NCBI GenBank assembly: GCA_963781395.1
Contig: CAWAFO010000006.1
Location: 29,554 to 93,553 of the forward strand
Length of the DNA: 64,000 nucleotides
Source of the DNA: an uncultured Pseudomonadota bacterium
GTDB taxonomy: Bacteria > Pseudomonadota > Gammaproteobacteria > Burkholderiales > Casimicrobiaceae
Reading direction: 5' to 3'
Within the stretch, counting starts at the first letter, position 1; every line of letters begins with the position of its first letter. This document shows, one piece after another, positions 1 through 64,000 of the stretch. The notes below the pieces were generated by a model. That model saw only the letters and a program-made list of their open reading frames with translations, had not been told where the DNA came from and searched no databases. The position numbers and the translations under genes are program-made.

Positions 1-279
1 CACGCCGAGCACGACCACGTCCGCCGCCTGGATCTCGGCGATCAGGGCGTCGTCCTGCGCCACGCGCGCCGCCTGCTCCGCGGTGCGCTGCGCGGCGGGC
101 GTGAACAGCGCGCCGAACGCGGCCTCGTCGAGCGCGGGATGCGGCGTCGCGACGAGATCGCGAACTCGCAACGTGGCGTCGGGATGCGCGTCGCGCAAGC
201 GGCCGACGATGCGGGTCGCAAGACGCGACGAATGCGAGTCTGCGCGACGCGCGCTGGAATTGATCTGCAGGATTCGCAT
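1..279 (-). CDS. azoR: FMN-dependent NADH-azoreductase, N-terminal part (runs off left edge)
   Basis: Manual translation [25 protein letters not shown]...[17 protein letters not shown], typical AzoR/AcpD N-terminus; GAGG upstream; divergent LysR. Confidence 0.85.
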
Positions 280-410
280 GGGGACCTCGCCTTTATGCAT
301 TTCCATCGGTGAGGTCAATATATTTGTTGCATCCCCAACACAGAAGACGTTGAATTGGATATCATTATCCCAATGGTGGCATAATCAACGAGATCTCCGG
401 TGCGCCTTCC

Positions 411-1469
411 ATGACCCAACCTGTCAATTCCGCCGGGCCTCCAGGCGCGCGCAGCGCCGTGGTTGCCACCTCCGCATCCCGCCGCACTCCTGCACCTGCA
501 ACCGTCGCACGCGCGACGTCGGCGCTGGAGGCCAACGACCTCCTGCTTTTCGCGCGCGTGGTCGACGAGGGCAGCTTCTCGCGGGCCGCGGAACGCCTGC
601 ACGTCCCGAAGTCGACGGTGTCGCGGCGGGTCGCCGTGCTCGAAGCCGAGCTCGGCGAGCGCCTGCTGCTGCGTACGACGCGCAAGCTGACGTTGACCGA
701 TTTCGGGCGCGCGGTGCTCCAGCACGCGCACCACGTGGCCGAGGACGTCGCTGCCGCCGCGGCGCTGGCGCAGCATCGGCAGGCCGAGCCCAGCGGACGG
801 CTGCGCGTGTCGATGCCGGGCGACATCGCCAACCTGATTCTCGCCCCGCTGCTCGCCGACTTCGCGATCCGCTATCCGGCGATCACGCTCGAGGTCGATC
901 TCACCGCGCGCTTTGTCGACCTGATCGGCGAGAACTACGACGTGGCGATCCGTGTCGGCGATCTGGCCGACGACGCCTCGCTCGCCGCGCGACGCGTGGC
1001 GACGTTCACCGGCAGCATCTGCGCATCGCCCGCCTATCTCGCGCGCCGCGGCGTGCCCTCCGAACCGGAAGCATTGATGGAACACGACGCGCTGCTCGCG
1101 ATCGGCAAGGACGGCGAGGCGCTGCCGTGGATCCTGCGGCGCGGCGAGGCGCTGTGGCAGGGCGTCCCGCCGGCGCGCGCGCGCGCCAATTCACCGGGCC
1201 TGCTGATGCAGCTGGCGCTCGGCGGCGCCGGCATCACCGTGGTCAACGACGGCTTCGCGCTGCCGCACATCGAGCGCGGCGAGCTCGTGTCGCTGCTGGC
1301 CGACTGGACGCTGCCGCCCACACCGATATGGGCGGTCTTTCCGGGGCGGCGCCTCATGCCCGCGCGCACTCGCGTGTTCCTCGATGCGCTCGAGGCGAAA
1401 TTCGCCGGGCCCGAGTGCCGCGCGGCCGAAGCGCAGATCGCGCGCACGAAACCGCGCCGCAACGGCTGA
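411..1469 (+). CDS. LysR family regulator (start may be further downstream)
   Basis: HTH LLLFARVVDEGSFSRAAERLHVPKSTVSRRV, GRLRVSMP substrate domain; divergent from azoR. Confidence 0.9.
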   Translation: MTQPVNSAGPPGARSAVVATSASRRTPAPATVARATSALEANDLLLFARVVDEGSFSRAAERLHVPKSTVSRRVAVLEAELGERLLLRTTRKLTLTDFGRAVLQHAHHVAEDVAAAAALAQHRQAEPSGRLRVSMPGDIANLILAPLLADFAIRYPAITLEVDLTARFVDLIGENYDVAIRVGDLADDASLAARRVATFTGSICASPAYLARRGVPSEPEALMEHDALLAIGKDGEALPWILRRGEALWQGVPPARARANSPGLLMQLALGGAGITVVNDGFALPHIERGELVSLLADWTLPPTPIWAVFPGRRLMPARTRVFLDALEAKFAGPECRAAEAQIARTKPRRNG

Positions 1470-1487
1470 GCCTGCGAGCCCCAGCGC

Positions 1488-2384
1488 TCAGCCGCTGGCG
1501 GCGCGCGGCACCTCGGCACCGACGAGCAGCTCGTCGACGATCGCGAGGAATCCCGCCACCACGCGCGCGTGACGCCGCTCCTGCAGCGTGACGACGTGGG
1601 TCGTCGTGCGCACGTCGGCGTCGGCGATGGCCAGCACCGCGAGGCGCGGGTCGGGCACGAACTCGAATTCCGACACCACGGCGATGCCGAGCCCGCGGAT
1701 CACCGCTTCGCGCACCGCTTCGCGGCTGCCGACCTCCAGCGAGATCGTCGGCGCAAGGCCCAGGCGCCGCAGCGCATCCTCGAGCGCCTTGCGCGTGGTC
1801 GAGCCCTTCTCGCGCATGACGAGCGGCTCGTCCGCCAGCTCGGCGAGCGCGACGCTCGCGCGGCGGTCGAAGCGATGCCCGCGCGCCACGAACACCACCA
1901 CCGGATGCGACCGGTAGGGCACGAAATGCAGGACGGGATCGGGCGCGAACTGCGCGAGCACGGCGACGTCGGACTCGTAGTCCTTGAGGCTCTTCACCGT
2001 CTCCTCGGAATTGCCGACGTTGATCGTCACCTCGATCTGCGGATAGCGGGCGCGGAACGCGGCGATCATCTCCATCACGTGGTAAGGGCCGACGGCGCCG
2101 ATGCGCAGGTTGCCGGTGCGCAGCGCGCCGCTGTCCTTGAGCAAATGCACGGCGTCCTCCTCCAGGCCGAAGATGCGCTGCGCGATCGCGAAGAGCTCGC
2201 GGCCGACGTCGGACAGCTCGAGGCGATGGCCGCGGCGATGGAAGAGCTCGACGCCATAGCTCAGCTCGAGCGCACGCACCTGGCTCGTGACCGTCGGCTG
2301 GCTGACGTGGAGCTGGCGCGCGCCGGCCGTGAAACCGCCGTAGCGGGCGGCGGCATAGAACGACCGGAGTTGCGCGAGCCTCAT
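1488..2384 (-). CDS. LysR regulator, phosphonate-catabolism-associated type
   Basis: MRLAQLRSFYAAARYGGFTAGARQLHVSQPTVTSQV; VGNSEETV..L.DYESDVA resembles aminoethylphosphonate-associated LysRs; context. Confidence 0.85.
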   Translation of the reverse strand: MRLAQLRSFYAAARYGGFTAGARQLHVSQPTVTSQVRALELSYGVELFHRRGHRLELSDVGRELFAIAQRIFGLEEDAVHLLKDSGALRTGNLRIGAVGPYHVMEMIAAFRARYPQIEVTINVGNSEETVKSLKDYESDVAVLAQFAPDPVLHFVPYRSHPVVVFVARGHRFDRRASVALAELADEPLVMREKGSTTRKALEDALRRLGLAPTISLEVGSREAVREAVIRGLGIAVVSEFEFVPDPRLAVLAIADADVRTTTHVVTLQERRHARVVAGFLAIVDELLVGAEVPRAASG

Positions 2385-2399
2385 AGACGCACTCTATGA
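2381..2399. promoter_or_regulatory. LysR T-N11-A dyad operator overlapping the LysR start codon
   Basis: TCATAGA-CGCAC-TCTATGA perfect 7-bp inverted repeat between the divergent LysR and Fe-ADH genes. Confidence 0.65.
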
Positions 2400-2488
2400 T
2401 ACGCGTCGAAAAATGTATTGGTTCAATGGGGAAGGCGCGCCGATACTCGCGCACGGCACCCAATGACGCGACGCGGGGGAATCTTGCG

Positions 2489-3583
2489 GTGAAGCAGCCT
2501 CGGCCCTGGACGTTCCACAATCCCGTCGCGGTGACATTCGGTTCCGGGTGCCTCGCGCAACTGCCCGCGCGCATCGGCGACCGCCGCACCGTCGTCGTCA
2601 CGTTTCCGGAGGCCGACGGACTCGGCCTGCACGCGCGGATGCGGGACCTGCTCGGAGACCGCCTGCGCGGCGTCGTCGCCGACATCGCGCCCAATCCCGA
2701 CGTCGCCGAGTTGCGCACACTGTATGCGCGCTTCTGGCGCGACTTCGCCGATTGCGAAGTGGTCGTCGCGCTCGGCGGCGGCAGCGCGCTCGATACGGCG
2801 AAGGCGCTCATCGTACGCACCGCAAACGGCACGTTCGGCGAGCTCGAGTCGGCGCTGGCGGGCGGCGCGGCGTGGACACCCTCGTCCGCCAAGTCGCTGA
2901 TCACCGTGCCGACCACCGCGGGCACCGGCAGCGAAGTGACGCCCTGGGCGACCGTGTGGGATCGCGCGTCGCAGCGCAAGTTCTCGCTGCATCTCGACGC
3001 GACGTGGCCGGAGGCGGCCTTCGTCGACCCCGACCTGACTGCGACGCTGCCGGCGTCGGTGACGCTGCAAAGCGGACTCGACGCCCTGTCCCACGCGCTC
3101 GAATCGATCTGGAACGTCAACGCCAATCCGGTCTCCGACGCGCTCGCCGTCAACGCGGCGAAGTCGATGCTGGAGACGCTGCCGTCGCTGATGCGCAACC
3201 TCGGCGACCAAGGGCTTCGCGCGCGCGCGTCGCTGGCGGCGTTGCAGGCCGGTCTCGCGTTCTCCAACACCAAGACCGCGCTCGCGCATTCGCTGTCGTA
3301 CGAGATGACGCTGCGCTACGGCCTGCCGCACGGCATCGCCTGCTCGTTCACGCTGCCGCTGGTGCTCGAGCGCGCGCTCGGGCACGATGCGCGGCGCGAC
3401 GCCACGCTGGCGCAGGTCTTCGCGTGCCCGCTGGCAGAGGCCGGCGATTGGCTGCGGGCATTCCTCGAGTCCCTCGGGGTCAGCCCGCGCTTCGAAAGTC
3501 ATGGCGTGCCGGTGGAGGAATCGGCGCGGATGATCGCGGACGCGCTCGAGGGTCCGCGCGGGAGGAATTTCATCGGCGCCTGA
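2489..3583 (+). CDS. Iron-containing alcohol dehydrogenase, phosphonate-associated (PsrA-like)
   Basis: WTFHNPVAVTFGSG, GGGSALDTAK, PTTAGTGSEVT, LDALSHALES, LAHSLSY, LPHGIAC metal ligands; GTG start after GGGGGA. Confidence 0.85.
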   Translation: MKQPRPWTFHNPVAVTFGSGCLAQLPARIGDRRTVVVTFPEADGLGLHARMRDLLGDRLRGVVADIAPNPDVAELRTLYARFWRDFADCEVVVALGGGSALDTAKALIVRTANGTFGELESALAGGAAWTPSSAKSLITVPTTAGTGSEVTPWATVWDRASQRKFSLHLDATWPEAAFVDPDLTATLPASVTLQSGLDALSHALESIWNVNANPVSDALAVNAAKSMLETLPSLMRNLGDQGLRARASLAALQAGLAFSNTKTALAHSLSYEMTLRYGLPHGIACSFTLPLVLERALGHDARRDATLAQVFACPLAEAGDWLRAFLESLGVSPRFESHGVPVEESARMIADALEGPRGRNFIGA

Positions 3584-3643
3584 ACGCGGCCGGTGCGGTG
3601 CAACCACGACGAGGGCACGACGCCCCACTATGGAGGAGCAGCG

Positions 3644-4951
3644 ATGGATGCAGTGATGACGGGTTCACCGGGCGGCGGCGCCGCCTCGCAGGATCGCAGC
3701 CGCAGGCTGGTGACGATCGCCAGCCTGATCGGCACTACCGTGGAGTGGTACGACTTCTTCCTCTACGGCACGATCACCGGCCTCGTGTTCAACAAGCTCT
3801 TCTTCCCGGCGAACGACCCGTTCGTGTCGACGATGCTCGCGTACACGGTCTATGCGGTGGGATTCGTCACGCGTCCGGTCGGCGGCATCCTGTTCGGCCA
3901 CTTCGGCGACAAGATCGGCCGCAAGCCGTTGCTGGTGCTGACGCTGCTCATCATGGGCATCGCCACGTTCCTGATCGGACTCATCCCCACCTACGCGCAG
4001 ATCGGCATCGCCGCACCGCTGCTGCTCCTGCTGCTGCGATTGCTGCAGGGCATCGGGCTCGGCGGCGAATGGGGCGGCGCCGTGATCATGTCGTTCGAGT
4101 ACGCGCCGAAGGCGAAGCGCGGCTTCTACACCTGTTGGCCGCAGGTCGGGCTGGCAGTGGGGCTGTCGCTCGCCACCGGCGTCGTGGCGCTCCTCACCAA
4201 GACGCTCTCGGATGAAGCGTTCCTGGCATGGGGATGGCGGGTCGCGTTCATGGGGTCGATCGTGCTGGTCGGCGTGGGACTTTTCGTTCGTCTGAAGATC
4301 CTCGAGACCCCCGAATTCGCGAAGATCAAGGATGCGCAGAAGATCGCGCACGTGCCGGTCGGCGAAGTGATCCGCGACTACAAGAAGAACGTGCTGCTGG
4401 GCTGGGGCGCACGCTGGATCGACGGTGTGGTGTTCAATGTCTACGCCGTGTTCACGATCGCGTATCTGGTCGGCACGGTGAAGCTCGACAAGACCGGCGT
4501 GCTGCTCGGCATCTCGGCGGCGGCGTTCATCCTCATCTTCACCATTCCGATCGCCTCGGCGTGGTCCGATCGCGTCGGCCGGCGCACGGCCTATGGTTGG
4601 GGGGCCTTGGCCTGCGGACTCGCCGCGTTCCCGCTGTTCTGGATGATGCATTACGGCGGCAGCGTGGTGCTGGCGGGCGCCGCGATCATCCTCGGACTCG
4701 GCATCATCTACGCCCCGGTCTATGGTCCCGAGGCCGCGCTGTTCTGCGAGTTGTTCGACACCCGGGTGCGCTACTCCGGAATCTCGGTCGTCTACCAGGT
4801 TTCGGGCATCGTCTCGAGCTCGATCACGCCGCTGATCGCCACCTCGCTGCTCAAGGCGGGCGACGGCGCACCCTGGTGGATAGCCGCGTACATGTGCGTG
4901 ATCGGCATCATCAGCGCCGTGAGCACGTACTTCATGCGTCGCACTTTCTGA
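3644..4951 (+). CDS. MFS transporter, metabolite:H+ symporter (shikimate-like) family
   Basis: GTTVEWYDFFLYG, GHFGDKIGRK, LQGIGLGGEWGGA; GGAGGAG RBS. Confidence 0.9.
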   Translation: MDAVMTGSPGGGAASQDRSRRLVTIASLIGTTVEWYDFFLYGTITGLVFNKLFFPANDPFVSTMLAYTVYAVGFVTRPVGGILFGHFGDKIGRKPLLVLTLLIMGIATFLIGLIPTYAQIGIAAPLLLLLLRLLQGIGLGGEWGGAVIMSFEYAPKAKRGFYTCWPQVGLAVGLSLATGVVALLTKTLSDEAFLAWGWRVAFMGSIVLVGVGLFVRLKILETPEFAKIKDAQKIAHVPVGEVIRDYKKNVLLGWGARWIDGVVFNVYAVFTIAYLVGTVKLDKTGVLLGISAAAFILIFTIPIASAWSDRVGRRTAYGWGALACGLAAFPLFWMMHYGGSVVLAGAAIILGLGIIYAPVYGPEAALFCELFDTRVRYSGISVVYQVSGIVSSSITPLIATSLLKAGDGAPWWIAAYMCVIGIISAVSTYFMRRTF

Positions 4952-5105
4952 GCGTTTTCCCCCGCAAGTCCTACTGGCGACAACCTGTTCAAGGGCGTCG
5001 CTGGTAGGCCGTTGGCACGCGTTCGTCGTGTACAACCATCTAACTGGGGTTTTTTGCCACAACTATTCCCTGAAAACAATAGGTTGTGCGATTCAAATGG
5101 TTCAA

Positions 5106-5122
5106 TGTCGGCAGCAATTACA
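5106..5122. promoter_or_regulatory. Putative bacterial enhancer (bEBP/PrsR-type) site
   Basis: TGTCGGCAGCAATTACA = TGT-N11-ACA in an AT-rich stretch about 65 bp upstream of a sigma54 -24 element. Confidence 0.45.
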
Positions 5123-5184
5123 TTCGCTTGAACACTTCGTGAACAATACAACATTTAACTAACATAATCATACGGTTGTCGTGC

Positions 5185-5200
5185 TGGCTCAGGGCTTGCT
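5185..5200 (+). promoter_or_regulatory. sigma54 -24/-12 promoter
   Basis: TGGCTCAGGGCTTGCT; GG at 5186-87 and GC at 5198-99, canonical spacing. Confidence 0.7.
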
Positions 5201-5237
5201 ACTAGTCCCGCAGAACAAATTTCCAGGGAGTATCGCC

Positions 5238-5996
5238 TTGAAGAACTTCAGCCGCCTCGCCATCGCGGCAGCATTCGCCGTGTCGACGACCGCGTTCGCC
5301 GACACGATCACGCTCACGTACAACAGTTCGATCTACGCGCATGGCAGCGACGGTGTGAATCTCGCCGGAACGCCGCCGCCCCCCCATCCGTCCTCGTACC
5401 CGTATACCAGCGTCGGCGCCGGTGAGTTCGGCGCGCACGACGTCACCGTCACCGGCAGTCTCACCACGGCGAATCTGGTCGACAGCTCGAGCGACTTCTT
5501 CCTGTATTGCTATGACCTGTTCCAGACGATTGGTCCAGGCGGTACGTACACCTACACCGTCAACTACACCGGCGCCCTCGCGCACACGCTCGACTTTCTC
5601 GGCGCGGTCAACTCCGTGCTGAACGGTGCCAGCGGCACGGATCAGTTCGCGTGGCTGCATCCGACCACCACCGGCGAGTCGGCCGCCATCCAGCTCGGCA
5701 TCTGGGAAAGCCTCTACGACAACGATCCCAACTTCAGTCTCGCTACAGGCTCGTTCCAGGCGAGCGGCCTCGACGCGGGGACTGCGACCGAATATGCACA
5801 GTTCCAAGCGGCCGTGTCGACAACCGCCAGCCTTCCGCTGCCATTCACGATGGTTCTGGAAAGCGCCACCAACCAGGACCAGATCACCGGCTTGCGCCCG
5901 AGCCAGCGCAACTTCACGCCCGAGCCCGGCTCGCTGGCACTGCTCGCCGCCGGCCTCATCGCCGCAGGCGTGGCGCGCCGCAAGCGCAAGGGCTGA
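5238..5996 (+). CDS. PEP-CTERM sorting domain protein
   Basis: Signal peptide (LKNFSRLAIAAAFAVSTTAFA), C-terminal TPEPGSLALLAAGLIAAGVARRKRKG; TTG start after GGGAG. Confidence 0.9.
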   Translation: MKNFSRLAIAAAFAVSTTAFADTITLTYNSSIYAHGSDGVNLAGTPPPPHPSSYPYTSVGAGEFGAHDVTVTGSLTTANLVDSSSDFFLYCYDLFQTIGPGGTYTYTVNYTGALAHTLDFLGAVNSVLNGASGTDQFAWLHPTTTGESAAIQLGIWESLYDNDPNFSLATGSFQASGLDAGTATEYAQFQAAVSTTASLPLPFTMVLESATNQDQITGLRPSQRNFTPEPGSLALLAAGLIAAGVARRKRKG

Positions 5997-6023
5997 AAAC
6001 CGAACTCCGGAGTTGTACCGTGA

Positions 6024-6059
6024 CGGCGCGCCTCGGCAACGAGGTGCGCCGATTTTTTT
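6024..6059 (+). terminator. Rho-independent terminator
   Basis: CGGCGCGCCTCG-GCAA-CGAGGTGCGCCG followed by a T run. Confidence 0.75.
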
Positions 6060-6133
6060 GTGCAAACGGATTGCCCGCTGACACACGGCGTCCGGGCGTA
6101 AGCGGGAACCGTGGATCTACATGGGGGCATGAC

Positions 6134-6420
6134 GTCATCTCCGCGAAAGCGCGGGATCCATGAATTGATGCGGCGTCATACCTGGATTCCCGCATTCGCG
6201 GGAATGACGGCGCGCAAGGGCGACGCCGACGCCCAACGACGTCATCCCCGCGAAAGCGGGGATCCATGAATTGATGCGGCGTCATACCTGGATTCCCGCA
6301 TTCGCGGGAATGACGGCGCGCAAGGGCGACGCCGACGCCCAATGAGGTCATCCCCGCGAAAGCGGGGATCCATGAATTGACGCGGCGTCATACCTGGATT
6401 CCCGCATTCGCGGGAATGAC
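6134..6420. repeat. REP/BIME-like tandem array, three ~106-bp units, six palindromes
   Basis: GTCATCCCCGCGAAAGCGGGGATCCA and inverted TGGATTCCCGCATTCGCGGGAATGAC; units start at 6134, 6241, 6347 with near-identical linkers. Confidence 0.9.
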
Positions 6421-6480
6421 GGTGGTGCTTGGACGATCGGGCGCGTGCGATTTGCAGATCGGGCCCAGGCCGCGTCGGGC

Positions 6481-7524
6481 CTAGGGCGCGTCGGAAATGT
6501 CCGTGGCGAAGTGCACGCCGGCTGACTGCACCCGCAGGCGCGGATCGTGGGACTTCACCAGCACCGGCCGTCCCTCGAGGATCTCGAAGCAGCGTTCCAG
6601 CGTCTCGTCCTCGAGCCTCTGCATCGCCTCGGCCGTGTAGAACGTGAGGTGCGGCCACAGCATCACGTTGTCCATCGCGTGCAGCGAGGCCAGCGGATGC
6701 CCGGCCCTGGCGAGCGGCTCCTGGCCGTAAACGTCGAGTCCGGCGCCGGCGATGCCCCCGGCCTCGAGCGCGCGCACCAGCGCGGCCTCGTCGACGATCG
6801 CGCCGCGCGACACGTTGATCAGCGTCGCCGACGCCTTCATCGCCGCGAGCTCGCGCTCGCCGATGAGATGGCGCGTATCGTCGTTCAGCACCGAATGCAC
6901 CGACAGGACGTCGCAGCGCGCCAGCATTTCGCAGAGGTCGTCGTGCTTGTGCACGCCGGCGCGCATCATCTGCGCGCCATCGACATGCGGGTCGTAACCG
7001 AGCACGCGCATGCGGAAACCCTGCCCGGCCATCCGCGCCACGTTGCGGCCGATGCGGCCCACGCCGACGAGGCCGAGCGTCTTGCCCGCGAGATCGCTGG
7101 CCAGCCAACGCGCAGTGGGCCACGCCCAGCCGCGCGCCTCCATCTCGCGCTGCAGCGGCTTGAACTTCTTCGCCAGCGCGAGCATCAGCGCCAGCGCTCC
7201 CTCGGCCACCGTCTCCTCGGCGTATTCGGGCACGTTGACGACCGGAATGCCGCGGCGCCGCGCGGCATCGATGTCGATGGCGTCGATGCCGACCCCATAT
7301 TTGACGATGCCCTTGAGCCGCGGCGCGGCGTCGATCACGCGCGCCGGGATCTGCGTGTAGCACATCAGCAGCAGGTCGGCGTCGCGCAGCTCGGCGGCGA
7401 GTGTGTCGGTGCTGGTCGCATCGGGCAGCACCACAAGCGTCAGCCCACGCTCGCGCAGCACGCGGTCGACGTGAGGCATCTCCAGCTCGGCGTCGGTGCG
7501 CACCACCTTCATCGGCGCGATCAT
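6481..7524 (-). CDS. D-2-hydroxyacid dehydrogenase family protein (candidate PbfF-type HAEP racemase)
   Basis: KYGVGIDAID, GLVGVGRIG, INVSRGAIVDE, DVYGQEP, PHL; directly downstream of pbfA. Confidence 0.85.
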   Translation of the reverse strand: MIAPMKVVRTDAELEMPHVDRVLRERGLTLVVLPDATSTDTLAAELRDADLLLMCYTQIPARVIDAAPRLKGIVKYGVGIDAIDIDAARRRGIPVVNVPEYAEETVAEGALALMLALAKKFKPLQREMEARGWAWPTARWLASDLAGKTLGLVGVGRIGRNVARMAGQGFRMRVLGYDPHVDGAQMMRAGVHKHDDLCEMLARCDVLSVHSVLNDDTRHLIGERELAAMKASATLINVSRGAIVDEAALVRALEAGGIAGAGLDVYGQEPLARAGHPLASLHAMDNVMLWPHLTFYTAEAMQRLEDETLERCFEILEGRPVLVKSHDPRLRVQSAGVHFATDISDAP

Positions 7525-7594
7525 GACCTCCCTCGCAGCGCGTTTCGTGCGCCTCCCCCGAGGCGGGCAGCGCCTTGGGACGGCCCCGCGGCGC

Positions 7595-8962
7595 TCATGC
7601 GCACGCCGCGATCGCGGCCTCCACGATGTCGAGCGCGCGGTCGACGTCGGCGACGTCGATGGTGAGCGGCGGCGCCAGCACCAGCACGTTGCCCTGCCCC
7701 ACCTTGAACGAGAGACCGGCGCCAAGACAGTGATAGAGCACGCGCTCCGCCACGTCGCGCGCAGGCGCACCGGTGGCCGGATCGACGAGCTCGACACCGA
7801 GCAGGAGGCCGATGCCGCGCACGTCGCCGACGACGGGATGCCGCCGCTGCATCGCGCGCAGCCGTTCCTGCGCATGCGCGCCCAGCGTGCGCGCGCCCTC
7901 GAGCAGCCGCTCCTCCTCGATCACGGCGAGCGTGGCGAGGCCCGCGGCGCATCCGAGCGAGCTCTTTTCGTGCGTGTAGTGGCCGAGCGCGCGGTCGGCG
8001 GCGACGTCGAGGCCCTCGCGCGCGATGAGCGCCGCCATCGGAAACACGCCGCCGCCGAGCCCCTTGCCCAGCACCACCATGTCGGGAACGATGCCGTAGT
8101 GCTCGAATGCGTACATCGTGCCGGTGCGCCCCAGCCCGATCGGGATCTCGTCGAGGATCAGCAGCGCGCCGTGTCGGTCGCACGCGCGGCGCAGCGACTC
8201 GTAGTACGCGCGCGGCGGAATCTGCACGTCGGTCGAGCGCACGGTCTCCACCACCACCGCGGCGACATCCTCCTCCTTGCCGAGCACATAGTCGACATAG
8301 TCGGCGCAGCGCGCATTGCACGTGCCGCCGCAGCCGAAACGGCAGCCACGCGGATCGCACGGCTGCACGTGCTCGGTGCCGGGCAGCAGCGGACCGATGT
8401 CACGGCGGAACAGCGCCTCGCCGCCGACCGAGATCGCGTCGAGCGACGCGCCATGGAAGGCGTCCCACATCGACACCGTCTTGTGGCGCCCGGTGGCGAT
8501 GCGCGCGAGCTTCAGCGCCATGCCGATCGCGCTGGTGCCGCCGGGCGCGAACAAGACCTTGGCGAGCGGGCGCGGCGCCAGCTCGACCAGCCGGCGTGCC
8601 AGCGTGACGGCCGCTTCGTTGGTGAATCGTCGCGGCGAGAACGGCAGCGTGTCGAGCGCCTGCTTGACCGCGGCCACCACGCGCGGATGGCCATGACCGA
8701 CCTGGTGCACGCTGTTGCCGTGGAAATCCATGTAGCGCCGGCCCTCGACGTCTTCGAGCCAGATGCCGGACGCCGACGCGAGCGCGTTGAAGCACGGCGT
8801 GGACAGCGACTGGTGCAGGAAGTACTTGGCATCCTCCGCGAGCAGCGCGCGCGTCGCCGGCGCGAGATGCTCGGCCTCCCATTGCTTGCGCAGCGGCGAC
8901 AGGTTGACGTCGCCCTCGGCGGCGAGATCGGCATGCGGCGCGGACGGTGTCGGCTTACGCAT
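7595..8962 (-). CDS. pbfA: (R)-1-hydroxy-2-aminoethylphosphonate ammonia-lyase, class III PLP fold
   Basis: EGDVN, FLHQSLSTPC, YMDFHGNSVHQVGHGHP, LPFSPRRFTNE, DAFHGASLDAISVGGEA, GHYTHEKS, LSFKVGQGNV match PbfA as I recall it. Confidence 0.8.
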   Translation of the reverse strand: MRKPTPSAPHADLAAEGDVNLSPLRKQWEAEHLAPATRALLAEDAKYFLHQSLSTPCFNALASASGIWLEDVEGRRYMDFHGNSVHQVGHGHPRVVAAVKQALDTLPFSPRRFTNEAAVTLARRLVELAPRPLAKVLFAPGGTSAIGMALKLARIATGRHKTVSMWDAFHGASLDAISVGGEALFRRDIGPLLPGTEHVQPCDPRGCRFGCGGTCNARCADYVDYVLGKEEDVAAVVVETVRSTDVQIPPRAYYESLRRACDRHGALLILDEIPIGLGRTGTMYAFEHYGIVPDMVVLGKGLGGGVFPMAALIAREGLDVAADRALGHYTHEKSSLGCAAGLATLAVIEEERLLEGARTLGAHAQERLRAMQRRHPVVGDVRGIGLLLGVELVDPATGAPARDVAERVLYHCLGAGLSFKVGQGNVLVLAPPLTIDVADVDRALDIVEAAIAACA

Positions 8963-10349
8963 GTGCGCTGGCCGCCGCCGGCTCGCCGAGATCGAAGAAC
9001 AGCCCGGTCATGATCGCGAGGCCCTGCCGCGCCACCGAACCCAGCAAGTGCTCGTCCGGCGCGTGCTGCGAGCAGCCGGGATAGGAATGGGGTATCCACA
9101 CGGTCGGCAGCGACAGCACTTCGGCGAAGCAGTCGTTGGGCAGCGAGCCGCCGAGGTTGGGCAGGATGGCCGGACGCGTGCCGGTGGTGCGCTCGACGGA
9201 GGCCGCGACGCGTTGCACCCAGGGATGCTCGGGGGACAGCCGCGTCGCGCGCATCGTTTCGCTGCGCGCCGCGGCGACCTTCACCGCCGCGAATCCGCGC
9301 GCATCGAGATGCGCACGAATCGCCAGGATGAACGTCGTATGGTCGCAGCCCGCGACGAACCGCACCTGCAGGTGCGCCGTCGCGCGCGGCGGGATCGCGT
9401 TGACCGGATGCTCGGGGTTTCCGGTCTTGAAGGCGAGCACTTCGAGCGCGTTCCAGCCGAACACCCGCTCGGCGGGCGTGAGCCCGGGCTCGCCCCATCC
9501 CGGGTCGATGGCAGGCCCGGCAGGCTCGCCGGGCTCGATGTCGGCGAGCGCGCGACGCACGGCGTCCGGAATCGGCGGCGGACGCAATCCGTCGACGAGG
9601 ATGCGCCCGCGCGCGTCGACCAGCGACGCGATGGCATTGGCGAGAATCGTCCCGGGGTTCGCCAGCAGGCCGCCCCAATTGCCCGAATGATGCGCGCCTT
9701 CGCGCAATTCGAGCAGGAGGTCGAAGTTGAATGCGCCGCGCGAGCCGAGGAACAGCGTCGGCCGTTCGGCGCGAAGACGCGGTCCGTCCGAGGCGATGAG
9801 CACGTCGGCCGCGAACAGGTCGCGATGGCGCTCGCACAGCGCGCGCAATCCCGGCGAACCCGTTTCCTCGCCCATCTCGAGCAGCAGCTTGACGTTGAAG
9901 CCGAGCGCCCCGCGTGCGGCCAGCACGCATGCGAGCGCGGCGAGGTTGATGCTGTGCTGCCCTTTGTTGTCGGCAGTGCCGCGCCCATACCAGCGGTCCT
10001 GCTCGACCACCACCTGCCACGGCGACAGGCCTGCGCGCCATTGCGCGTCGTAGCCGAGCACGACGTCGCCATGTCCGTAGGTCAGGATCGTCGGCGCCCC
10101 CTGGCGCTCGGCGCGCTCGGCGAACAGGAACGGCGCACCGCCCGCCGGATTGTCCAGCAACCGCCACGCGAAACCCATCGCCGCCAGCGCCGGCGCGATC
10201 TCGCGCTCGAGGTAGGCGACGAGCTCGTCGCGTGCGCCGTCGCGCTGGCTCTCGGTATGGCAGGCGACGCGCCGCCGCAGCTCCGCGAGGAAGTGACCGG
10301 CGTCGAACCAGGCGAGCGAAGCGTTGATCGTGTCGGCGCGTGTGGTCAT
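8955..10349 (-). CDS. M20 family metallopeptidase/amidohydrolase
   Basis: YGHGDVV, GRGTADNKGQH, EMGEETGS, SDG, QHAPDEH; stop overlaps pbfA start. Confidence 0.9.
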   Translation of the reverse strand: MTTRADTINASLAWFDAGHFLAELRRRVACHTESQRDGARDELVAYLEREIAPALAAMGFAWRLLDNPAGGAPFLFAERAERQGAPTILTYGHGDVVLGYDAQWRAGLSPWQVVVEQDRWYGRGTADNKGQHSINLAALACVLAARGALGFNVKLLLEMGEETGSPGLRALCERHRDLFAADVLIASDGPRLRAERPTLFLGSRGAFNFDLLLELREGAHHSGNWGGLLANPGTILANAIASLVDARGRILVDGLRPPPIPDAVRRALADIEPGEPAGPAIDPGWGEPGLTPAERVFGWNALEVLAFKTGNPEHPVNAIPPRATAHLQVRFVAGCDHTTFILAIRAHLDARGFAAVKVAAARSETMRATRLSPEHPWVQRVAASVERTTGTRPAILPNLGGSLPNDCFAEVLSLPTVWIPHSYPGCSQHAPDEHLLGSVARQGLAIMTGLFFDLGEPAAASAHA

Positions 10350-10527
10350 CGCGGCGAGAATACCGCATGCGCGCCCCGCGGCGCCATGCGTGTGCGCGCG
10401 GCCGGAATCGTCCCTGCGCCGGGCGCTATGATCCATCATCGCGGAGCGTCACCGCCGGCTGCGTGCGCCGCGTGCGCACCCTTGCCGGCCCGGCGCGGCG
10501 CGCCGACCACCACGACATGCCTCCACC

Positions 10528-11295
10528 ATGATCTATGCACTCTATTACTGGCCCGGCATCCAGGGCCGCGGCGAATTCGTCCGCCTCGCTCTCGAGGATG
10601 CCGCTGCGCGCTACGTCGACATCGCGCTCGTCCCGCAGCGTCGCGGCGGCGGCGTCGCCGCGCTCGAGCGCTACCTCGACGGCGACGACATCGCGCGCCC
10701 GCCATTCGCGCCACCCTTCCTCGTCGCCGCGCGCGAGGTGATCGGGCAGACCGCGAACATCCTCCTCTTCCTGGGCGCGCGACTCGGACTCGCGCCGCGC
10801 GACACCGCCGGACGGCTGTGGGCCCACCAGCTGCAGCTGACGATCGCCGACTGGGTCGCCGAAGTGCACGACACGCACCATCCGCTGGCGAGCGGGATGT
10901 ACTACGCGCAGCAGAAGCCCGCCGCACGCCGGCGTGCGAAGGCGTTCGTCGACGAGCGCATGCCCAAGTTCCTCGATTACTTCGAGAAGGTGCTCGCGCG
11001 CAACACCGCGCCGGGCCCGTGGCTGATCGGCCGCCGCGCGACGTATGTCGACTTGTCGCTGGCGCAGATGGTCGCCGGCCTGCGCTATGCGTTTCCCCAC
11101 GCATGCGCGGCGCTGCTGCCTCGGTATCCGCGCGTCGTGGCGGTGCACGACGCGGTGTTCGCGCGGCCGCGCATTGCGCGCTACACGGCCTCGAAGCGGC
11201 GGCTCGCATTCAACAACGACGGCATCTTCCGCCACTATCCCGAACTGGACCTCAAGGCGCCCACCCGAGCCACGCGCAAAGCCCGCGGCACTTGA
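10528..11295 (+). CDS. Glutathione S-transferase family protein
   Basis: LYYWPGIQGRGEFVRLALE, PPFAPPFL, IGQTANIL, TYVDLSL. Confidence 0.85.
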   Translation: MIYALYYWPGIQGRGEFVRLALEDAAARYVDIALVPQRRGGGVAALERYLDGDDIARPPFAPPFLVAAREVIGQTANILLFLGARLGLAPRDTAGRLWAHQLQLTIADWVAEVHDTHHPLASGMYYAQQKPAARRRAKAFVDERMPKFLDYFEKVLARNTAPGPWLIGRRATYVDLSLAQMVAGLRYAFPHACAALLPRYPRVVAVHDAVFARPRIARYTASKRRLAFNNDGIFRHYPELDLKAPTRATRKARGT

Positions 11296-11458
11296 CTCGT
11301 GGCGGGTCGTTGCCGCGCGGCCAGGGCAAGGTGGACCCGCATTCCGACCATGCCCGTGTTCGGCGGGGCAACCGCCTTCCCCCGGGCAATGTCACAATCG
11401 CACGAGCGGCGCCTGACATTCACGAGCAGCCGTCGACGCAATCGATGATGGAGGAGCA

Positions 11459-11926
11459 ATGAGCGGTTCGCAGCGCCGGCTTCACAAGGACTTCTGGGGC
11501 GGCAGCGGGATCGCCCTGTTCGGCGTCGTCTACGGCGTCCAGGGGGCGCACTACACGATCGGCTCGCTGAGCCGCATGGGGCCCGGCTATTTTCCCGTGG
11601 CGCTCGGCGTCATCCTCGCACTGACGGGCATCGCGATCGCGATCATCGGCTACCGCAAGTCGGTGCAGGTCGAGGGCGAGCACCGTCCCGCGCAATGGCG
11701 CGCCTGGGGGTTGATCAGCATCAGCATCGTCGCTTTCGTGGTGATCGCCGAGCGTTTCGGGCTGGTGCCGGCGGCGTTCGCGATCGTGTTCATCAGCGCG
11801 CTCGCCGATCGCGACAACAACTGGAAGCGCTCCGCCGTGCTCGCGGCCGCCATCGTCGTGGTGGCGGTCGTCGTGTTCTGGTGGGCGTTGCAGATACAGC
11901 TGCCGCTGTTGCAGTGGCGGAGCTGA
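11459..11926 (+). CDS. tctB: Tripartite tricarboxylate transporter small membrane subunit
   Basis: MGPGYFPVALG motif, four TM segments, upstream of tctA. Confidence 0.85.
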   Translation: MSGSQRRLHKDFWGGSGIALFGVVYGVQGAHYTIGSLSRMGPGYFPVALGVILALTGIAIAIIGYRKSVQVEGEHRPAQWRAWGLISISIVAFVVIAERFGLVPAAFAIVFISALADRDNNWKRSAVLAAAIVVVAVVVFWWALQIQLPLLQWRS

Positions 11927-11929
11927 GCG

Positions 11930-13477
11930 ATGATCTGGAAATCGCTTTCCGACCTGTGGTTCGGCTTCGGCGTCGCGTTCGAGCCGCACAACCTGATGTG
12001 GTCGTTCTTCGGCGTGCTGGTCGGCAACCTGATCGGTGTGCTGCCCGGCATGGGTGCGCTGTCGGCCATCGCCATGCTGTTGCCGCTCACCTACACGATG
12101 CATCCGGTGGCGGCGATCCTGATGCTGGCCGGCATCTTCTACGGCTCGCAATACGGCGGTGCCATCGGCGCGATCCTGCTCAACCTGCCGTCGCATCCGC
12201 CGCACGCGGTGACCTGCATCGAAGGCTTCCCGATGACCCAGCAGGGCAAGGGCGGCACCGCGCTCGGGATCACGATGATCGCGTCGTTTTTCGCCGCGTC
12301 ATTCGGCATCACCGTGATGATCCTGGCGTCGCCGCTGCTGGTCGAAGTGGCCTTCAAGTTCGGGCCCAAGGAGATCTTCTCGATCATGCTGCTCGGCCTG
12401 ATCGCGGGTTCGACGATGGCGCGCGGCTCGCCGCTCAAGGGCGTGGCGATGACCACCTTCGGCCTGATGCTCGGCACGATCGGCACCGACGTCAACAGCG
12501 GCGTGCAACGCTTCACGCTGGGATTTCCCGAGCTTTCCGACCGCGTCGAGCTGGTGGCGCTGGCGATGGGGCTGTTCGGCGTCGCCGACTTCCTGCGTAA
12601 CGTCAATCACATGCATGTCATCGGCAGCGGCACCAAGGTGCGGTTGCGTGACATGCGCCCGAGCCGCGCCGAGCTCAAGCAGGCGTTTCCGGCGATGGTG
12701 CGCGGCACGCTGGTCGGCACGCTGTTCGGCGCGATGCCGGGAACCGGTCCGACGATCACCACGTTCATCGCTTACGCGCTCGAGCGCAAGATCACCAAGA
12801 CGCCCGAGCGCTTCGGCCACGGCGCGATCGAAGGCGTGGCGAGCCCGGAAGCGGCGTCACATTCCAAGACGCAGGTCGACTTCATCCCGACGATGAGCCT
12901 CGGCATTCCCGGCGACGCGGTGATGGCGCTGATCCTCGGCGCGCTGCTGATCCAGGGCATCCAGCCCGGCCCGCAGCTCATCACCGAGCACGCCGACCTG
13001 TTCTGGGGGCTGATCGCGAGCTTCTGGGTCGGCAATGTCCTGCTCGTCATCCTCAACGTCCCCCTGATCGGCCTGTGGGTGAAGCTGCTGCAAGTGCCGT
13101 ATCGCTATCTGTTCCCGTCGGCGCTGTTCTTCATCGCGATCGGCGTCTACAGCACCAACAACAGCCTGTTCGAGGTCGGCGAGGTGCTCGTGTTCGGCGT
13201 GGTGGGCGCAATCCTGATGGCATTCGACTTTCCGGTGGCGACGATCCTGCTGGGTTACGTGCTGGGGCCCCTGGTGGAGGAGAATTTCCGGCGCGCGCTG
13301 TTGTTGTCGCGTGGCGATCTCACCGTGTTCTTCAAGGGGCCGATCAGCGGCACGTTCATGACGATCTGCATCCTGCTGGTCGTCGGCCAGCTCTTCTTCG
13401 CATGGCGCGCGTCGCGCGGCAAGCGCACGCCGCAACTGCTGCCCACGTCCGGCGTGGCCGCAATCGCCGACGAATAG
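11930..13477 (+). CDS. tctA: Tripartite tricarboxylate transporter permease
   Basis: IGVLPGMG, YGSQYGGAI, EGVASPEAASHS, PTMSLGIPG, GIQPGP. Confidence 0.92.
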   Translation: MIWKSLSDLWFGFGVAFEPHNLMWSFFGVLVGNLIGVLPGMGALSAIAMLLPLTYTMHPVAAILMLAGIFYGSQYGGAIGAILLNLPSHPPHAVTCIEGFPMTQQGKGGTALGITMIASFFAASFGITVMILASPLLVEVAFKFGPKEIFSIMLLGLIAGSTMARGSPLKGVAMTTFGLMLGTIGTDVNSGVQRFTLGFPELSDRVELVALAMGLFGVADFLRNVNHMHVIGSGTKVRLRDMRPSRAELKQAFPAMVRGTLVGTLFGAMPGTGPTITTFIAYALERKITKTPERFGHGAIEGVASPEAASHSKTQVDFIPTMSLGIPGDAVMALILGALLIQGIQPGPQLITEHADLFWGLIASFWVGNVLLVILNVPLIGLWVKLLQVPYRYLFPSALFFIAIGVYSTNNSLFEVGEVLVFGVVGAILMAFDFPVATILLGYVLGPLVEENFRRALLLSRGDLTVFFKGPISGTFMTICILLVVGQLFFAWRASRGKRTPQLLPTSGVAAIADE

Positions 13478-13481
13478 GCGG

Positions 13482-14726
13482 GTGAAGTTGCGGCGCGCCT
13501 GCGGCTGGATTCTCGCGCTGACCGTGCTCGCGGGCGCCGGCGAGGCGCTCGCTTCGGCGCGCTTCTGCATCGATGCCAGCACGCTGAGTTTCGGCGACCA
13601 GGCGGTCGCCACGTCGCGCACGCAGTCGGTTGCCGTGCGGAACTGCGGCGATGCGGCATGGACGTTTACCGACGTCAGCGTGCATCCGGCCACTGCCGAC
13701 GCCTACAGCGTGATGACGACGTGCGCGACCGGCCTGACGTTCGCACCGGGTGACACGTGCAGCGCCAGCGTCACGTTCGCCCCGACTTCCCCGGGCCAGG
13801 TGTCGGGTGGGCTATGGCTGCGCAACACCACCAGCGACGCCGACGCGTTCCTCGCGTTCTACGGACGCGGTGTCGACGCCCAGGCAGGCACGGCGACGCT
13901 GGCATTCGAGCCCGCAGTGGCGAACTTCTCCACGGTGGACGTCGGCCAATCGGCGGCAATGCCACTCGAGATCGTCAACCAGGGCCCGGCGGCGATGACC
14001 CTCACGGCGATCGTGCTCAACGGCCCGCAGGCCTACGACTTCTCGGGCGACGAGGTCTCTTGTGTCGTCGGCGTCACGCTCGCCGCCGGGGCCGCCTGCG
14101 ACATCACGCTGCACTTCATGCCGCAGGTCGCGGGACCGCGCGCAGCGTTTCTCGTCATCGACTCGCCGCAGCTCGCATCGCTGGCGATACTCGACATCGA
14201 TGGCGTCGGCGCCTCGCCCGGCACGCCGGCGAAAGTCACGATCGTCGAGTATCGCGACGCGGCGCTCGACCACTATTTCATCACGTCGCTGGCGGACGAG
14301 ATCGCGCTGTGCGACGCGGGACAGTCGCCCTGCACCGGCTGGGTGCGCACCGGGGAATCCTTCAACGCCTATGCGGACATCGGCGACGTGGCGGGCGCCG
14401 TGGGTGTCTGCCGCTTCTTCAACGACAGCTACGCCCACAGCAGCTCGCACTTCTATGCGCTGCACGGCCTCGGCTGCGAGGACACGCTCGCCAAGTTCCC
14501 GGATTGGAAGCTCGAATCGGGCGATGTGTTCGCCATGGGTGCGCCGGACACGGCTGGCGCCTGCGGGAGTGGAACAACCCCCGTCTTCCGGCTCTACAAC
14601 AACGGCGCCGGTGGCGCGCCCGCGCATCGGTTCACCGTCGATCCCGCGATTCGCGCGCAGATGATCGAGGCCGGCTGGACGCCCGAAGGCTACGGCATCG
14701 GCGTCGCGTTCTGTGCGCCGATCTGA
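13482..14726 (+). CDS. Secreted protein with two ASH/choice-of-anchor-D-like Ig domains and a C-terminal DUF5648-like repeat domain
   Basis: Signal peptide; LSFGDQAV..V.N.G and TCxxG.T.APGxxC..SVTFAP repeated twice; C-terminal IVEYRDAALDHYFIT...SHFY...AHRFT. Confidence 0.7.
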   Translation: MKLRRACGWILALTVLAGAGEALASARFCIDASTLSFGDQAVATSRTQSVAVRNCGDAAWTFTDVSVHPATADAYSVMTTCATGLTFAPGDTCSASVTFAPTSPGQVSGGLWLRNTTSDADAFLAFYGRGVDAQAGTATLAFEPAVANFSTVDVGQSAAMPLEIVNQGPAAMTLTAIVLNGPQAYDFSGDEVSCVVGVTLAAGAACDITLHFMPQVAGPRAAFLVIDSPQLASLAILDIDGVGASPGTPAKVTIVEYRDAALDHYFITSLADEIALCDAGQSPCTGWVRTGESFNAYADIGDVAGAVGVCRFFNDSYAHSSSHFYALHGLGCEDTLAKFPDWKLESGDVFAMGAPDTAGACGSGTTPVFRLYNNGAGGAPAHRFTVDPAIRAQMIEAGWTPEGYGIGVAFCAPI

Positions 14727-14858
14727 CGCAGCGTCAACAGCCCGCGCAAATTCCGGCGTAAGGTCGGCTATAGGGACGAGACGCGGGTGCGATCGCAGAC
14801 GTGCGCACCCTGCGCAGCCTCGAGAGTGCAAATGCACATCATCTGAAACCGGCAAGCG

Positions 14859-15929
14859 ATGACCGACATTCGCAAGGGACAGGCACCGCCGCCGCTGGAC
14901 CGCGAGGCGTTCGGCCGCCGCTATCGCGCGAGCTTCGTCGATCCGGCGTTCGCGGCCGAGGCAAGCGCGATCGCGCGCCTCGAGGCCATCGCATGGGACG
15001 CCTACCGCGACGGCCGCAAGGCTCCGGTGACGCGGAAAGCCGGGCCGGGCTACGCGAATCCGGACTACGACCTTTCGGTCGAGTGGATCGAGTCGCGCCG
15101 GCAGATCGACGACGCCCAGCGGCGATGGTCGGACCCTGCCACGCCCTCGCGCGTGCTGCTCGTCTGCGGCGCCGCGCGCAACGACGGCACCTGTCCCGGC
15201 GAGATGTCGAAGACGTTCCGCCTGCTGACGCTCACGCGCGAGATCGTCGATGCCGCGGGCATCGAGTCCGACGTGCTCGATCTGAGCCTGCTCACGTCCG
15301 AGTTCGGCCGCCACATCCACCCCTGCAAGGGCTGCGTGTCGACGGCGATGCCGCTATGCCACTGGCCCTGCAGCTGCTATCCCAACCACTCGCTTGGGCA
15401 GATCCACGACTGGATGGCGGAGATCTATCCGCGCTGGGTCGCTGCGCACGGCGTCATCATCGCGTCCCCCGTCTATTGGTACCAGAGTCCGAGCGCGCTG
15501 AAGCTGATGATCGACCGGCTGGTGTGCGCCGACGGCGGCAACGCCGATCCGACGTCGACGTCCGGCAAGAACGTGGCGATGGCGAAGTCGCTGGAGAATG
15601 CCGGCTGGGATTATCCGCAACACCTGGCCGGCCGCACCTATGGCGTGATCGTGCATGGCGATGTCGCGGGCGTGGAGGCATCGCGGCGCGCACTGTCCGA
15701 TTGGCTCGACTGGATGGGATTCATCGACGCCGGCGCGCAGGCGCGGCTCGATCGCTACATCGGCTACTACCAGTCGTATGCCGCCAGCCACGCCGTGCTC
15801 GACCGCGACCTCGCCGTGCAGGAGGAGGTGCGCAACGTCGCGCGCGCCGTGGTCCATGCGGTGGCCGAGCTGCGCGCGGGGCGCCTGTCCGCGGTGCAGC
15901 CGAGGCTTGACCGGCCTCGAAGGAAATGA
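14859..15929 (+). CDS. Flavodoxin-fold / NADPH-dependent FMN reductase family protein with Cys cluster
   Basis: CKGCVSTAMPLCHWPCSCYP, SPVYWYQSPSALKLMIDRL. Confidence 0.8.
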   Translation: MTDIRKGQAPPPLDREAFGRRYRASFVDPAFAAEASAIARLEAIAWDAYRDGRKAPVTRKAGPGYANPDYDLSVEWIESRRQIDDAQRRWSDPATPSRVLLVCGAARNDGTCPGEMSKTFRLLTLTREIVDAAGIESDVLDLSLLTSEFGRHIHPCKGCVSTAMPLCHWPCSCYPNHSLGQIHDWMAEIYPRWVAAHGVIIASPVYWYQSPSALKLMIDRLVCADGGNADPTSTSGKNVAMAKSLENAGWDYPQHLAGRTYGVIVHGDVAGVEASRRALSDWLDWMGFIDAGAQARLDRYIGYYQSYAASHAVLDRDLAVQEEVRNVARAVVHAVAELRAGRLSAVQPRLDRPRRK

Positions 15930-15952
15930 CTGCCATTTCGCGAGGAGATGCC

Positions 15953-16432
15953 ATGCAGAAGATCACACCCTTCATCTGGTACGCGAAGGAAGCCGAGGAA
16001 GCGGCGGCGTTCTACGTGTCGATTTTCCCCAATTCGCGGATCAAGCGCGTGACCGCGATGCCGGCCGATTCGCCGAGCGGGCCCGCCGGATCGGTGAAGG
16101 TCGTCGAGTTCGAGCTCTTCGGCCAGGCGTTCACCGCGATGACCGCCGGGCAACTCGACCCGTTCAACCACGCCATCTCGTTCGTCGTCGAATGCGACGA
16201 CCAGGCCGAGATCGACCGGTACTGGAACGCCCTCCTCGCCCATGGCGGGGCGCCGGAGGCGTGTGGCTGGCTCAAGGACCGCTACGGCCTGTCCTGGCAG
16301 ATCACGCCCAAGGCACTGTTCGAGATGATGGCAAGCCCCGACCGCGCCAAGGGCAAGCGCGCCGCCGAAGCGATGCTCAAGATGGTCAAGCTCGACATCG
16401 CAGCCTTGAAGGCGGCCTTCGACGGACACTGA
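15953..16432 (+). CDS. VOC family protein (3-demethylubiquinone-9 3-methyltransferase/PhnB-like)
   Basis: MQKITPFIW, AEEAAAFYVSIF, QAEIDRYW, CGWLKDRYGLSWQI. Confidence 0.9.
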   Translation: MQKITPFIWYAKEAEEAAAFYVSIFPNSRIKRVTAMPADSPSGPAGSVKVVEFELFGQAFTAMTAGQLDPFNHAISFVVECDDQAEIDRYWNALLAHGGAPEACGWLKDRYGLSWQITPKALFEMMASPDRAKGKRAAEAMLKMVKLDIAALKAAFDGH

Positions 16433-16552
16433 TATCGGTGCGCTGGCGCGCGGTGCCACGACAGTGAAATAATGGCGCCCCGCCGGCTGTTCGCGGCGGG
16501 AGGCGACGCGCGACATCGCCAACCCTTCTTCCATTCGATGATGGAGCGTGCG

Positions 16553-17587
16553 ATGAAGCGCATTCGATCCTGTGCGATGCTGGCCGCTGTGGTGATGATC
16601 GCCGCGGCCTCTGCCGGCGCACAGGCACAGAACGTCAAGGTCACGTTCTTGGGCACACACGCGGGCGAGCTCTGCAGCCGCGATCGCGCGACGATCTTCG
16701 AGGACCCCACCGGGCTGCGCATCCTCTACGACGCCGGACAATCGGTGACCGGCGCCGACGACGCGCGCCTCGGCCGCGTCGACGTCGTGCTGCTGAGCCA
16801 TGCCCACGGCGATCATCTCGGCGACCAGAAGCTCGCGGCGCTCGAAGCCGGCACCTGCGCGGCGCCACGCCTCGTCTCGGCGGCGCCGAATTCGACGACC
16901 GCCGACATCGTCGCCGCGAAGAACGCGGCCATGATCACCGTGGCGCCGCTCGCGAGCTTCATCGCGCGCAAGGTGGAGACGATCCGCGGCAAGCCCACGC
17001 CCGCGTGCCCGCAGACGGGCGACGACATCATCGCGCCGTTCACGTCGCCATGCATCGCCGCCGTGCAGGTCGGTGGCATGCGCCCGGTGAAGGCCTCGGC
17101 ATCGGCGAAGGCCGTGGAAATCATCGCGGTTCCCGCGGTGCACGACAGCACGGTGCCGGTCGGATTGCTGAGCGAAGCCGAGCGCAAGAACCTCGAAGCC
17201 GACAACGTGAGTCTCACGCTCGGTCCGCCGATCGGCTACGTGATCCGCTTCACCAACGGCCTCGTCGCATACCTGACCGGCGACACCGGATTGCATTCGG
17301 AAATGCAGACCGTGGATCGTGACTTCTACAAGGCCAACCTGATGGAGCTCAACCTCGGGCCGAACGCCATCACGCCGGAAGCCGCGGCCTACGCCGTGGA
17401 TACGCTGGTGCAGCCGGCATCCGTCATCCTGTCGCACGTCAACGAGGCTGGCACTTCCGGCGGCAAGGCGCGCGCCGGTTCGCACACGGCGGCGTTCACT
17501 GCGCTGGTCAAGCGCCCGCTCTACCTCGGATTGAGTGGCAGGAAGATGGAATTCGACGGCACCGGCAAATGCGTCGGCGACTGCTGA
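16553..17587 (+). CDS. Periplasmic MBL-fold metallo-hydrolase
   Basis: Signal peptide, SHAHGDH, AVHD, YLTGDT, LSHV. Confidence 0.8.
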   Translation: MKRIRSCAMLAAVVMIAAASAGAQAQNVKVTFLGTHAGELCSRDRATIFEDPTGLRILYDAGQSVTGADDARLGRVDVVLLSHAHGDHLGDQKLAALEAGTCAAPRLVSAAPNSTTADIVAAKNAAMITVAPLASFIARKVETIRGKPTPACPQTGDDIIAPFTSPCIAAVQVGGMRPVKASASAKAVEIIAVPAVHDSTVPVGLLSEAERKNLEADNVSLTLGPPIGYVIRFTNGLVAYLTGDTGLHSEMQTVDRDFYKANLMELNLGPNAITPEAAAYAVDTLVQPASVILSHVNEAGTSGGKARAGSHTAAFTALVKRPLYLGLSGRKMEFDGTGKCVGDC

Positions 17588-17666
17588 TGAATCGCACCGC
17601 CGCCGGGCGTGTGTGCAGATCGTTCGATCGCGCGGCTCGCGTCGCGCGCGCGGGCTTGGTCGCCCG

Positions 17667-18311
17667 CTAGTTCACCGCCGCGTCGAGCATCACGCCGGCG
17701 AGCGCCCGCGCGGTTTTCGCGGCATGGGTGTCATGGTCCATCTGCGCCGCCACCAGCGCGCCGTCGTAGACCAGCAGTAGCTGCGCGGCCAGCGCCGCGG
17801 GATCGCGCGCGCCGGCTTCCCGCGCAAGGCGCGCGAACAGGTCGTGCAGCCACATGCGCGAGTCGTCGCACACCGCGCGGATGCGACTGCCTTCGCGCGA
17901 CTCGGCGCTGGCGCGGATGAACGCGCAGCCGCGGAACGTCGGTTCCGCGAACACTTCGGCCATCGAATCGAAAACGCCGAGAAGCTGGTCCCGCGCCGTC
18001 ATGTGGCGCGCGAGCACCTTGTCGATGCGCGCCTTGCGCGCGTCCTGCTTCGACAGCAGATAGGCGCGGATCAACTCCTCCTTGCTGCCATAGATGTCGT
18101 AAAGCGAGGCCTTGGCCACACCCGCGCGCTCGATCACGCGATCGATGCCCACGGTGTTGATGCCCTCGTCGTAGAACAACGTCTCCGCGGCCTCCAGCAA
18201 TCGCTCGCGCGCCGAGCGGCGCGCCTGGCCCGCTGCCGCCCCAGCGGGACGTTCGGCTGCCGCCGATTTGGAGGGCGTATCGCTCCCGGCCGTCATCGAT
18301 TGTTTAGCCAT
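17667..18311 (-). CDS. TetR/AcrR family regulator
   Basis: ARERLLEAAETLFYDEGINTVGIDRVIERAGVAKASLY. Confidence 0.9.
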   Translation of the reverse strand: MAKQSMTAGSDTPSKSAAAERPAGAAAGQARRSARERLLEAAETLFYDEGINTVGIDRVIERAGVAKASLYDIYGSKEELIRAYLLSKQDARKARIDKVLARHMTARDQLLGVFDSMAEVFAEPTFRGCAFIRASAESREGSRIRAVCDDSRMWLHDLFARLAREAGARDPAALAAQLLLVYDGALVAAQMDHDTHAAKTARALAGVMLDAAVN

Positions 18312-18314
18312 GGC

Positions 18315-18367
18315 TTGACAATACCAGACAGGTCTGTATGATGCAAGTAACAGACAGACCTGTCTGT
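18315..18367 (+). promoter_or_regulatory. sigma70 promoter overlapped by TetR operator dyads
   Basis: TTGACA (18315-20), 16 nt, TATGAT (18337-42); 13-bp inverted repeat CAGACAGGTCTGT (18325-37) / ACAGACCTGTCTG (18354-66). Confidence 0.75.
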
Positions 18368-18391
18368 AGCAAATCGACAACGGAACCCGCC

Positions 18392-19618
18392 ATGCCCGCA
18401 ACCACTCACTCCCCTGCCGACCGGCACTCCACCCGCCCCACCGCGACCCTTTCGCCCCGCGCCGCCTTCTATCTGCTGGCGTCGATCACCGCCTCGTTCC
18501 TGGCCGGATCGAGTGCGCCGACCCCGCTCTATCCCGTCTACCAGGCCGAATGGGGCTTCTCGGCGACGATGGTCACGTGCATCTTCGCCGTGTACGCCGT
18601 CGCCCTGCTGGCCGCGCTGCTGGTTGCCGGCCGGCTGTCCGACCACATCGGGCGCCGCCCGGTGCTGATCGCCGCAACGCTGGCGCAGGCGGCGACGATG
18701 CTGCTGTTCGCCACTGCGGACGGTCTCGCGGGTCTGCTGGTCGCGCGCGTGCTGCAAGGCCTTTCCACCGGCGCGGCCGTCGCGGCCGTGGGTGCGGGGA
18801 TGCTGGACATCGACAGGACACGCGGCGCCGTCGCCAACGCCGCCGCGCCGCCGCTCGGCACCGCCACCGGTGCAATCCTGGCGGGGCTCACCGTGCACTT
18901 CCTGCCGGCGCCGACGGTGCTCGTCTACGGCGTACTGGGCGTGGTGTTCGTCGCGCAGGCCATCGGCGTCGCACTGATGGCCGAAACGGTGGCACCCCGT
19001 GCAGGCGCGCTCGCGTCGCTGATGCCGCAATTCAGCGTGCCCGTGCGCGCGCGCCACTCGCTGATCCTCGCCGTGCCGGTGCTGCTCGCGGCGTGGTCGT
19101 TCGGCGGCTTCTACGCGTCGCTCGGTCCCGCGCTGGTCGGCCGTGTATTCGGACTGGACGCGTCGCTGCTGGGCGGCGTCGCGCTGTTCGTGCTCGCCGG
19201 CAGCGGCGCCGCGTCCATCCTGCTGATGCAACATCACGAACCCCACCGCATGATGTCGGTCGGCGCCTGGGCACTCGTGATCGGCGTTACCGTGGTGCTC
19301 GCCGCGATGTCGCTGCATTCGGTGTTCATGTTCTTCGCGGGCTCCGTCGTCGCTGGTGTCGGCCTTGGCGCCGGCTTTCAGGGCGCCGTGCGCACCGTCG
19401 TGCCGCACGCGGCGCCGCACGAACGCGCGGGTCTGCTGTCGGTGATCTTCGTCGTGTCGTACATCGCGCTCAGCGTGCCCGCCGTGGCCGCGGGCTGGCT
19501 CGTCTCGCACGGCGGCAACATTCCGGCGACGGCACGCGAATATGGCGTCGTCGTCATCGCGCTGGCGATGGCGGCACTGCTCGGCACGATCGGGCGGCGC
19601 GCGCCGTCGCGGGCGTGA
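18392..19618 (+). CDS. MFS transporter
   Basis: SSAPTPLYPVYQ, GRLSDHIGRRPVL, about 12 TM segments; divergent from TetR. Confidence 0.9.
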   Translation: MPATTHSPADRHSTRPTATLSPRAAFYLLASITASFLAGSSAPTPLYPVYQAEWGFSATMVTCIFAVYAVALLAALLVAGRLSDHIGRRPVLIAATLAQAATMLLFATADGLAGLLVARVLQGLSTGAAVAAVGAGMLDIDRTRGAVANAAAPPLGTATGAILAGLTVHFLPAPTVLVYGVLGVVFVAQAIGVALMAETVAPRAGALASLMPQFSVPVRARHSLILAVPVLLAAWSFGGFYASLGPALVGRVFGLDASLLGGVALFVLAGSGAASILLMQHHEPHRMMSVGAWALVIGVTVVLAAMSLHSVFMFFAGSVVAGVGLGAGFQGAVRTVVPHAAPHERAGLLSVIFVVSYIALSVPAVAAGWLVSHGGNIPATAREYGVVVIALAMAALLGTIGRRAPSRA

Positions 19619-19661
19619 TGCCGGGCGTCGTCGGCGCGCTCGCGGGCGCGCGCCGGCGCAA

Positions 19662-20453
19662 TCAAGTCGCCGACAGTGCCTGCGGCACGCCGGGCGACGC
19701 GGCGAACGGCGCGCCGCGCGACGCCACGATGGCCTCGACGATCGCCGCGTAGTCGTCGGCGTCGAGCGTGCGCCCCTCGATGGCTTCACCGCACAGCGAT
19801 GCGCAGAGGTTGATCGCGCGGATCGGCCGCGCATGCAGCGCCGCGTATTCGGCGGCGAGGCGGTTGTCACCGTCGCGGACGCCGCGCGCGACATCCGGGC
19901 TCAGCATGCCGACGCTGGTCAGCAGCGGAAACGGCACGGCTTTGTAGAGGGACGACAGCAGCCGCGTCGATGTGCCGTGCGCGAGCAGGTGCTTGCCACG
20001 GCGCACCACGTCCTCGTGCGCCCAGATGGCGAAGTCGAGGAAGGCGTTGTCGCGCACGAAAACGCTGACCGAATTATTGACGCCGGCCTGCTTCAACGTC
20101 CTGCCGCCTTCGGTCCACACCCAGACCTCGTAGCAGAAGGCGAAGTCGCGCTCGATCTCGATGCGGAACGCGTCGTCGAAGACGAGGATGTCGGCATCGA
20201 TCCAGATCGTGCGGTCATAGCCGTCGTTCAGCAGGTCGCGCGCGACGAGAAGCCGCGCGAGATTGGCGAGCACGAGGATATTGTCGCCGGCGCCGCGCCG
20301 ATACCAATCCGGCAGGCGGTCGAACAGCCGGTCGTCGATGAATCGATATTCGTACTGCTGGCCACGCGCCCAATCGGCAACCGACCGCATGCACCGAGCG
20401 AGCCATGGCGCGACGTTTTGCGTGCGATAGGACTGGTAGACGATGGTCTTCAC
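19662..20453 (-). CDS. Hypothetical GT-A-like nucleotide-sugar transferase
   Basis: RTIWIDADILVFD (DxD), GVNNSV; GTG start estimated. Confidence 0.55.
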   Translation of the reverse strand: MKTIVYQSYRTQNVAPWLARCMRSVADWARGQQYEYRFIDDRLFDRLPDWYRRGAGDNILVLANLARLLVARDLLNDGYDRTIWIDADILVFDDAFRIEIERDFAFCYEVWVWTEGGRTLKQAGVNNSVSVFVRDNAFLDFAIWAHEDVVRRGKHLLAHGTSTRLLSSLYKAVPFPLLTSVGMLSPDVARGVRDGDNRLAAEYAALHARPIRAINLCASLCGEAIEGRTLDADDYAAIVEAIVASRGAPFAASPGVPQALSAT

Positions 20454-20794
20454 GGCAGATCGGGACGCCGCGCCGGCGATGCCGCCGCACCCTTGCGCCG
20501 CGAGCGCGCGCCGGTCCCGCGGGCGATGGGCGATGGGCAATGTTAGCGGGATCACGCGCGATGCGCCAATCGCAAAGGCGCTTGCCTTCGCCGGCGATGG
20601 CTCGACGTGGCCATTCACCGCGCACAGGCAGCCGGCGGCCAACATCGCGTCACGCGGATGGGGCGCGCGTCGCATTGGCTCACCGCGTATCCGTCAAAGC
20701 ACGACAACGTTGTGGGCGTTGCGCTGACGGACGCTGCGTGCGCCGGGTGGCACTCTGGGGCCACCCTCACCCCGGGCGCGGCAGCGCATCCTTC

Positions 20795-21346
20795 ATGACG
20801 ACCATCATCTCGGGACGCTTCGAGCAGCAGGACGCGACGCAGCAGGCGCTGGAAGCGCTGGTGACCGCCGGCTTCGAGCGCTCACGCATCGCCGCGTTTT
20901 TCGTCAACGCTCCCGGCAAGCATGATCTCTATCCGGTCGGCGGCGATGAAGGCGAGTCGCCGGGGACCGAAAATGCATCCATGGGCGCCGTGGGTGGCGC
21001 GGCGGGCGCGGCCGTGATCGGCGGCGCCGTGGGCGCGCTGCTCGGTCCCGGTGGCGCCGCGGCCGGCGCGGCAGTCGGTGCCTATGTCGGCTCGTTCGAG
21101 GGCGCGATGGCGACCTCCGAAGGCCATGCCGAACCCGGCGATTCGTGGGCGCGTGCCAGGCGCGCGGTCGAGGAGCGCCAGGCGGGGATGATGCTGTCGG
21201 TCGAGACACCGAACTCGGCCAGCGAAGCGAAGGCGTTGCTGGTGCTGCGCGACGCCGGCGCCACCGACATCGAGCTCGGTCACGGCCACATCGTCGACGG
21301 CGACTGGACGGACTTCGATCCGCTGTCGCCGGTCAATCGCGTCTAG
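20795..21346 (+). CDS. Glycine-zipper membrane / general-stress-like hypothetical protein
   Basis: GAVGGAAGAAVIGGAVGALLGPGGAAAGAAVGAYVGS flanked by a small beta/alpha domain. Confidence 0.7.
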   Translation: MTTIISGRFEQQDATQQALEALVTAGFERSRIAAFFVNAPGKHDLYPVGGDEGESPGTENASMGAVGGAAGAAVIGGAVGALLGPGGAAAGAAVGAYVGSFEGAMATSEGHAEPGDSWARARRAVEERQAGMMLSVETPNSASEAKALLVLRDAGATDIELGHGHIVDGDWTDFDPLSPVNRV

Positions 21347-22392
21347 CGTGTAGCGACGCTGGACCCCGTGCGCGCCGCTTCGGCGATCGCGTCGACGACA
21401 CGCAGGTTCTGCAGGCCGTCGCGGCAGGTCACCAGCGGCTCGGCTTCGCCGCGGATGACCGCGGCGAAATGCTCGATCTGGTTGGCGAGCGGGTCCGCGT
21501 GCACCAGCGTTTCCGTCTGGGTGCGGAAGGGCTTGAACCACGAGCGGTCCTCCTCGCGGTCGTAGAGGTGCAGGCGCATCGTCGGCACCGCGAGCGAACC
21601 ACGCGTGCCGATGAGCGTGTACGCGTCCTCCTCGCCGTAGTGCGCATACGCCTTGTTCTCGCCTGACGACTGTTCCCAGCTCTTCGGCGATGCAGCGGTG
21701 TCGGACAGCAGGAACGTGCCCAGCGCGCCCTGCGCGAAGCGCAGGTTGATCGCCACCGTGTCCTCCACGTCGAAACCGCGCGTCGCGTTCGAGGCGAACG
21801 CCTGCACCGCGACGATCTCGCCGACCATCGCGCGCAGGTTGCCGATCTCGTGGATCAGGTTGATGAGGATCGGGCCGCCGCCGGGTGCCCGGCGCCACGC
21901 ATACGGGCCCTCGAAATAGTCGTCCGGCTTGTGGAATACGGCGCTGCCCATAACCCCCACGAGCGCGCCCAGCACGCCCGACTGCACGATCGCGACGGCC
22001 TTGTGCAGGATCGGGCTGTGGCGGCGATGATGGCCGACGAGCAGCTTCGCGTGCGCGCGCTCGGCGGCTTCGCACAGGCGCAGGCCTTCGGCGTACGTGT
22101 GGCCGACCGGTTTTTCGACCAGCGCGGGCACGCCGGCCGCGACGCACTCGAGTCCCTGTTCGACATGCAATGCGTTCGGCGTCGCCAGGATCACGCCATC
22201 CGGTCGCTGCGCGTCGAACAACGCGCGCAGCGTCGGGAACAGCGGCACGCCCTCGCGCGCGGCAACCTCGACGGCCTTGGGCGACGGGTCGACGATCGCT
22301 GCCAGCACGCTCGAGCGGCTGCGGTCGATCTCCTCGATGTGACGCAGGCCGATGAGCCCGGCGCCCGCGACGGCGATACGCACCTTGTTCAT
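21343..22392 (-). CDS. Gfo/Idh/MocA family oxidoreductase
   Basis: IAVAGAGLIG, LATPNALH, LVEKP, VGHHRRH, GGGPILINLIHEI. Confidence 0.9.
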   Translation of the reverse strand: MNKVRIAVAGAGLIGLRHIEEIDRSRSSVLAAIVDPSPKAVEVAAREGVPLFPTLRALFDAQRPDGVILATPNALHVEQGLECVAAGVPALVEKPVGHTYAEGLRLCEAAERAHAKLLVGHHRRHSPILHKAVAIVQSGVLGALVGVMGSAVFHKPDDYFEGPYAWRRAPGGGPILINLIHEIGNLRAMVGEIVAVQAFASNATRGFDVEDTVAINLRFAQGALGTFLLSDTAASPKSWEQSSGENKAYAHYGEEDAYTLIGTRGSLAVPTMRLHLYDREEDRSWFKPFRTQTETLVHADPLANQIEHFAAVIRGEAEPLVTCRDGLQNLRVVDAIAEAARTGSSVATR

Positions 22393-22487
22393 GCGCGCCT
22401 TGCGCTCCCCGATTGCGATGACGGAAGATGCGCGCACGGGTCGCTGCAGTATGCTTGCCCTCTCTGCGGCACGTAGCAGACCTTTTC

Positions 22488-23222
22488 ATGCATGCAAAGG
22501 ATTCTAGCCCCGCCGATGCGATGAAGGCCGAGGCCGCGCGCGAACTCGCGCCAATGGGCCGGCTGCGCGCGGCGATCAACCTCGGCAATCCCGTGCTCGC
22601 CCACGCGGGCGCAGCAGGCGCGGATCCCGGCGGCATCAGCGTCGACCTCGCACGCGCGGTCGCGCGCGATCTCGGGATCGACGTCGCGCTGGTGCCGTTT
22701 GCGTCGGCGGGTGCGGTCGTCAAGGCCGCGACGAGCGACCTGTGGGACATGGCGTTTCTCGCCGCCGAACCCGAGCGCGCGACGAGCCTCGCATTCTCGC
22801 CGCCGTACGTGGAGATCGACGGCACGTTTCTCGTGCTGGCGTCGGCGCCGTTCGCCTCGTGTGCCGACGTCGATCGCGCCGATGTCACGGTCGCGGTGGC
22901 ACTCAACGCGGCCTACGATCTGCACCTGACGCGCACGCTCGCGCACGCGCAGCTGGTGCGCGTCCCGGACGGCGCGGAATCGCTGCGGCTTTTCGACGAC
23001 GCGGGCGTGACGGTGGCCGCCGGCATCCGCCAGGCGCTCGATCGCCACGCGAGCGGCCGCGCCGGCCTGCGCGTGCTGCCGGATCGTTTCATGGCGATCC
23101 GACAGGCGATCGCGGTGGCGAAGGAGCGGCAGGCGGCGGCGATCTATCTCGCCGCCTTCGTCACCGCTGCGCTGGCCGATGGCACGATCGCGCGCATCGT
23201 GGCGTCGCACGCCGCGCGATGA
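22488..23222 (+). CDS. Amino-acid-type substrate-binding domain protein (SBP family 3)
   Basis: LAPMGRLRAAINLGNPVL, GISVDLARA, FSPPYVEIDG; start uncertain. Confidence 0.75.
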   Translation: MHAKDSSPADAMKAEAARELAPMGRLRAAINLGNPVLAHAGAAGADPGGISVDLARAVARDLGIDVALVPFASAGAVVKAATSDLWDMAFLAAEPERATSLAFSPPYVEIDGTFLVLASAPFASCADVDRADVTVAVALNAAYDLHLTRTLAHAQLVRVPDGAESLRLFDDAGVTVAAGIRQALDRHASGRAGLRVLPDRFMAIRQAIAVAKERQAAAIYLAAFVTAALADGTIARIVASHAAR

Positions 23223-23236
23223 GCGCCGCCGCATGA

Positions 23237-24403
23237 TCAGGTCGACGCGCTGCCGAGCCGCCACAGCGACGTGACCTCCGCGCGGCGTGCCGCGTGCAGC
23301 GGATCGGACGGGTCGGATGCGCGCGGATGATGCGGACGCACGTCGCTGCGTCCGGTGACGGCCAGGCCGGCGCTCGCGATCGCGCCCAGCAAGTCGTCGC
23401 GGGCGCGTAAGCCGAGGTGCTCGGCAAGGTCGGAGAGGATCAGCCAGCCTTCGCCGCCCGGCGCCAGATGCGCGGGCAATCCGGCGAGGAAACCCTTGAG
23501 CATGCGGCTGTCGGCGTCGTAGATACCCTGCTCGAGCGGCGCGCTCGGGCGCGCGGGAACCCACGGTGGATTGCACACGACCAGCGCTACGCGTCCCGGC
23601 GGAAAAAGATCGGCCTCCACCACGTCGACGCGCGCGGCGAGCCCGAGACGCGCCAGGTTGTCGCGGGCACACGCCAGCGCGCGCGGCGACTGGTCGGTGG
23701 CGATCACGCGGCCGACACCGCGGCGCGCGAGAACCGCCGCGAGCACGCCGGTGCCCGTGCCGATATCGAAAGCCATATTGCACGCGGCGAGCGCCGCCGG
23801 CAGCGGCTCGCGCGCGACGAGATCGACGTATTCGCCGCGGATGGGCGCGAACACGGCGTAGTGCGGATGGATGCGCTCGCCGCCGAGCGCCGGCATTTCG
23901 ATGCCCCGTCGGCGCCATTCATGTGCGCCGATGATGCCGAGCAGTTCGCGCAGCGACGTTACCGAGGCCAGGGCTCCCGGGGCGTAGGCCTCGATGCATG
24001 CTTCGCGCACGTCGGGCGCGCGCCGCAGCGGCACGCCAAAGTCGGCATCCAGCGGGACCAGCAGCATGCCCAGCGTGCGTGCCCGCTGCGCACGTGCCTG
24101 GCGCAGGCGATTGAACGTATCGACTGCCGCCGGCGGCGGCGCCGTGGCGCCGGATTTTGCGGGCTGGCGCAGTCCGCGGTCGGCGCGACTCGCCATCGCC
24201 GCCAGCAGCTGTCGCGCGTTGTGGAAATCGCCGCGCCACAGGAGGCCGGTGCCCTGCGCCGCAAGACCGTAGGCTTCGTCGGCGGCGAGGCGATCGTCGG
24301 CGATCACGACGCGCGCCGGTGGCGGCGCTCCGCGCTCGGAACGCCACACGGCGGCGCGCGCCTCGCCATCCTCCGTCCACTGCAGCAACGGCGTCGCCGT
24401 CAC
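23237..24403 (-). CDS. Class I SAM-dependent methyltransferase (MTS-like, NPPW motif)
   Basis: FDIGTGTGVL, VCNPPW; GTG start estimated. Confidence 0.85.
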   Translation of the reverse strand: MTATPLLQWTEDGEARAAVWRSERGAPPPARVVIADDRLAADEAYGLAAQGTGLLWRGDFHNARQLLAAMASRADRGLRQPAKSGATAPPPAAVDTFNRLRQARAQRARTLGMLLVPLDADFGVPLRRAPDVREACIEAYAPGALASVTSLRELLGIIGAHEWRRRGIEMPALGGERIHPHYAVFAPIRGEYVDLVAREPLPAALAACNMAFDIGTGTGVLAAVLARRGVGRVIATDQSPRALACARDNLARLGLAARVDVVEADLFPPGRVALVVCNPPWVPARPSAPLEQGIYDADSRMLKGFLAGLPAHLAPGGEGWLILSDLAEHLGLRARDDLLGAIASAGLAVTGRSDVRPHHPRASDPSDPLHAARRAEVTSLWRLGSAST

Positions 24404-24405
24404 CG

Positions 24406-24819
24406 CTACAACTCGTCGTACTTGCGGCGGCTGCCGCGCGCCTTGTCCACCGGATATTTCTTGGCATTTGCCGCGAGCTTGCGACGGGCGGCGTCGAAGA
24501 GGTCTACGCCCAGCGTGTCGGCGAGCCGCACGAGATACAGCAGGACGTCGGCCAGCTCGTCGCGGGCCGCCTCGAGCGCGGCGGGCTCGAGATGGCGGCT
24601 CTCGTCCTCGGTCAGCCACTGGAATACTTCGATGAGCTCGCCTGCTTCCGCCGACAGCGCCATCGCCAGGTTCTTCGGCGAATGGAAGATCTCCCACTCG
24701 CGCTCGCCTGCGAACACCCGCAATGCGTCGCGCAGCGTGTCGAGGGCCGTCGCCTGATGCCCGGCCGCGGCATCGGCTCGTGAATCCTGCGCGGCGCCAG
24801 GCACGTCGGGGCTGTTCAT
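24406..24819 (-). CDS. MazG-like nucleotide pyrophosphohydrolase
   Basis: WEIFHSPKNLAMALSAEAGELIE, DELADV, KLAANAKKYP. Confidence 0.9.
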   Translation of the reverse strand: MNSPDVPGAAQDSRADAAAGHQATALDTLRDALRVFAGEREWEIFHSPKNLAMALSAEAGELIEVFQWLTEDESRHLEPAALEAARDELADVLLYLVRLADTLGVDLFDAARRKLAANAKKYPVDKARGSRRKYDEL

Positions 24820-24846
24820 GGCAACAGGGGGGCGTCGCGCGTCAGG

Positions 24847-26223
24847 CTAGAACGATTCATTGCGGCGCAGATATCGCCACTGGCCCACCGGCAGCGGACC
24901 CAGCGGCACGCTTCCGCTGCGCACGCGCTTGAGGCCGACGACGGCGATGCCCACGAGCTCGCACATGCGCCGGATCTGGCGCTTGCGGCCTTCGCGCAGC
25001 ACGAAGCGCAGCTGGTCCTCGTTCTGCCACGACACCTTTGCAGGCTTGAGACGGACACCATCGAGCTCGAGGCCGTGCTGCAGGCGTTCGAGGCCCTCCT
25101 TCGACAGCTTGCCTTCGACGCGCACCAGGTATTCCTTCTCGACTTCGGAATCGCGCCCGACGAGGTGCTTGGCGATGCGACCGTCCTGCGTGAACACCAG
25201 CAGCCCGGTGGAATCGATGTCGAGCCGGCCTGCGGGCGCGAGACCGCGCAGGTGGCTCGGCTTGAACTGCATCGGCGAAGGGTCGTCCGGCCAGCGGTTT
25301 TCCGGCCGGATGAGGACGGACGCCGGCTCGTATCCATGCTCCGCCTGGCCGGATACGTAACCGATCGGCTTGTTGAGCAGGATCGTGACCTGCTCGCTCT
25401 GATGCTTGGCCGCCGCACGATCGATGTCGATGCGCGCATGCGGCGCGACGCGCGTGCCGAGCGTGCCGATCACGACGCCGTCGACTTTCACCCAGCCGTT
25501 CTCGATCCATTCGTCGGCCTCGCGCCGCGAGCACAGGCCAAGCTCGCTCATGCGCTTGGAAAGGCGTGGATGATCGGGCCGCTCCTGCACGGGTGCGCGC
25601 GACGCCGCACCGGGTGCATGGGATGTCGTGGTGCGCGGGCGTGACGCCGCCGCCGGTGCGCCGCCCCGCTTCGCTGGCGCGTATGCCGATTTCGCCGGCG
25701 CCCCTGCCCGCTTCGTTGACGCTCCTCCACGCGCCTGATCCGACGCCTGGCGCGTCGCCGTCCCCGACATTGCATGGCGCGACGTGGCGGATGGCGCCGC
25801 CCCCCGTCGGCGTTCGTGCGGACGCTGGAATGCCGGCTTCGTATCGGTGCGCGGCGTGTCACCGTTGGCGATCGTTACGGATCGGTCACGGGATGCGGCG
25901 CCCGCAGCCGAGGGCGCGCGCGGCGCGCCGGCATCGGACGACCGCCGATGTCGACGCGTTTTCGCCGGACTCGTGGCGGGCGCACGCACATCTGGAATCG
26001 GGCGGGCCGTTTCATGTGCTGCCCTTTCGCCATCCGCGCCGGGCGAGACAGCGTCGGGTGCCGGCGCGACAGCGGCATCGCCGACGGGCTCGGCGGACGC
26101 CATGACACCTTGCGGTGGCCGCACCTTCTTGCCGTGGAGCGCACGCTTCGCGCGCGAGGTCATCGGCTTCGGCGCGCCCGTCGGGGCCACTCGCTTGGCA
26201 ATCTTGAGGATGGGACGGGACAT
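24847..26223 (-). CDS. rRNA pseudouridine synthase (RsuA/RluB/E/F) with long low-complexity N-terminal extension
   Basis: S4 domain [18 protein letters not shown], catalytic [21 protein letters not shown]. Confidence 0.9.
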
Positions 26224-26357
26224 GGGCGCGGCGACGTCCGGGAACGCAGGCCGCCATCATAGCGTTCGCGGCAGCGTGTCTCATTTTGTACGGAGAATTA
26301 CGTCCGTCGCGCGCCGCAGTTTATGCTCGCCGCACCCTCCGCGATGCCGATACGCGA

Positions 26358-26838
26358 ATGCCCGATCCGAAGCGCGACTCTTTCCCCACCGGCGCGGTAC
26401 GCCGCGCCGCCGGCCTCGCCGCGGCCGCGTTCCTCGTCGTTGCCTGCACGCACGTCGAACCGGAGGCGAAGCGCGCCGATGTTCCGGCGGTGGAGCGCAC
26501 GCGCCTGCCGGATGTGCCGGTTCCGCCGAAGGTGCCTGCCGAAACGCCGGGCGCCCCGCCGGTGCCTGCGCCGCCGGCGATCGAGGTGCCGGCCGGCACC
26601 CTGTATGTATGCGTCGTCGACCGCGGCGGCGTTGCGCAAGCAGACGACGATCGAGTTCGCGCCGAAAGTGGGTGCGCTCTGCGCCAAGCATCCCGAAATG
26701 GGACCGTGCCAATACGAGCGCAACGTGTGCCGTGCGGCGGGCGGCCGCGTCTATGCCGCCAACGGCAACGAGATCACGATGGCCACCGAAGCCGAGTACG
26801 ACAAGAAGGTGCTGCGTGTGCGGTTCAAAGCGAACTGA
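26358..26838 (+). pseudogene. Pro-rich lipoprotein with an apparent 1-nt frameshift near 26631-26634
   Basis: Frame A: lipobox LVVAC, Pro-rich linker, TLYVCVVDRGG. Frame B continues RKQTTIEFAPKVGALCAKHPEMGPCQYERNVC. Removing one T in GGCGTTGCGC joins them. Confidence 0.65.
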
Positions 26839-26868
26839 GCGACGCGCTCGGCCTGCTGCAGCGCAGCT

Positions 26869-27756
26869 TCAATCGAGGCGCACGGCGCGAGGGCCGTCGA
26901 CAGGAATCTCCATCAGGTCCTCGCCGAAGTACAGATTGCCTTTGTAGATCTCCGACATCTCCCGAATGACGCGCTCGCGCAGGCCGGGGCGGTCGAACTG
27001 CTCAGTCACGTGCGAGATGACGAGATTGCGGACGCCGGCGCTGCGCCCGAGCTCGGCGAGCTCGAGGTGGCCCATGTTGCGCTTCTCGAACTCGCGATTG
27101 AGCGCAGTGCCGCTGACGAAATGGCACATGTGCACGAGCACGTCGCAGTCGCGCGCGAGATCCACCATCGCCTGGCAGGGTCCGGCGTCGCCCGAGTAGA
27201 CGAAGCTCCTGCCGTCGCAATCGAGGCGATAGGCGAAGCATTCGAGAATGGGCTGCGCGTGGATCACCGCACCGACACTGACCTTGAAGCCGCTGCAGTC
27301 GATGACCGCGCCGGCCTCCACCGCATGCACGACCGGGCGCGGCCTGGCCCGCGGCAGCGTGCCGCCGCGGGCGACGTAGACCGCCTGGCTCATCGGCAAT
27401 TCGGTTCTCGCAACGAGATCGGGACCGAAGATGCCTTCGTCGCCGACGATCAAGTCGGTCATCCGCGCCGTAAACGCGGGACCGTAGACGTTGAGCTCGG
27501 GAATCCGGCCCGCACCCTGGTCCCAACGCGTCATCACCAGGCGAACGTAGTCGAGGCAGTGGTCGTAATGGAGATGCGTGAAGAAGACGTCGGTGATCTG
27601 CGTCGCCTTGACATTCGCCTCCATCATCCGGTGATAGGCGCCGGGTCCGCAATCGAACAGCACCTTGCGCTCGCCGACCTCGACCAGATAGCCGGCGCTC
27701 ATCCGCTTCAGCGATGGCGTCGGCGTGCCGGTGCCGAGCAGCCGGATGCGCATCAT
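26869..27756 (-). CDS. MBL-fold hydrolase, RNase Z/arylsulfatase-like
   Basis: LLGTGTP, FDCGPG, THLHYDH, YSGD, ISH; ATGA overlap with upstream gene. Confidence 0.85.
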   Translation of the reverse strand: MMRIRLLGTGTPTPSLKRMSAGYLVEVGERKVLFDCGPGAYHRMMEANVKATQITDVFFTHLHYDHCLDYVRLVMTRWDQGAGRIPELNVYGPAFTARMTDLIVGDEGIFGPDLVARTELPMSQAVYVARGGTLPRARPRPVVHAVEAGAVIDCSGFKVSVGAVIHAQPILECFAYRLDCDGRSFVYSGDAGPCQAMVDLARDCDVLVHMCHFVSGTALNREFEKRNMGHLELAELGRSAGVRNLVISHVTEQFDRPGLRERVIREMSEIYKGNLYFGEDLMEIPVDGPRAVRLD

Positions 27757-28667
27757 GTCGGTGCCGCCATCGCGGCCTGGATCGAGCCACGGCTCGCGAG
27801 CGCGGACCGAACGATGCGCAGTGCGGCTTCGCGCTCGGCGCCTTCCAGCACCAGCCGCGGCGCGCGCACCCGCTCGTGACCCATGCCGACCTCCTGCTGC
27901 ACGAGCTTGATGAGCTGCACGAACTTGGGCACGGTGTCCATCCGCAGCAGCGGCAGGAACCAGCGATAGATCGCATCGGCCTCGGCGACGTGGCCGCGCA
28001 TCGCATGCCGGAACAGCGCGACGGTCTCGCCCGGCAGCGCGTTGACGAGCCCGGCGATCCAGCCGACGGCGCCGACCCGCACGGACTCGACGATCATGTC
28101 GTCGAGCCCCGCGAACAACGCCAGGCGATCGCCGCACAGCGCCTTGACCGCGGTGATGCGACGCACGTCGCCGCCTGACTCCTTCAGCGCCCGCAAATTG
28201 TCGAGCTCGTCCGCCAGCTCGGCGATCTGCGAAGGCAGGAAGTCGGTCTTGTACGCCGGCGGATTGTTGTACAGCATGCAAGACAGCGGTGTCGCCCGAA
28301 TCACCGCCGAGACGTGCGCCTTCATTTCCCGCCAGTCGGTGCTGTAGACGTAGGGCGGCAATACCAGCAACCCCGCGCAGCCCGCCTGCTGCGCAGCCCT
28401 GGCGAACGCCACGGCTTCGTCGGTGGCGAGCGACGCGATGCCGGCGACGACCGGCGCGCCACCGACCGCACCCACGATGGTCTTCAGGATCGCCACCTTC
28501 TCGTCGAACGCCAGCGTCGCCGCCTCGCCCAGCGAGCCCGGTGCGACGATGCCGTCGCAGCCGTGGTCGACCTGCCATTTCGCATGACGGGCGAGAAAGC
28601 CGTGATCGACGTGGTCCTCGCTGTCGAAGGGCGTGGTGATCGCCGAGATGACGCCGGTCCACTTCAT
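27753..28667 (-). CDS. lhpC: DHDPS-family protein, probable pyrroline-4-hydroxy-2-carboxylate deaminase
   Basis: GSLGE, LPPYVY, MLYNNP, ALKESGGD, GWIAG; hydroxyproline context. Confidence 0.75.
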   Translation of the reverse strand: MKWTGVISAITTPFDSEDHVDHGFLARHAKWQVDHGCDGIVAPGSLGEAATLAFDEKVAILKTIVGAVGGAPVVAGIASLATDEAVAFARAAQQAGCAGLLVLPPYVYSTDWREMKAHVSAVIRATPLSCMLYNNPPAYKTDFLPSQIAELADELDNLRALKESGGDVRRITAVKALCGDRLALFAGLDDMIVESVRVGAVGWIAGLVNALPGETVALFRHAMRGHVAEADAIYRWFLPLLRMDTVPKFVQLIKLVQQEVGMGHERVRAPRLVLEGAEREAALRIVRSALASRGSIQAAMAAPT

Positions 28668-28698
28668 GGTAGCTCCTGTGCGGGATTGAAAGCTGCGA

Positions 28699-29955
28699 TC
28701 AATGGTAGCGGTCCGGCGACAGCGGCTCGATGTCGAACGGCGTCCGTTCGCCGCCGATCACTTGTGCGACCAGCGAGCCGGTGATCGGCGCGAGGCTCAT
28801 GCCCATCATCGCGTGGCCGGTGGCGACCACCAGATTCGGATGCCGTGCCGAGCGCCCGATGTACGGCAGGCCATCCGGCGTGCAGGGCCGCAAGCCCCGC
28901 CAAGGCACGACACGATCGAAGTCGGCGGCCGTGAAGTCCGGGTAATAGCGTGGCACGGCATCGACGATCGCACGCACCCGGTCCGCGTCGATCGTCTCGT
29001 CGAGCCCCGTGATCTCGAGCGTCCCGGCGAAACGCAACGTCTCCTGCATCGGCGACACCGAAACCCGGGCCTCGGTACAGATGGCGCCGAGCCGGGGCAT
29101 TTTGGGCGGCTTCGCCAGCGTCACGCTGTAACCCTTGCCGGCCTGCATCGGCAGCCTGACCGACAACTTTCGCGAGAGCCCCGACGACCAGGCCCCGGCC
29201 GCGAGGACGAACTCGTCGCCTTCGATGAGCGTCTCGCCGCCTGCACGCAAGCCGCGAATCCGCTTGCGGGAGTCGACTTCCCACCCGTTCACCGGTGTGT
29301 TCCACGCGAACTGCACGCCGGCGTCACGCAGCCGCTGCTGCATGGAGGCCATGAACCGTCGTGGCACCACGCTACCATCCAGGGCGAAATATACTGAGCC
29401 AACCACGTCCATGCGCACGTCGGGCTCGCGCGCGGCCGTCGCATCCGCGTCCAGGATCTCCGCCGGAATTCCGAGGCGCGTCGCGCGTTCGGCAATGTGG
29501 CTCTCCTCGTCCATCGCGCGGCGCGTCTTGCACAGCATCAGCGCACCGTTCTTCGACCATGCGAAATCGTTGAGCGGAATCGCCAGCTCGTCGAAGCATC
29601 GCCGGCTCGCGAGATTGAGGTCGCGCAGCAGTGGCGCCGCGAACGCGGCCTGCCGCGGATTCGACGCCCTCCAGAATTTCATCATCCAATCGATGAGATC
29701 CCAGGAGACGCGCGGCCGGATGTAGAACGGCGAGCGTCGGCGCAGCATCCACCGCAAGCCCTGCGCGACGGCGCCCGGGCTCGCGAGCGGCGTGAAATGG
29801 CTGGGCACCACCATGCCGGCGTTGCCGTACGAGCAGCCATCGCGCTCCTCTCCCTGCCGGTCCACGACGGTCACCCGCCAGCCACGACGGGCGCAGTACA
29901 GCGCCGTACAGAGGCCGATCGCGCCCGCGCCGACGATCACGACGTGGCGGCTCAC
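28699..29955 (-). CDS. lhpB: FAD-dependent D-amino acid dehydrogenase, probable D-hydroxyproline dehydrogenase
   Basis: VIVGAGAIG, CSYGNAG, GKGYS, GLRPCTPDGLP, GHAMMG. Confidence 0.75.
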   Translation of the reverse strand: MSRHVVIVGAGAIGLCTALYCARRGWRVTVVDRQGEERDGCSYGNAGMVVPSHFTPLASPGAVAQGLRWMLRRRSPFYIRPRVSWDLIDWMMKFWRASNPRQAAFAAPLLRDLNLASRRCFDELAIPLNDFAWSKNGALMLCKTRRAMDEESHIAERATRLGIPAEILDADATAAREPDVRMDVVGSVYFALDGSVVPRRFMASMQQRLRDAGVQFAWNTPVNGWEVDSRKRIRGLRAGGETLIEGDEFVLAAGAWSSGLSRKLSVRLPMQAGKGYSVTLAKPPKMPRLGAICTEARVSVSPMQETLRFAGTLEITGLDETIDADRVRAIVDAVPRYYPDFTAADFDRVVPWRGLRPCTPDGLPYIGRSARHPNLVVATGHAMMGMSLAPITGSLVAQVIGGERTPFDIEPLSPDRYH

Positions 29956-29956
29956 C

Positions 29957-30883
29957 TCAACGGATGCCCCAGCCGAGCGGGTCGCGTTCGTCGACGACCA
30001 GCGTCGACTCGGCGGTGACGAAGGCGCTGCCTGCGATCTCCGGCGCGACTTTGCCGTTGGCGCGGTCGAGCCACGTGTAACGGGCCGTGAAGGTGGTGCC
30101 GAGGATGCTTTCCTGGATCCATGGCGCGCCTTCGGCCAGCACGCCGTCAGCCGCGAGACACGCGACCTTGGCACTCGTGCCGGTGCCGCACGGCGAGCGG
30201 TCGTACGCGTCGCCCGGACACAGCACGAAGTTGCGCGAATCGCCCCCGGCCTCGGGCTTGCCGAACAACTCGATGTGATCGACCTGCGGATAACCGTTCG
30301 CGTTGACCGCATCGCGGATCGCGCGGCACTCCTCGCTGAGGGCCCGGATGTCGCCGCGCGCCATCGGCTGTCGATGACGATCGACGAGGAAAAACCAGTT
30401 GCCACCATAGGCGACATCGCCGGTGACGGTGCCGAGACCGGGAACGTCGACATTAAGTTGTCGATGGGCTCGCCAGCTGGCGACATTGTGCACGGCGACC
30501 TGGTTGTCCGCGTCGAGCGTCGCTTCCACGACGCCTACCGGCGTTTCGATCCGGTGCGTGCCCGGACCGATGCGCCCGAGATGCGCGAGCGTGACGATGA
30601 GGCCGATCGTGCCGTGGCCGCACATCCCGAGATGCCCGGCGTTGTTGAAGAAGAACACGCCGGCGGCGCAACCCGGATCCTCCGGCTCGACCAGCATGGC
30701 GCCGACGATTGCATCCGAGCCACGGGGCTCGTTGGCCACCGCCAACCGGTAGTGATCGAATTCGCCGCGGAACCGGTCGCGACGCGCGGCCACCGATCCG
30801 ATGCCAAGCTCGGGGCCCCCACTCACGATCACCCGCGTCGGCTCGCCGCACGTGTGCGAGTCGATCGCCTGCATCCTCAGCAC
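29957..30883 (-). CDS. lhpA: 4-hydroxyproline 2-epimerase (proline racemase family)
   Basis: IDSHTCGEPTR, MCGH, DRSPCGTGT: both catalytic Cys present. Confidence 0.8.
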   Translation of the reverse strand: MLRMQAIDSHTCGEPTRVIVSGGPELGIGSVAARRDRFRGEFDHYRLAVANEPRGSDAIVGAMLVEPEDPGCAAGVFFFNNAGHLGMCGHGTIGLIVTLAHLGRIGPGTHRIETPVGVVEATLDADNQVAVHNVASWRAHRQLNVDVPGLGTVTGDVAYGGNWFFLVDRHRQPMARGDIRALSEECRAIRDAVNANGYPQVDHIELFGKPEAGGDSRNFVLCPGDAYDRSPCGTGTSAKVACLAADGVLAEGAPWIQESILGTTFTARYTWLDRANGKVAPEIAGSAFVTAESTLVVDERDPLGWGIR

Positions 30884-30903
30884 GATGGCATTCCGCGCGT
30901 CCT

Positions 30904-31863
30904 CTATTGCGGCTCGATGTGAAGGTCGTGCGCGACCGTGGTCCAATGCTCGTCTTCCGTCCGGATCACGTCCGCGAACTGCGTTGACGTATTGCCGACG
31001 GGGATCAGTCCCGCCTGCGCAAAGCGATTGCGCACGTCGGGCAATGCGAGGATCTTCGCCGTCTCGACCTGCAGCCGCTCGATGATGGCAGATGGGGTGC
31101 CATGTGGCGCAAGCAGGCCGAGCCACTGGATCGAATCGACACCGTGGTACCCCGCCTCTTCCAGCGTCGGGATATCGGGCAGCAACGCGAACCGCTCTTT
31201 CGAGGTGACCGCAATGATGCGTATCTTGCCGGCCTTGTGCTGGGGAATCAGCGGCGTCACGCCCAGCATCGCGACGGGCACGTGATCGGCGATCAAGTCC
31301 ACGACAGCCTGGCCACCGCCTTTGTACGGCACGCCGGTGACCTCCACCCTCGCCGCCCGCCACAGGAGCTCGGCGGTCATCTGCTGCGCACTCCCGGGAC
31401 CCGGGTGCGCGTAGAAAATCTTGCCGGGATTGGCCTTGGCACGCTCGACGAGACCCTTGACGTCCGTGATGCCCAGCGACGTGTTCACCGCCAGCGCATT
31501 CGGTTGCGTCGACACCTGGGTGATGGGGACGAAGTCGCGCAGCATCTGGTACTTGATGTCCTTCACCACGAGATGCATCAGCGAGACCTGGTTCGCCGCG
31601 AGCAGGATCGTGTAGCCGTCGGGATCGCCGCGGGCAACGTCCGTGGTGCCCAGCACGCCGCCGGCGCCGCCGCGATTCTCGATGATGACCGGCTGGCCCA
31701 GCGCCGTGGCGAGCTTGTCGGCGATGGCACGCGCGGCGACATCCGTCGATCCGCCAGGCGGGAACGGCACGATCATGTGCACCGGCCTCGACGGCCATGC
31801 CTGCGCCATCGCCAGCACGGGCATCAATGCGAACAGCCAGATCGCAACGCGGATCGAACGCAT
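30904..31863 (-). CDS. Bug/TctC family periplasmic binding protein
   Basis: AWPSRPVHMIVPFPPGGSTD, IENRGGAGG, GYTILL, VPYKGGG, PDIPT. Confidence 0.9.
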   Translation of the reverse strand: MRSIRVAIWLFALMPVLAMAQAWPSRPVHMIVPFPPGGSTDVAARAIADKLATALGQPVIIENRGGAGGVLGTTDVARGDPDGYTILLAANQVSLMHLVVKDIKYQMLRDFVPITQVSTQPNALAVNTSLGITDVKGLVERAKANPGKIFYAHPGPGSAQQMTAELLWRAARVEVTGVPYKGGGQAVVDLIADHVPVAMLGVTPLIPQHKAGKIRIIAVTSKERFALLPDIPTLEEAGYHGVDSIQWLGLLAPHGTPSAIIERLQVETAKILALPDVRNRFAQAGLIPVGNTSTQFADVIRTEDEHWTTVAHDLHIEPQ

Positions 31864-31967
31864 GGCAGTTCCTCCCATGCCGTCGATTCTGGGAGGGAAC
31901 GCCCGCCTCGTCTTGTTCAATTCCATAGCAACCACTACACTTTTGGCACAACCTCGAAGCGTCGACG

Positions 31968-32729
31968 ATGGGCCCCGATATCCAGCAGGATCTGCTCGCG
32001 CGCCTGGCCGAGCCCTATCCGGCGGAGGCGCTCTTCGATTGCCTGCCCGACGTCGTCTTCTTCATCAAGAACATCCGCTGCGAGTACGTCGCGCTCAACC
32101 AGACGCTGGTGGAGCGCTGCGGGCGCCTGGCGAAGAGCGATCTCATCGGCAGGACGGCGGACGAGGTGTTTCCGTCGGCGCTCGGCCTGAGCTACCGGGC
32201 GCAGGACGAGGAGGTGCTGCGCAGCGGCATCGCGATCCGCAACCAGCTCGAGCTCCACTTCTATCCGACGGGTCGCCGCGGCTGGTGCGTGACCAACAAG
32301 TTGCCGTTGCGCAGCCGGCAGGGAAGCGTCGTCGGCCTGCACGGCTTGTCCAAGGACCTGCAGGCCGCCAACGAGCGCAGCGAGGATTTCTCGCAGGTGG
32401 CGAAAGCGGTGGCGCGAATCCAGAACGGCTACGGCCAGCCCCTCCAGGTCAGCGAGCTGGCGACGAGCGTGGGCTTGTCCGTCTATCAGTTCGAGCAGCG
32501 CATCCGCAGGATTTTCCAGGTGACGGCGGGGCAGCTGGTGCAGAAGGTGCGGATGGAAGCGGCCGTCGAGCGACTGCTGGACTCCGACGATTCGATCGCC
32601 ACGATCTCGATGAAATGCGGTTACTCCGACCAGAGCGCATTCACGCGCAAGTTTCGCGAGACGGTCGGCTTGTCGCCGCTGGAATACCGGCGCACCTTGC
32701 GCCAGCTCGCCCGCGTCTCCCCCGCATGA
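31968..32729 (+). CDS. PAS-domain AraC regulator (LhpR-like)
   Basis: LFDCLPDVVFFIKN PAS domain; CGYSDQSAFTRKF AraC HTH; divergent from the Hyp operon. Confidence 0.85.
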   Translation: MGPDIQQDLLARLAEPYPAEALFDCLPDVVFFIKNIRCEYVALNQTLVERCGRLAKSDLIGRTADEVFPSALGLSYRAQDEEVLRSGIAIRNQLELHFYPTGRRGWCVTNKLPLRSRQGSVVGLHGLSKDLQAANERSEDFSQVAKAVARIQNGYGQPLQVSELATSVGLSVYQFEQRIRRIFQVTAGQLVQKVRMEAAVERLLDSDDSIATISMKCGYSDQSAFTRKFRETVGLSPLEYRRTLRQLARVSPA

Positions 32730-32730
32730 A

Positions 32731-33240
32731 TCAGCGCTTGTCGCAGTGCTTCTGCCGCGCGAGCTGCATCAGGCGCTGGATGCGCGCGCTCGATTGCATC
32801 GCTTGGCCCTGGGCCGCGAGCGCTTGCGCCTGGGCGTTGGCCTGCCGGGTCTGCGGCGAGTTGGCCATGGCTTCATAGTCGGCGCGGTCCTTCGCCTGCT
32901 GCGCCATCATGGCCGCCGCGTACACGGCCTTCGACGCGCCAGTGGGATCGGTCGCGGCCGCGGTGGCCAGCGGTTCCATCATCATGCCTTCCGCCTGCTT
33001 CTGCGCGAGCCGCTGATGCGCGGTGGAGGCCTGTTGCTGTTGTGTCACGCCGAGTGCCGCGAGGTTGGGCGCCATCGCCTGCGCGTAAGGCGCGAGCTCG
33101 GTGGCGATGGCTTCGCACGTCATCGCGTCGTCGCCGCCGCGGATGGCCGACGCGTCAGCCGCGAGCGCCAAGCATGTGCTCCCGGCCGCGCTCACGGCAC
33201 AGAAAGCGAGCAGCATCCGGTATCGCTTCGTGTGCGCCAT
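32731..33240 (-). CDS. Secreted Gln/Ala-rich hypothetical protein
   Basis: Signal-like N-terminus, GDDAMTC, C-terminal QKHC. Confidence 0.7.
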   Translation of the reverse strand: MAHTKRYRMLLAFCAVSAAGSTCLALAADASAIRGGDDAMTCEAIATELAPYAQAMAPNLAALGVTQQQQASTAHQRLAQKQAEGMMMEPLATAAATDPTGASKAVYAAAMMAQQAKDRADYEAMANSPQTRQANAQAQALAAQGQAMQSSARIQRLMQLARQKHCDKR

Positions 33241-33253
33241 AGCATGATCCACG

Positions 33254-33667
33254 CTAATGCCTGACGCAGTGCTTCTGCGCCCAGAGCTGCTTCAGGTGAT
33301 CCATGCGCGGATTCGACGGCGGGGGCGCGAGCATCGCCATCGACCGGTCGGCCTGCCCTTCCATCGTCGCCTGCGCCGCCTGTCCCGTGCCGCCTAGGCC
33401 GCCCGCCAGCATCGCGCCGGTGAGAATCGCCGCCGATGCCCGATTCTGCTGGCGCATCTGCTCGATGTGCTGGCTGCGCGCCTGTTGATCCTGTTGCGAT
33501 TGCGCCATGCCCTGCGCGTAGATCTCGTCGCACGTCAGCGCGTCGTCACCGGGCATCGCGCCGGAAGCGCCGGGATTGCTCGCCGAGGGCAGATTGGCCG
33601 CCATCGCCAGCGGCAACCAAAACGCGCACAAGACGCAAGCCATGACCCGAGGCCGTCGTGTGGACAT
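33254..33667 (-). CDS. Secreted hypothetical protein, paralog of the adjacent gene
   Basis: Signal-like N-terminus, GDDALTC, C-terminal QKHC; GGGAG RBS. Confidence 0.7.
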   Translation of the reverse strand: MSTRRPRVMACVLCAFWLPLAMAANLPSASNPGASGAMPGDDALTCDEIYAQGMAQSQQDQQARSQHIEQMRQQNRASAAILTGAMLAGGLGGTGQAAQATMEGQADRSMAMLAPPPSNPRMDHLKQLWAQKHCVRH

Positions 33668-33779
33668 CGCGTCTCCCTTGGAAGCAACGATGTCACCCTA
33701 CCCGCCGCGAGGTGACGGATAGGGAACCGATTCGCAAGTGCCGCTTCGGGAGCGGCCGCGAGGCCGCGGACGCGCCGGG

Positions 33780-35930
33780 TTACCGACCGCCGAGTGCCAC
33801 CACCAGCGCCTCGGTGCGCGCCGACGGCTTCACGCCGAGCACGATCGACAGAAGCTCCCGGCAGCGCCGGTAGGCGTTGAGCGCTTGCGCCTGCTCGCCG
33901 CGCGCCAGGTGGCAGGCGATCAATCGCTGATAGAGCTCCTCGGCAAGGTTGTCCTGCTCCAGGCCCGCGCGATAGAGGGCGATGGCGGCATCGGGTCGGC
34001 CCGATTGCTCCAGCCGCTGGCCGAGCGCTTCGACCGCTCGGATGAACCGCGCCCGCAGCCGGTCGCGCGACGCGAGCGCCCACGAAGGCAGCTCCGCCTC
34101 GCCGAAGAGGTGGCCGCGGTAGATCGCGAACAACTGCGCGCGGCGCATTTCCAGCTCGCCGTCGTCGACGCGGCTCGCCGTCGCCCGCGAGCCGAGCAGC
34201 GACTCGATGCGGCCGCAGACGTGCTCGAACGCCCAGGTGTCGACGAACGCCAGCCGAGCGTCGAACGCGATCTGGCCGTCGCGCACCACCAGCAGGTCCG
34301 CGCCGAGCAGCGAGCGCGCGCGATGCAGCATCGTCTTCAGCGCGTCGCGCGACTCGTCGCCGGCGGCATCGGGCCACAGCATCGCCGCCGCACGTGCGGC
34401 GTCCACCTGGCGTCCGCCGAGCGCGGTGATCAGCCGCAGCAGGTCGAGCAGCCGCTTGGGCGCCTTGCGCGCGAACTTGAGGGGCGCGCCATCACGCTCG
34501 ATCGCGAAGCCTCCCAATGCGCGCACACGCAACCGCCACGGCCACGTGGCGATGCCGATGTCGGGGCAGGCAAGCGCACGCGCTTCGATCGCCTTGCGCG
34601 CAAAGGCCGGATCGGCATTCAGCTCGAGCGCGGCACCGCACAGCTCGGCGGCCACCACCGGCAGCGCGCGAAAGAAATGCGTCAGGTCGAAGCGGCGCGC
34701 GTGCGCGAAGCCGACGTTCAGCTCGGCGCGCGCTTCGTCGTGCGCCCCCTCGCGCCATTGTTGCAGCGCGCGCGTCAGGTGCACATGCACGAGGCATGGC
34801 GTCGCCTGCGCGCCATGCGACAGCGCGGCCGCGCGCGCGAACGCCCTTGCCGCGTCCTCCAGGCGGCCGAGCGCGACCAGCACGAAGCCTTGCTGCATCA
34901 GCGCGGGCGTGGTGCGCGCCGCGGTCACGCCCGCGTCCTGCATCTTGCGCATCGTCACCTGCGCATGGCTCCAGGCCTCTTCCAACGCACCCACCTGCAG
35001 CGCATGGCGCGACGCGTAGTAGTGGAACTCCCAGTAGTCGGGCGGATGCGCGGGATTCAGCAGCGGGTGCGCGGCGTCGAGGCTGCGCTTGCCGGCGGCC
35101 GAGTCGCCATTGCCGAGCGCGATCGACGCGCGGATCAGATACGACCTCGCCAGCAGCGAACGGAAATCGTGGGTGCGCGCAAGCCTCTCGAGCGTGTCGA
35201 GCTCCGCCTGCAGCCGCGGGGCCCAGGTGGCGTCGTAGAACAGCGCGTCGATCAGCATCAATTGCCACAGCGCGCGGCTGTACGGGCCGACGTCCGCCGA
35301 CATCGCAACCGCCGCGCCCGCCTGGAAGAAATCCTCGCTGCGCGCGCGATCGAGCGTAAGGCCCAGCATCGGCAGCGCCGCCGTGGCGACGCGCAGCGCG
35401 ATCTCGCGATCGACAGCGGTGCCCAACGCGGCGAAAGCGTGCTCGAGGTCATCGGTGATGCCGTCGACGCTCTCGCGCCGCTCGGCGGCGAGCATCAGGC
35501 GCGTGGCGAGCACGAAGAGCGCCAGCGGCGAGTGCTCGTCGTGCCGGCATGCCATCTGCGCGACGCGTTGCGCGCGCACGTCGAAGCCTTCATGCGACTG
35601 GTTGTCGAACAGCGTGCACTGGATCAGGCCGCACCCGGCCAGGTCGAGGCCTTCCGCATCGCCGTCGTCGGCGAAGCGCGCTTCGGCCGCCTGCCAGTCG
35701 ATGCGCGCGAGCGCAAGGTCGTCGAACTGACGGACGTAGCCGCGCCAGAAGTGCGGCCAGCCGGAGGTCGGCGCCTCGCCGACGGCATCGGGAATGGCAG
35801 CGCGCAGCGTGCGCAAGCCTTGCCGCAGAAGGTTTTCGCCTTCCGCGCAGCTTGCGATTACGACTGCACGCGGGGAACGGGCGGTGGCGCGTACGGGGAC
35901 CACGCGCAGATCGGGACGTCTTGCCGTCAT
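33780..35930 (-). CDS. TPR plus C-terminal wHTH-BTAD (SARP-like) transcriptional regulator
   Basis: LRVRALGGFAIERDG, LLDLLRLI, LWPD, LKTMLHRAR, DNLAEELYQRLI, ALNAYRRC; GGGAGG RBS. Confidence 0.85.
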   Translation of the reverse strand: MTARRPDLRVVPVRATARSPRAVVIASCAEGENLLRQGLRTLRAAIPDAVGEAPTSGWPHFWRGYVRQFDDLALARIDWQAAEARFADDGDAEGLDLAGCGLIQCTLFDNQSHEGFDVRAQRVAQMACRHDEHSPLALFVLATRLMLAAERRESVDGITDDLEHAFAALGTAVDREIALRVATAALPMLGLTLDRARSEDFFQAGAAVAMSADVGPYSRALWQLMLIDALFYDATWAPRLQAELDTLERLARTHDFRSLLARSYLIRASIALGNGDSAAGKRSLDAAHPLLNPAHPPDYWEFHYYASRHALQVGALEEAWSHAQVTMRKMQDAGVTAARTTPALMQQGFVLVALGRLEDAARAFARAAALSHGAQATPCLVHVHLTRALQQWREGAHDEARAELNVGFAHARRFDLTHFFRALPVVAAELCGAALELNADPAFARKAIEARALACPDIGIATWPWRLRVRALGGFAIERDGAPLKFARKAPKRLLDLLRLITALGGRQVDAARAAAMLWPDAAGDESRDALKTMLHRARSLLGADLLVVRDGQIAFDARLAFVDTWAFEHVCGRIESLLGSRATASRVDDGELEMRRAQLFAIYRGHLFGEAELPSWALASRDRLRARFIRAVEALGQRLEQSGRPDAAIALYRAGLEQDNLAEELYQRLIACHLARGEQAQALNAYRRCRELLSIVLGVKPSARTEALVVALGGR

Positions 35931-36105
35931 GAGCGCATCCTCCCGAGAGCCCGCAATCATAGTCCAGCCGCCGGTGCTGCAGACGCGCAACCCCCTGCTG
36001 GCGCCCGCGGAGAATTCGTTGTCGCGTCCAGGCCCGAGGGATACGATCGCTCGTCCTTGTCGTGCGCATCCCCCGGCTTCCAACGCCTTTTCCAAGGATC
36101 AGCCC

Positions 36106-36675
36106 ATGACTACTAGCCAATCGTTCCGCTGGAGCACGACTGTCCGCATCGTCATCGCGGTTGCCGCGCTGCTCACCGTTGCCACGGCGTCGGCGCAGGC
36201 GGTGCAGAACCTCACCATCGGATTCCAGGCCGCCGCAGGCGGTGCGGTGACGGCGACTGCGGTCCCGCTGTCCGACTGGTTGACGGCAAGCATCGCTCTG
36301 CTCGTTGCCGTCAGCGCGCTCGTAGTGATGCGGCGCCAGCGTCTCCGGGGCCGCAAATTGCTGAGTGCGCTGCTGGCCGTGGCCGCCAGCGCGACGATGT
36401 TCGGCGTGACAGGCGAGCGGATCATCAGCACCGCATCCGCGGTAGCGCCGGTGGTGATCCTGGATCTGACGAGCCCGACGGTCAACGTGGGGGCCCTGGT
36501 GCCGAATGCGTTCGTGCAAGTGAACGTCCTCAACAATACCGGGCAGAGCGCGCAGATCACCTCGATCACGCTCGACAACGGCATCTACCTCGTATCGACG
36601 CCGACGACCTGCACGGTCGGTGTCGTGTTGGCGCCCAGCACCACCTGCTCGATCATGTTGGCGGCGCAGTCGTAA
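36106..36675 (+). CDS. Midcut-by-XrtH-like protein
   Basis: Signal peptide, internal AVPLSDW-TM-RRQR (IPTL-CTERM-like), second TM, then a small beta domain ending TTC..G..LAPSTTC. Confidence 0.7.
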   Translation: MTTSQSFRWSTTVRIVIAVAALLTVATASAQAVQNLTIGFQAAAGGAVTATAVPLSDWLTASIALLVAVSALVVMRRQRLRGRKLLSALLAVAASATMFGVTGERIISTASAVAPVVILDLTSPTVNVGALVPNAFVQVNVLNNTGQSAQITSITLDNGIYLVSTPTTCTVGVVLAPSTTCSIMLAAQS

Positions 36676-36768
36676 CGCTCGAAGCGATCGCGGCGGCGTC
36701 CGATTCGCCGATCCGCAGGCCGTGAAAGCGGCGCTGCGAATTGGCTCGGGACACGCGCGCCGAATCCG

Positions 36769-38493
36769 CTAGCTCAGCACGAAGTGCGTGCCGTCGTCCG
36801 ACGGCCGCACGCTGACCCGGTCCTTCGGTTTCAGGCCGAGCCTCACGAGGTAGTAGAGGTCGGTGAAAACCCGTGACGCGTTGGCGACGTAGCCGTGGCC
36901 CAGCCCGAACATCTGTGCGCCCGCGGACGTCACGTCGATGGTGTCGACGCCGGGCGTGACGCAGGGTGGGTCGGCGTCGCCCGCCCGGGGATAGGCGTGC
37001 AGCGCCTTGGACAATCCGAGTGCCCGATCGGAACGCGAGGCATAGAGCGTCACCTGCCTGTATCCGCGGAACCGTGCGCTCAGCTGCCTGAAGAGCCCCG
37101 TGTCCACGTCGGGCGCCGCCAGCACCACCTGCGCGATCGGCGCGCGCGCGGTGGTCGATTGCCAGTTGGCCAGCACCTGGGTCACCGCCCGGTTGCCCAT
37201 GCTGTGGGCGACGATGTGCAACGTGGAAAGGTGCAGATTCTCCGTGACCAGTTCCAGGAAGCGCTGCAGGTTGGCCGTTGCCCAGTCGATGGTGGCGGCG
37301 TCGTGCGCATAGTCCACCGCGCTGCCTTCCGACGACCAGCTGTACAGCAGCGGCAAGCCATCGAACTTGAGATCGAACGCAAGTTGCGCCGTGCGCAATG
37401 CCGCCTCGCCGAACGAAACGTTGAATCCGTGGACGAACAGGAGTCCCGCCTTTTCGAGCGGACCCGCCGACGTCACGAAGGCGTCGAGTCCCAGCGTCCG
37501 AACGTCCGTCAGCACCATGTGCTTTTTCGGGTCTTCGCGAAACTCGATTCGCCACCACCGGGGCTGTTCGATCCGGCCCTGCCGATGAGTCGCCGGGATC
37601 GAGACTTTCGCCATTCCCAATGTCAGCGGATCCTCGGCCTCGCTGCGGCGCGAGCCGAACGCGACGTCCGCGGATCCCGGATGAAGCATCACCTGGCGGT
37701 CGGTCCCGAACCACACCTTGAGGACGGTGCGGGACGATCCTGACGTTTCCACGATGGGAACACCTTCATCGCGATCGAGTGAAGAAGCATCTTCCACGAG
37801 TCGTTCCGCGAAACGGCTGGTCGCAGTTTCCGAAGATGCTGCGCCAGGCCGCGCCGGCGATGCGTGCCGATCTTCGGCAGCGGGTCTAGCTTTTTCCGCC
37901 TGGCTCGCTGCCTCCGCAGATGCGGGCAGTGGCTGGACTCGATTCATTTCGACGCGGGCCGCAGGCTCGGCAGCGGCGGCAAGCGGTTCGACAATGGTGG
38001 CGGTGGAGGCGAGCGTTCCAAACGAGCCCGATCGCCAATACTCGCGAAACGCTTCGACGATCGGCGCCATCGATCGCGCGTCGAGACCCGCAATCTCGGC
38101 CGCGCTCAGCACGCGCAACCGGATGTTCGACGGGCGATCGCGGCGCAGGACGGGCCACATGGCGGCGCGCTCGACCACATCGCGTAGCGCCAGGACGATC
38201 ACCGGTGCGCCGCGTCGGACAGCCAGGTCCGCAATCGACTTGTGCGGCCCGTCCAGTGGTGGATCGTTCACGACCATGAGGATGGCTACGTGGCCGCCGG
38301 ACTCGAGCAGCTTGTGCAGGCGAGAGAGTGCGCGCGCTTCGCTCGCCGCGGCCACCGTCCCGGAGATCGCGGAACCGATTGCGGCGCCAACGAGCCCGGC
38401 AACCCCTTTCGCCGTGTCGTCGCCGCCCGCGTAGGTGATCAGGCAGGTGGGCGCGACGGCCGCCGTTTGTCGCTGCAACTCCGCGCCGCTCAT
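36769..38493 (-). CDS. DUF900-type alpha/beta hydrolase with an N-terminal extra domain
   Basis: VWFGTDR, FVHGFNV, LYSWSS, AHSMGNR, LAAPDVD, SRSDRAL, GHGY; GGAGG RBS. Confidence 0.85.
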   Translation of the reverse strand: MSGAELQRQTAAVAPTCLITYAGGDDTAKGVAGLVGAAIGSAISGTVAAASEARALSRLHKLLESGGHVAILMVVNDPPLDGPHKSIADLAVRRGAPVIVLALRDVVERAAMWPVLRRDRPSNIRLRVLSAAEIAGLDARSMAPIVEAFREYWRSGSFGTLASTATIVEPLAAAAEPAARVEMNRVQPLPASAEAASQAEKARPAAEDRHASPARPGAASSETATSRFAERLVEDASSLDRDEGVPIVETSGSSRTVLKVWFGTDRQVMLHPGSADVAFGSRRSEAEDPLTLGMAKVSIPATHRQGRIEQPRWWRIEFREDPKKHMVLTDVRTLGLDAFVTSAGPLEKAGLLFVHGFNVSFGEAALRTAQLAFDLKFDGLPLLYSWSSEGSAVDYAHDAATIDWATANLQRFLELVTENLHLSTLHIVAHSMGNRAVTQVLANWQSTTARAPIAQVVLAAPDVDTGLFRQLSARFRGYRQVTLYASRSDRALGLSKALHAYPRAGDADPPCVTPGVDTIDVTSAGAQMFGLGHGYVANASRVFTDLYYLVRLGLKPKDRVSVRPSDDGTHFVLS

Positions 38494-38628
38494 GCGTCCT
38501 CCGTTGCGCCCGCTGTCGCCCGAACGGACGCAGCGCGGCAAATTCTAGACGCATGCCGTTGCCGATGGCGAGGGGTTGCCCGCTCGCCGGCTGTGGCAAA
38601 CTGCCCCAATCGCATCAATATTGCATCG

Positions 38629-40143
38629 ATGGACTCTCCAGCCGCATTCCGCTTCGACAATTCGTTCGCCCGCGAGCTACCTGGGTTCTACACGCCTTGC
38701 CGCCCGGAGACCGCGCCGGCGCCACGGCTGCTTTATCTCAATCGGCCACTCGCGACCGAGCTCGGCCTCGGCATCGCGTCGCTCGACAGCGCCGCGCTGG
38801 CGGCGACATTCGCCGGCAACGCGCTGCCCGCCGGTGCCGAACCATTGGCGCAGGCGTACGCGGGCCACCAGTTCGGCGGCTTCTCGCCGCAGCTCGGCGA
38901 CGGGCGCGCGCTGCTGCTTGGCGAGGTGATCGACCTTCAGGGACATCGCCGCGACATCGCGTTCAAAGGCTCGGGTCGCACGCCGTATGGCCGCAATGGC
39001 GATGGCAGGGCGGCGGTGGGTCCGATGTTGCGCGAGGTGCTGCTCGGCGAATCGATGCACGCGATGGGCGTCCCCACGACACGGGCGTTGGCGGTCGTCG
39101 CGACGGGTGCGCCGGTTTTCCGTGAGGAGACGCTACCCGGTGCCGTGCTGACACGCATCGCGGCGAGCCATATCCGCGTGGGCACGTTCGAATTCTATGC
39201 CGCGCGCGGCGACGAGGATCGCGTGCGCAAGCTGGCCGAGTATTCGATCGCCCGGCACTACCCTGGACTGGCGACGTCGCCGCAACCGTTCCTGGAACTG
39301 CTGCAAGGCGTGGTCGAAAGACAGGCCGCGCTGATCGCGCAATGGATGAATGTCGGATTCATCCATGGCGTGATGAACACCGACAACATGACGATTTCGG
39401 GCGAGACCATCGACTACGGCCCGTGCGCATTCGTCGAGGCCTACGACCCCGCGGCGGTCTTCAGCTCCATCGATTTGCACGGCCGCTACGCATTCGGCAA
39501 CCAGCCTGATATGGCGCTGTGGAATCTCGCGCGTTTTGCCGAAACGCTTCTTCCGTTGCTGTCCGAGAAGCCCGACGAAGCAATCGCGATGGCCACCGAA
39601 GTGCTCTCCGCGTTCCTCTTGCAGTACCGGCGGCACCTGCTCGGCGGACGGCGCGCCAAGCTCGGCCTGCAGCGAGGCGCGCCCGATGACGATGGCAACG
39701 ACACGGTGCTTGCCGAGGATTGGCTGAAGTTGCTGCAGGTCGAACGTGCCGACTTCACGCTTGGCTGGCGTCGGCTGGCCGACGCTGCGGCCGGGGACGA
39801 GGCGCCCTTGCTGGCGTTATTCGCGGACACGAACGCGCCGAAGGCGTGGCTCGCGCGTTGGCGCGCGCGCTGTGCGAACGAAGATCTGGCAACGCAGGTC
39901 TCGGCGGGTGCCGGATTCGAACGCGCATGCGCGATGCGTGCCGTCAGTCCATGGGTGATTCCACGCAATCACCGCGTGGAAGAAGCGCTGGCGGCCGCAT
40001 CCGACGACAATGACTACGCGCCCTTCGAACGCCTGTTAGATGCGGTCCAGCACCCATTCGAGGAAACGTGCGAACGTGCCGCGTACGCGGAGCCTGCGCC
40101 GGCAGCCGTGACTGCCGGTTACCGCACGTTTTGCGGAACATGA
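38629..40143 (+). CDS. selO: Protein adenylyltransferase SelO/YdiU
   Basis: AQAYAGHQFG, LGDGRA, KGSGRTPY, HGVMNTDN, IDYGPC, PRNH, C-terminal TFCGT. Confidence 0.92.
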   Translation: MDSPAAFRFDNSFARELPGFYTPCRPETAPAPRLLYLNRPLATELGLGIASLDSAALAATFAGNALPAGAEPLAQAYAGHQFGGFSPQLGDGRALLLGEVIDLQGHRRDIAFKGSGRTPYGRNGDGRAAVGPMLREVLLGESMHAMGVPTTRALAVVATGAPVFREETLPGAVLTRIAASHIRVGTFEFYAARGDEDRVRKLAEYSIARHYPGLATSPQPFLELLQGVVERQAALIAQWMNVGFIHGVMNTDNMTISGETIDYGPCAFVEAYDPAAVFSSIDLHGRYAFGNQPDMALWNLARFAETLLPLLSEKPDEAIAMATEVLSAFLLQYRRHLLGGRRAKLGLQRGAPDDDGNDTVLAEDWLKLLQVERADFTLGWRRLADAAAGDEAPLLALFADTNAPKAWLARWRARCANEDLATQVSAGAGFERACAMRAVSPWVIPRNHRVEEALAAASDDNDYAPFERLLDAVQHPFEETCERAAYAEPAPAAVTAGYRTFCGT

Positions 40144-40157
40144 CCCGGAGCCGGCCT

Positions 40158-40181
40158 GGCGGCCTTGCGAGGCCGCCTTTT
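40158..40181 (+). terminator. Rho-independent terminator
   Basis: GGCGGCC-TTGCGA-GGCCGCC-TTTT after the selO stop. Confidence 0.7.
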
Positions 40182-40354
40182 CGTACATGCTCAGGTCAGT
40201 TGCGGATGACTGCATCCATCGCTTGTTGTCCCTTGGGCACGCGGTCGATCTGGTGGCCACGTGGTCAGCGCAATTTACCAAATGCGGATCCGGCAGCTAT
40301 CCGGTCGGCGGGACCGAACATCCCATCGCTTTGCAATCGGCGCGGCCCGTTCCC

Positions 40355-41137
40355 TCATTGCGCCAGCCAACCGCCATCCACGGGCAACGCCGCGCCGCGG
40401 ATCTGTTTGGCGGCGTCCGAGCACAGGAAGACCGCCAGCGCGCCGATCTGCTCCGGCGTCGCGAACTCGAGCGATGGCTGCTTCTCGCCGAGCAGCCGCG
40501 CCGACGCCTGGCGCGTCGACAGCGATTCGCGTGCCGCCAGGTCGTCGATCTGCTTTTGCACCAGCGGGGTGAGCACGAATCCCGGGCATATCGCATTGCA
40601 CGTGATGCCGGTCGTCGCAGTTTCCAGCGCCACCACCTTGGTGAGTCCGACGACGCCGTGCTTGGCGGTGACGTAGGCAATCTTGTTCACGGAGGCCACG
40701 AGCCCGTGGACGGAGGCCACGTTGATGATCCGCCCCCAGTTGCGCTGGCGCATCTGCGGCAATGCGGCCTTGATCGCGTGGAAGCACGCGGACAGGTTGA
40801 TCGCGACTATGGCATCCCATCGCTCGTCGGGAAACTCTTCGACCGTGGCGGTGTGCTGAATGCCGGCGTTGTTGACGAGGATGTCGACACCGCCGAACGT
40901 TGCGACGGCCTGCCGCACCATCTCGCGCACCTGGTCGGGTTTCGCCACGTCGGCGTCGCTCATGGCCACCGAAACGCCGAATTCGCCGGCGAGACCGCTG
41001 CGCAGGCGCTCGACGTCGCGCGCGTCGCCGAATCCGTTGAGCATCACTCCCGCGCCGCTGGCGGCAAGCGCGCGCGCGATGCCGAGGCCGATGCCGCTCG
41101 TCGAGCCGGTCACGATGGCTGTCTTCCCCTTGAGCAT
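40355..41137 (-). CDS. bdhA: 3-hydroxybutyrate dehydrogenase (SDR)
   Basis: TGSTSGIG, NNAGIQH, SVHGLVAS, YVTAKHG, LLGEKQPS. Confidence 0.9.
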   Translation of the reverse strand: MLKGKTAIVTGSTSGIGLGIARALAASGAGVMLNGFGDARDVERLRSGLAGEFGVSVAMSDADVAKPDQVREMVRQAVATFGGVDILVNNAGIQHTATVEEFPDERWDAIVAINLSACFHAIKAALPQMRQRNWGRIINVASVHGLVASVNKIAYVTAKHGVVGLTKVVALETATTGITCNAICPGFVLTPLVQKQIDDLAARESLSTRQASARLLGEKQPSLEFATPEQIGALAVFLCSDAAKQIRGAALPVDGGWLAQ

Positions 41138-41263
41138 TCCCTCTCCTTCGGCGCGCCACCGATTCGCGGCGCGCGCATGGCTGTCAGTGACGGTCATCCT
41201 CACCGGCCACGAAGATGCCTTCCGCGCGCGCAGCGAGGAAGCTGGCTCGGCCAACGGCGCAAT

Positions 41264-41599
41264 TCAGTCGGGCGACGACGTGCCCAGATGGTCGCCGAAC
41301 TTCGTGCGCAGCTTCGCGACAATGTCGGCGATGAGCATCGCGGTCTTCGTCTCGCCGATCGCGCTGACGGCGCGCTCGCGAATGTTGTAGTGCATCATCA
41401 GGAGGTCGCGCAGCTTCCTGAAGCCGGCGGGATTGCGGGACCCGCACACCGATTCGTCGTTCTTCAGCACACGTTCGATGACGCCGGGATCGAGCAAGCG
41501 GACCTTGCAGATGAGCGCGGCCCGCGCGAGCTCACGATCGACGTCATCGAGGTTCTTGGCCCACCAGACACCGCCGAGCTCGCTCGTTGGCTTGGTCAT
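41264..41599 (-). CDS. Small hypothetical protein
   Basis: 111-aa ORF with AAGGAAG RBS and host-like codon usage. Confidence 0.7.
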   Translation of the reverse strand: MTKPTSELGGVWWAKNLDDVDRELARAALICKVRLLDPGVIERVLKNDESVCGSRNPAGFRKLRDLLMMHYNIRERAVSAIGETKTAMLIADIVAKLRTKFGDHLGTSSPD

Positions 41600-41909
41600 G
41601 ACGGCTTCCTTGAGAGCTCACGCGCGCGGCGCGCGGGCTCTCGGGATGTTGCACGCGCGAGCTCCCGCGATCCTCGTATTTCTTGACAAGCCTCGATGGC
41701 GCCGTGCGCTTGCGCCGCGGGAGTGAAGCCGGACTCGGCGCTGACCGTCGGGGCCGGTGAACGCCGGGTGCGAGGACGCATTTGGGCGGCATTCGGGCAG
41801 TTCGCCCCAGGGACGCCGATTGGACGCCCGCCCGAATGGCTCCTTGACCTGCCCTGACAATCGGATGACAACGGGGTAGACTTTGCTTCAGGTCAATCAG
41901 GGGGCCGTC

Positions 41910-42731
41910 ATGACCAGCGTCGACACGCGTTCGCCGTCAGCGGGCAGTCGGATTGCACGACGAACCGCCTTCCTGTGCATTGCCGGCGCATTGCTGTCCT
42001 GGCAATCGCTGGCGCATGCGGTCACCGTCGCGGACGGCACTTTCGCCGACGCCGACTGGACGATCACCTCGTTCTCCTCGGGCTCCGGCGGAACCTCGAC
42101 CGCGACACAAGTCGCCACCGGCGGCAATCCCGGCTCGTACCGGAACGTGACAGACACGCTCAATGGTGGCGGCGTGGTATCCGTCGTGTCGGGCGTGAAT
42201 ATTTACGGCCCTTTCACCTACACCCCAAGTGTCTCCGGCACGATCGGCTCGATCGATTACAGCGAGGACGCGGCGTGCACCAGCGGATGTTTCGGCAGCG
42301 GACAGTCCACGGGGCCCGCGTTACTTCAGAACGGCAATTTCTACACGCTGTGCAGCTCGGTGCTCATCACCGGCCCCGCTACGACGTTCGCCAACCATAC
42401 CCTCAACGGATTGACCGCGTCCGATTTCGGGATCGTGAGCCTGACGTCCACGAACACGTGCGATCCCACGGTGCATCCCAATTTTTCGTCCGCCGCCCCG
42501 CCCATCAAGGTCGGCTTCTTCCGTGCCAACGGCACCGGCCCGGGTGGCGGCGGCTACACGCTCGCGGCAGCGATCGACAACTGGCAGATCACCCTCAACG
42601 CCGTGGTGATAAACCCGCAAGCGCTGCCTCCGGTCATCCCGGTGCCGACGCTCGGCCTGGGCAGCATGGCGCTTCTCGCATTGGCCATCGGCCTTCTCGG
42701 ATTCGCGTATTCGCGCCGCCGCCGGCGCTGA
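41910..42731 (+). CDS. Secreted protein with IPTL-CTERM-like sorting signal
   Basis: Signal peptide, Thr/Ser/Gly-rich beta domain, C-terminal IPVPTLG-TM-RRRRR. Confidence 0.8.
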   Translation: MTSVDTRSPSAGSRIARRTAFLCIAGALLSWQSLAHAVTVADGTFADADWTITSFSSGSGGTSTATQVATGGNPGSYRNVTDTLNGGGVVSVVSGVNIYGPFTYTPSVSGTIGSIDYSEDAACTSGCFGSGQSTGPALLQNGNFYTLCSSVLITGPATTFANHTLNGLTASDFGIVSLTSTNTCDPTVHPNFSSAAPPIKVGFFRANGTGPGGGGYTLAAAIDNWQITLNAVVINPQALPPVIPVPTLGLGSMALLALAIGLLGFAYSRRRRR

Positions 42732-42734
42732 CGC

Positions 42735-44120
42735 TCAGGACGGCTTGATGTTCCAGTTGGTGCGGAAGAGATTGTCGGGATCGTATTTGCGCTTGATCTT
42801 GGCGAGGCGGTCGAAGCTCGGGCCGTAGGCCGCGCGCACGCGATCACCTTCCTCCGCCGTGAGGAAATTCACGTAGACGCCGCCGCTGGCGAACGGCGCG
42901 GAGGCCTTGAAGTAATCGCGAGCCCAGGCGATGCAACGCTGGTCATCCGCCGCTTCACGCCACCGGCCGTGCACGTTCATCACGTACCGGGCGTCGCGGT
43001 GCGCGTAGGCTGTGGCATCCGGCGCCATGCGGGTGGTGGCCGCGCCGATCGCCCCGAAAAAGATCTCGCACTCCGGCGACGGCAATTTGCCGACGTACTC
43101 GATCACCTTGTCCAGCAGCTCGTCCTTGAGCTCGGTGAAGTTGTGCGATTTCCAGTAGTTGCGCGCGCCGGGCGTGAGCAGCGGATCGAAGGCCTGCTGC
43201 CAGGCGACGTACGGCTGCACGCCGATATGCTCGCCCAATGCCGGGCCGAATTTTCGCAGCGGCTCGATCAACGCCTGGCCTGCCTTCGGATCGCCCGCAT
43301 AGAGCATGGCGAGAATCACGACGCCCTGGCCGTGCACGCTCGGCGGGAGGAAGGGCAGCGGCGGCGCCTTGCGCAGCACGACCCAGACGGCGAGGTCGTC
43401 CGGCGCCGTGACCATGAACTCCCGGTATTGCCGCAGCACGGACTTGGCACTCGCGATCGGAAACACGATCAATCCGGTCAGCAGCTCGGGGCCGACGGGA
43501 TGCAGCTGGAACTCGAAGCGCGTGACCACGCCGAAGTTGCCGCCGCCGCCCCGAAGCGCCCAGAACAGATCGGGATGTTCCGTTGCGCTTGCCTGCATCA
43601 CTTCGCCTGTTGCTGTCACCACCTCGGCCGATTCGAGGTTGTCGACCGTCATGCCGAACTTGCGGCTGAGCCAGCCGAAGCCGCCGCCGACGGTCAGGCC
43701 GGCGACACCCGTCGTGGAATTGATGCCCAGTGGCGTGGCGAGGCCATGGGCCTGCGTGGCCGCGTCGAGGTCGGCCAGCGTGGCTCCGCCTTCGACGATG
43801 GCGCGGCGTTTCGCGGCGTCGACCTTGACCGCCTTCATCTGCGACAGATCGATCACGATGCCGCCGTCGCACAGCGCGCTGCCGGCGATGTTGTGGCCGC
43901 CGCCGCGGATCGCGAGCACCAGCGCGTTGTCCTTCGCGAACTTGACCGCGCGCACCACGTCGGCGGTCGACGTGCAGCGCGCAATGACTGCGGGGCGCTT
44001 GTCGATCATCGCATTCCAGATCGCGCGCGCGCCCTCGTAGCCAGCGTCGCTCGGCAGCAGGATCGCACCTTGAAAGCCCGTCTTCAGTTGTTCGATCTTC
44101 TGGGTTTGCACGGGAGTCAT
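42735..44120 (-). CDS. FAD-linked oxidase (BBE-like)
   Basis: RGGGHN covalent FAD site, GVAGLTVGGGFG, GGGGNFGVVT, YVNF, KYDPDNLF. Confidence 0.9.
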   Translation of the reverse strand: MTPVQTQKIEQLKTGFQGAILLPSDAGYEGARAIWNAMIDKRPAVIARCTSTADVVRAVKFAKDNALVLAIRGGGHNIAGSALCDGGIVIDLSQMKAVKVDAAKRRAIVEGGATLADLDAATQAHGLATPLGINSTTGVAGLTVGGGFGWLSRKFGMTVDNLESAEVVTATGEVMQASATEHPDLFWALRGGGGNFGVVTRFEFQLHPVGPELLTGLIVFPIASAKSVLRQYREFMVTAPDDLAVWVVLRKAPPLPFLPPSVHGQGVVILAMLYAGDPKAGQALIEPLRKFGPALGEHIGVQPYVAWQQAFDPLLTPGARNYWKSHNFTELKDELLDKVIEYVGKLPSPECEIFFGAIGAATTRMAPDATAYAHRDARYVMNVHGRWREAADDQRCIAWARDYFKASAPFASGGVYVNFLTAEEGDRVRAAYGPSFDRLAKIKRKYDPDNLFRTNWNIKPS

Positions 44121-44297
44121 GATTTCCTCCGTTCGCAGACGGGTGGTCGGCCGGGCGGCTATTTGAGATTGAGCAACTGTCCGGGACGAAAGTAAAGCCC
44201 CGGGCGGCGGCCCCGGTTTCCACGCACAGGAATGGTCATGGTATCGTTAACATCGCGGTTTCCGACGACCCACCAACTGTCCGAAAAGGGGGAGATC

Positions 44298-45629
44298 ATG
44301 TCTTCACCGGCCAACTTCGACCGCAGGCGCGTGCTCAAGTCCGCCGCGGCGCTCGGCGCCTATGCCCTGGCGGGCAATTCGGCGCTTGCCGCGGGCAAGC
44401 CCTACGAAGGCACCGAGCTCAACATCTCCTGCTGGAGTGCGCCCTTCCCCAAGCTTTTGCAGACGTATCTGCCCGAATTCGAGAAGCTGACCGGCATCAA
44501 GGTCAACTACGACACGCCGGGCTTCCTCATCTACAACCAGCGCGTCGATCTCGAGCTTTCCACCAAGGGATCGTCGTACGACGTCCTCAATATCACGTTC
44601 ATCTACGTCGATCGCTGGCTGCGCGCCGGCTGGTTCACGCCGCTCAACGAGTTCGTCAAGAACGACACGCCCGCGGACTGGAACGTGGAGGACTTCCTGC
44701 CGGCGACGCGCAAGATCATGTCGGACAAGCAGGGCAACCTGTACGGCATTCCCTGGACGGCCGACATCTCGATGGCGTGCGCGGGCCGCTACGACATCAT
44801 GGAGAAGATGGGCCTCGCGATGCCCAGGACCTTCGACGAGATCGAGAAGGTGGCCGCCGCCACCAACAAGGACGGCATCGCGGGTTTCGTCGGCGACAAT
44901 CGCCACGGCTGGAATTTTCCGCCGTACCTGCAAGGCTTCGGCGGCAACGTGTTCCGCAACGCGCCGAACGACCTGATGCCCACGCTCGACACGCCCGAAG
45001 CCATCCACGCCGCGGATTTCTTTTCGCACCTGCTGCGCGACTACGGTCCCAACGGCGTGCTGTCGTACAGCTACGACCAGGTGACGGCAGCGCTCAAGCA
45101 GGGCCGCGGCAACTACGCGACCGAGGGCCACATCTTCCTGATGCCGGCGGCCGATCCCGATAGCAAAGAAGCCAGGACGGTGCGCTATTCGGCGTTTCCC
45201 CGAGGGCCCGCGGGCGACTTCCCCGGCTTCGCGACGCACGGTTGGGGCATCCCGGTCGGCGCCAGGAACAAGAAGGCGAGCTGGGAATTCATCAAGTGGG
45301 CAATGTCGAAGGACATGATGATGCGCGCGGTGACCGAGAAGGGCTATTCGTCGCCGAGTCGCCGCTCGGTGGTCGAGAGCCCCGAGTTCAAGAAGCGCAT
45401 GACGCTCAACGGCAACGACGTCGCCGACATCTATCTCAAGGGCATCGAGACCGCCGGCGGCAGCGACTACATGGCGTACCGCATCGTGCAGGGCTTTCCG
45501 CAGGTCGACACGCTGATCGGCCAGGCGATCGAGCGCATCGTCACCAAGCAGATGTCCGCGGCGGACTCGATGAAACTGGCGCAGACCAGCGCGATCGCCG
45601 ATCTCAAGCGCGCCGGCATCAAGATCTAG
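44298..45629 (+). CDS. Tat-exported sugar ABC transporter substrate-binding protein
   Basis: DRRRVLKSAAALG Tat signal, FEKLTGIKV, LYGIP, KASWEFIKW. Confidence 0.88.
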   Translation: MSSPANFDRRRVLKSAAALGAYALAGNSALAAGKPYEGTELNISCWSAPFPKLLQTYLPEFEKLTGIKVNYDTPGFLIYNQRVDLELSTKGSSYDVLNITFIYVDRWLRAGWFTPLNEFVKNDTPADWNVEDFLPATRKIMSDKQGNLYGIPWTADISMACAGRYDIMEKMGLAMPRTFDEIEKVAAATNKDGIAGFVGDNRHGWNFPPYLQGFGGNVFRNAPNDLMPTLDTPEAIHAADFFSHLLRDYGPNGVLSYSYDQVTAALKQGRGNYATEGHIFLMPAADPDSKEARTVRYSAFPRGPAGDFPGFATHGWGIPVGARNKKASWEFIKWAMSKDMMMRAVTEKGYSSPSRRSVVESPEFKKRMTLNGNDVADIYLKGIETAGGSDYMAYRIVQGFPQVDTLIGQAIERIVTKQMSAADSMKLAQTSAIADLKRAGIKI

Positions 45630-45646
45630 TGGTGTCCGTCCTTTTC

Positions 45647-45790
45647 GTCATTCCCGCGCATGCGGGAATCCAGGATTGACGCGGCACCGGTGCGCGCGAA
45701 CTTTCCATCCATGCGCCAAAACTGGATCCCCGCTTTCGCGAGGATGACGGCGTCGAGCCCGGGCTGGATCCGCGCTTTCGCGGGGATGAC
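45647..45790. repeat. REP cluster (three copies), same family as 6134-6420
   Basis: 45647-72 GTCATTCCCGCGCATGCGGGAATCCA; inverted copies at 45723-48 and 45765-90. Confidence 0.85.
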
Positions 45791-45878
45791 GTCATCGATT
45801 GAGGGTGCCACACCTTGGGATGCCCGCGGCGCATGCGATCCGTCAACAACGACTTGAAGGTTCACCGCTAGGTCTTCC

Positions 45879-46799
45879 ATGGCCGCTGCCGTTGCCGCCG
45901 CGCCGAGCGGCTACAGCATCGGTCGCCGGCAGCGGCTCGCGGTGTTCGGCGGACTGCTGCCGGCGATGGTGCTGCTCGCCGTACTCACTCTCGGGCCCGC
46001 GCTGTATCTCTTCGTCGTCAGCCTGACACCGGGGACGCCGACCAACCCCTCGTCGCTGACCGATTTCTCGGCGCCCGCGCAGAATTACCTGAGCGCACTG
46101 CACGACGACCGCTTCGTCGAATCGCTGTGGGTGCAGCTGAAGCTGTCCGCGTCGACGGTCATCGCGCAGACGCTGCTGGGACTCGGCGTGGCGTTGCTCC
46201 TGAATCGTCGCGCCCGTCTCGTGCAGGCGCTGCGCACCGTCTTCCTCATCCCGATGGTGTTGCCGCCCATCGTGGCGGCGCTGATCTGGAAGATCCTCTA
46301 CACGCCGGACATCAGCCCGATCCATCGCGCACTCGCCGCGCTCCACATGCCCGTGTCGTCGCTGATCACCAACCCCGACACCGCGCTGTGGGCGATCGCC
46401 TTCGCCGACACCTGGGAATGGTTTCCCTTCACGATGCTGATCATCCTGGCCGCGCTGCAGATGGTGCCGCGCGAGCCGCTCGAGGCCGCGCAGGTGGATG
46501 GCGCCAGCAGGCTCCAGCTCTTCTGGTTCATCGAGCTGCCGTACATCCGGCCGGCCATCGTGGTGGCCGCGCTGTTCCGGCTGATCGACAGCATCAAGGC
46601 ATTCCCGCTGATCTACGTGCTGACGAGCGGCGGACCCGGCACCGTCACGCAGGTCACCAACTACTACGCGTTCACCCAGGCCTTCAATTACGCCTATTGG
46701 GGCTATGCCAGCGCGATCGCCATCATGCTGACCGCGAGCGTATTCGTCCTGAGCTGGCTGATCGGCAGTCGCGGTGCGAGGTCGGCTACGCATGGCTGA
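45879..46799 (+). CDS. Carbohydrate ABC permease
   Basis: EAAQVDGA EAA motif, LFRLIDSIKAF, GGPG. Confidence 0.9.
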   Translation: MAAAVAAAPSGYSIGRRQRLAVFGGLLPAMVLLAVLTLGPALYLFVVSLTPGTPTNPSSLTDFSAPAQNYLSALHDDRFVESLWVQLKLSASTVIAQTLLGLGVALLLNRRARLVQALRTVFLIPMVLPPIVAALIWKILYTPDISPIHRALAALHMPVSSLITNPDTALWAIAFADTWEWFPFTMLIILAALQMVPREPLEAAQVDGASRLQLFWFIELPYIRPAIVVAALFRLIDSIKAFPLIYVLTSGGPGTVTQVTNYYAFTQAFNYAYWGYASAIAIMLTASVFVLSWLIGSRGARSATHG

Positions 46800-47658
46800 C
46801 GCGCTCGCGCTCGATTCGGCGGGCCGCCGTCCCGGCCGCGCCGCGTGGCGCAAACGCGCCGGCCGCGTGTTGGCCAACCTGGCGCTCGGACTGGTGCTGC
46901 TGTTCGTGCTGTTCCCGATCGTGTGGCTCGTGCAGATGTCGTTCCGTCCCGACGAGGACATCCTCGGCTACCAGCTGCTCTTCGCGCCCACGTTCGCGCA
47001 CTACGCGTCGCTCTCCGAGAGCAAGTTCCTGCATTCGTTCCTCAACAGCGTCGTATCGAGCTGCGTGTCGACACTCGTCGCGCTGATCGTCGGCACGCCG
47101 GCTGCCTATGTGCTCTCGCGCTGGCGCTTCCGCGCGCGCGGCAAGATCGCGATGTGGATCCTGTCGACGCGCATGGCGCCGCAGATCACGTTCACGATCC
47201 CGTTCTTCCTCTTCTATCGGTACGTCGGTCTCAGCGACACCGTCTGGGGTCTCGCGCTGATCTACCTGACGTTCAACCTGGCGCTGGTCATCTGGATGAT
47301 GCAGTCGTTCTTCGACGCCGTGCCGCGGGCGCTCGAGGAGGCGGCGTGGCTCGATGGCGCCAGCATCTGGAGCGCCTTCCTGCGCATCACGCTGCCGTTG
47401 ACGGCGCCGGGACTCGCCGCCGTCGCTGTCCTCTGCTTCATCTTCTCGTGGAACGACTTCTTCTACGCGCTGATCCTGACGCGCACGAAGGCGATGACGG
47501 CGCCCGTGGCCATCATCAATTTCCTGCAATACGAGGGATGGGAATGGGGGAAGATCGCCGCTGGCGGCACCGTGGTCATGCTGCCGGTGGTCATCTTCAC
47601 CGTTCTCGTGCGCAAATGGCTGGTGAGCGGATTGATGGCGGGCAGCGTCAAGGATTGA
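46792..47658 (+). CDS. Carbohydrate ABC permease
   Basis: ALEEAAWLDGA, FIFSWNDFFYA. Confidence 0.9.
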   Translation: MADALALDSAGRRPGRAAWRKRAGRVLANLALGLVLLFVLFPIVWLVQMSFRPDEDILGYQLLFAPTFAHYASLSESKFLHSFLNSVVSSCVSTLVALIVGTPAAYVLSRWRFRARGKIAMWILSTRMAPQITFTIPFFLFYRYVGLSDTVWGLALIYLTFNLALVIWMMQSFFDAVPRALEEAAWLDGASIWSAFLRITLPLTAPGLAAVAVLCFIFSWNDFFYALILTRTKAMTAPVAIINFLQYEGWEWGKIAAGGTVVMLPVVIFTVLVRKWLVSGLMAGSVKD

Positions 47659-47716
47659 CGCGCTCGAAGCCATTGCTTGCCTGTCCTCGCGGCGGACAAC
47701 AAGCGCCTGAAAACTG

Positions 47717-48580
47717 TCAGTGCATCGTCGACGCCGTGCCGCCGCGGTCGGCGTTGAGGCGTGTCACGGTATCGAACTCGAGATCGCGGTTGTCGACGAC
47801 TTTCGCTTCCAGCTCGCCGCTGCCGCGCGGGACGAAATAGAACCGGAAGTTGGGATTCTCGCTGATCGAGAAATCGACGTCTGCGCTCATCACCGGCTTG
47901 CCGTCGTAGCGCACGTCGACGCGACGCACGAAGTGCGGCGCCGCGTACAGACGCGTCACCTGGTCCATCGCCAGGCCCGAATCGTTCGGGTGACTGACCA
48001 TCAGCTGCGCCAGCACGGGCACGCCGGAGGCCGACGCGTCGGCCACCCGCAAGCGCATCCTGCCGAGGTTGGCGCGCGCGGCGATCGCGTCCTTGCCTGC
48101 AGGTGCGGAGCAGCCTCCGGACGCCTTCACGTAGTTGGCCACCATGTGGAACTTGCCGTCCTGCGTCAGCGCGATCGCGCGCACCCAGGTGTACTGCTCG
48201 ACGCGGATGCGGGTCTCGATATCCGCGCGACCGCTGTCGAGCGTGAACTGGAACACCGCCGCGATCGGCGAAGGATTGTTGTCGACGATCAGCCAGATCT
48301 TCTCGATGGAGCGCGCCGGGGTTTGCGCGAATCGGGAGCGGATCGCCACCGGCACGATTGCCGCGTCCTCCGCGCGCTGCGGCGTGTCGAGCGTGATCAC
48401 ATCGGCTGCGGTGTCCATCGGCGCGCCGGCGAACACGTCGGCATGCACCTTCTGCCAGATCTTGCTCGCCTCGGGCGAGGCATCCTGGGCGTGCACCGAC
48501 GCAGCCGTGCACAGCGCCAGCACGAGCGCCACGCGCGCGAGGCATGCGGATGCTCGAGACTGCCGCGGATCGCCGATCAT
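47717..48580 (-). CDS. Quinoprotein-dehydrogenase-associated SoxYZ-like carrier (fused)
   Basis: Signal peptide, TPQRAEDAAIVPV, IVDNNPSP, TRIRV, KASGGC (SoxY-like Cys), MVSHPNDSG (SoxZ-like), ISENP. Confidence 0.85.
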   Translation of the reverse strand: MIGDPRQSRASACLARVALVLALCTAASVHAQDASPEASKIWQKVHADVFAGAPMDTAADVITLDTPQRAEDAAIVPVAIRSRFAQTPARSIEKIWLIVDNNPSPIAAVFQFTLDSGRADIETRIRVEQYTWVRAIALTQDGKFHMVANYVKASGGCSAPAGKDAIAARANLGRMRLRVADASASGVPVLAQLMVSHPNDSGLAMDQVTRLYAAPHFVRRVDVRYDGKPVMSADVDFSISENPNFRFYFVPRGSGELEAKVVDNRDLEFDTVTRLNADRGGTASTMH

Positions 48581-48603
48581 TTGCCCAATATACGCCGCCA
48601 CCG

Positions 48604-49554
48604 TCACTCGCTCCACTCGAGCTCGGCATAGGCCGCGGTGACGTTGCGCCGGTGAAAGACGTCGACCAGTTGCCACCCGGGATCCGCCGGTGGCGTGCTG
48701 GCGGCCAGCGTTTGCGAGAGGCTGAGCCCTTTGCGGATCGCCGCACGCACGTCGCGCTGGAGCTCGCGAAGGTAGCGCTCCTCGGCGTCGAGCGCCTGGG
48801 GCCAGGCGCCGGCCCGGCCGTGCCCCGCGATCGCACGCGCAGCCGGTTGCAGGCGCAGCGCCTCGATCGCCGCGAGGAACCCGCGCAGGTTGCCGTCCAG
48901 CACCGGAAGATGCTCGACGAATAGCAGGTCACCCAGCCAAAGCGTGTCGCTGCCGCGATCGAGCACCGTGAGGTCGCAATCCGTGTGTGCGGTGGGCCAC
49001 GCGCGCAGCCTCAGGATTCGATCGCCGAGGTCCAGGTCGAGCGTGTCGATGACGCTGCGCGTCGGCAGGACAATCGTGCTGCCCTCGGCGACGTCGCCGA
49101 GGTCGCGGTGGAGCGCCTTGAGATAGTTGGGCGCGCGGCGCTGCAGCGCATCGGCCAATCGCGCATGGCCGACGAACTCGGGATGGTCTGCCACGAACGC
49201 GGCGTTGCCGAACACGTGATCGGGATGCGCGTGCGTGTTCACGACATAGCAAACAGGCAGCGGCGTCGTCCGACGAATGGCTTCGCGCAGCGCATGTCCC
49301 ACCGCATAGGTGCCGCCGGTGTCGATGACCGCGACGCAGCGGCTGCCAACCACGAAGCCGAGGTTGGCCACGTCGCCGGCGTTCGCCCGCGACATCTCGG
49401 TCACCGCGCCATAGTGCACGTAGACACCGGGAGCCGGATTCTCGAGGAGGAAGTCCGCGATGTCGGTTGCAGCCGACGCCCGCGCGGCAGAGAAGATCGC
49501 GAGCAAGACCAACAGCCAGCGAGGCCCGGAGACAAACCGACGGGCCGCGTTCAC
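48604..49554 (-). CDS. Quinoprotein relay system zinc metallohydrolase (MBL fold)
   Basis: ANLGFVVG, VIDTGGT, THAHPDH, AHTDCD, GDL, AGHG: full ligand set. Confidence 0.85.
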   Translation of the reverse strand: MNAARRFVSGPRWLLVLLAIFSAARASAATDIADFLLENPAPGVYVHYGAVTEMSRANAGDVANLGFVVGSRCVAVIDTGGTYAVGHALREAIRRTTPLPVCYVVNTHAHPDHVFGNAAFVADHPEFVGHARLADALQRRAPNYLKALHRDLGDVAEGSTIVLPTRSVIDTLDLDLGDRILRLRAWPTAHTDCDLTVLDRGSDTLWLGDLLFVEHLPVLDGNLRGFLAAIEALRLQPAARAIAGHGRAGAWPQALDAEERYLRELQRDVRAAIRKGLSLSQTLAASTPPADPGWQLVDVFHRRNVTAAYAELEWSE

Positions 49555-49572
49555 CTTACCTTCCGCCGGCGC

Positions 49573-49923
49573 CTATCGCGTGATGAAGCAGGCCTTCTTG
49601 GCGTTGGCCTCCAGCTCGCGGAAGGAAGCCACGATCTTCCGGCCGTCCTTGAGGTCGCGCATGACCCCGCCGCGCTCGCCGGCGATCGTCATGCCGTCGG
49701 CTACGGTGGACAGGTCGACGAACGTCGCGTAGTCCATCTTGTCGGCAATCGCGTCGATGGCGCAGGAGCACTTGTACATCGATTCCTGCGGCGGCGCCTT
49801 GCTGTCCTTCATGCAGCCCAGGACGAAATCCACGCGCGCGCGAGTCGGAAAGTCGTTGGCGTGCGCCGGCAGCGCGCCGGCGCACAGGATCAGGAGCGCG
49901 TATCGCGCATGTCGGATGGCCAT
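49573..49923 (-). CDS. Small periplasmic Cys-motif protein
   Basis: Signal peptide, FVLGCM...KCSCAIDAIA; in the xox operon. Confidence 0.75.
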   Translation of the reverse strand: MAIRHARYALLILCAGALPAHANDFPTRARVDFVLGCMKDSKAPPQESMYKCSCAIDAIADKMDYATFVDLSTVADGMTIAGERGGVMRDLKDGRKIVASFRELEANAKKACFITR

Positions 49924-49946
49924 CGGAATTCTCCCGCGATGCGTCG

Positions 49947-50798
49947 CTATTGGACGGGCTCGCCGTGCTCGTCGACCAGCGGAACCGCATATTCGCGCAG
50001 GATCGCGGTGACGGCGGCCTGATTGTCGGCGATGAGCTTGTCCACCGTCGCCCTCCAATCGCGATCGCCCTGGCGCACGCCCATCGCGATCGCGTAGTCG
50101 AACTTGACGCCTGGTTCCGACTGCAACGGCACGATGACGAGATCCATGTTGCGAACGCGCCTGGCGTAGTAACCGGCGATCGGGCCCCAGACGATGGCGG
50201 CGTCGATCCTGCCCTGGGCGAGCTCCTGGTCGACGATCGCGCCCGGGTACTGGTCCGGATCCGGCGACATCATCGGATACGGCTTCGCGCGCGCCTCCAG
50301 CCCGTGCTTGGTCAGCCAAAGGCCCGCGGGCGAACGGTCGTAAACACCGATCACGAGCGACTTCAGGCGCTCGGGCGGCAAGGCGAAGAGGTCGGTGCCG
50401 CGCTTCACGGCGTCGAGCCCCTTGCCCTTCGGATACACGAGCACATAGGTCGAGCGGTAGTACGGCGCGGTGGGCCACGCCTGGTCGTAGTCGGAAGGGA
50501 CGCTCATGACGATGTCGCAGGCGTAGTCTTCGCCGGGCAGCCGGTAGCGCAGCGTATTGCGGATGAAGTTCATCCGCTGCGGAAACGTGTAGTTCTTGAC
50601 CGGCAGGCCGAGCTTTTGCGCGAAGAGGTCGGCGATGCGATTCTCGAAGCCCTCGCCTTTGGCATTCGCGAACGGCAGGTTGCTCGGGTCGATGCACGGG
50701 CGGAACGCGGTGCGTGTTTCCTGCGACTGTGCCGAGGCCGCCGTCGCCGTCAACGCCGCGAACGCCATCGCCGCCAGCACTCGACGATTCATCGCCAT
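49947..50798 (-). CDS. xoxJ: XoxJ/MxaJ-like substrate-binding protein
   Basis: PCIDPSNLPF, GFENRIA, PYYRSTYV, WGPIAGY; start could be GTG 50816. Confidence 0.85.
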   Translation of the reverse strand: MAMNRRVLAAMAFAALTATAASAQSQETRTAFRPCIDPSNLPFANAKGEGFENRIADLFAQKLGLPVKNYTFPQRMNFIRNTLRYRLPGEDYACDIVMSVPSDYDQAWPTAPYYRSTYVLVYPKGKGLDAVKRGTDLFALPPERLKSLVIGVYDRSPAGLWLTKHGLEARAKPYPMMSPDPDQYPGAIVDQELAQGRIDAAIVWGPIAGYYARRVRNMDLVIVPLQSEPGVKFDYAIAMGVRQGDRDWRATVDKLIADNQAAVTAILREYAVPLVDEHGEPVQ

Positions 50799-50812
50799 TG
50801 CGCGCCGCGCGG

Positions 50813-51277
50813 TCACGGCTTGATCTCTTCGACGTGTGTGCGCGTGATGTCGCCGTTCGACCGGCCCTTCAGGTACGCGTAGAGATTGTCGATGTTGTCC
50901 ATCACGGTCTTGCTGTTGGCGAAGCTCACCATGCCCTTCTCGAGCCGGCCGTCGCGCACGGTCTTGACGAAATCCTCCTTGCTGAGCGTCTTCAGGCTTT
51001 CGATCAGCGACGGTCCGACCAGCCCTTGCTGGTTGGCGCCGTGGCAGCGATCGCAGGCCGCCGCGCGCCAGGTGCGGAAGCCTTCCATGGTGTTGTGATC
51101 GACCTTGTAGCCGTCGACAACCGTGTACAGCTTGGTCCCAGCGGCCGCTGCGGGCGCGTTCGCGGCCGGAGCCGCTGCCGCAGCCGCGGGCGGCGCGGGT
51201 GATTGCGCCGAAGCGAGCGCGCAGAAGAGCGTCATGCAAAGCGGCAGGCAATGCCGCGCCTGGAACGAACCATTCAT
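50813..51277 (-). CDS. xoxG: c-type cytochrome, XoxG-like
   Basis: CDRCH heme motif, KGM axial Met; between xoxF and xoxJ; start uncertain. Confidence 0.8.
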   Translation of the reverse strand: MNGSFQARHCLPLCMTLFCALASAQSPAPPAAAAAAPAANAPAAAAGTKLYTVVDGYKVDHNTMEGFRTWRAAACDRCHGANQQGLVGPSLIESLKTLSKEDFVKTVRDGRLEKGMVSFANSKTVMDNIDNLYAYLKGRSNGDITRTHVEEIKP

Positions 51278-51409
51278 CGGGGAAACCCTGGAATCGTGGA
51301 ATCGGATCGCCACGACAGACCCACGTCGGGCGACATTCGGGGATCGCGCGAGGCGACGGCGGAGCGTCGCCGGCGCGGAAATACCACGCCGGCGACGGTA
51401 CCCATCACG

Positions 51410-53221
51410 CTAATTCGGCAGTGCGAAGATGGTGAGCGATCCACCCAGCTCGGTGTAGTCGCGCAGTTCCTTGTAGCCGCCGACGGCGCCCAGCCCGTCC
51501 TGGTCCTTCTCGAGGCCCGCCGCCATGCCGATGCCGGCCCAGCCGCCGATGCCCGAGAACACGCCCATGTACTGCTTGCCCTTGTGCTCGTACGTGAAGA
51601 CGTTGCCGATGATGCCGGACGGCGTCTTGAACTTGAACAAATCCTTGTTCACGTCGTTGGCGTCGACGCACTTGAGGTAACCCTCGAGGGTGCCGTAGCA
51701 GGCGATTCCGCCGGCGGTGGTGAGAACGCCGCTCCACACCGAGAACTTCTCGGCCTTGGACTGCACGATCTTGCCGGTGCCGGCGTCCCACACGGTGAAG
51801 TTGCCCATGTTGTTGCCGCCGGGCGCGGGGTACATCGACAGCGTCGCGCCGACGTACGGCTGGCCCGCCACGTAGTCGATCTTGAACGGCTCGTAATCCA
51901 TGCAGACGTGGTTGGTCGGGATGTAGAACCGGCCGTTGCGCGGATTGAACGATGCCGGCTGCTCGTCCTTGCTGCCGAGCGCCGCCGGGCAGATACCCTT
52001 GCTGTTCACGTCCGGTCCGTTATGGGCGGTGGAGTACTTCGGCACTACTTGCGGCCGTCCCGTCTTCATGTCGACGCCGGTCGCCCAGTTCACCGCCGGG
52101 TCGTACTTCTCGGCGACCAGCAGCTCACCCGTCGTGCGGTCGAGCGTGTAGCCGAAGCCGTTGCGGTCGAAGTGCACCAGCGCCTTCGTGGGCTTGCCCT
52201 TGACGTTGATGTCGGCCAGGATCATTTCATTGACCCCGTCGAAGTCCCATTCGTCGTACGGCGTCATCTGATACGCCCACTTGGCCATGCCGGTGTCGAC
52301 GTCGCGCGCGAACACCGTCATCGACCACTTGTTGTCGCCCGGCCGCTGCGCCGGATTCCACGTCGACGGATTGCCGGTGCCGTAGTAGAGGAGGTTCAGC
52401 GCCTTGTCGTAGCTGTACCAGCCCCACGTCGTGCCGCCGCCGGTCTTCCACTGGTCGCCCTGCCACGTCTTCAGCGACGAGTCTTTGCCGACAGGCTTCA
52501 TCGATCCATCGGTCCAGGCCATCGTCTTGTCGGGATCGACCAGCATCTCGGCGTCAGGCCCGGTGCTGTACGCCTTCCACACCAGGTGGCCGTCGTTGAT
52601 GTTGTACGCCGCCAGGAAGCCGCGCACGCCCCACTCGCCGCCGGAAATGCCCGTGATCACCTTGTCCTTGAACACGTGCGGCGCGTTGGTGTTGACGGCG
52701 CCGAGCTTGGGATCGCCATTCTTCACCGACCAGATGACCTTGCCGGTATTGGCGTCGAGCGCGAGCAGCGTGCTGTCGGCCTGCTGCAGGAAGATCTTGT
52801 TCTCGGCGTACGCCAGGCCGCGGTACACGGTGTCGCAGCACATCTGCGGGATCACCGCCGAGTCCTGCTTCGGCTCGTATCGCCACTTGATCTTCTGCGT
52901 GTCGAGGTCGATCGCGAAGACCTTGTTGGGGAACGGCGTGTGCAGGTACATCGTGTCGCCGATGACCAGGGGCGAGCCTTCGTGGCCGCGCAGCACGCCG
53001 GTCGAGAACATCCAGGCCACCTGCAGCTTGCCGACGTTCTGCGCGTTGATCTGCGTCAACTTGCTGTAACGCTGGTTGTACATGTCGCCGGCCTGCATGG
53101 CCCAGTTATTCGGATTTGCGATGTTCTTCTCGACGTCCGCATTCGCCGCTGCAACCATCGGTACGGCCGCGCAAAGCAGCGCAAGCGTCCCGTCGATCAA
53201 CGATCTCAGAGCCCTGTTCAT
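51410..53221 (-). CDS. xoxF: Lanthanide-dependent PQQ methanol dehydrogenase
   Basis: [10 protein letters not shown], vicinal [20 protein letters not shown] (D-x-D lanthanide motif; MxaF has D-x-A), GLGAVGGY; no mxaI adjacent. Confidence 0.88.
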
Positions 53222-53521
53222 GCTCCCTCCTGGTTGGCCATTGCCAAGTCGAAATGTCGCTAACCGGCGTGCCCGCGTGTGCGTACGCGTGGAGCGCGTC
53301 GAGGCAATGTGCGGCCAGTGTCGCGCCCTGTTTGCACATTGTCAATTTGAACAGTACATTCGGTGCCTTACGCACGTCCCTTTGCCCGGCCTCGTTCGCA
53401 CCCCACGCTCCTACAATTGGCTGTTCCGATCGTGTCACGCGAATCGATGTTGCAGTGCGGTAGAGCGGCTTGGAGTGCGCTATTGGCGCCGCTGCCCTGC
53501 GGTGCAACAAGCGCGAAGGGC

Positions 53522-55599
<2,078 letters not shown>

Positions 55600-55682
55600 C
55601 ACCGGACGATCCGACAGGCTCGTTGGAACGACGCCGAACGGCGCCGACTACGCTGGCAACTCACCAACAGGAGGTCATCGAC

Positions 55683-56258
55683 ATGGCAACTTCCATCCAC
55701 CCCGCGGTCGACAACGGCATCAAGCACGCCGCCGCCAACTTCGCCGGCGGCACGCTGTCCTGCAAGTGCGCCGACAACAAGGTGACGGTGTCGGTCAAGG
55801 GACAATCGGCCCACAATCACGTGTGCGGCTGCACCAAGTGCTGGAAGCCGAAGGGCTCGCTGTTCTCGCAAGTCGCGGTGACCGGCCGCGACAACATCAA
55901 GGTGACCGCCAACGAGCAGAAGCTGAAGGTGGTCGATCCCAGCGCGACGATCCAGCGCCACGCCTGCACCGCCTGCGGCACGCACATGTTCGGGCGCATC
56001 GAGAACAAGGATCACGCGCTGTACGGCATCGACTTCATCCACACCGAGCTGTCGCCCGAATCGGGTTGGTCGCCGCCGGAATTCGCGGCGTTCGTGTCGT
56101 CGATCATCGAGTCGGGCGCCGATCCCGCCAAGATGGGCGACGTGCGCAAGCGGCTGAAGGAGCTCGGCCTCGAGCCCTACGACTGCCTGTCGCCGCCGCT
56201 GATGGACATGCTCGCCACGCACACGGCGAAGCAGAAGGGCACGCTGTATCACGCGTGA
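55683..56258 (+). CDS. gfa: Glutathione-dependent formaldehyde-activating enzyme
   Basis: [44 protein letters not shown]. Confidence 0.95.
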
Positions 56259-57100
56259 GCGTGGAAAACGTCGCCCGCAACCTCTGCTTCGGCGGAGTCC
56301 AGGGCGTCTACCGGCATGCGGCGCAGGAAACGCGCTGTGCGATGCGCTTCGGCGTGTTCCTGCCCCCGCAGGCCCAACACGGCCGCGTGCCGGTGCTGTA
56401 TTGGCTGTCCGGCCTGACATGCACCGAGGAGAACTTCATCGTCAAGGCCGGCGCGCAGCGCGTCGCCGCCGAGCTCGGGCTCGCCATCGTGGTGCCGGAC
56501 ACGAGCCCGCGCGGGCTCGGGTTTCCGGGCGAATCTGATAGCTACGACTTCGGCCTGGGCGCCGGGTTCTACGTCGACGCGACGCAAGCGCCGTGGGCAA
56601 ACGGGTACCGCATGTACTCGTACATCACGCGCGAGTTGCCCGCGCTTATTGAAGCCGAGTTTCCGGTGGACGCGCAGCGCACCGGCATCTTCGGACATTC
56701 GATGGGTGGGCATGGCGCGCTGGTCCTTGCGCTGCGCAATCCGGAGCTATATCGATCGGTGTCGGCGTTTTCGCCCATTGCTTCGCCGATGCGCTGTCCC
56801 TGGGGCGAGAAGGCACTCTCGGGCTATCTCGGGCCGGATCGAGCGGCTTGGCGCGAATACGATGCGAGCGCGCTGATCGCGGATCGCGGGTGGAAGGGAC
56901 CGCCGATTCTGGTCGACCAGGGTACGGCTGATACGTTCCTCAAAACCCAGCTCAAGCCTGAGTTGCTCGAGGAGGCGTGCAGTTCTGCCGGCGTCGCGCT
57001 CGACCTTCGGATGCGCGATGGATACGACCACAGCTACTTCTTCATCGCGACCTTCATCGAGGAGCATCTGCGGCGGCATGCGCGGGCGTTGATGCCCTAG
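56255..57100 (+). CDS. fghA: S-formylglutathione hydrolase (apparently chimeric)
   Basis: [36 protein letters not shown]; GTGA overlap with gfa. Confidence 0.95.
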
Positions 57101-57138
57101 CGTAGCCGGCAACGGCGCCTTCGAGCTCCGCCGTTACG

Positions 57139-57837
57139 TCAAGGCTGCGCGCGACCGGCGTCCTGCCGTCCACCAGGATAGGTTTGTGGTGACCGGTCGT
57201 ACGCCTCCGCACACCGGTCGGAGCAAAACCATGGTCCCATTGGCGTGGCCTTGACGTAGGCCTCGAAGGGCGCGTGCATCTTGCAGACGGGACAGATCCA
57301 GGCAGTGTCAGCGGCCGGCGCCAACTCAATGGAAAAGAGCGGCACGAGGTCGGCGATCGATCGAAGCGCAACGTTGCCGATGCCGCGGGCGACGATTCCC
57401 GCCGTTGTCGCAAAGGTGGCGACGGGCTGCGTTGCCAACATCTGACCCGGCGACGCGATCGCGGCGATGCGCGCCGCGACGTTGACCGTGGAACCGAAGA
57501 GGTCGTTTCCCCGGCGCAGCACGGGACCGTGGTTGATGCCGGTCCTGGTCAGCGGAATCCGTGGTTCGGATCGGCAAGCCGGCAAGAGACGTCCGAGCAC
57601 GCCAAGAGCGGTTTTCGGATCAGCGAATCCGAACATCACTTCATCACCGATCCACTTGATCGGCGCACCGAGAGGACCGAGAGCCTCGCGCACCATTTGC
57701 TCGAAAAGCGTCAGCACCGCGATGGCCGACGCATCTCCATACACGTCGCTGAGCGCGCTGAACCCCGCGAGATCGACGAAGGCGACGGTCGCGAACGTGG
57801 ACTCGAAGCCATCAACGGTCGTGGAAGCAGCGGTCAT
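57139..57837 (-). CDS. Class III adenylate cyclase with C-terminal YHS/TRASH-like metal-binding domain
   Basis: FVDLAGFS, IKWIGDEV, GNDLFGSTVNVAAR; CPVCKM...FCSDRC. Confidence 0.85.
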   Translation of the reverse strand: MTAASTTVDGFESTFATVAFVDLAGFSALSDVYGDASAIAVLTLFEQMVREALGPLGAPIKWIGDEVMFGFADPKTALGVLGRLLPACRSEPRIPLTRTGINHGPVLRRGNDLFGSTVNVAARIAAIASPGQMLATQPVATFATTAGIVARGIGNVALRSIADLVPLFSIELAPAADTAWICPVCKMHAPFEAYVKATPMGPWFCSDRCAEAYDRSPQTYPGGRQDAGRAQP

Positions 57838-57913
57838 GATCGATTTTCGCGCGCCCCGCGTTTGCGGGTCAATTGTCGAACTCACGCGCAGCGTTCTGTC
57901 GCGCACGACACGC

Positions 57914-58591
57914 TCAGCAGCGTCCGCGTAGCACCGCCGGATCGACATCGACGAGGTCACCGATGCGCTCGACGGTCAGGTCCGCCGGTGGATACGCGGC
58001 GGCGTTCGCCGGGTCAAGCGCGTAGTGACCTTGGCGCGCGAACACCGTCGTCAGCCGGCCGCCCCACAGTCCCTTCATCGCGGCGAGGATGCGCAGCTTG
58101 TCGTCGACCATGACGTAGTGGCGCGCCGGAAATCGCCTCTCGACTTCGCTGAGCATGCGTTCCTTGTGGATGTAGATGAGCACGCGCCCGGCGACCGCAT
58201 TCCACAGCCCCGAACGCTGGATCTTGAGTGGCTGGAACACGACGTCGCCGTCGGTGAGAATCACCGGCGTCCCGAAGTGGCCAAGATGCACGATGGCCGC
58301 CAGCGCGCCGGGGTATAGCCGGCTCGCGAACGGATAGTCGACCAGGAACGAGGACATCCGCAGGAGTTCCGGATCGCTCATCGCGTCGAGGCGATAGCGC
58401 TGCAATGCGCCGAGGTAGTCGGCGTAGCCGAGCTCGGTGCGCAGCGCCTCGAAGATGCTCCAATACCGATCCCGATTCGCGGGGCCGAACTCGACCGCCA
58501 GATGCGCGCTCAGATCCTGCTGCACGCGATCGTTGTCGAGCAGCGTATTGTCGCAATCGAGGAGGAACACGACGTCGTCGCGTGCGCTCAT
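57914..58591 (-). CDS. HAD-superfamily hydrolase
   Basis: LLDCDNTL, ILTDGD, QPLKI, MVDDK. Confidence 0.85.
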   Translation of the reverse strand: MSARDDVVFLLDCDNTLLDNDRVQQDLSAHLAVEFGPANRDRYWSIFEALRTELGYADYLGALQRYRLDAMSDPELLRMSSFLVDYPFASRLYPGALAAIVHLGHFGTPVILTDGDVVFQPLKIQRSGLWNAVAGRVLIYIHKERMLSEVERRFPARHYVMVDDKLRILAAMKGLWGGRLTTVFARQGHYALDPANAAAYPPADLTVERIGDLVDVDPAVLRGRC

Positions 58592-58720
58592 GTCATCTCG
58601 CGTTCGAATCAAAATGGTCCGGCCGCGACGGTCGGCCCCGCTGACGCGATTTGAAGCGCCTGGAAATCGGGCAAATGGCAGAGGTTGTGATTCGAATCCG
58701 CCCGCTATCTACCCGAAGGC

Positions 58721-59194
58721 CTATGGAAGCGCGAATAGCTGATCGCAGACCGCTCCGAGTTTTTGCGCAAGCGCCTGGCCCGTGACCTTCGTGGAACCCG
58801 GAACGAGCACGTTGATCACGCAACCACGATCGCCTTTGACCGCCGACACTGCGCCCGCCTCATTCCAGAATGCGGCGTCGCCAATGCCATTGATCGGATG
58901 AGCGCCGGCGATGCGCGGCATCTGCGCGCGAAAAGAGGCGACATTGGCCGCTGACAGCTTGATATATATCGGGTAGCTATTGCATGCCGTGGGATCGGTG
59001 CGCTTGGGGGGCGACGCGCGAGAGCTGAGGATCGCGTCCGTGACTGCGGGCGTCAGATATTTCTCGCAGGCAGTTCCGCCGTTGGCGCTCCACGCGGCGC
59101 CCGTGTCCGCCGCGTGGGCAGGATATTGAAGCAAGGCTAAGCCAAGGCCAAAGGTCATGAGGAATGTGCAGGTTGCGTACGGTATGCGAGTCAT
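58721..59194 (-). CDS. Secreted hypothetical protein
   Basis: AGGAGG RBS, signal peptide, four Cys, GIGDAAFW. Confidence 0.7.
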   Translation of the reverse strand: MTRIPYATCTFLMTFGLGLALLQYPAHAADTGAAWSANGGTACEKYLTPAVTDAILSSRASPPKRTDPTACNSYPIYIKLSAANVASFRAQMPRIAGAHPINGIGDAAFWNEAGAVSAVKGDRGCVINVLVPGSTKVTGQALAQKLGAVCDQLFALP

Positions 59195-59345
59195 GACATG
59201 CCTCCTATGAAGACGGTCGCGTGCCACAAGAGAACCGGCATTGTCTGAACATCTTCAGCCGAGTAAACAAGCATCGTTTGCCCATGGTACTGCAGTACAC
59301 GTCTCCGTCATTTGCCGCCAATAACGTATTGGGGCGACAAATCCA

Positions 59346-59411
59346 CCCATCGCCTCGCCGATTCGCTGCCCGTGGGGTGAGAAGGCGCTTTCAGGCTACC
59401 TTGGACCGGAT
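59346..59411 (+). pseudogene. Internal fragment of a divergent fghA allele
   Basis: Encodes [22 protein letters not shown] versus [22 protein letters not shown] at 56774-56839; 54/66 nt identical, all 12 differences at third codon positions. Confidence 0.9.
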
Positions 59412-59491
59412 GGGGCGGAACGGCGCGATGACTGCAATGGGCCGGGAGCGGCCCCTGTATTGTTCTGGCGGCATCAGCAATTAAGCCAAAT

Positions 59492-60235
59492 ATGAAACGA
59501 GCTCACGTCCCCACCATCGCGCCTCGCTACTGGCTCGGAATCACGCTGGCCAGCATCTTCGGCACCAATCTTGGCGACTTCTACGCCCACAGCAGCGGCC
59601 TGGGACTCATCGGCGGCTTGCCTATTCTCGTCGCGCTCTTCGTTGCAGTCTATGTGATCGAGCGCTTCGACGGGCGTACGCATGATGGCTACTATTGGTT
59701 GTGCATCATCATCTTGCGAACCGGTGCTACCAACATTGCCGACTACATGGCGGGCAGGCGTGGACTGAACATCGACCGACTCACGCTGAGCATCGGCTTG
59801 GGACTGGCAATTGCGTTTCTGGCGTGGTGGTCTGCACGCGCGGAGTTCAAGCTCGGGCAGCATCCTGTTCGCAAAGCGCTTCCGGACACAGGCGGGGTCT
59901 ATTGGCTCGCCATGCTGACGGCCGGTGTGTTCGGAACCGTGATGGGCGATTTCTTCGAGAAGATGATGGGACAAGGGATCGCCAGCCTCATGCTCGGCGT
60001 TGTATTGGCCGTGGCCCTCCTGATCTATCGCCGAGGCATCCTGCGGATGGCTTACGCATACTGGCTGGCGATCGCCGCGGCGCGCACGACAGGAACGGCC
60101 ATCGGCGATTGGCTGGCGGAGAACAAGTTTCTGCACATTGGGCTGCCACTCAGCACGCTGCTCACCGGCATTGCCTTCGTCGCCGCACTCGTTCTCTGGC
60201 GGGATCGGAGGCAGCCGGAACCCGCAGCGGTCTAA
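59492..60235 (+). CDS. COG4705/DUF347-repeat membrane protein
   Basis: Repeated YW..I....GT..GD units (GTNLGD, GATNIAD, GTVMGD, GTAIGD). Confidence 0.8.
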   Translation: MKRAHVPTIAPRYWLGITLASIFGTNLGDFYAHSSGLGLIGGLPILVALFVAVYVIERFDGRTHDGYYWLCIIILRTGATNIADYMAGRRGLNIDRLTLSIGLGLAIAFLAWWSARAEFKLGQHPVRKALPDTGGVYWLAMLTAGVFGTVMGDFFEKMMGQGIASLMLGVVLAVALLIYRRGILRMAYAYWLAIAAARTTGTAIGDWLAENKFLHIGLPLSTLLTGIAFVAALVLWRDRRQPEPAAV

Positions 60236-60434
60236 GCAATCTATTCGATCCGAAAGCGTGGCTCGCGCGAGCCAAAGGCGCAAGGCTTGTTCTATCCGGA
60301 TTCTGCTTCGCCCCGGCAACGCTTCTAGGCGAACAGAAATATCTGTGCGCGCAGAAGATCATCAGGCCCAATCCGACAACGAAGCCGGACACGACACCGG
60401 AAATGAACAGCAGCCATCAGCGAGAACGCGACCA

Positions 60435-60470
60435 GGGTTCTATGTCGATGCGACGCAAGCGCCGTGGACA
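60435..60470 (+). repeat. 36-bp direct repeat of fghA 56564-56599 (att-core-like)
   Basis: 33/36 identical; both read [11 protein letters not shown]; two of three mismatches are synonymous. Confidence 0.85.
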
Positions 60471-60509
60471 TCCTGCTTTACGGCACGACGAACCTCGACA
60501 TATTCTTCC

Positions 60510-62675
60510 TCAGTCTTGAACTGGTTGCGCAGTGCGCGCTGCAGTTGCCGAGACGCGCCCGCCTGTCTTCGCCACCGATTCGAGCGTTTCGAGGAACGCG
60601 CGCACGACGGTCTCCTCGGCCGTGTCATCTGTGATGAGCGTCGCGAGGAGGTCGAGAGTTGCCTCATCGACGCCAAGCTGGCGCAGTTCCGCAAGGCTGC
60701 GGGGCAAGCTGCCATTTGGCGTGCGCCGATATTGCTCGTCGAGGAAGCGCACTAGATGCTCGAGTGCGACAACGGTCTCGGCCCGGTCGGGGGTTTCAAA
60801 CAGATCGTGGAAGAGCGCTGGCAGAAATGACTCAAAGATATTGGAAGCTCTGCTTTTCGGGGCCTCCGTCCTGGCAGAGGAATACGCTCGACCAGGTTCC
60901 GCGGGGCTGGGGCAGAACGTCGCGGTATCGAAATGAAGGCTCCTCACGACGCATCGAACGCTGCCCACACCGCCCCACCCCGCCGCATGCATCTGCGCGA
61001 CTTGCGCCAGTCGTGGTAGGTCCACCGCCTTCTCACCCTCCGCGCGTTCATGCACGACGATGAAATTGGTGGAGTCGGTGAGCAGTTGATATTGCAGCGC
61101 TAGCGCGAGGCGCGACTCAGCATCCGCGGTCTCGATGCGCTTGGCTCCCGCCATCCGCGCGAACGTCTCGCCTGCTTCAATGGTGGCAGACATATTCACG
61201 CGCGATACCAGCGACTCGCTGCTATCGGCGGGCACGAGGTGCATCGCCACTTCGCCGGTCGGCGCGGCGTCAAAGCCCGCGAAAACGTGAATCGTCTCGC
61301 CGCCGAAGAGACCTCGCGGCATGGGCGTAACCCACGTCGGCTCCGCCGGCCAAGTCACATCGGCATGATCCACACGCGGACTGCGCAGCCTGGCGAACAT
61401 GCGAAGGATGCCGGCCTCGGCATCCTCGCTGGGTGCTACGAACTCACATGCGCCACCCGTTGCTTCGGCGAGCTGACGCAGCACGCCTTCGGCCGGTGCC
61501 GCCCCGATGCCGACGGTGAACACCCGTTGCCCCGCTTTGCGCGCCGCGGCCACCAGCGAATCGGCTTTCCAGATTTCGCCATCGGTGATGAGGAGCACAT
61601 CCGCCGCGCCTTCTCTGCCGCCCAATGCGAAGACCGAACGCAGCGCGGCCTCCATTTCAGTGCCGCCCAGATCCGCGGACATTGCCGCCAAGTGCTTCGC
61701 GCATTTTCTGACGACCTCCGGTGACGCCGCCCTCAACGTGTCGAAATCGTGATGCACCGTGCTGCCGAATCGAGACAGCGTGAACTTGTCCGCCGGCGTG
61801 AGGCCCGCGAATATACGGTGCAGTGCGCGCCTCGCGGCTTCCATGCTGTCCCCGCTCATCGAGCCGGAACAGTCGACAAGGACTTTGAGCTGAAGGGGTG
61901 CCTCCGACTGGTCGCGCGGCACATCGGCGCAAAAGCTCGCGAGTGTCACGTAACCGTTCCCGTCACGGGCGACGGTTGTCAGGGGCGTCGCGGCGAGATC
62001 ATCGATGGCCAGGACGAAATCGCGATCCAGGTAGGCGTCCTGCGCAAGGGATATCGTGACGCCGTCGTCACCGGCAACGGTGGCGATCCGGTGCGAGGGC
62101 GAAGTGATCCGTCCTTTGGCAATGGATCCGGACACATCGACGGTCAACGCAAACGGATAAGCGACCGCCAGGTCGTTGATCGGCTGTTGATGGGGCTGCA
62201 GTCCCCCCGCCGACGGATCGCCATACCGGGGTGCGATGACGGTTGGCACCGCGAGGCGTACGCTGCGGTGCTCGAATCGCAATAGCTGCGCGTAGCGGAA
62301 GCGAATCGTCGCTTCCTCCCCCGCCATCACGTTCCCGAGATTGACGGTGCAGAGACCGTTGCCGGCGCGCTCCAGCATGATCGCGGTATCGCCCTTTTCA
62401 AGAGCCTCCTCGTACTGTTCCTCAGCCGCACTCTTTTCCACTACGATGCCGGTCAGCAGCTTCCCATTGAGCTGCACCGCGAAGTCGAGCAGGACGGCCA
62501 CTGACGGCAACGGAAACGTGTAAACAGCCTCGATGTTGGTCGAGGTGGCATTGCGATAGCGTTGCTCGACCGTGAGCTCGAACAGCAGACCGTTGAGCTT
62601 GCCCTTGGCAGTGACGCCCTGAAGCGCCATCGCCTCGCCGGTCACCGATTTGAGAATCGCCGCTTTCTGGTCCAT
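60510..62675 (-). CDS. VIT plus vWA domain protein (possible C-terminal frameshift)
   Basis: VIT: VEQRYRN...IEAVYTFPLPS; MIDAS DCSGS, TDG; QYQLLTDSTNFIVV. Confidence 0.88.
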   Translation of the reverse strand: MDQKAAILKSVTGEAMALQGVTAKGKLNGLLFELTVEQRYRNATSTNIEAVYTFPLPSVAVLLDFAVQLNGKLLTGIVVEKSAAEEQYEEALEKGDTAIMLERAGNGLCTVNLGNVMAGEEATIRFRYAQLLRFEHRSVRLAVPTVIAPRYGDPSAGGLQPHQQPINDLAVAYPFALTVDVSGSIAKGRITSPSHRIATVAGDDGVTISLAQDAYLDRDFVLAIDDLAATPLTTVARDGNGYVTLASFCADVPRDQSEAPLQLKVLVDCSGSMSGDSMEAARRALHRIFAGLTPADKFTLSRFGSTVHHDFDTLRAASPEVVRKCAKHLAAMSADLGGTEMEAALRSVFALGGREGAADVLLITDGEIWKADSLVAAARKAGQRVFTVGIGAAPAEGVLRQLAEATGGACEFVAPSEDAEAGILRMFARLRSPRVDHADVTWPAEPTWVTPMPRGLFGGETIHVFAGFDAAPTGEVAMHLVPADSSESLVSRVNMSATIEAGETFARMAGAKRIETADAESRLALALQYQLLTDSTNFIVVHERAEGEKAVDLPRLAQVAQMHAAGWGGVGSVRCVVRSLHFDTATFCPSPAEPGRAYSSARTEAPKSRASNIFESFLPALFHDLFETPDRAETVVALEHLVRFLDEQYRRTPNGSLPRSLAELRQLGVDEATLDLLATLITDDTAEETVVRAFLETLESVAKTGGRVSATAARTAQPVQD

Positions 62676-62677
62676 GT

Positions 62678-63097
62678 TCAGTCCTTGTTCTTGATGTTCT
62701 GATAGAGCGTCAATGCGCCCTGGAAGAATTCCCGCGCCTGTTCCGGCGTCAGCCCTGCGCGTGACGGCTCGAGCGTGACCTCGATCCCGTCCGCCACCAC
62801 CAGGTGACTCCACACTTCGACCGTTCCTGTGCCGCGCGGTCTTGGCGGGACCGGCGGCGTCGAACCGTGCAGCAGGTCGCCGATCCTTTCCAGCGACACG
62901 CCGGCGTCCGTCCACTTCCGGATCAGCAGCAGCTGCTCCAGGTGGCGGCTCGTGTAATGAGCGGCCCGCGTTTCGCCAACGGGACGGTCGACCAGGCCGA
63001 GCTGAATGTAGTAACGGACGGTGCGCTTCGGCAGCTCGGACAGCGTGCACAGCTCGTCGAGGGTGTAGGTACGTTCGGGGACGTTCGCGCCTTTCAT
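62678..63097 (-). CDS. MerR-type HTH protein
   Basis: YTLDELCTLSELPKRTVRYYIQLGLVDRP, AHYTSRHL; 2 nt from the vWA start. Confidence 0.85.
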   Translation of the reverse strand: MKGANVPERTYTLDELCTLSELPKRTVRYYIQLGLVDRPVGETRAAHYTSRHLEQLLLIRKWTDAGVSLERIGDLLHGSTPPVPPRPRGTGTVEVWSHLVVADGIEVTLEPSRAGLTPEQAREFFQGALTLYQNIKNKD

Positions 63098-63110
63098 ACA
63101 GCTAATTACG

Positions 63111-63132
63111 CCAGTACTACTGTACTTGTCAA
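63111..63132 (-). promoter_or_regulatory. -35 element with a palindrome in the spacer, upstream of the MerR-vWA operon
   Basis: Minus strand TTGACA followed by AGTAC-AGTA-GTACT dyad and a TAAT-containing -10-like box. Confidence 0.5.
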
Positions 63133-63164
63133 GCGGCGCCGGTCGGCCGATCCGCCCTGCTCCG

Positions 63165-64000
63165 CTACGGTCCGCGGCCAGCAACCCAATCGGCCTCCAA
63201 CTTCGTAGCCATCCGGAACATGGCCAGCGTGTCGTGGCGGCAGTAGCGGATGAGTTGCTCGCGCAGGTCCGCCTGCCTCGACGGATCGGCATCAGGGTCG
63301 ACGAGTTCGAGATACGCATCCATCGCGCCGCCGCCGTCACGAATGCCGGGGAGCGTCGCGTACGACAGGGCCGGATCGACGGTCGGCAGCACAGCCTTGA
63401 GCGACCACGATCCGTTCATTCCGGGGTCGTAGTAGTGCTCGACGAACATCGGGTGAAGATCGACGATCCTGTCGATGATGGCGTCGATCGCGCCGGAATA
63501 CGCCGGCAAGTCACGCGCAAGCTCGGCAAGACGGCCCTTCTCGAACGACGCGTACCAAACGCAAATCGGCCCATCCGCTTCCACCACCTCAATCAGCGAG
63601 CGGACAAAACGCTCCCGAGGGTCCTGTGAATCGGGAGCCAGAAATCCGCGATGCTCGAGCGCGCCGGAGGTGCGCTGGACGTGGCACGACCACTGGAAGG
63701 TGATTTGTGCGTATGGGCGCATCCCGGCGAATCTCGGCAACGCCGGATTGCTGGTCTCGAAATCGACGTAATACCTCGGGTAAGGGAGTTGCGAAAGCAG
63801 CGGCCCCAGCGCCTCGCCGACGATACGTGAGCGCTGAAGGTGGGCGCTCTTGACCACTCGCTGCCGATCATTGATTTCGTCATCGGGAACCTGCACCAGC
63901 TCGAAGATGCCGCGCGTCCGCCAATTCGCCAGTTTGTCCACGGCGATCCGCGGCAAGACGTCCGGCCGATGCTCGCTCGACTTGTACGGATCGCAATGGT
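63165..64000 (-). CDS. DUF2779-type (RNase H-like) protein, C-terminal part; continues beyond right edge
   Basis: YPRYYVDFET, RPYAQITFQWSCH, YASFEKGRL, GSWSLKAVLP, YCRHDT. Confidence 0.75.
   Translation of the reverse strand, partial: HCDPYKSSEHRPDVLPRIAVDKLANWRTRGIFELVQVPDDEINDRQRVVKSAHLQRSRIVGEALGPLLSQLPYPRYYVDFETSNPALPRFAGMRPYAQITFQWSCHVQRTSGALEHRGFLAPDSQDPRERFVRSLIEVVEADGPICVWYASFEKGRLAELARDLPAYSGAIDAIIDRIVDLHPMFVEHYYDPGMNGSWSLKAVLPTVDPALSYATLPGIRDGGGAMDAYLELVDPDADPSRQADLREQLIRYCRHDTLAMFRMATKLEADWVAGRGP

Follow-up and report, generated by a model that had tools for sequence, protein, structure and literature searches.

How might a bacterium use 2-hydroxyethylphosphonate (HEP) through a set of genes that has no enzyme for cleaving the C-P bond beside it? 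HEP is thought to be abundant among natural phosphonates, and it was not until 2026 that dedicated pathways for degrading it were described. The question is raised by a locus in a 64,000-nucleotide stretch of DNA from an uncultured Pseudomonadota bacterium (hereafter the window), in which genes for a LysR-family regulator, a metal-dependent alcohol dehydrogenase (ADH) and a major facilitator superfamily (MFS) transporter lie near a pbfA operon. An earlier interpretation made from the sequence alone (the sequence-only reading) offered two answers: that HEP and HAEP are both channelled into a distant PhnX or PhnYA, or that HAEP serves only as a nitrogen source, with the resulting aldehyde being reduced and exported as HEP. 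We favour a form of the first, with a probability of roughly 0.65, in which the lysR-ADH-MFS genes constitute a self-regulated HEP catabolism module that imports HEP and oxidizes it to phosphonoacetaldehyde (PAA), the pathway being completed in trans by PhnY and PhnA.

Organization of the locus

The LysR, Fe-ADH and MFS genes are all present where the sequence-only reading had placed them, within positions 1488-4951 of the window; lysR is divergent from the ADH gene, and the MFS gene follows downstream of the latter. The features of this region and of the neighbouring operon are as follows.

1488..2384, minus strand: LysR-family regulator, probably of the AEP-catabolism-associated type, 298 aa (Pfam HTH_1 and LysR_substrate; TIGR03339)
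2383..2397: LysR recognition box ATAGACGCACTCTAT, a T-N11-A dyad (ATAGA-N5-TCTAT) that overlaps the start codon of lysR
2414..2428: second conserved box TGTATTGGTTCAATG, some 31 bp away from the dyad
2418-2423: -35-like TTGGTT, overlapped by the second box
2442-2447: -10-like GATACT, 18 nt after the -35-like element
2489..3583, plus strand: PhpC-type (TIGR03405) metal-dependent ADH, 364 aa, predicted HEP dehydrogenase / PAA reductase
3593..4951, plus strand: MFS transporter, probably of the metabolite/H+ symporter (MHS) type, predicted HEP importer, 452 aa (start GTG 3593) or 435 aa (start ATG 3644)
5181-5996, plus strand: gene for a secreted, PEP-CTERM-sorted protein that has a promoter-like site and a terminator of its own
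6131-6422: 106-bp tandem repeat, 2.7 copies
6481..7524, minus strand: PbfF-like protein of the 2-hydroxyacid dehydrogenase family (PF02826 and PF00389), candidate HAEP racemase, last gene of its operon
7595..8962, minus strand: pbfA (NF049939, 686 bits, cut-off 525)
8955..10439, minus strand: M20 metallopeptidase of the PRK07079 type (NF005478, 746 bits), first gene of the pbfA operon, its true start probably being ATG 10349

The ADH reading frame is open from an ATG at 2396 (2396-3583), and because residue 40 is where the family match starts and orthologues have their starts near GTG 2489, the gene most likely occupies 2489-3583; the MFS start lies 10-60 bp beyond its stop. The proposal that this arm converges on the pbfA operon needs amending, since the gap between the MFS stop (4951) and the pbfF stop (6481) is filled by the PEP-CTERM protein gene and the tandem repeats, and the two therefore do not meet directly.

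The order of pbfA followed by a PF02826 gene recalls the PbfA-PbfF module (Zangelmi 2021; Ruffolo 2025, PMC12366243), in which PbfF was defined. The PbfF-like protein carries the PF02826 domain, is encoded next to pbfA and is orthologous to alphaproteobacterial proteins, being 60-63% identical over 97% of its length to the protein encoded immediately after pbfA in Shinella zoogloeoides, one of the species in which PbfF is listed, and in Sinorhizobium sp. RAC02; other plasmid-borne homologues are all below 46% identity. Its assignment as a racemase is a prediction. PbfF has been reported only in the Hyphomicrobiales and Rhodobacterales, within phnWYA or phnWX clusters (PMC12366243), whereas here it occurs in a betaproteobacterium, apart from phnWYA and in an operon in which an M20 peptidase gene comes first.

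The alcohol dehydrogenase

The ADH scores 490.1 bits on the TIGR03405 model (Phn_Fe-ADH; cut-off 423.7), with all 355 model positions covered (1-355). The PhpC-type catabolic enzyme of Paraburkholderia fungorum oxidizes HEP to PAA in vitro using NAD+ and Zn2+ and, when coupled to PhnX, releases phosphate (PMC13576164); the earlier statement that PhpC-like Fe-ADHs interconvert PAA and HEP is therefore correct, having been demonstrated for a catabolic homologue within TIGR03405. Both proteins belong to this family and share the PF00465 and ADH_Fe_C fold, and all of the published metal and HEP residues are kept in the ADH described here. Residues K164, D198, H202, T263, H267, Y271, H281 and R357 do not vary among 23 aligned homologues, which include ADHs from within phnA-ADH-phnY and ADH-phnX clusters. 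The metal ligands D198, H202, H267 and H281 correspond with identical spacing to P. fungorum Asp191, His195, His260 and His274, and the phosphonate contacts K164, T263, Y271 and R357 to Lys157, Thr256, Tyr264 and Arg349, the correspondence being made by numbering rather than by direct alignment, with a constant offset of +7 for seven of the eight; R357 (P. fungorum R349) sits in a conserved C-terminal RG(R/K)NF motif.

The closest solved structure by sequence is the sulfoacetaldehyde reductase of Bifidobacterium kashiwanohense (6jko/6jkp, E 2.6e-42), which resembles the ADH in its fold, its metal site and its use of a C2 aldehyde with an anionic group. That enzyme acts on a sulfonate, however, and has Phe where the PhpC enzymes and the ADH here have Tyr (Y271), while Gln replaces one of its metal-binding His residues (PMC13576164).

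The ADHs that are linked to MFS genes form a clade of their own, whose sister is an ADH adjoining phnY-phnA-phnR (locus L063). The separateness of this clade, a transporter type unlike those of other clusters and an identity of only 60-65% to cluster-embedded homologues would all suit an enzyme acting on a different hydroxyalkylphosphonate, such as a substituted or longer-chain HEP analogue, and yielding a product that is not a substrate of PhnY. We consider this improbable, as the predicted substrate contacts are all unchanged, the sister enzyme lies next to phnY-phnA-phnR, and the locus offers no other candidate for a downstream enzyme.

The regulator and its binding sites

The best NCBIfam family for the regulator is TIGR03339 (phn_lysR), at 336.9 bits, 4 bits below the cut-off of 341.1, and the next-best family scores 165 bits, half of that value. 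Orthologues with 45-67% identity lie beside TIGR03405 ADH or phn clusters in at least 14 loci. The recognition box ATAGACGCACTCTAT has a single exact occurrence in the 3.7-Mb genome, and its position is conserved among orthologous loci of other species and genera, with the dyad arms and position being kept while the spacers vary at five of these (L043, L045, L066, L067 and L020); variants of the dyad are present at L016, L042, L060 and L062. The looser pattern ATAG-N7-CTAT occurs at seven sites in the genome against 6.8 expected and is not rarer than chance, so the evidence for the box lies in its positional conservation and not in its rarity. The second box, TGTATTGGTTCAATG, is also unique in the genome and is conserved in L042-L045, L018 and L061; together with the -35-like and -10-like elements, it is the putative site of activation and promoter for the ADH and MFS genes. 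These family matches and the conserved box agree with the sequence-only description of a phosphonate-type LysR with a dyad operator beside an Fe-ADH and an MFS rather than an ABC transporter.

A genome-wide search for the LysR boxes revealed none near phnA and phnY or near the M20-pbfA operon. The absence of a box near phnA and phnY counts against the HEP reading.

The transporter

The MFS protein exceeds the cut-offs of Pfam Sugar_tr and MFS_1. Of the NCBIfam families, TIGR00883 (metabolite/H+ symporter) matches it best (402 bits, below the cut-off of 443), and a shikimate-transporter model scores 338 bits, likewise below cut-off. The characterized members of the metabolite/H+ symporters (TC 2.A.1.6) are importers. 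We suggest from gene context that its substrate is HEP. In a metagenome scan none of the 80 closest homologues (45-61% identity) adjoins a TIGR03405 ADH or a phn-type LysR, and the several nearest ones that were examined adjoin a GMC oxidoreductase; the substrate assignment thus draws on context in one genus only. Searches of the literature for HEP in combination with MFS and catabolism returned nothing relevant, and reports of the MHS-type MFS family in phosphonate uptake were not found.

C-P cleavage genes elsewhere in the genome

The sequence-only reading had called for a search of the genome for phnX, phnY, phnA and C-P lyase. Contig C2 carries a complete AEP cluster (phnW/phnSTUV/phnR/phnA/phnY) in which the genes for PhnA (620 bits) and PhnY (881 bits) are neighbours. 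A single full-identity match was obtained in the genome for each of PhnW, PhnA and PhnY, and each lies on C2, in agreement with the observation that the window contains no phnW, phnX, phnY or phnA; the AEP cluster is at least about 200 kb from the ADH locus even were contigs C2 and C6 adjacent. In this 3.7-Mb genome, which is 93% complete, no match over cut-off was found for PhnX, PhnJ (C-P lyase) or a PhnZ-type HD protein, and the best matches to PEP mutase (106 bits, cut-off 320) and Ppd (39 bits, cut-off 312) fall far short. PhnX, C-P lyase and PhnZ were accordingly each rejected as the cleaving step.

The missing PEP mutase, Ppd, PhnX, PhnJ and PhnZ-type HD protein also make a biosynthetic role for the ADH unlikely, and we rejected it for want of PEP mutase and Ppd matches over cut-off. 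The Streptomyces enzymes PhpC, FomC and DhpG are PAA reductases that have the reaction and the Pfam family in common with the ADH, but they sit with pepM and ppd in biosynthetic clusters, and neither gene scores over cut-off here.

The side-by-side PhnA and PhnY in the AEP cluster lend support to the first of the earlier options, in which HEP and HAEP feed a distant cleaving enzyme. They weigh at the same time against the second, in which HAEP would be a nitrogen source by way of PbfA, which releases ammonia, and toxic PAA would be reduced by the ADH and expelled as HEP by the MFS protein. Although the equilibrium of the PhpC reaction favours HEP and the locus itself lacks a C-P cleaving enzyme, the genome does encode a C-P route, the transporter is of an H+ symporter type whose characterized members import, homologous ADHs are coupled to obligate uptake systems (PhnD-type ABC, TRAP), the ADH-MFS genes have a regulator and operator that are not shared with the pbfA operon, and an unrelated gene with its own terminator separates the two operons. 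Export of HEP thus seems very unlikely.

Distribution and context of homologues

The lysR-ADH-MFS order is also found in genomes G014 and G021 and in the more distant G017, whose MFS protein is 74% identical. The arm lies beside the pbfA operon only in G014, from a near-identical sister species, the G021 contig stopping short of the pbfA region. More widely, ADH homologues with 55-65% identity occur in phnA-ADH-phnY, LysR-PhnDCE-ADH-PhnX and LysR-ADH-TRAP-PhnX clusters. Wherever a transporter gene was present in the contexts examined, it was of an uptake type (PhnD-type ABC, TRAP, organophosphate-antiporter-type MFS or MHS-type MFS), and within the host genus the ADH is combined with four uptake systems, namely MHS, TRAP, PhnD-type ABC and the AEP cluster's own transporter.

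An ADH over cut-off is encoded in 11 of 301 genomes of the order, and all 11 also encode PhnA or PhnX, as against 61 of the 301 overall, a co-occurrence that involves related genomes and a genus in which PhnA is common even where the ADH is lacking (G118). The hydrolase is adjacent to the ADH in seven of the 11 and unlinked in four, the host included; PhnA was likewise found in each of five further ADH-positive congeners.

These patterns bear on the possibility that the ADH is a general aldehyde reductase of the PsrA type, or that it acts on some other small anionic alcohol imported by the MFS protein, its proximity to pbfA being coincidental. Genetic evidence ties PsrA of Burkholderia cenocepacia K56-2 to the detoxification of lipid-peroxidation aldehydes (Naguib et al. 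2022, PMC9113575): peroxidation markers rise when the gene is deleted, and E. coli YqhD complements the loss. PsrA has been described as a homologue of PhpC that closely resembles the P. fungorum enzyme and, as here, has no linked C-P cleaving enzyme; the closest MFS homologues outside the genus are, moreover, paired with GMC oxidoreductases and IclR regulators and not with phosphonate genes, and adjacency to the pbfA operon is confined to G014. PsrA, compared here by its description, nevertheless has no phosphonate genes nearby, whereas a phosphonate-type LysR, an importer and the pbfA-pbfF operon adjoin the present ADH, and the function of PsrA was assigned from mutant phenotypes, its enzymatic activity never having been measured. 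The phosphonate contacts are all kept in the ADH, including the Tyr that separates PhpC from sulfoacetaldehyde reductase, its homologues lie beside PhnD-type phosphonate-binding proteins, PhnX and PhnA/PhnY, and PhnA or PhnX accompanies it in every ADH-positive genome sampled. A dedicated importer and a substrate-responsive regulator also suit the catabolism of an external compound better than the detoxification of an internal aldehyde. A PsrA-like role is accordingly unlikely, even if it is the strongest of the competing explanations. The whole TIGR03405 family has now been named after PsrA in NCBIfam.

A proposed route for HEP

Under the preferred reading of HEP uptake and oxidation, LysR would bind the box at its own start codon and the second box over the -35 region and, with HEP or PAA as effector, would activate the divergent ADH-MFS operon. 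The MHS-type transporter would bring in HEP by proton symport, and the PhpC-type dehydrogenase would convert HEP and NAD+ to PAA, a thermodynamically uphill step that could be driven by the removal of PAA through PhnY, which turns it into phosphonoacetate, and PhnA, which converts phosphonoacetate to acetate and phosphate. Both would be supplied from the AEP cluster on C2 and not from the ADH locus, with phnYA presumably expressed during growth on HEP. The M20-pbfA-pbfF operon would independently yield PAA from HAEP, and since both sets of genes would give PAA, the locus may hold two routes that feed one distant pair of C-P cleaving enzymes.

Set beside the HEP clusters of Piazza et al. (Protein Sci 2026; PMC13576164), the locus is a variant, and it departs only modestly from the published pathway. 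In both, a LysR gene and a transporter gene lie beside the dehydrogenase gene, and the P. fungorum genome, like that of the host here, has a separate AEP cluster (PMC13576164). The published clusters by definition have phpC linked to phnX or phnYA (PMC13576164) and use binding-protein-dependent transport, whereas the present locus has an MHS-type MFS transporter and neither phnX nor phnY-phnA, and must rely on the phnYA of another contig; the lack of such linkage counts against the HEP reading. Current understanding is not overturned by this arrangement. If the HEP reading holds, however, a regulator, the HEP dehydrogenase and an importer can together form a minimal module that borrows the C-P cleaving enzymes of the AEP pathway, and HEP degraders will be undercounted by surveys that accept phpC only where it is linked to phnX or phnYA. 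The family-wide name PsrA, with its connotation of aldehyde detoxification, may similarly mislead annotation. MHS-type MFS and TRAP systems are nominated as candidate phosphonate importers. More tentatively, and at somewhat less than even odds, the MHS-type transporter could be a dedicated HEP:H+ symporter, and orphan TIGR03405 genes, possibly including some annotated as PsrA, could encode HEP dehydrogenases that use unlinked PhnYA or PhnX.

Source of the DNA

The host is a soil betaproteobacterium. No RNA runs carrying the stretch were found among the sequencing runs searched; five metagenome runs of soil or rhizosphere, each from a different study, contain at least half of its words.

Gene organization and host

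The locus appears, on sequence grounds, to be a split variant, served by a major facilitator superfamily (MFS) transporter, of the 2-hydroxyethylphosphonate (HEP) catabolic clusters published in 2026. The genome (3.72 Mb in 11 contigs, 93% complete, ~68% GC) has a 16S rRNA with ~91% identity to Burkholderiaceae copies, and the window stretch is present in soil and rhizosphere metagenomes; the host is thus a betaproteobacterium from soil, belonging to Burkholderiales in the broad sense. Family scans and an analysis of third-position GC confirmed the three genes named in a sequence-only reading (LysR, Fe-ADH and MFS), and gave the following order.

411-1469 (+), second, unrelated LysR
1488-2384 (-), phosphonate-type LysR
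2489-3583 (+), iron-containing alcohol dehydrogenase (Fe-ADH; ORF open from 2396)
3593/3644-4951 (+), MFS transporter
5181-5996 (+), secreted PEP-CTERM protein (separate promoter-like site, strong terminator)
6131-6422, tandem repeat, 2.7 copies of a 106-bp unit
6481-7524 (-), pbfF-like gene
7595-8962 (-), pbfA
8955-10349/10439 (-), M20 peptidase

The ADH arm had been described as converging on a pbfA operon; both are present, but ~1.5 kb of unrelated DNA separates them.

The dehydrogenase

The ADH scores 490 bits on TIGR03405 (cut-off 424), an equivalog whose current NCBIfam name is 'iron-containing alcohol dehydrogenase PsrA'. In Paraburkholderia fungorum, a catabolic homologue of PhpC converts HEP to phosphonoacetaldehyde (PAA) with NAD+ and Zn2+, and releases phosphate when coupled to PhnX; catabolic phpC-type genes mostly accompany phnX or phnY-phnA, and the highly similar B. 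cenocepacia protein PsrA, whose activity was never measured, has no linkage to phosphonate genes (Piazza et al., Protein Sci 2026, PMC13576164). The metal ligands of the P. fungorum enzyme are D191, H195, H260 and H274, and its HEP contacts K157, T256, Y264 and R349 (PMC13576164). The window ADH has K164, D198, H202, T263, H267, Y271 and H281 at a constant offset of +7, with R357 within the conserved C-terminal RG(R/K)NF motif, and none of the eight residues varies among 23 aligned homologues, some of them encoded within phnA-ADH-phnY and ADH-phnX clusters. The closest solved structure is sulfoacetaldehyde reductase (6jko/6jkp), as it likewise is for PhpC (PMC13576164). The only assayed catabolic member of TIGR03405 is a Zn-dependent HEP dehydrogenase, while the family is named for a B. 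cenocepacia protein of unmeasured activity; PsrA as a name for the whole family may mislead annotation.

Regulatory sequences

The phosphonate-type LysR scores 336.9 bits on TIGR03339, the NCBIfam LysR family associated with aminoethylphosphonate (AEP) catabolism, which is 4 bits below the cut-off and twice the next family's score. Within the 104 bp lysR-ADH intergenic region, ATAGACGCACTCTAT (2383-2397) is a T-N11-A dyad overlapping the lysR start codon, and TGTATTGGTTCAATG (2414-2428) overlaps a -35-like hexamer, with GATACT 18 nt further on. Each exact sequence is single in the genome; the dyad as a loose pattern occurs about as often as chance predicts (7 sites observed, 6.8 expected). Among orthologues of the locus in other species and genera, the dyad arms and their position beside the lysR start are kept, with differing spacers, in five (L043, L045, L066, L067 and L020), dyad variants lie at the lysR start in four (L016, L042, L060 and L062), and L042-L045, L018 and L061 keep the second box. 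It is because of this conservation of arms and position, not because of rarity, that we take the dyad at the lysR start to be functional. The second LysR (411-1469) is YafC-like, 352 aa long, converges on the phosphonate-type LysR across a 19-bp gap, and shows conserved synteny in the near-identical sister species alone.

A genome search placed neither box near phnA/phnY or 5' of the M20-pbfA operon, where the region 10350-10527 lacks a LysR box of the phosphonate type. That region holds a GTGCGC-N5-GCGCAC dyad; no regulator gene adjoins the operon upstream, the divergent gene (10528-11295) being GST-like.

The pbfA-pbfF operon

In Shinella zoogloeoides and Sinorhizobium sp. RAC02, pbfA is immediately followed by a gene that shares 60-63% identity with the PF02826 gene 3' of pbfA in the window; all remaining matches are below 46%. 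Since S. zoogloeoides is among the PbfF hosts (PMC12366243), the window gene is a PbfF orthologue, in a betaproteobacterium and so beyond the Hyphomicrobiales and Rhodobacterales from which alone PbfF has been reported (PMC12366243). Identity this high between classes points to horizontal transfer of pbfA-pbfF.

C-P cleaving enzymes and related clusters

The sequence-only reading had offered two routes, one in which HEP and HAEP (the substrate of the PbfA route to PAA) feed a distant PhnX or PhnYA, and one in which the aldehyde is reduced and exported as HEP, and had proposed searching the genome for C-P cleaving enzymes. That search located PhnA (620 bits) and PhnY (881 bits), each single-copy and adjacent on a second contig, C2, in a cluster of phnW / phnS-T-U-V / phnR / phnA / phnY / NaPi-related / phn_DUF6, and supports the first route; PhnX over cut-off, PhnJ (for C-P lyase) and a PhnZ-type HD protein were absent from the genome. 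PEP mutase and phosphonopyruvate decarboxylase are also absent from this 93% complete genome, and a biosynthetic role of the ADH is therefore unlikely.

An even sample of the order comprised 301 genomes, almost all of them 90% complete or better. The ADH exceeds its cut-off in 11, every one of which encodes PhnA or PhnX, against a background of 61/301; the naive hypergeometric P of 1e-8 exaggerates the association, since related genomes are not independent and the genes are physically linked in seven cases. PhnA is present in all of five additional ADH-positive congeners.

About a third of 24 sampled species of the genus have the ADH, in at least four architectures: LysR-ADH-MFS, of the metabolite/H+ symporter (MHS) type, in the window genome, G014, G021 and the more divergent G017; LysR-ADH-TRAP, with PhnX in G016 (230 bits, cut-off 220) and no PhnX identified in G236; PhnD/PhnE-ADH in G305; and phnA-ADH-phnY within an AEP cluster in G011. 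Further loci across the order read LysR-PhnDCE-ADH-PhnX, LysR-ABC-phnA-ADH-phnY, and ADH followed by an organophosphate-antiporter-type MFS. Every examined ADH context having a transporter gene has one of uptake type, and the MHS-linked ADHs group as a single clade, sister to an ADH that adjoins phnY-phnA-phnR. The G016 cluster (L042, contig C16, 9190-15507) is a self-contained LysR / ADH / DctQ-DctM-DctP / PhnX set and is predicted to be a TRAP-served HEP cluster; a limited literature search found no report tying a TRAP system to phosphonate catabolism.

Reduction of the aldehyde and export of HEP is disfavoured by the type of the MFS, the pairing of ADH homologues with uptake systems, the separate regulation of the ADH-MFS and pbfA operons, and the PhnYA encoded in the genome. 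That the ADH has a PsrA-like or other non-phosphonate role we consider unlikely, although its HEP activity is only predicted and the hydrolase is unlinked to it, as in 4 of the 11 genomes, this one included (on another contig, or 128 kb or 1.8 Mb away). The closest MFS homologues outside the genus also speak for such a role, as they never adjoin a TIGR03405 ADH (80 metagenomic loci, 45-61% identity) and the several closest examined lie with GMC oxidoreductases and IclR regulators. In metagenome contigs L070-L091, which hold the closest of these (55-61% identity), a unit of IclR regulator, GMC oxidoreductase (~540-570 aa) and MHS transporter recurs, probably an uncharacterised pairing of an importer with an alcohol-oxidising enzyme.

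Proposed mechanism

The likeliest mechanism is import and oxidation of HEP with PhnYA acting in trans. The LysR, with HEP or PAA as effector, would switch on the ADH-MFS operon; the MFS would bring in HEP and the ADH oxidize it to PAA; PhnY and PhnA would pull the unfavourable ADH equilibrium forward, releasing phosphate and acetate; and the adjacent PbfA-PbfF would channel HAEP into the same pool of aldehyde. That the two feeders are regulated separately agrees with the 'tug-of-war' reasoning of Piazza et al. (PMC13576164), by which a HEP dehydrogenase co-expressed with enzymes that make PAA would turn PAA back into HEP. In G011 the ADH lies inside the PhnR-controlled phnA-phnY unit, an arrangement that hints that PhnR may respond to a shared intermediate.

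The intervening DNA

The ORF at 5181-5996 (271 aa) begins with a signal peptide, ends in a PEP-CTERM sorting signal (..PEPGSLALLAAGLIAAGVARRKRKG) and matched no Pfam or NCBIfam family. Upstream is an AT-rich region holding a promoter-like site (5140-5168) and downstream a strong terminator (6024-6051). Its identity in sister species is only 75-80%, against 93-99% for neighbouring genes. The 106-bp repeats, between this gene and the pbfF stop, match at 97%, contain internal inverted repeats in each copy, and are REP- or MITE-like.

Follow-up and report, generated by a model that had tools for sequence, protein, structure and literature searches.

An incomplete piece of fghA

How did a short, incomplete copy of fghA come to lie downstream of an intact one in the genome of an uncultured soil bacterium? 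The window analyzed here was a 64 kb stretch of this genome, and all positions are given as window coordinates unless a relative is named. The resident gene, i.e., the intact copy at 56255–57100 (+), codes for the S-formylglutathione hydrolase of formaldehyde detoxification (TIGR02821, 445.8 bits against a cutoff of 281.7; Pfam Esterase, E 5e-62) and is the last gene of an MBL-frmA-gfa-fghA operon. The incomplete copy, fragment 1 (59346–59428, +), corresponds to residues ~170–197 of another fghA allele and is truncated at both ends. Within its core (59346–59411, +), 21 of 22 amino acids were identical to FghA residues 173–194 (56774–56839) and 12 of 66 nucleotides differed from the resident gene, all 12 of them at codon position 3 (11 synonymous changes and one ATG to ATT replacement, M>I); if differences fell randomly over codon positions, the probability of this pattern is (1/3)^12 = 1.9e-6. 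The match was recovered within the window by tblastn (E 5e-11) and blastn (E 1.4e-11), extended by repeat search to an ungapped 83 nt at 80% identity (59346–59428 versus 56774–56856), and assigned by the NCBIfam fghA equivalog TIGR02821 to model positions 170–197 of the translated fragment (E 7e-6), with neither TIGR02821 nor Pfam matching anything in the translated flanks beyond these model positions. These analyses confirmed an earlier note on this DNA, which had counted 22 codons with 21 identical residues and 12 nucleotide differences exclusively at position 3, and supported homology as far as 59428.

The reading frame of fragment 1 was preceded by an in-frame stop (TAA just before 59326), lacked an ATG, GTG, or TTG start, and stayed open for 56 codons up to an ATGA at 59492, where its TGA overlaps the ATG of a DUF347 gene. 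Only ~28 of the 281 fghA codons are present, the native stop is missing, and neither flank resembles fghA, bearing out the description of a piece without start, proper stop, or adjoining fghA sequence. Resemblances of the frame tail to FghA residues 44–49 (PVLYW) or to the C-terminus (RRH) were rejected, as this stretch is the native upstream region of DUF347. Compared to functional alleles, the window copy has accumulated the replacements M>I, R>G, A>E, and W>R. Significant family homology, truncation, and decay or loss in orthologous copies were all found, as in a pseudogene fragment, and fragment 1 is a real, non-functional leftover of another fghA allele.

Junctions and decay in independent data

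Contigs from six independent soil metagenomes (X1, X4, X5, X8, X10, and X12), all short and one run possibly being the source sample, spanned one or both junctions of fragment 1 with 0–1 differences (X labels denote metagenome runs and L labels the syntenic loci of relatives or homologous loci). The complete fragment was spanned in X1 (59146–59685), X4 (59292–59606), and X8 (59205–59531), and the left junction was covered in X5 (59200–59401), X10 (59270–59425), and X12 (59250–59367). A contig from X2 (60371–60617) covered the second fghA fragment described below, also with 0–1 differences. The same architecture with the same junctions was present in L035, an 839-kb contig from a different sample and a separate assembly.

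The L035 copy of fragment 1 carried the derived states of the window copy (ATC, GCC>TCC, ATT, TGC, CCG, and GGT) and had the same left and right borders, such that the two copies are of one origin. It reads PILSSPIRCPWGE*ALSAS..., with a stop codon and several indels, and the fragment is therefore decaying; it was absent from L036 and L031. Fragment 1 is thus old and decaying rather than a recent capture. Lineage-specific changes numbered ~2 in the window copy and ~15 in the L035 copy. The window and L035 shared >99% identity over the DUF347 coding sequence and only ~75–80%, with indels, over the 150 nt upstream of it including fragment 1, and they differed by ~6% in the left flank, a contrast around fragment 1 that is a fine-scale recombination mosaic. 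Signs of an RNA were sought at fragment 1 with Rfam (0 matches), a tRNA search (none), and folding (z = 0.3, insignificant), and a consensus scan found no promoter-like site there; no RNA-seq run was found that contained this sequence.

A second fragment, the DUF347 module, and the right junction

The earlier note had called fragment 1 an orphan. No fghA sequence adjoins it, but it is not alone, as another fghA piece is found 1 kb further right and together they enclose a DUF347 gene. Fragment 2 (60435–60473, +) corresponds to residues 103–115 and abuts the right edge of the variable slot described below. Sensitive tblastn and repeat searches showed it to be identical to the resident gene (56564–56599) at 33 of 36 nt, with synonymous differences, and it was also found in L035 and L036 with a common TAT state. 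The bracketed gene codes for a DUF347 membrane protein (59492–60235, +; Pfam PF03988, E 1.6e-32) and is the cargo of what is termed here module A. Both fragments are co-oriented with fghA, the C-proximal piece lying to the left of DUF347 and the N-proximal piece to the right. A candidate terminator, consisting of a GC hairpin and a T-rich run (59439–59454, +), lies between fragment 1 and DUF347, this call coming from a consensus scan only, in which the number of hairpins found was not above that in shuffles. The spacer between DUF347 and fragment 2 (60236–60434) was ~85% conserved in L036 and mostly deleted in L035 according to the alignment, and a contig from X6 had a joint from 60224 to 60413 in this region.

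Homologs of the DUF347 gene (50–75% identity) occurred in unrelated contexts. Neither fghA nor pieces of it were found near DUF347 in any of 32 loci (30 from GTDB and the two closest metagenome homologs), which also shared no flanks, and homology to other DUF347 loci ended ~20 nt upstream of the ATG. The nearest outside homolog of this gene (74% amino acid identity; L042, 4348–9897 of that locus) was situated amid transposase and integrase fragments (HTH_Tnp_1, Arm-DNA-bind_3, and DDE_Tnp_1), from which it follows that this gene family is often carried on mobile DNA.

On the right, the C-terminal ORF of a VIT/vWA gene (60440–60715, −) runs into the module, with fragment 2 in antisense supplying its last 12 codons and stop. 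In the window, L035, and L036, ~19 ancestral codons at the end of this ORF have been replaced, with the junction at ~60477; L031 and L041 retain homology to each other as far as the stop of the C-terminal vWA ORF, which in them ends in ...EVRR(P/T)VNAVV(A/V)GAG...ARF*. The right joint was illegitimate, since the neighboring vWA ORF was clipped and its last ~19 codons overwritten. As a separate observation, the VIT/vWA frame (60510–63050, −) was a single ORF of 846 codons in the window and was split by single-base indels in L031 (14195–16457 of that locus) and L035 (2607–4233), which could be either true frameshifts or long-read homopolymer errors.

A hypervariable slot between fghA and VIT/vWA

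The fragments and the DUF347 gene lie in a strain-variable slot (57093–60477) that extends from the fghA stop to the convergent VIT/vWA gene. Syntenic loci of relatives were fetched by exact-protein look-up, and those with the same flanks had at least four other slot contents. The left part of the window slot is occupied by module B, comprising three ORFs (57139–57837, 57914–58591, and 58721–59194, all −; gene calls in L031) with no PADLOC match and one weak Pfam match among them; more distant homologs of the 157-aa left neighbor occurred in unrelated contexts. The ORF at 57139–57837 (−) displayed a faint and partial match to adenylate/guanylate cyclase (profile positions 103–170 of 183) and may be another remnant. 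Domain searches identified no integrase or recombinase in the slot variants or flanks examined, and no tRNA was found in the window.

The L031 locus was 99.8% identical to the window over 46255–59336 and 98.5% over 60468–64000, replacing 59337–60477 with an unrelated 1.17-kb segment (L031 13083–14249) and having no fghA pieces. This segment encodes an HNH restriction-like nuclease (Pfam HNH_2; PADLOC type II restriction-like, E 4e-18) where the window has DUF347, such that the slot exchanges defense-like cargo. The density of SNPs between L031 and the window climbed toward the swapped segment from both sides, a gradient that marks import through homologous recombination. L035, ~97% identical to the window, contained DUF347 together with both fghA pieces. 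L036 (~88% identical) had lost 59300–60180 and retained the last ~18 DUF347 codons with a mutated stop, the spacer, and fragment 2; the arrangement therefore predates the split of L036. Two further relatives, L041 and L044 (FghA 92–93% identical at the amino acid level), had, like the window, frmA-gfa-fghA to the left and vWA-MerR-DUF2779 to the right, with a slot (57093–60477 in the window) occupied by unrelated cargo (a 749-aa and a 234-aa ORF) and devoid of fghA pieces. The presence of alternative contents between the same flanks identifies the fghA-vWA interval as a hypervariable slot and, as breakpoints lay in the flanking conserved genes, the properties of a horizontal gene transfer (HGT) hotspot were observed.

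Two side observations concern the same region. A 151-nt contig from X6 matched 59280–59345 at 94% and continued as TTTGCAAGGAGGGCGGGATTCGAACC..., resembling the 3' end of a minus-strand tRNA; it is another slot variant that uses the 59345/59346 junction. To the right of the slot, the DUF2779 protein beside MerR-vWA (L031 16947–18416, from ~63200 onward in the window) matched Cas4-like nuclease models (PADLOC E 1e-8), and further right a WYL gene in L031 and a NERD/UvrD gene in L041 gave the neighborhood the appearance of a defense island.

Mosaic structure of the resident fghA

Comparison of the window with L041 revealed a step in divergence within fghA, with 6 mismatches in 227 nt (2.6%) before 56482 and 88 in 619 nt (14.2%) after it (Fisher 2e-7). 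Over frmA, gfa, and the 227 nt at the 5' end of fghA, the two differed by ~3%, and the right flank was only 87% identical. Third-position identity was 0.91 in frmA, 0.93 in gfa, 0.87 in fghA codons 1–115, and 0.68 in the remainder of fghA. A drop in third-position GC content (0.88 to 0.77; P 0.02) occurred in the same half of fghA, and codon 130 gave the best change point. The step inside the gene indicates that exchanged tracts end within fghA and that its 3' two-thirds (56482–57092, +) travel with the cargo. The functional fghA is thereby a mosaic, and the gene is the left homology arm of the slot exchange.

Affinity of the fragment 1 allele

The closest allele to the fragment 1 core was that of L041 (7 of 66 positions different, i.e., 59 of 66 identical), followed by those of L035 (resident gene; 9 of 66), L033 (11 of 66), the window (resident gene; 12 of 66), and L032 (14 of 66), and nearly all differences from these five functional alleles were at position 3. 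Functional alleles within the clade differed mutually by 4–10 over the same core, placing the fragment 1 allele within or at the edge of the pool of the species complex. The proposal of the earlier note that the piece derived from a separately evolved functional allele was consequently supported, both by the restriction of its differences from the resident gene to position 3 and by its greater closeness to alleles of relatives. Its statement that this was not a local duplication was too strong, because the resident fghA is itself a mosaic, and fragment 1 may for the same reason be what remains of an earlier resident allele, the intact version of which was subsequently replaced; what stands is that the two sequences diverged while still coding.

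The search for a donor taxon suggested in the same note found no foreign donor. A degenerate-codon pattern for the 22 residues, scanned against JGI metagenome contigs, retrieved only two full-length fghA genes (L032 and L033), which were rejected as donors given that their distances (14 of 66 and 11 of 66) were no improvement on L041. Among the best 120 FghA homologs, the fragment 1 peptide occurred only in the resident lineage. In the runs containing the organism, no contig that matched fragment 1 alone (≥90%) continued into fghA, so that no intact gene of the fragment 1 allele is visible in those runs, and an intact copy of this allele directly followed by DUF347 was not found in the genomes and contigs searched.

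Origin of the fghA pieces

The slot is strain-variable, exchanged tracts end in fghA, and the two pieces bracket an older DUF347 module and are themselves old and decaying or lost. The reading preferred here, to which a probability of roughly 60% is given, derives both pieces from the 3' regions of former fghA alleles of this species complex, stranded as relics in a hotspot whose start lies within fghA. On two or more occasions, DNA carrying a new fghA 3' part together with new cargo would have been added rather than swapped, through homologous crossing-over in the 5' portion of fghA combined with an illegitimate distal joint (homology-facilitated illegitimate recombination) or, as an alternative route, by Campbell-type insertion of a circularized fragment. 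Part of the previous fghA copy would have been stranded downstream of the new cargo on each occasion, and most of each stranded copy would have been deleted afterwards. Long direct repeats of fghA around cargo are expected to be unstable, and only arrays trimmed to short, diverged pieces would persist, the surviving 83 and 39 nt presumably being of insufficient length or similarity for recombination with the intact gene. This proposal would account for the restriction of differences to wobble positions, both alleles having remained functional up to displacement, as well as for the common strand, the piece-cargo-piece order, and the later decay or loss.

The location of both pieces on the fghA strand is as expected of stranded copies. 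Several observations count against stranding: each piece derives from the interior of the gene and falls short of the fghA stop, such that at least two extra deletions must be assumed; module A and both pieces were swapped as a unit in L031, and the X6 contig changes exactly at 59345/59346; none of the genomes searched had an intact fragment 1 allele with DUF347 directly behind it; and the window copy of fragment 1 is far better preserved than that of L035, an asymmetry that stranding leaves unaccounted for. The unit swap and the X6 junction also fit an arrival of the pieces as the two ends of the DUF347 segment. Such an arrival is an unlikely explanation, in which the pieces were either the termini of a captured donor fragment, linear or circularly permuted, or templated filler copied from the then-resident fghA; in the filler variant, they would mark both junctions of one complex illegitimate insertion, made by end-joining capture or replication template switching. 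The position of the pieces within ~10 nt of the ends of the 1.14-kb unit swapped between the window and L031, their shortness and sharp borders on both sides, the clearly illegitimate right junction with its overwritten last ~19 codons of the vWA tail, and the other sequence joined at 59345/59346 in X6 would all follow. However, none of the 32 DUF347 loci elsewhere had fghA pieces and homology to them ended ~20 nt upstream of the ATG, random filler would have fallen on the fghA strand twice with a chance of 1 in 4, and a permuted donor still needs two internal deletions.

A more doubtful explanation is that fghA serves as the att site of integrative elements that bring a replacement 3' part, the fragments being attR-type remnants of a tandem array. 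The order of intact gene, cargo, partial gene, cargo, and partial gene, all co-oriented, agrees with such an array, as do the 33 of 36 identical positions between 56564–56599 and 60435–60470 and the composition and divergence step inside fghA. Against this, no integrase or recombinase was present in the slot variants and flanks examined, the remnants cover non-overlapping residues (170–197 and 103–115) and thus have no common core, neither extends to the fghA 3' end, and the divergence step at 56482 lies ~80 nt upstream of the proposed core (56564–56599). A literature search retrieved no paper that names fghA as an integration site or links it to island integration.

Retention of fragment 1 by selection, as an upstream ORF or leader of DUF347 or as a regulatory RNA, is very improbable. 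The 56-codon open frame ending in ATGA at 59492, the identity of the fragment in six metagenomes, and the much better preservation of the window copy compared to that of L035 would be in keeping with a function; yet the frame has no start codon, its last codons belong to the native upstream region of DUF347, and the piece matched no Rfam family, had no significant fold or promoter-like site, was missing from L036 and L031, and was broken by a stop and indels in L035 despite a DUF347 gene >99% identical. Finally, a chimeric assembly of two organisms at fragment 1, the possibility by which the earlier note stood to be overturned, was suggested by the origin of the window from a metagenome assembly and the abrupt change of sequence at 59346 and is practically ruled out by short-read contigs from at least six samples and several studies that cover 59146–59685 and 60371–60617 and by the identical junctions of L035 from another sample, unless all data share one contaminated source.

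Comparison with known systems and significance

Hotspots of HGT between conserved core genes are reportedly known, and later work is said to include integrase-free hotspots of defense islands. The fghA-vWA slot is similar to core-gene-flanked hotspots in its conserved flanks, at least four alternative contents, and raised recombination in the flanking core gene, and to defense hotspots in that some of its cargo or neighborhood is defense-like (the HNH restriction-like gene and the vWA-MerR-DUF2779 neighborhood with its Cas4-like member). It differs in that the left crossover zone is inside the flanking gene and earlier 3' versions of that gene were left behind as fragments. Homology-facilitated illegitimate recombination, a reportedly established process, resembles the proposed stranding in that a one-sided anchor, here fghA, and an illegitimate distal joint bring in foreign DNA and leave part of the recipient gene stranded, and the right junction in the slot is demonstrably illegitimate, as the clipped vWA ORF indicates; at this locus the mechanism is only inferred and extra deletions are needed. 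The attL/attR target duplicates of islands in the 3' ends of tRNA or protein genes are likewise co-oriented, partial copies of another allele at module boundaries downstream of an intact gene, whereas here a recombinase and common core are lacking, the pieces are internal and short of the 3' end, and the crossover lies off the repeat. Ordinary pseudogene remnants share with fragment 1 the truncation at both ends, the untranslatable frame, the decay in sister strains, and the deletion in others, but the source here was a displaced allele of the neighboring intact gene rather than a paralog that died in place.

Functionally, fragment 1 is an ordinary gene relic, or genome debris, that records how a hotspot was rebuilt. 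The piece itself does nothing, and its value is as a marker of a slot rebuilt by recombination starting inside a housekeeping gene. This slot is hypervariable and partly defense-like, and older fghA alleles survive in it as datable fossils of an uncultured soil bacterium. It is conceivable, as a tentative extension that is itself rather doubtful, that fghA anchors an integrase-free, serial accretion of cargo, every import supplying a replacement 3' part of the gene along with cargo and stranding a piece of the allele before it, with the slot as a stratified record of past alleles and the short, diverged relics possibly stabilizing the array. Should serial accretion prove to hold in many genomes, relics of this kind could serve to put acquisitions in order at hotspots that lack integrases.
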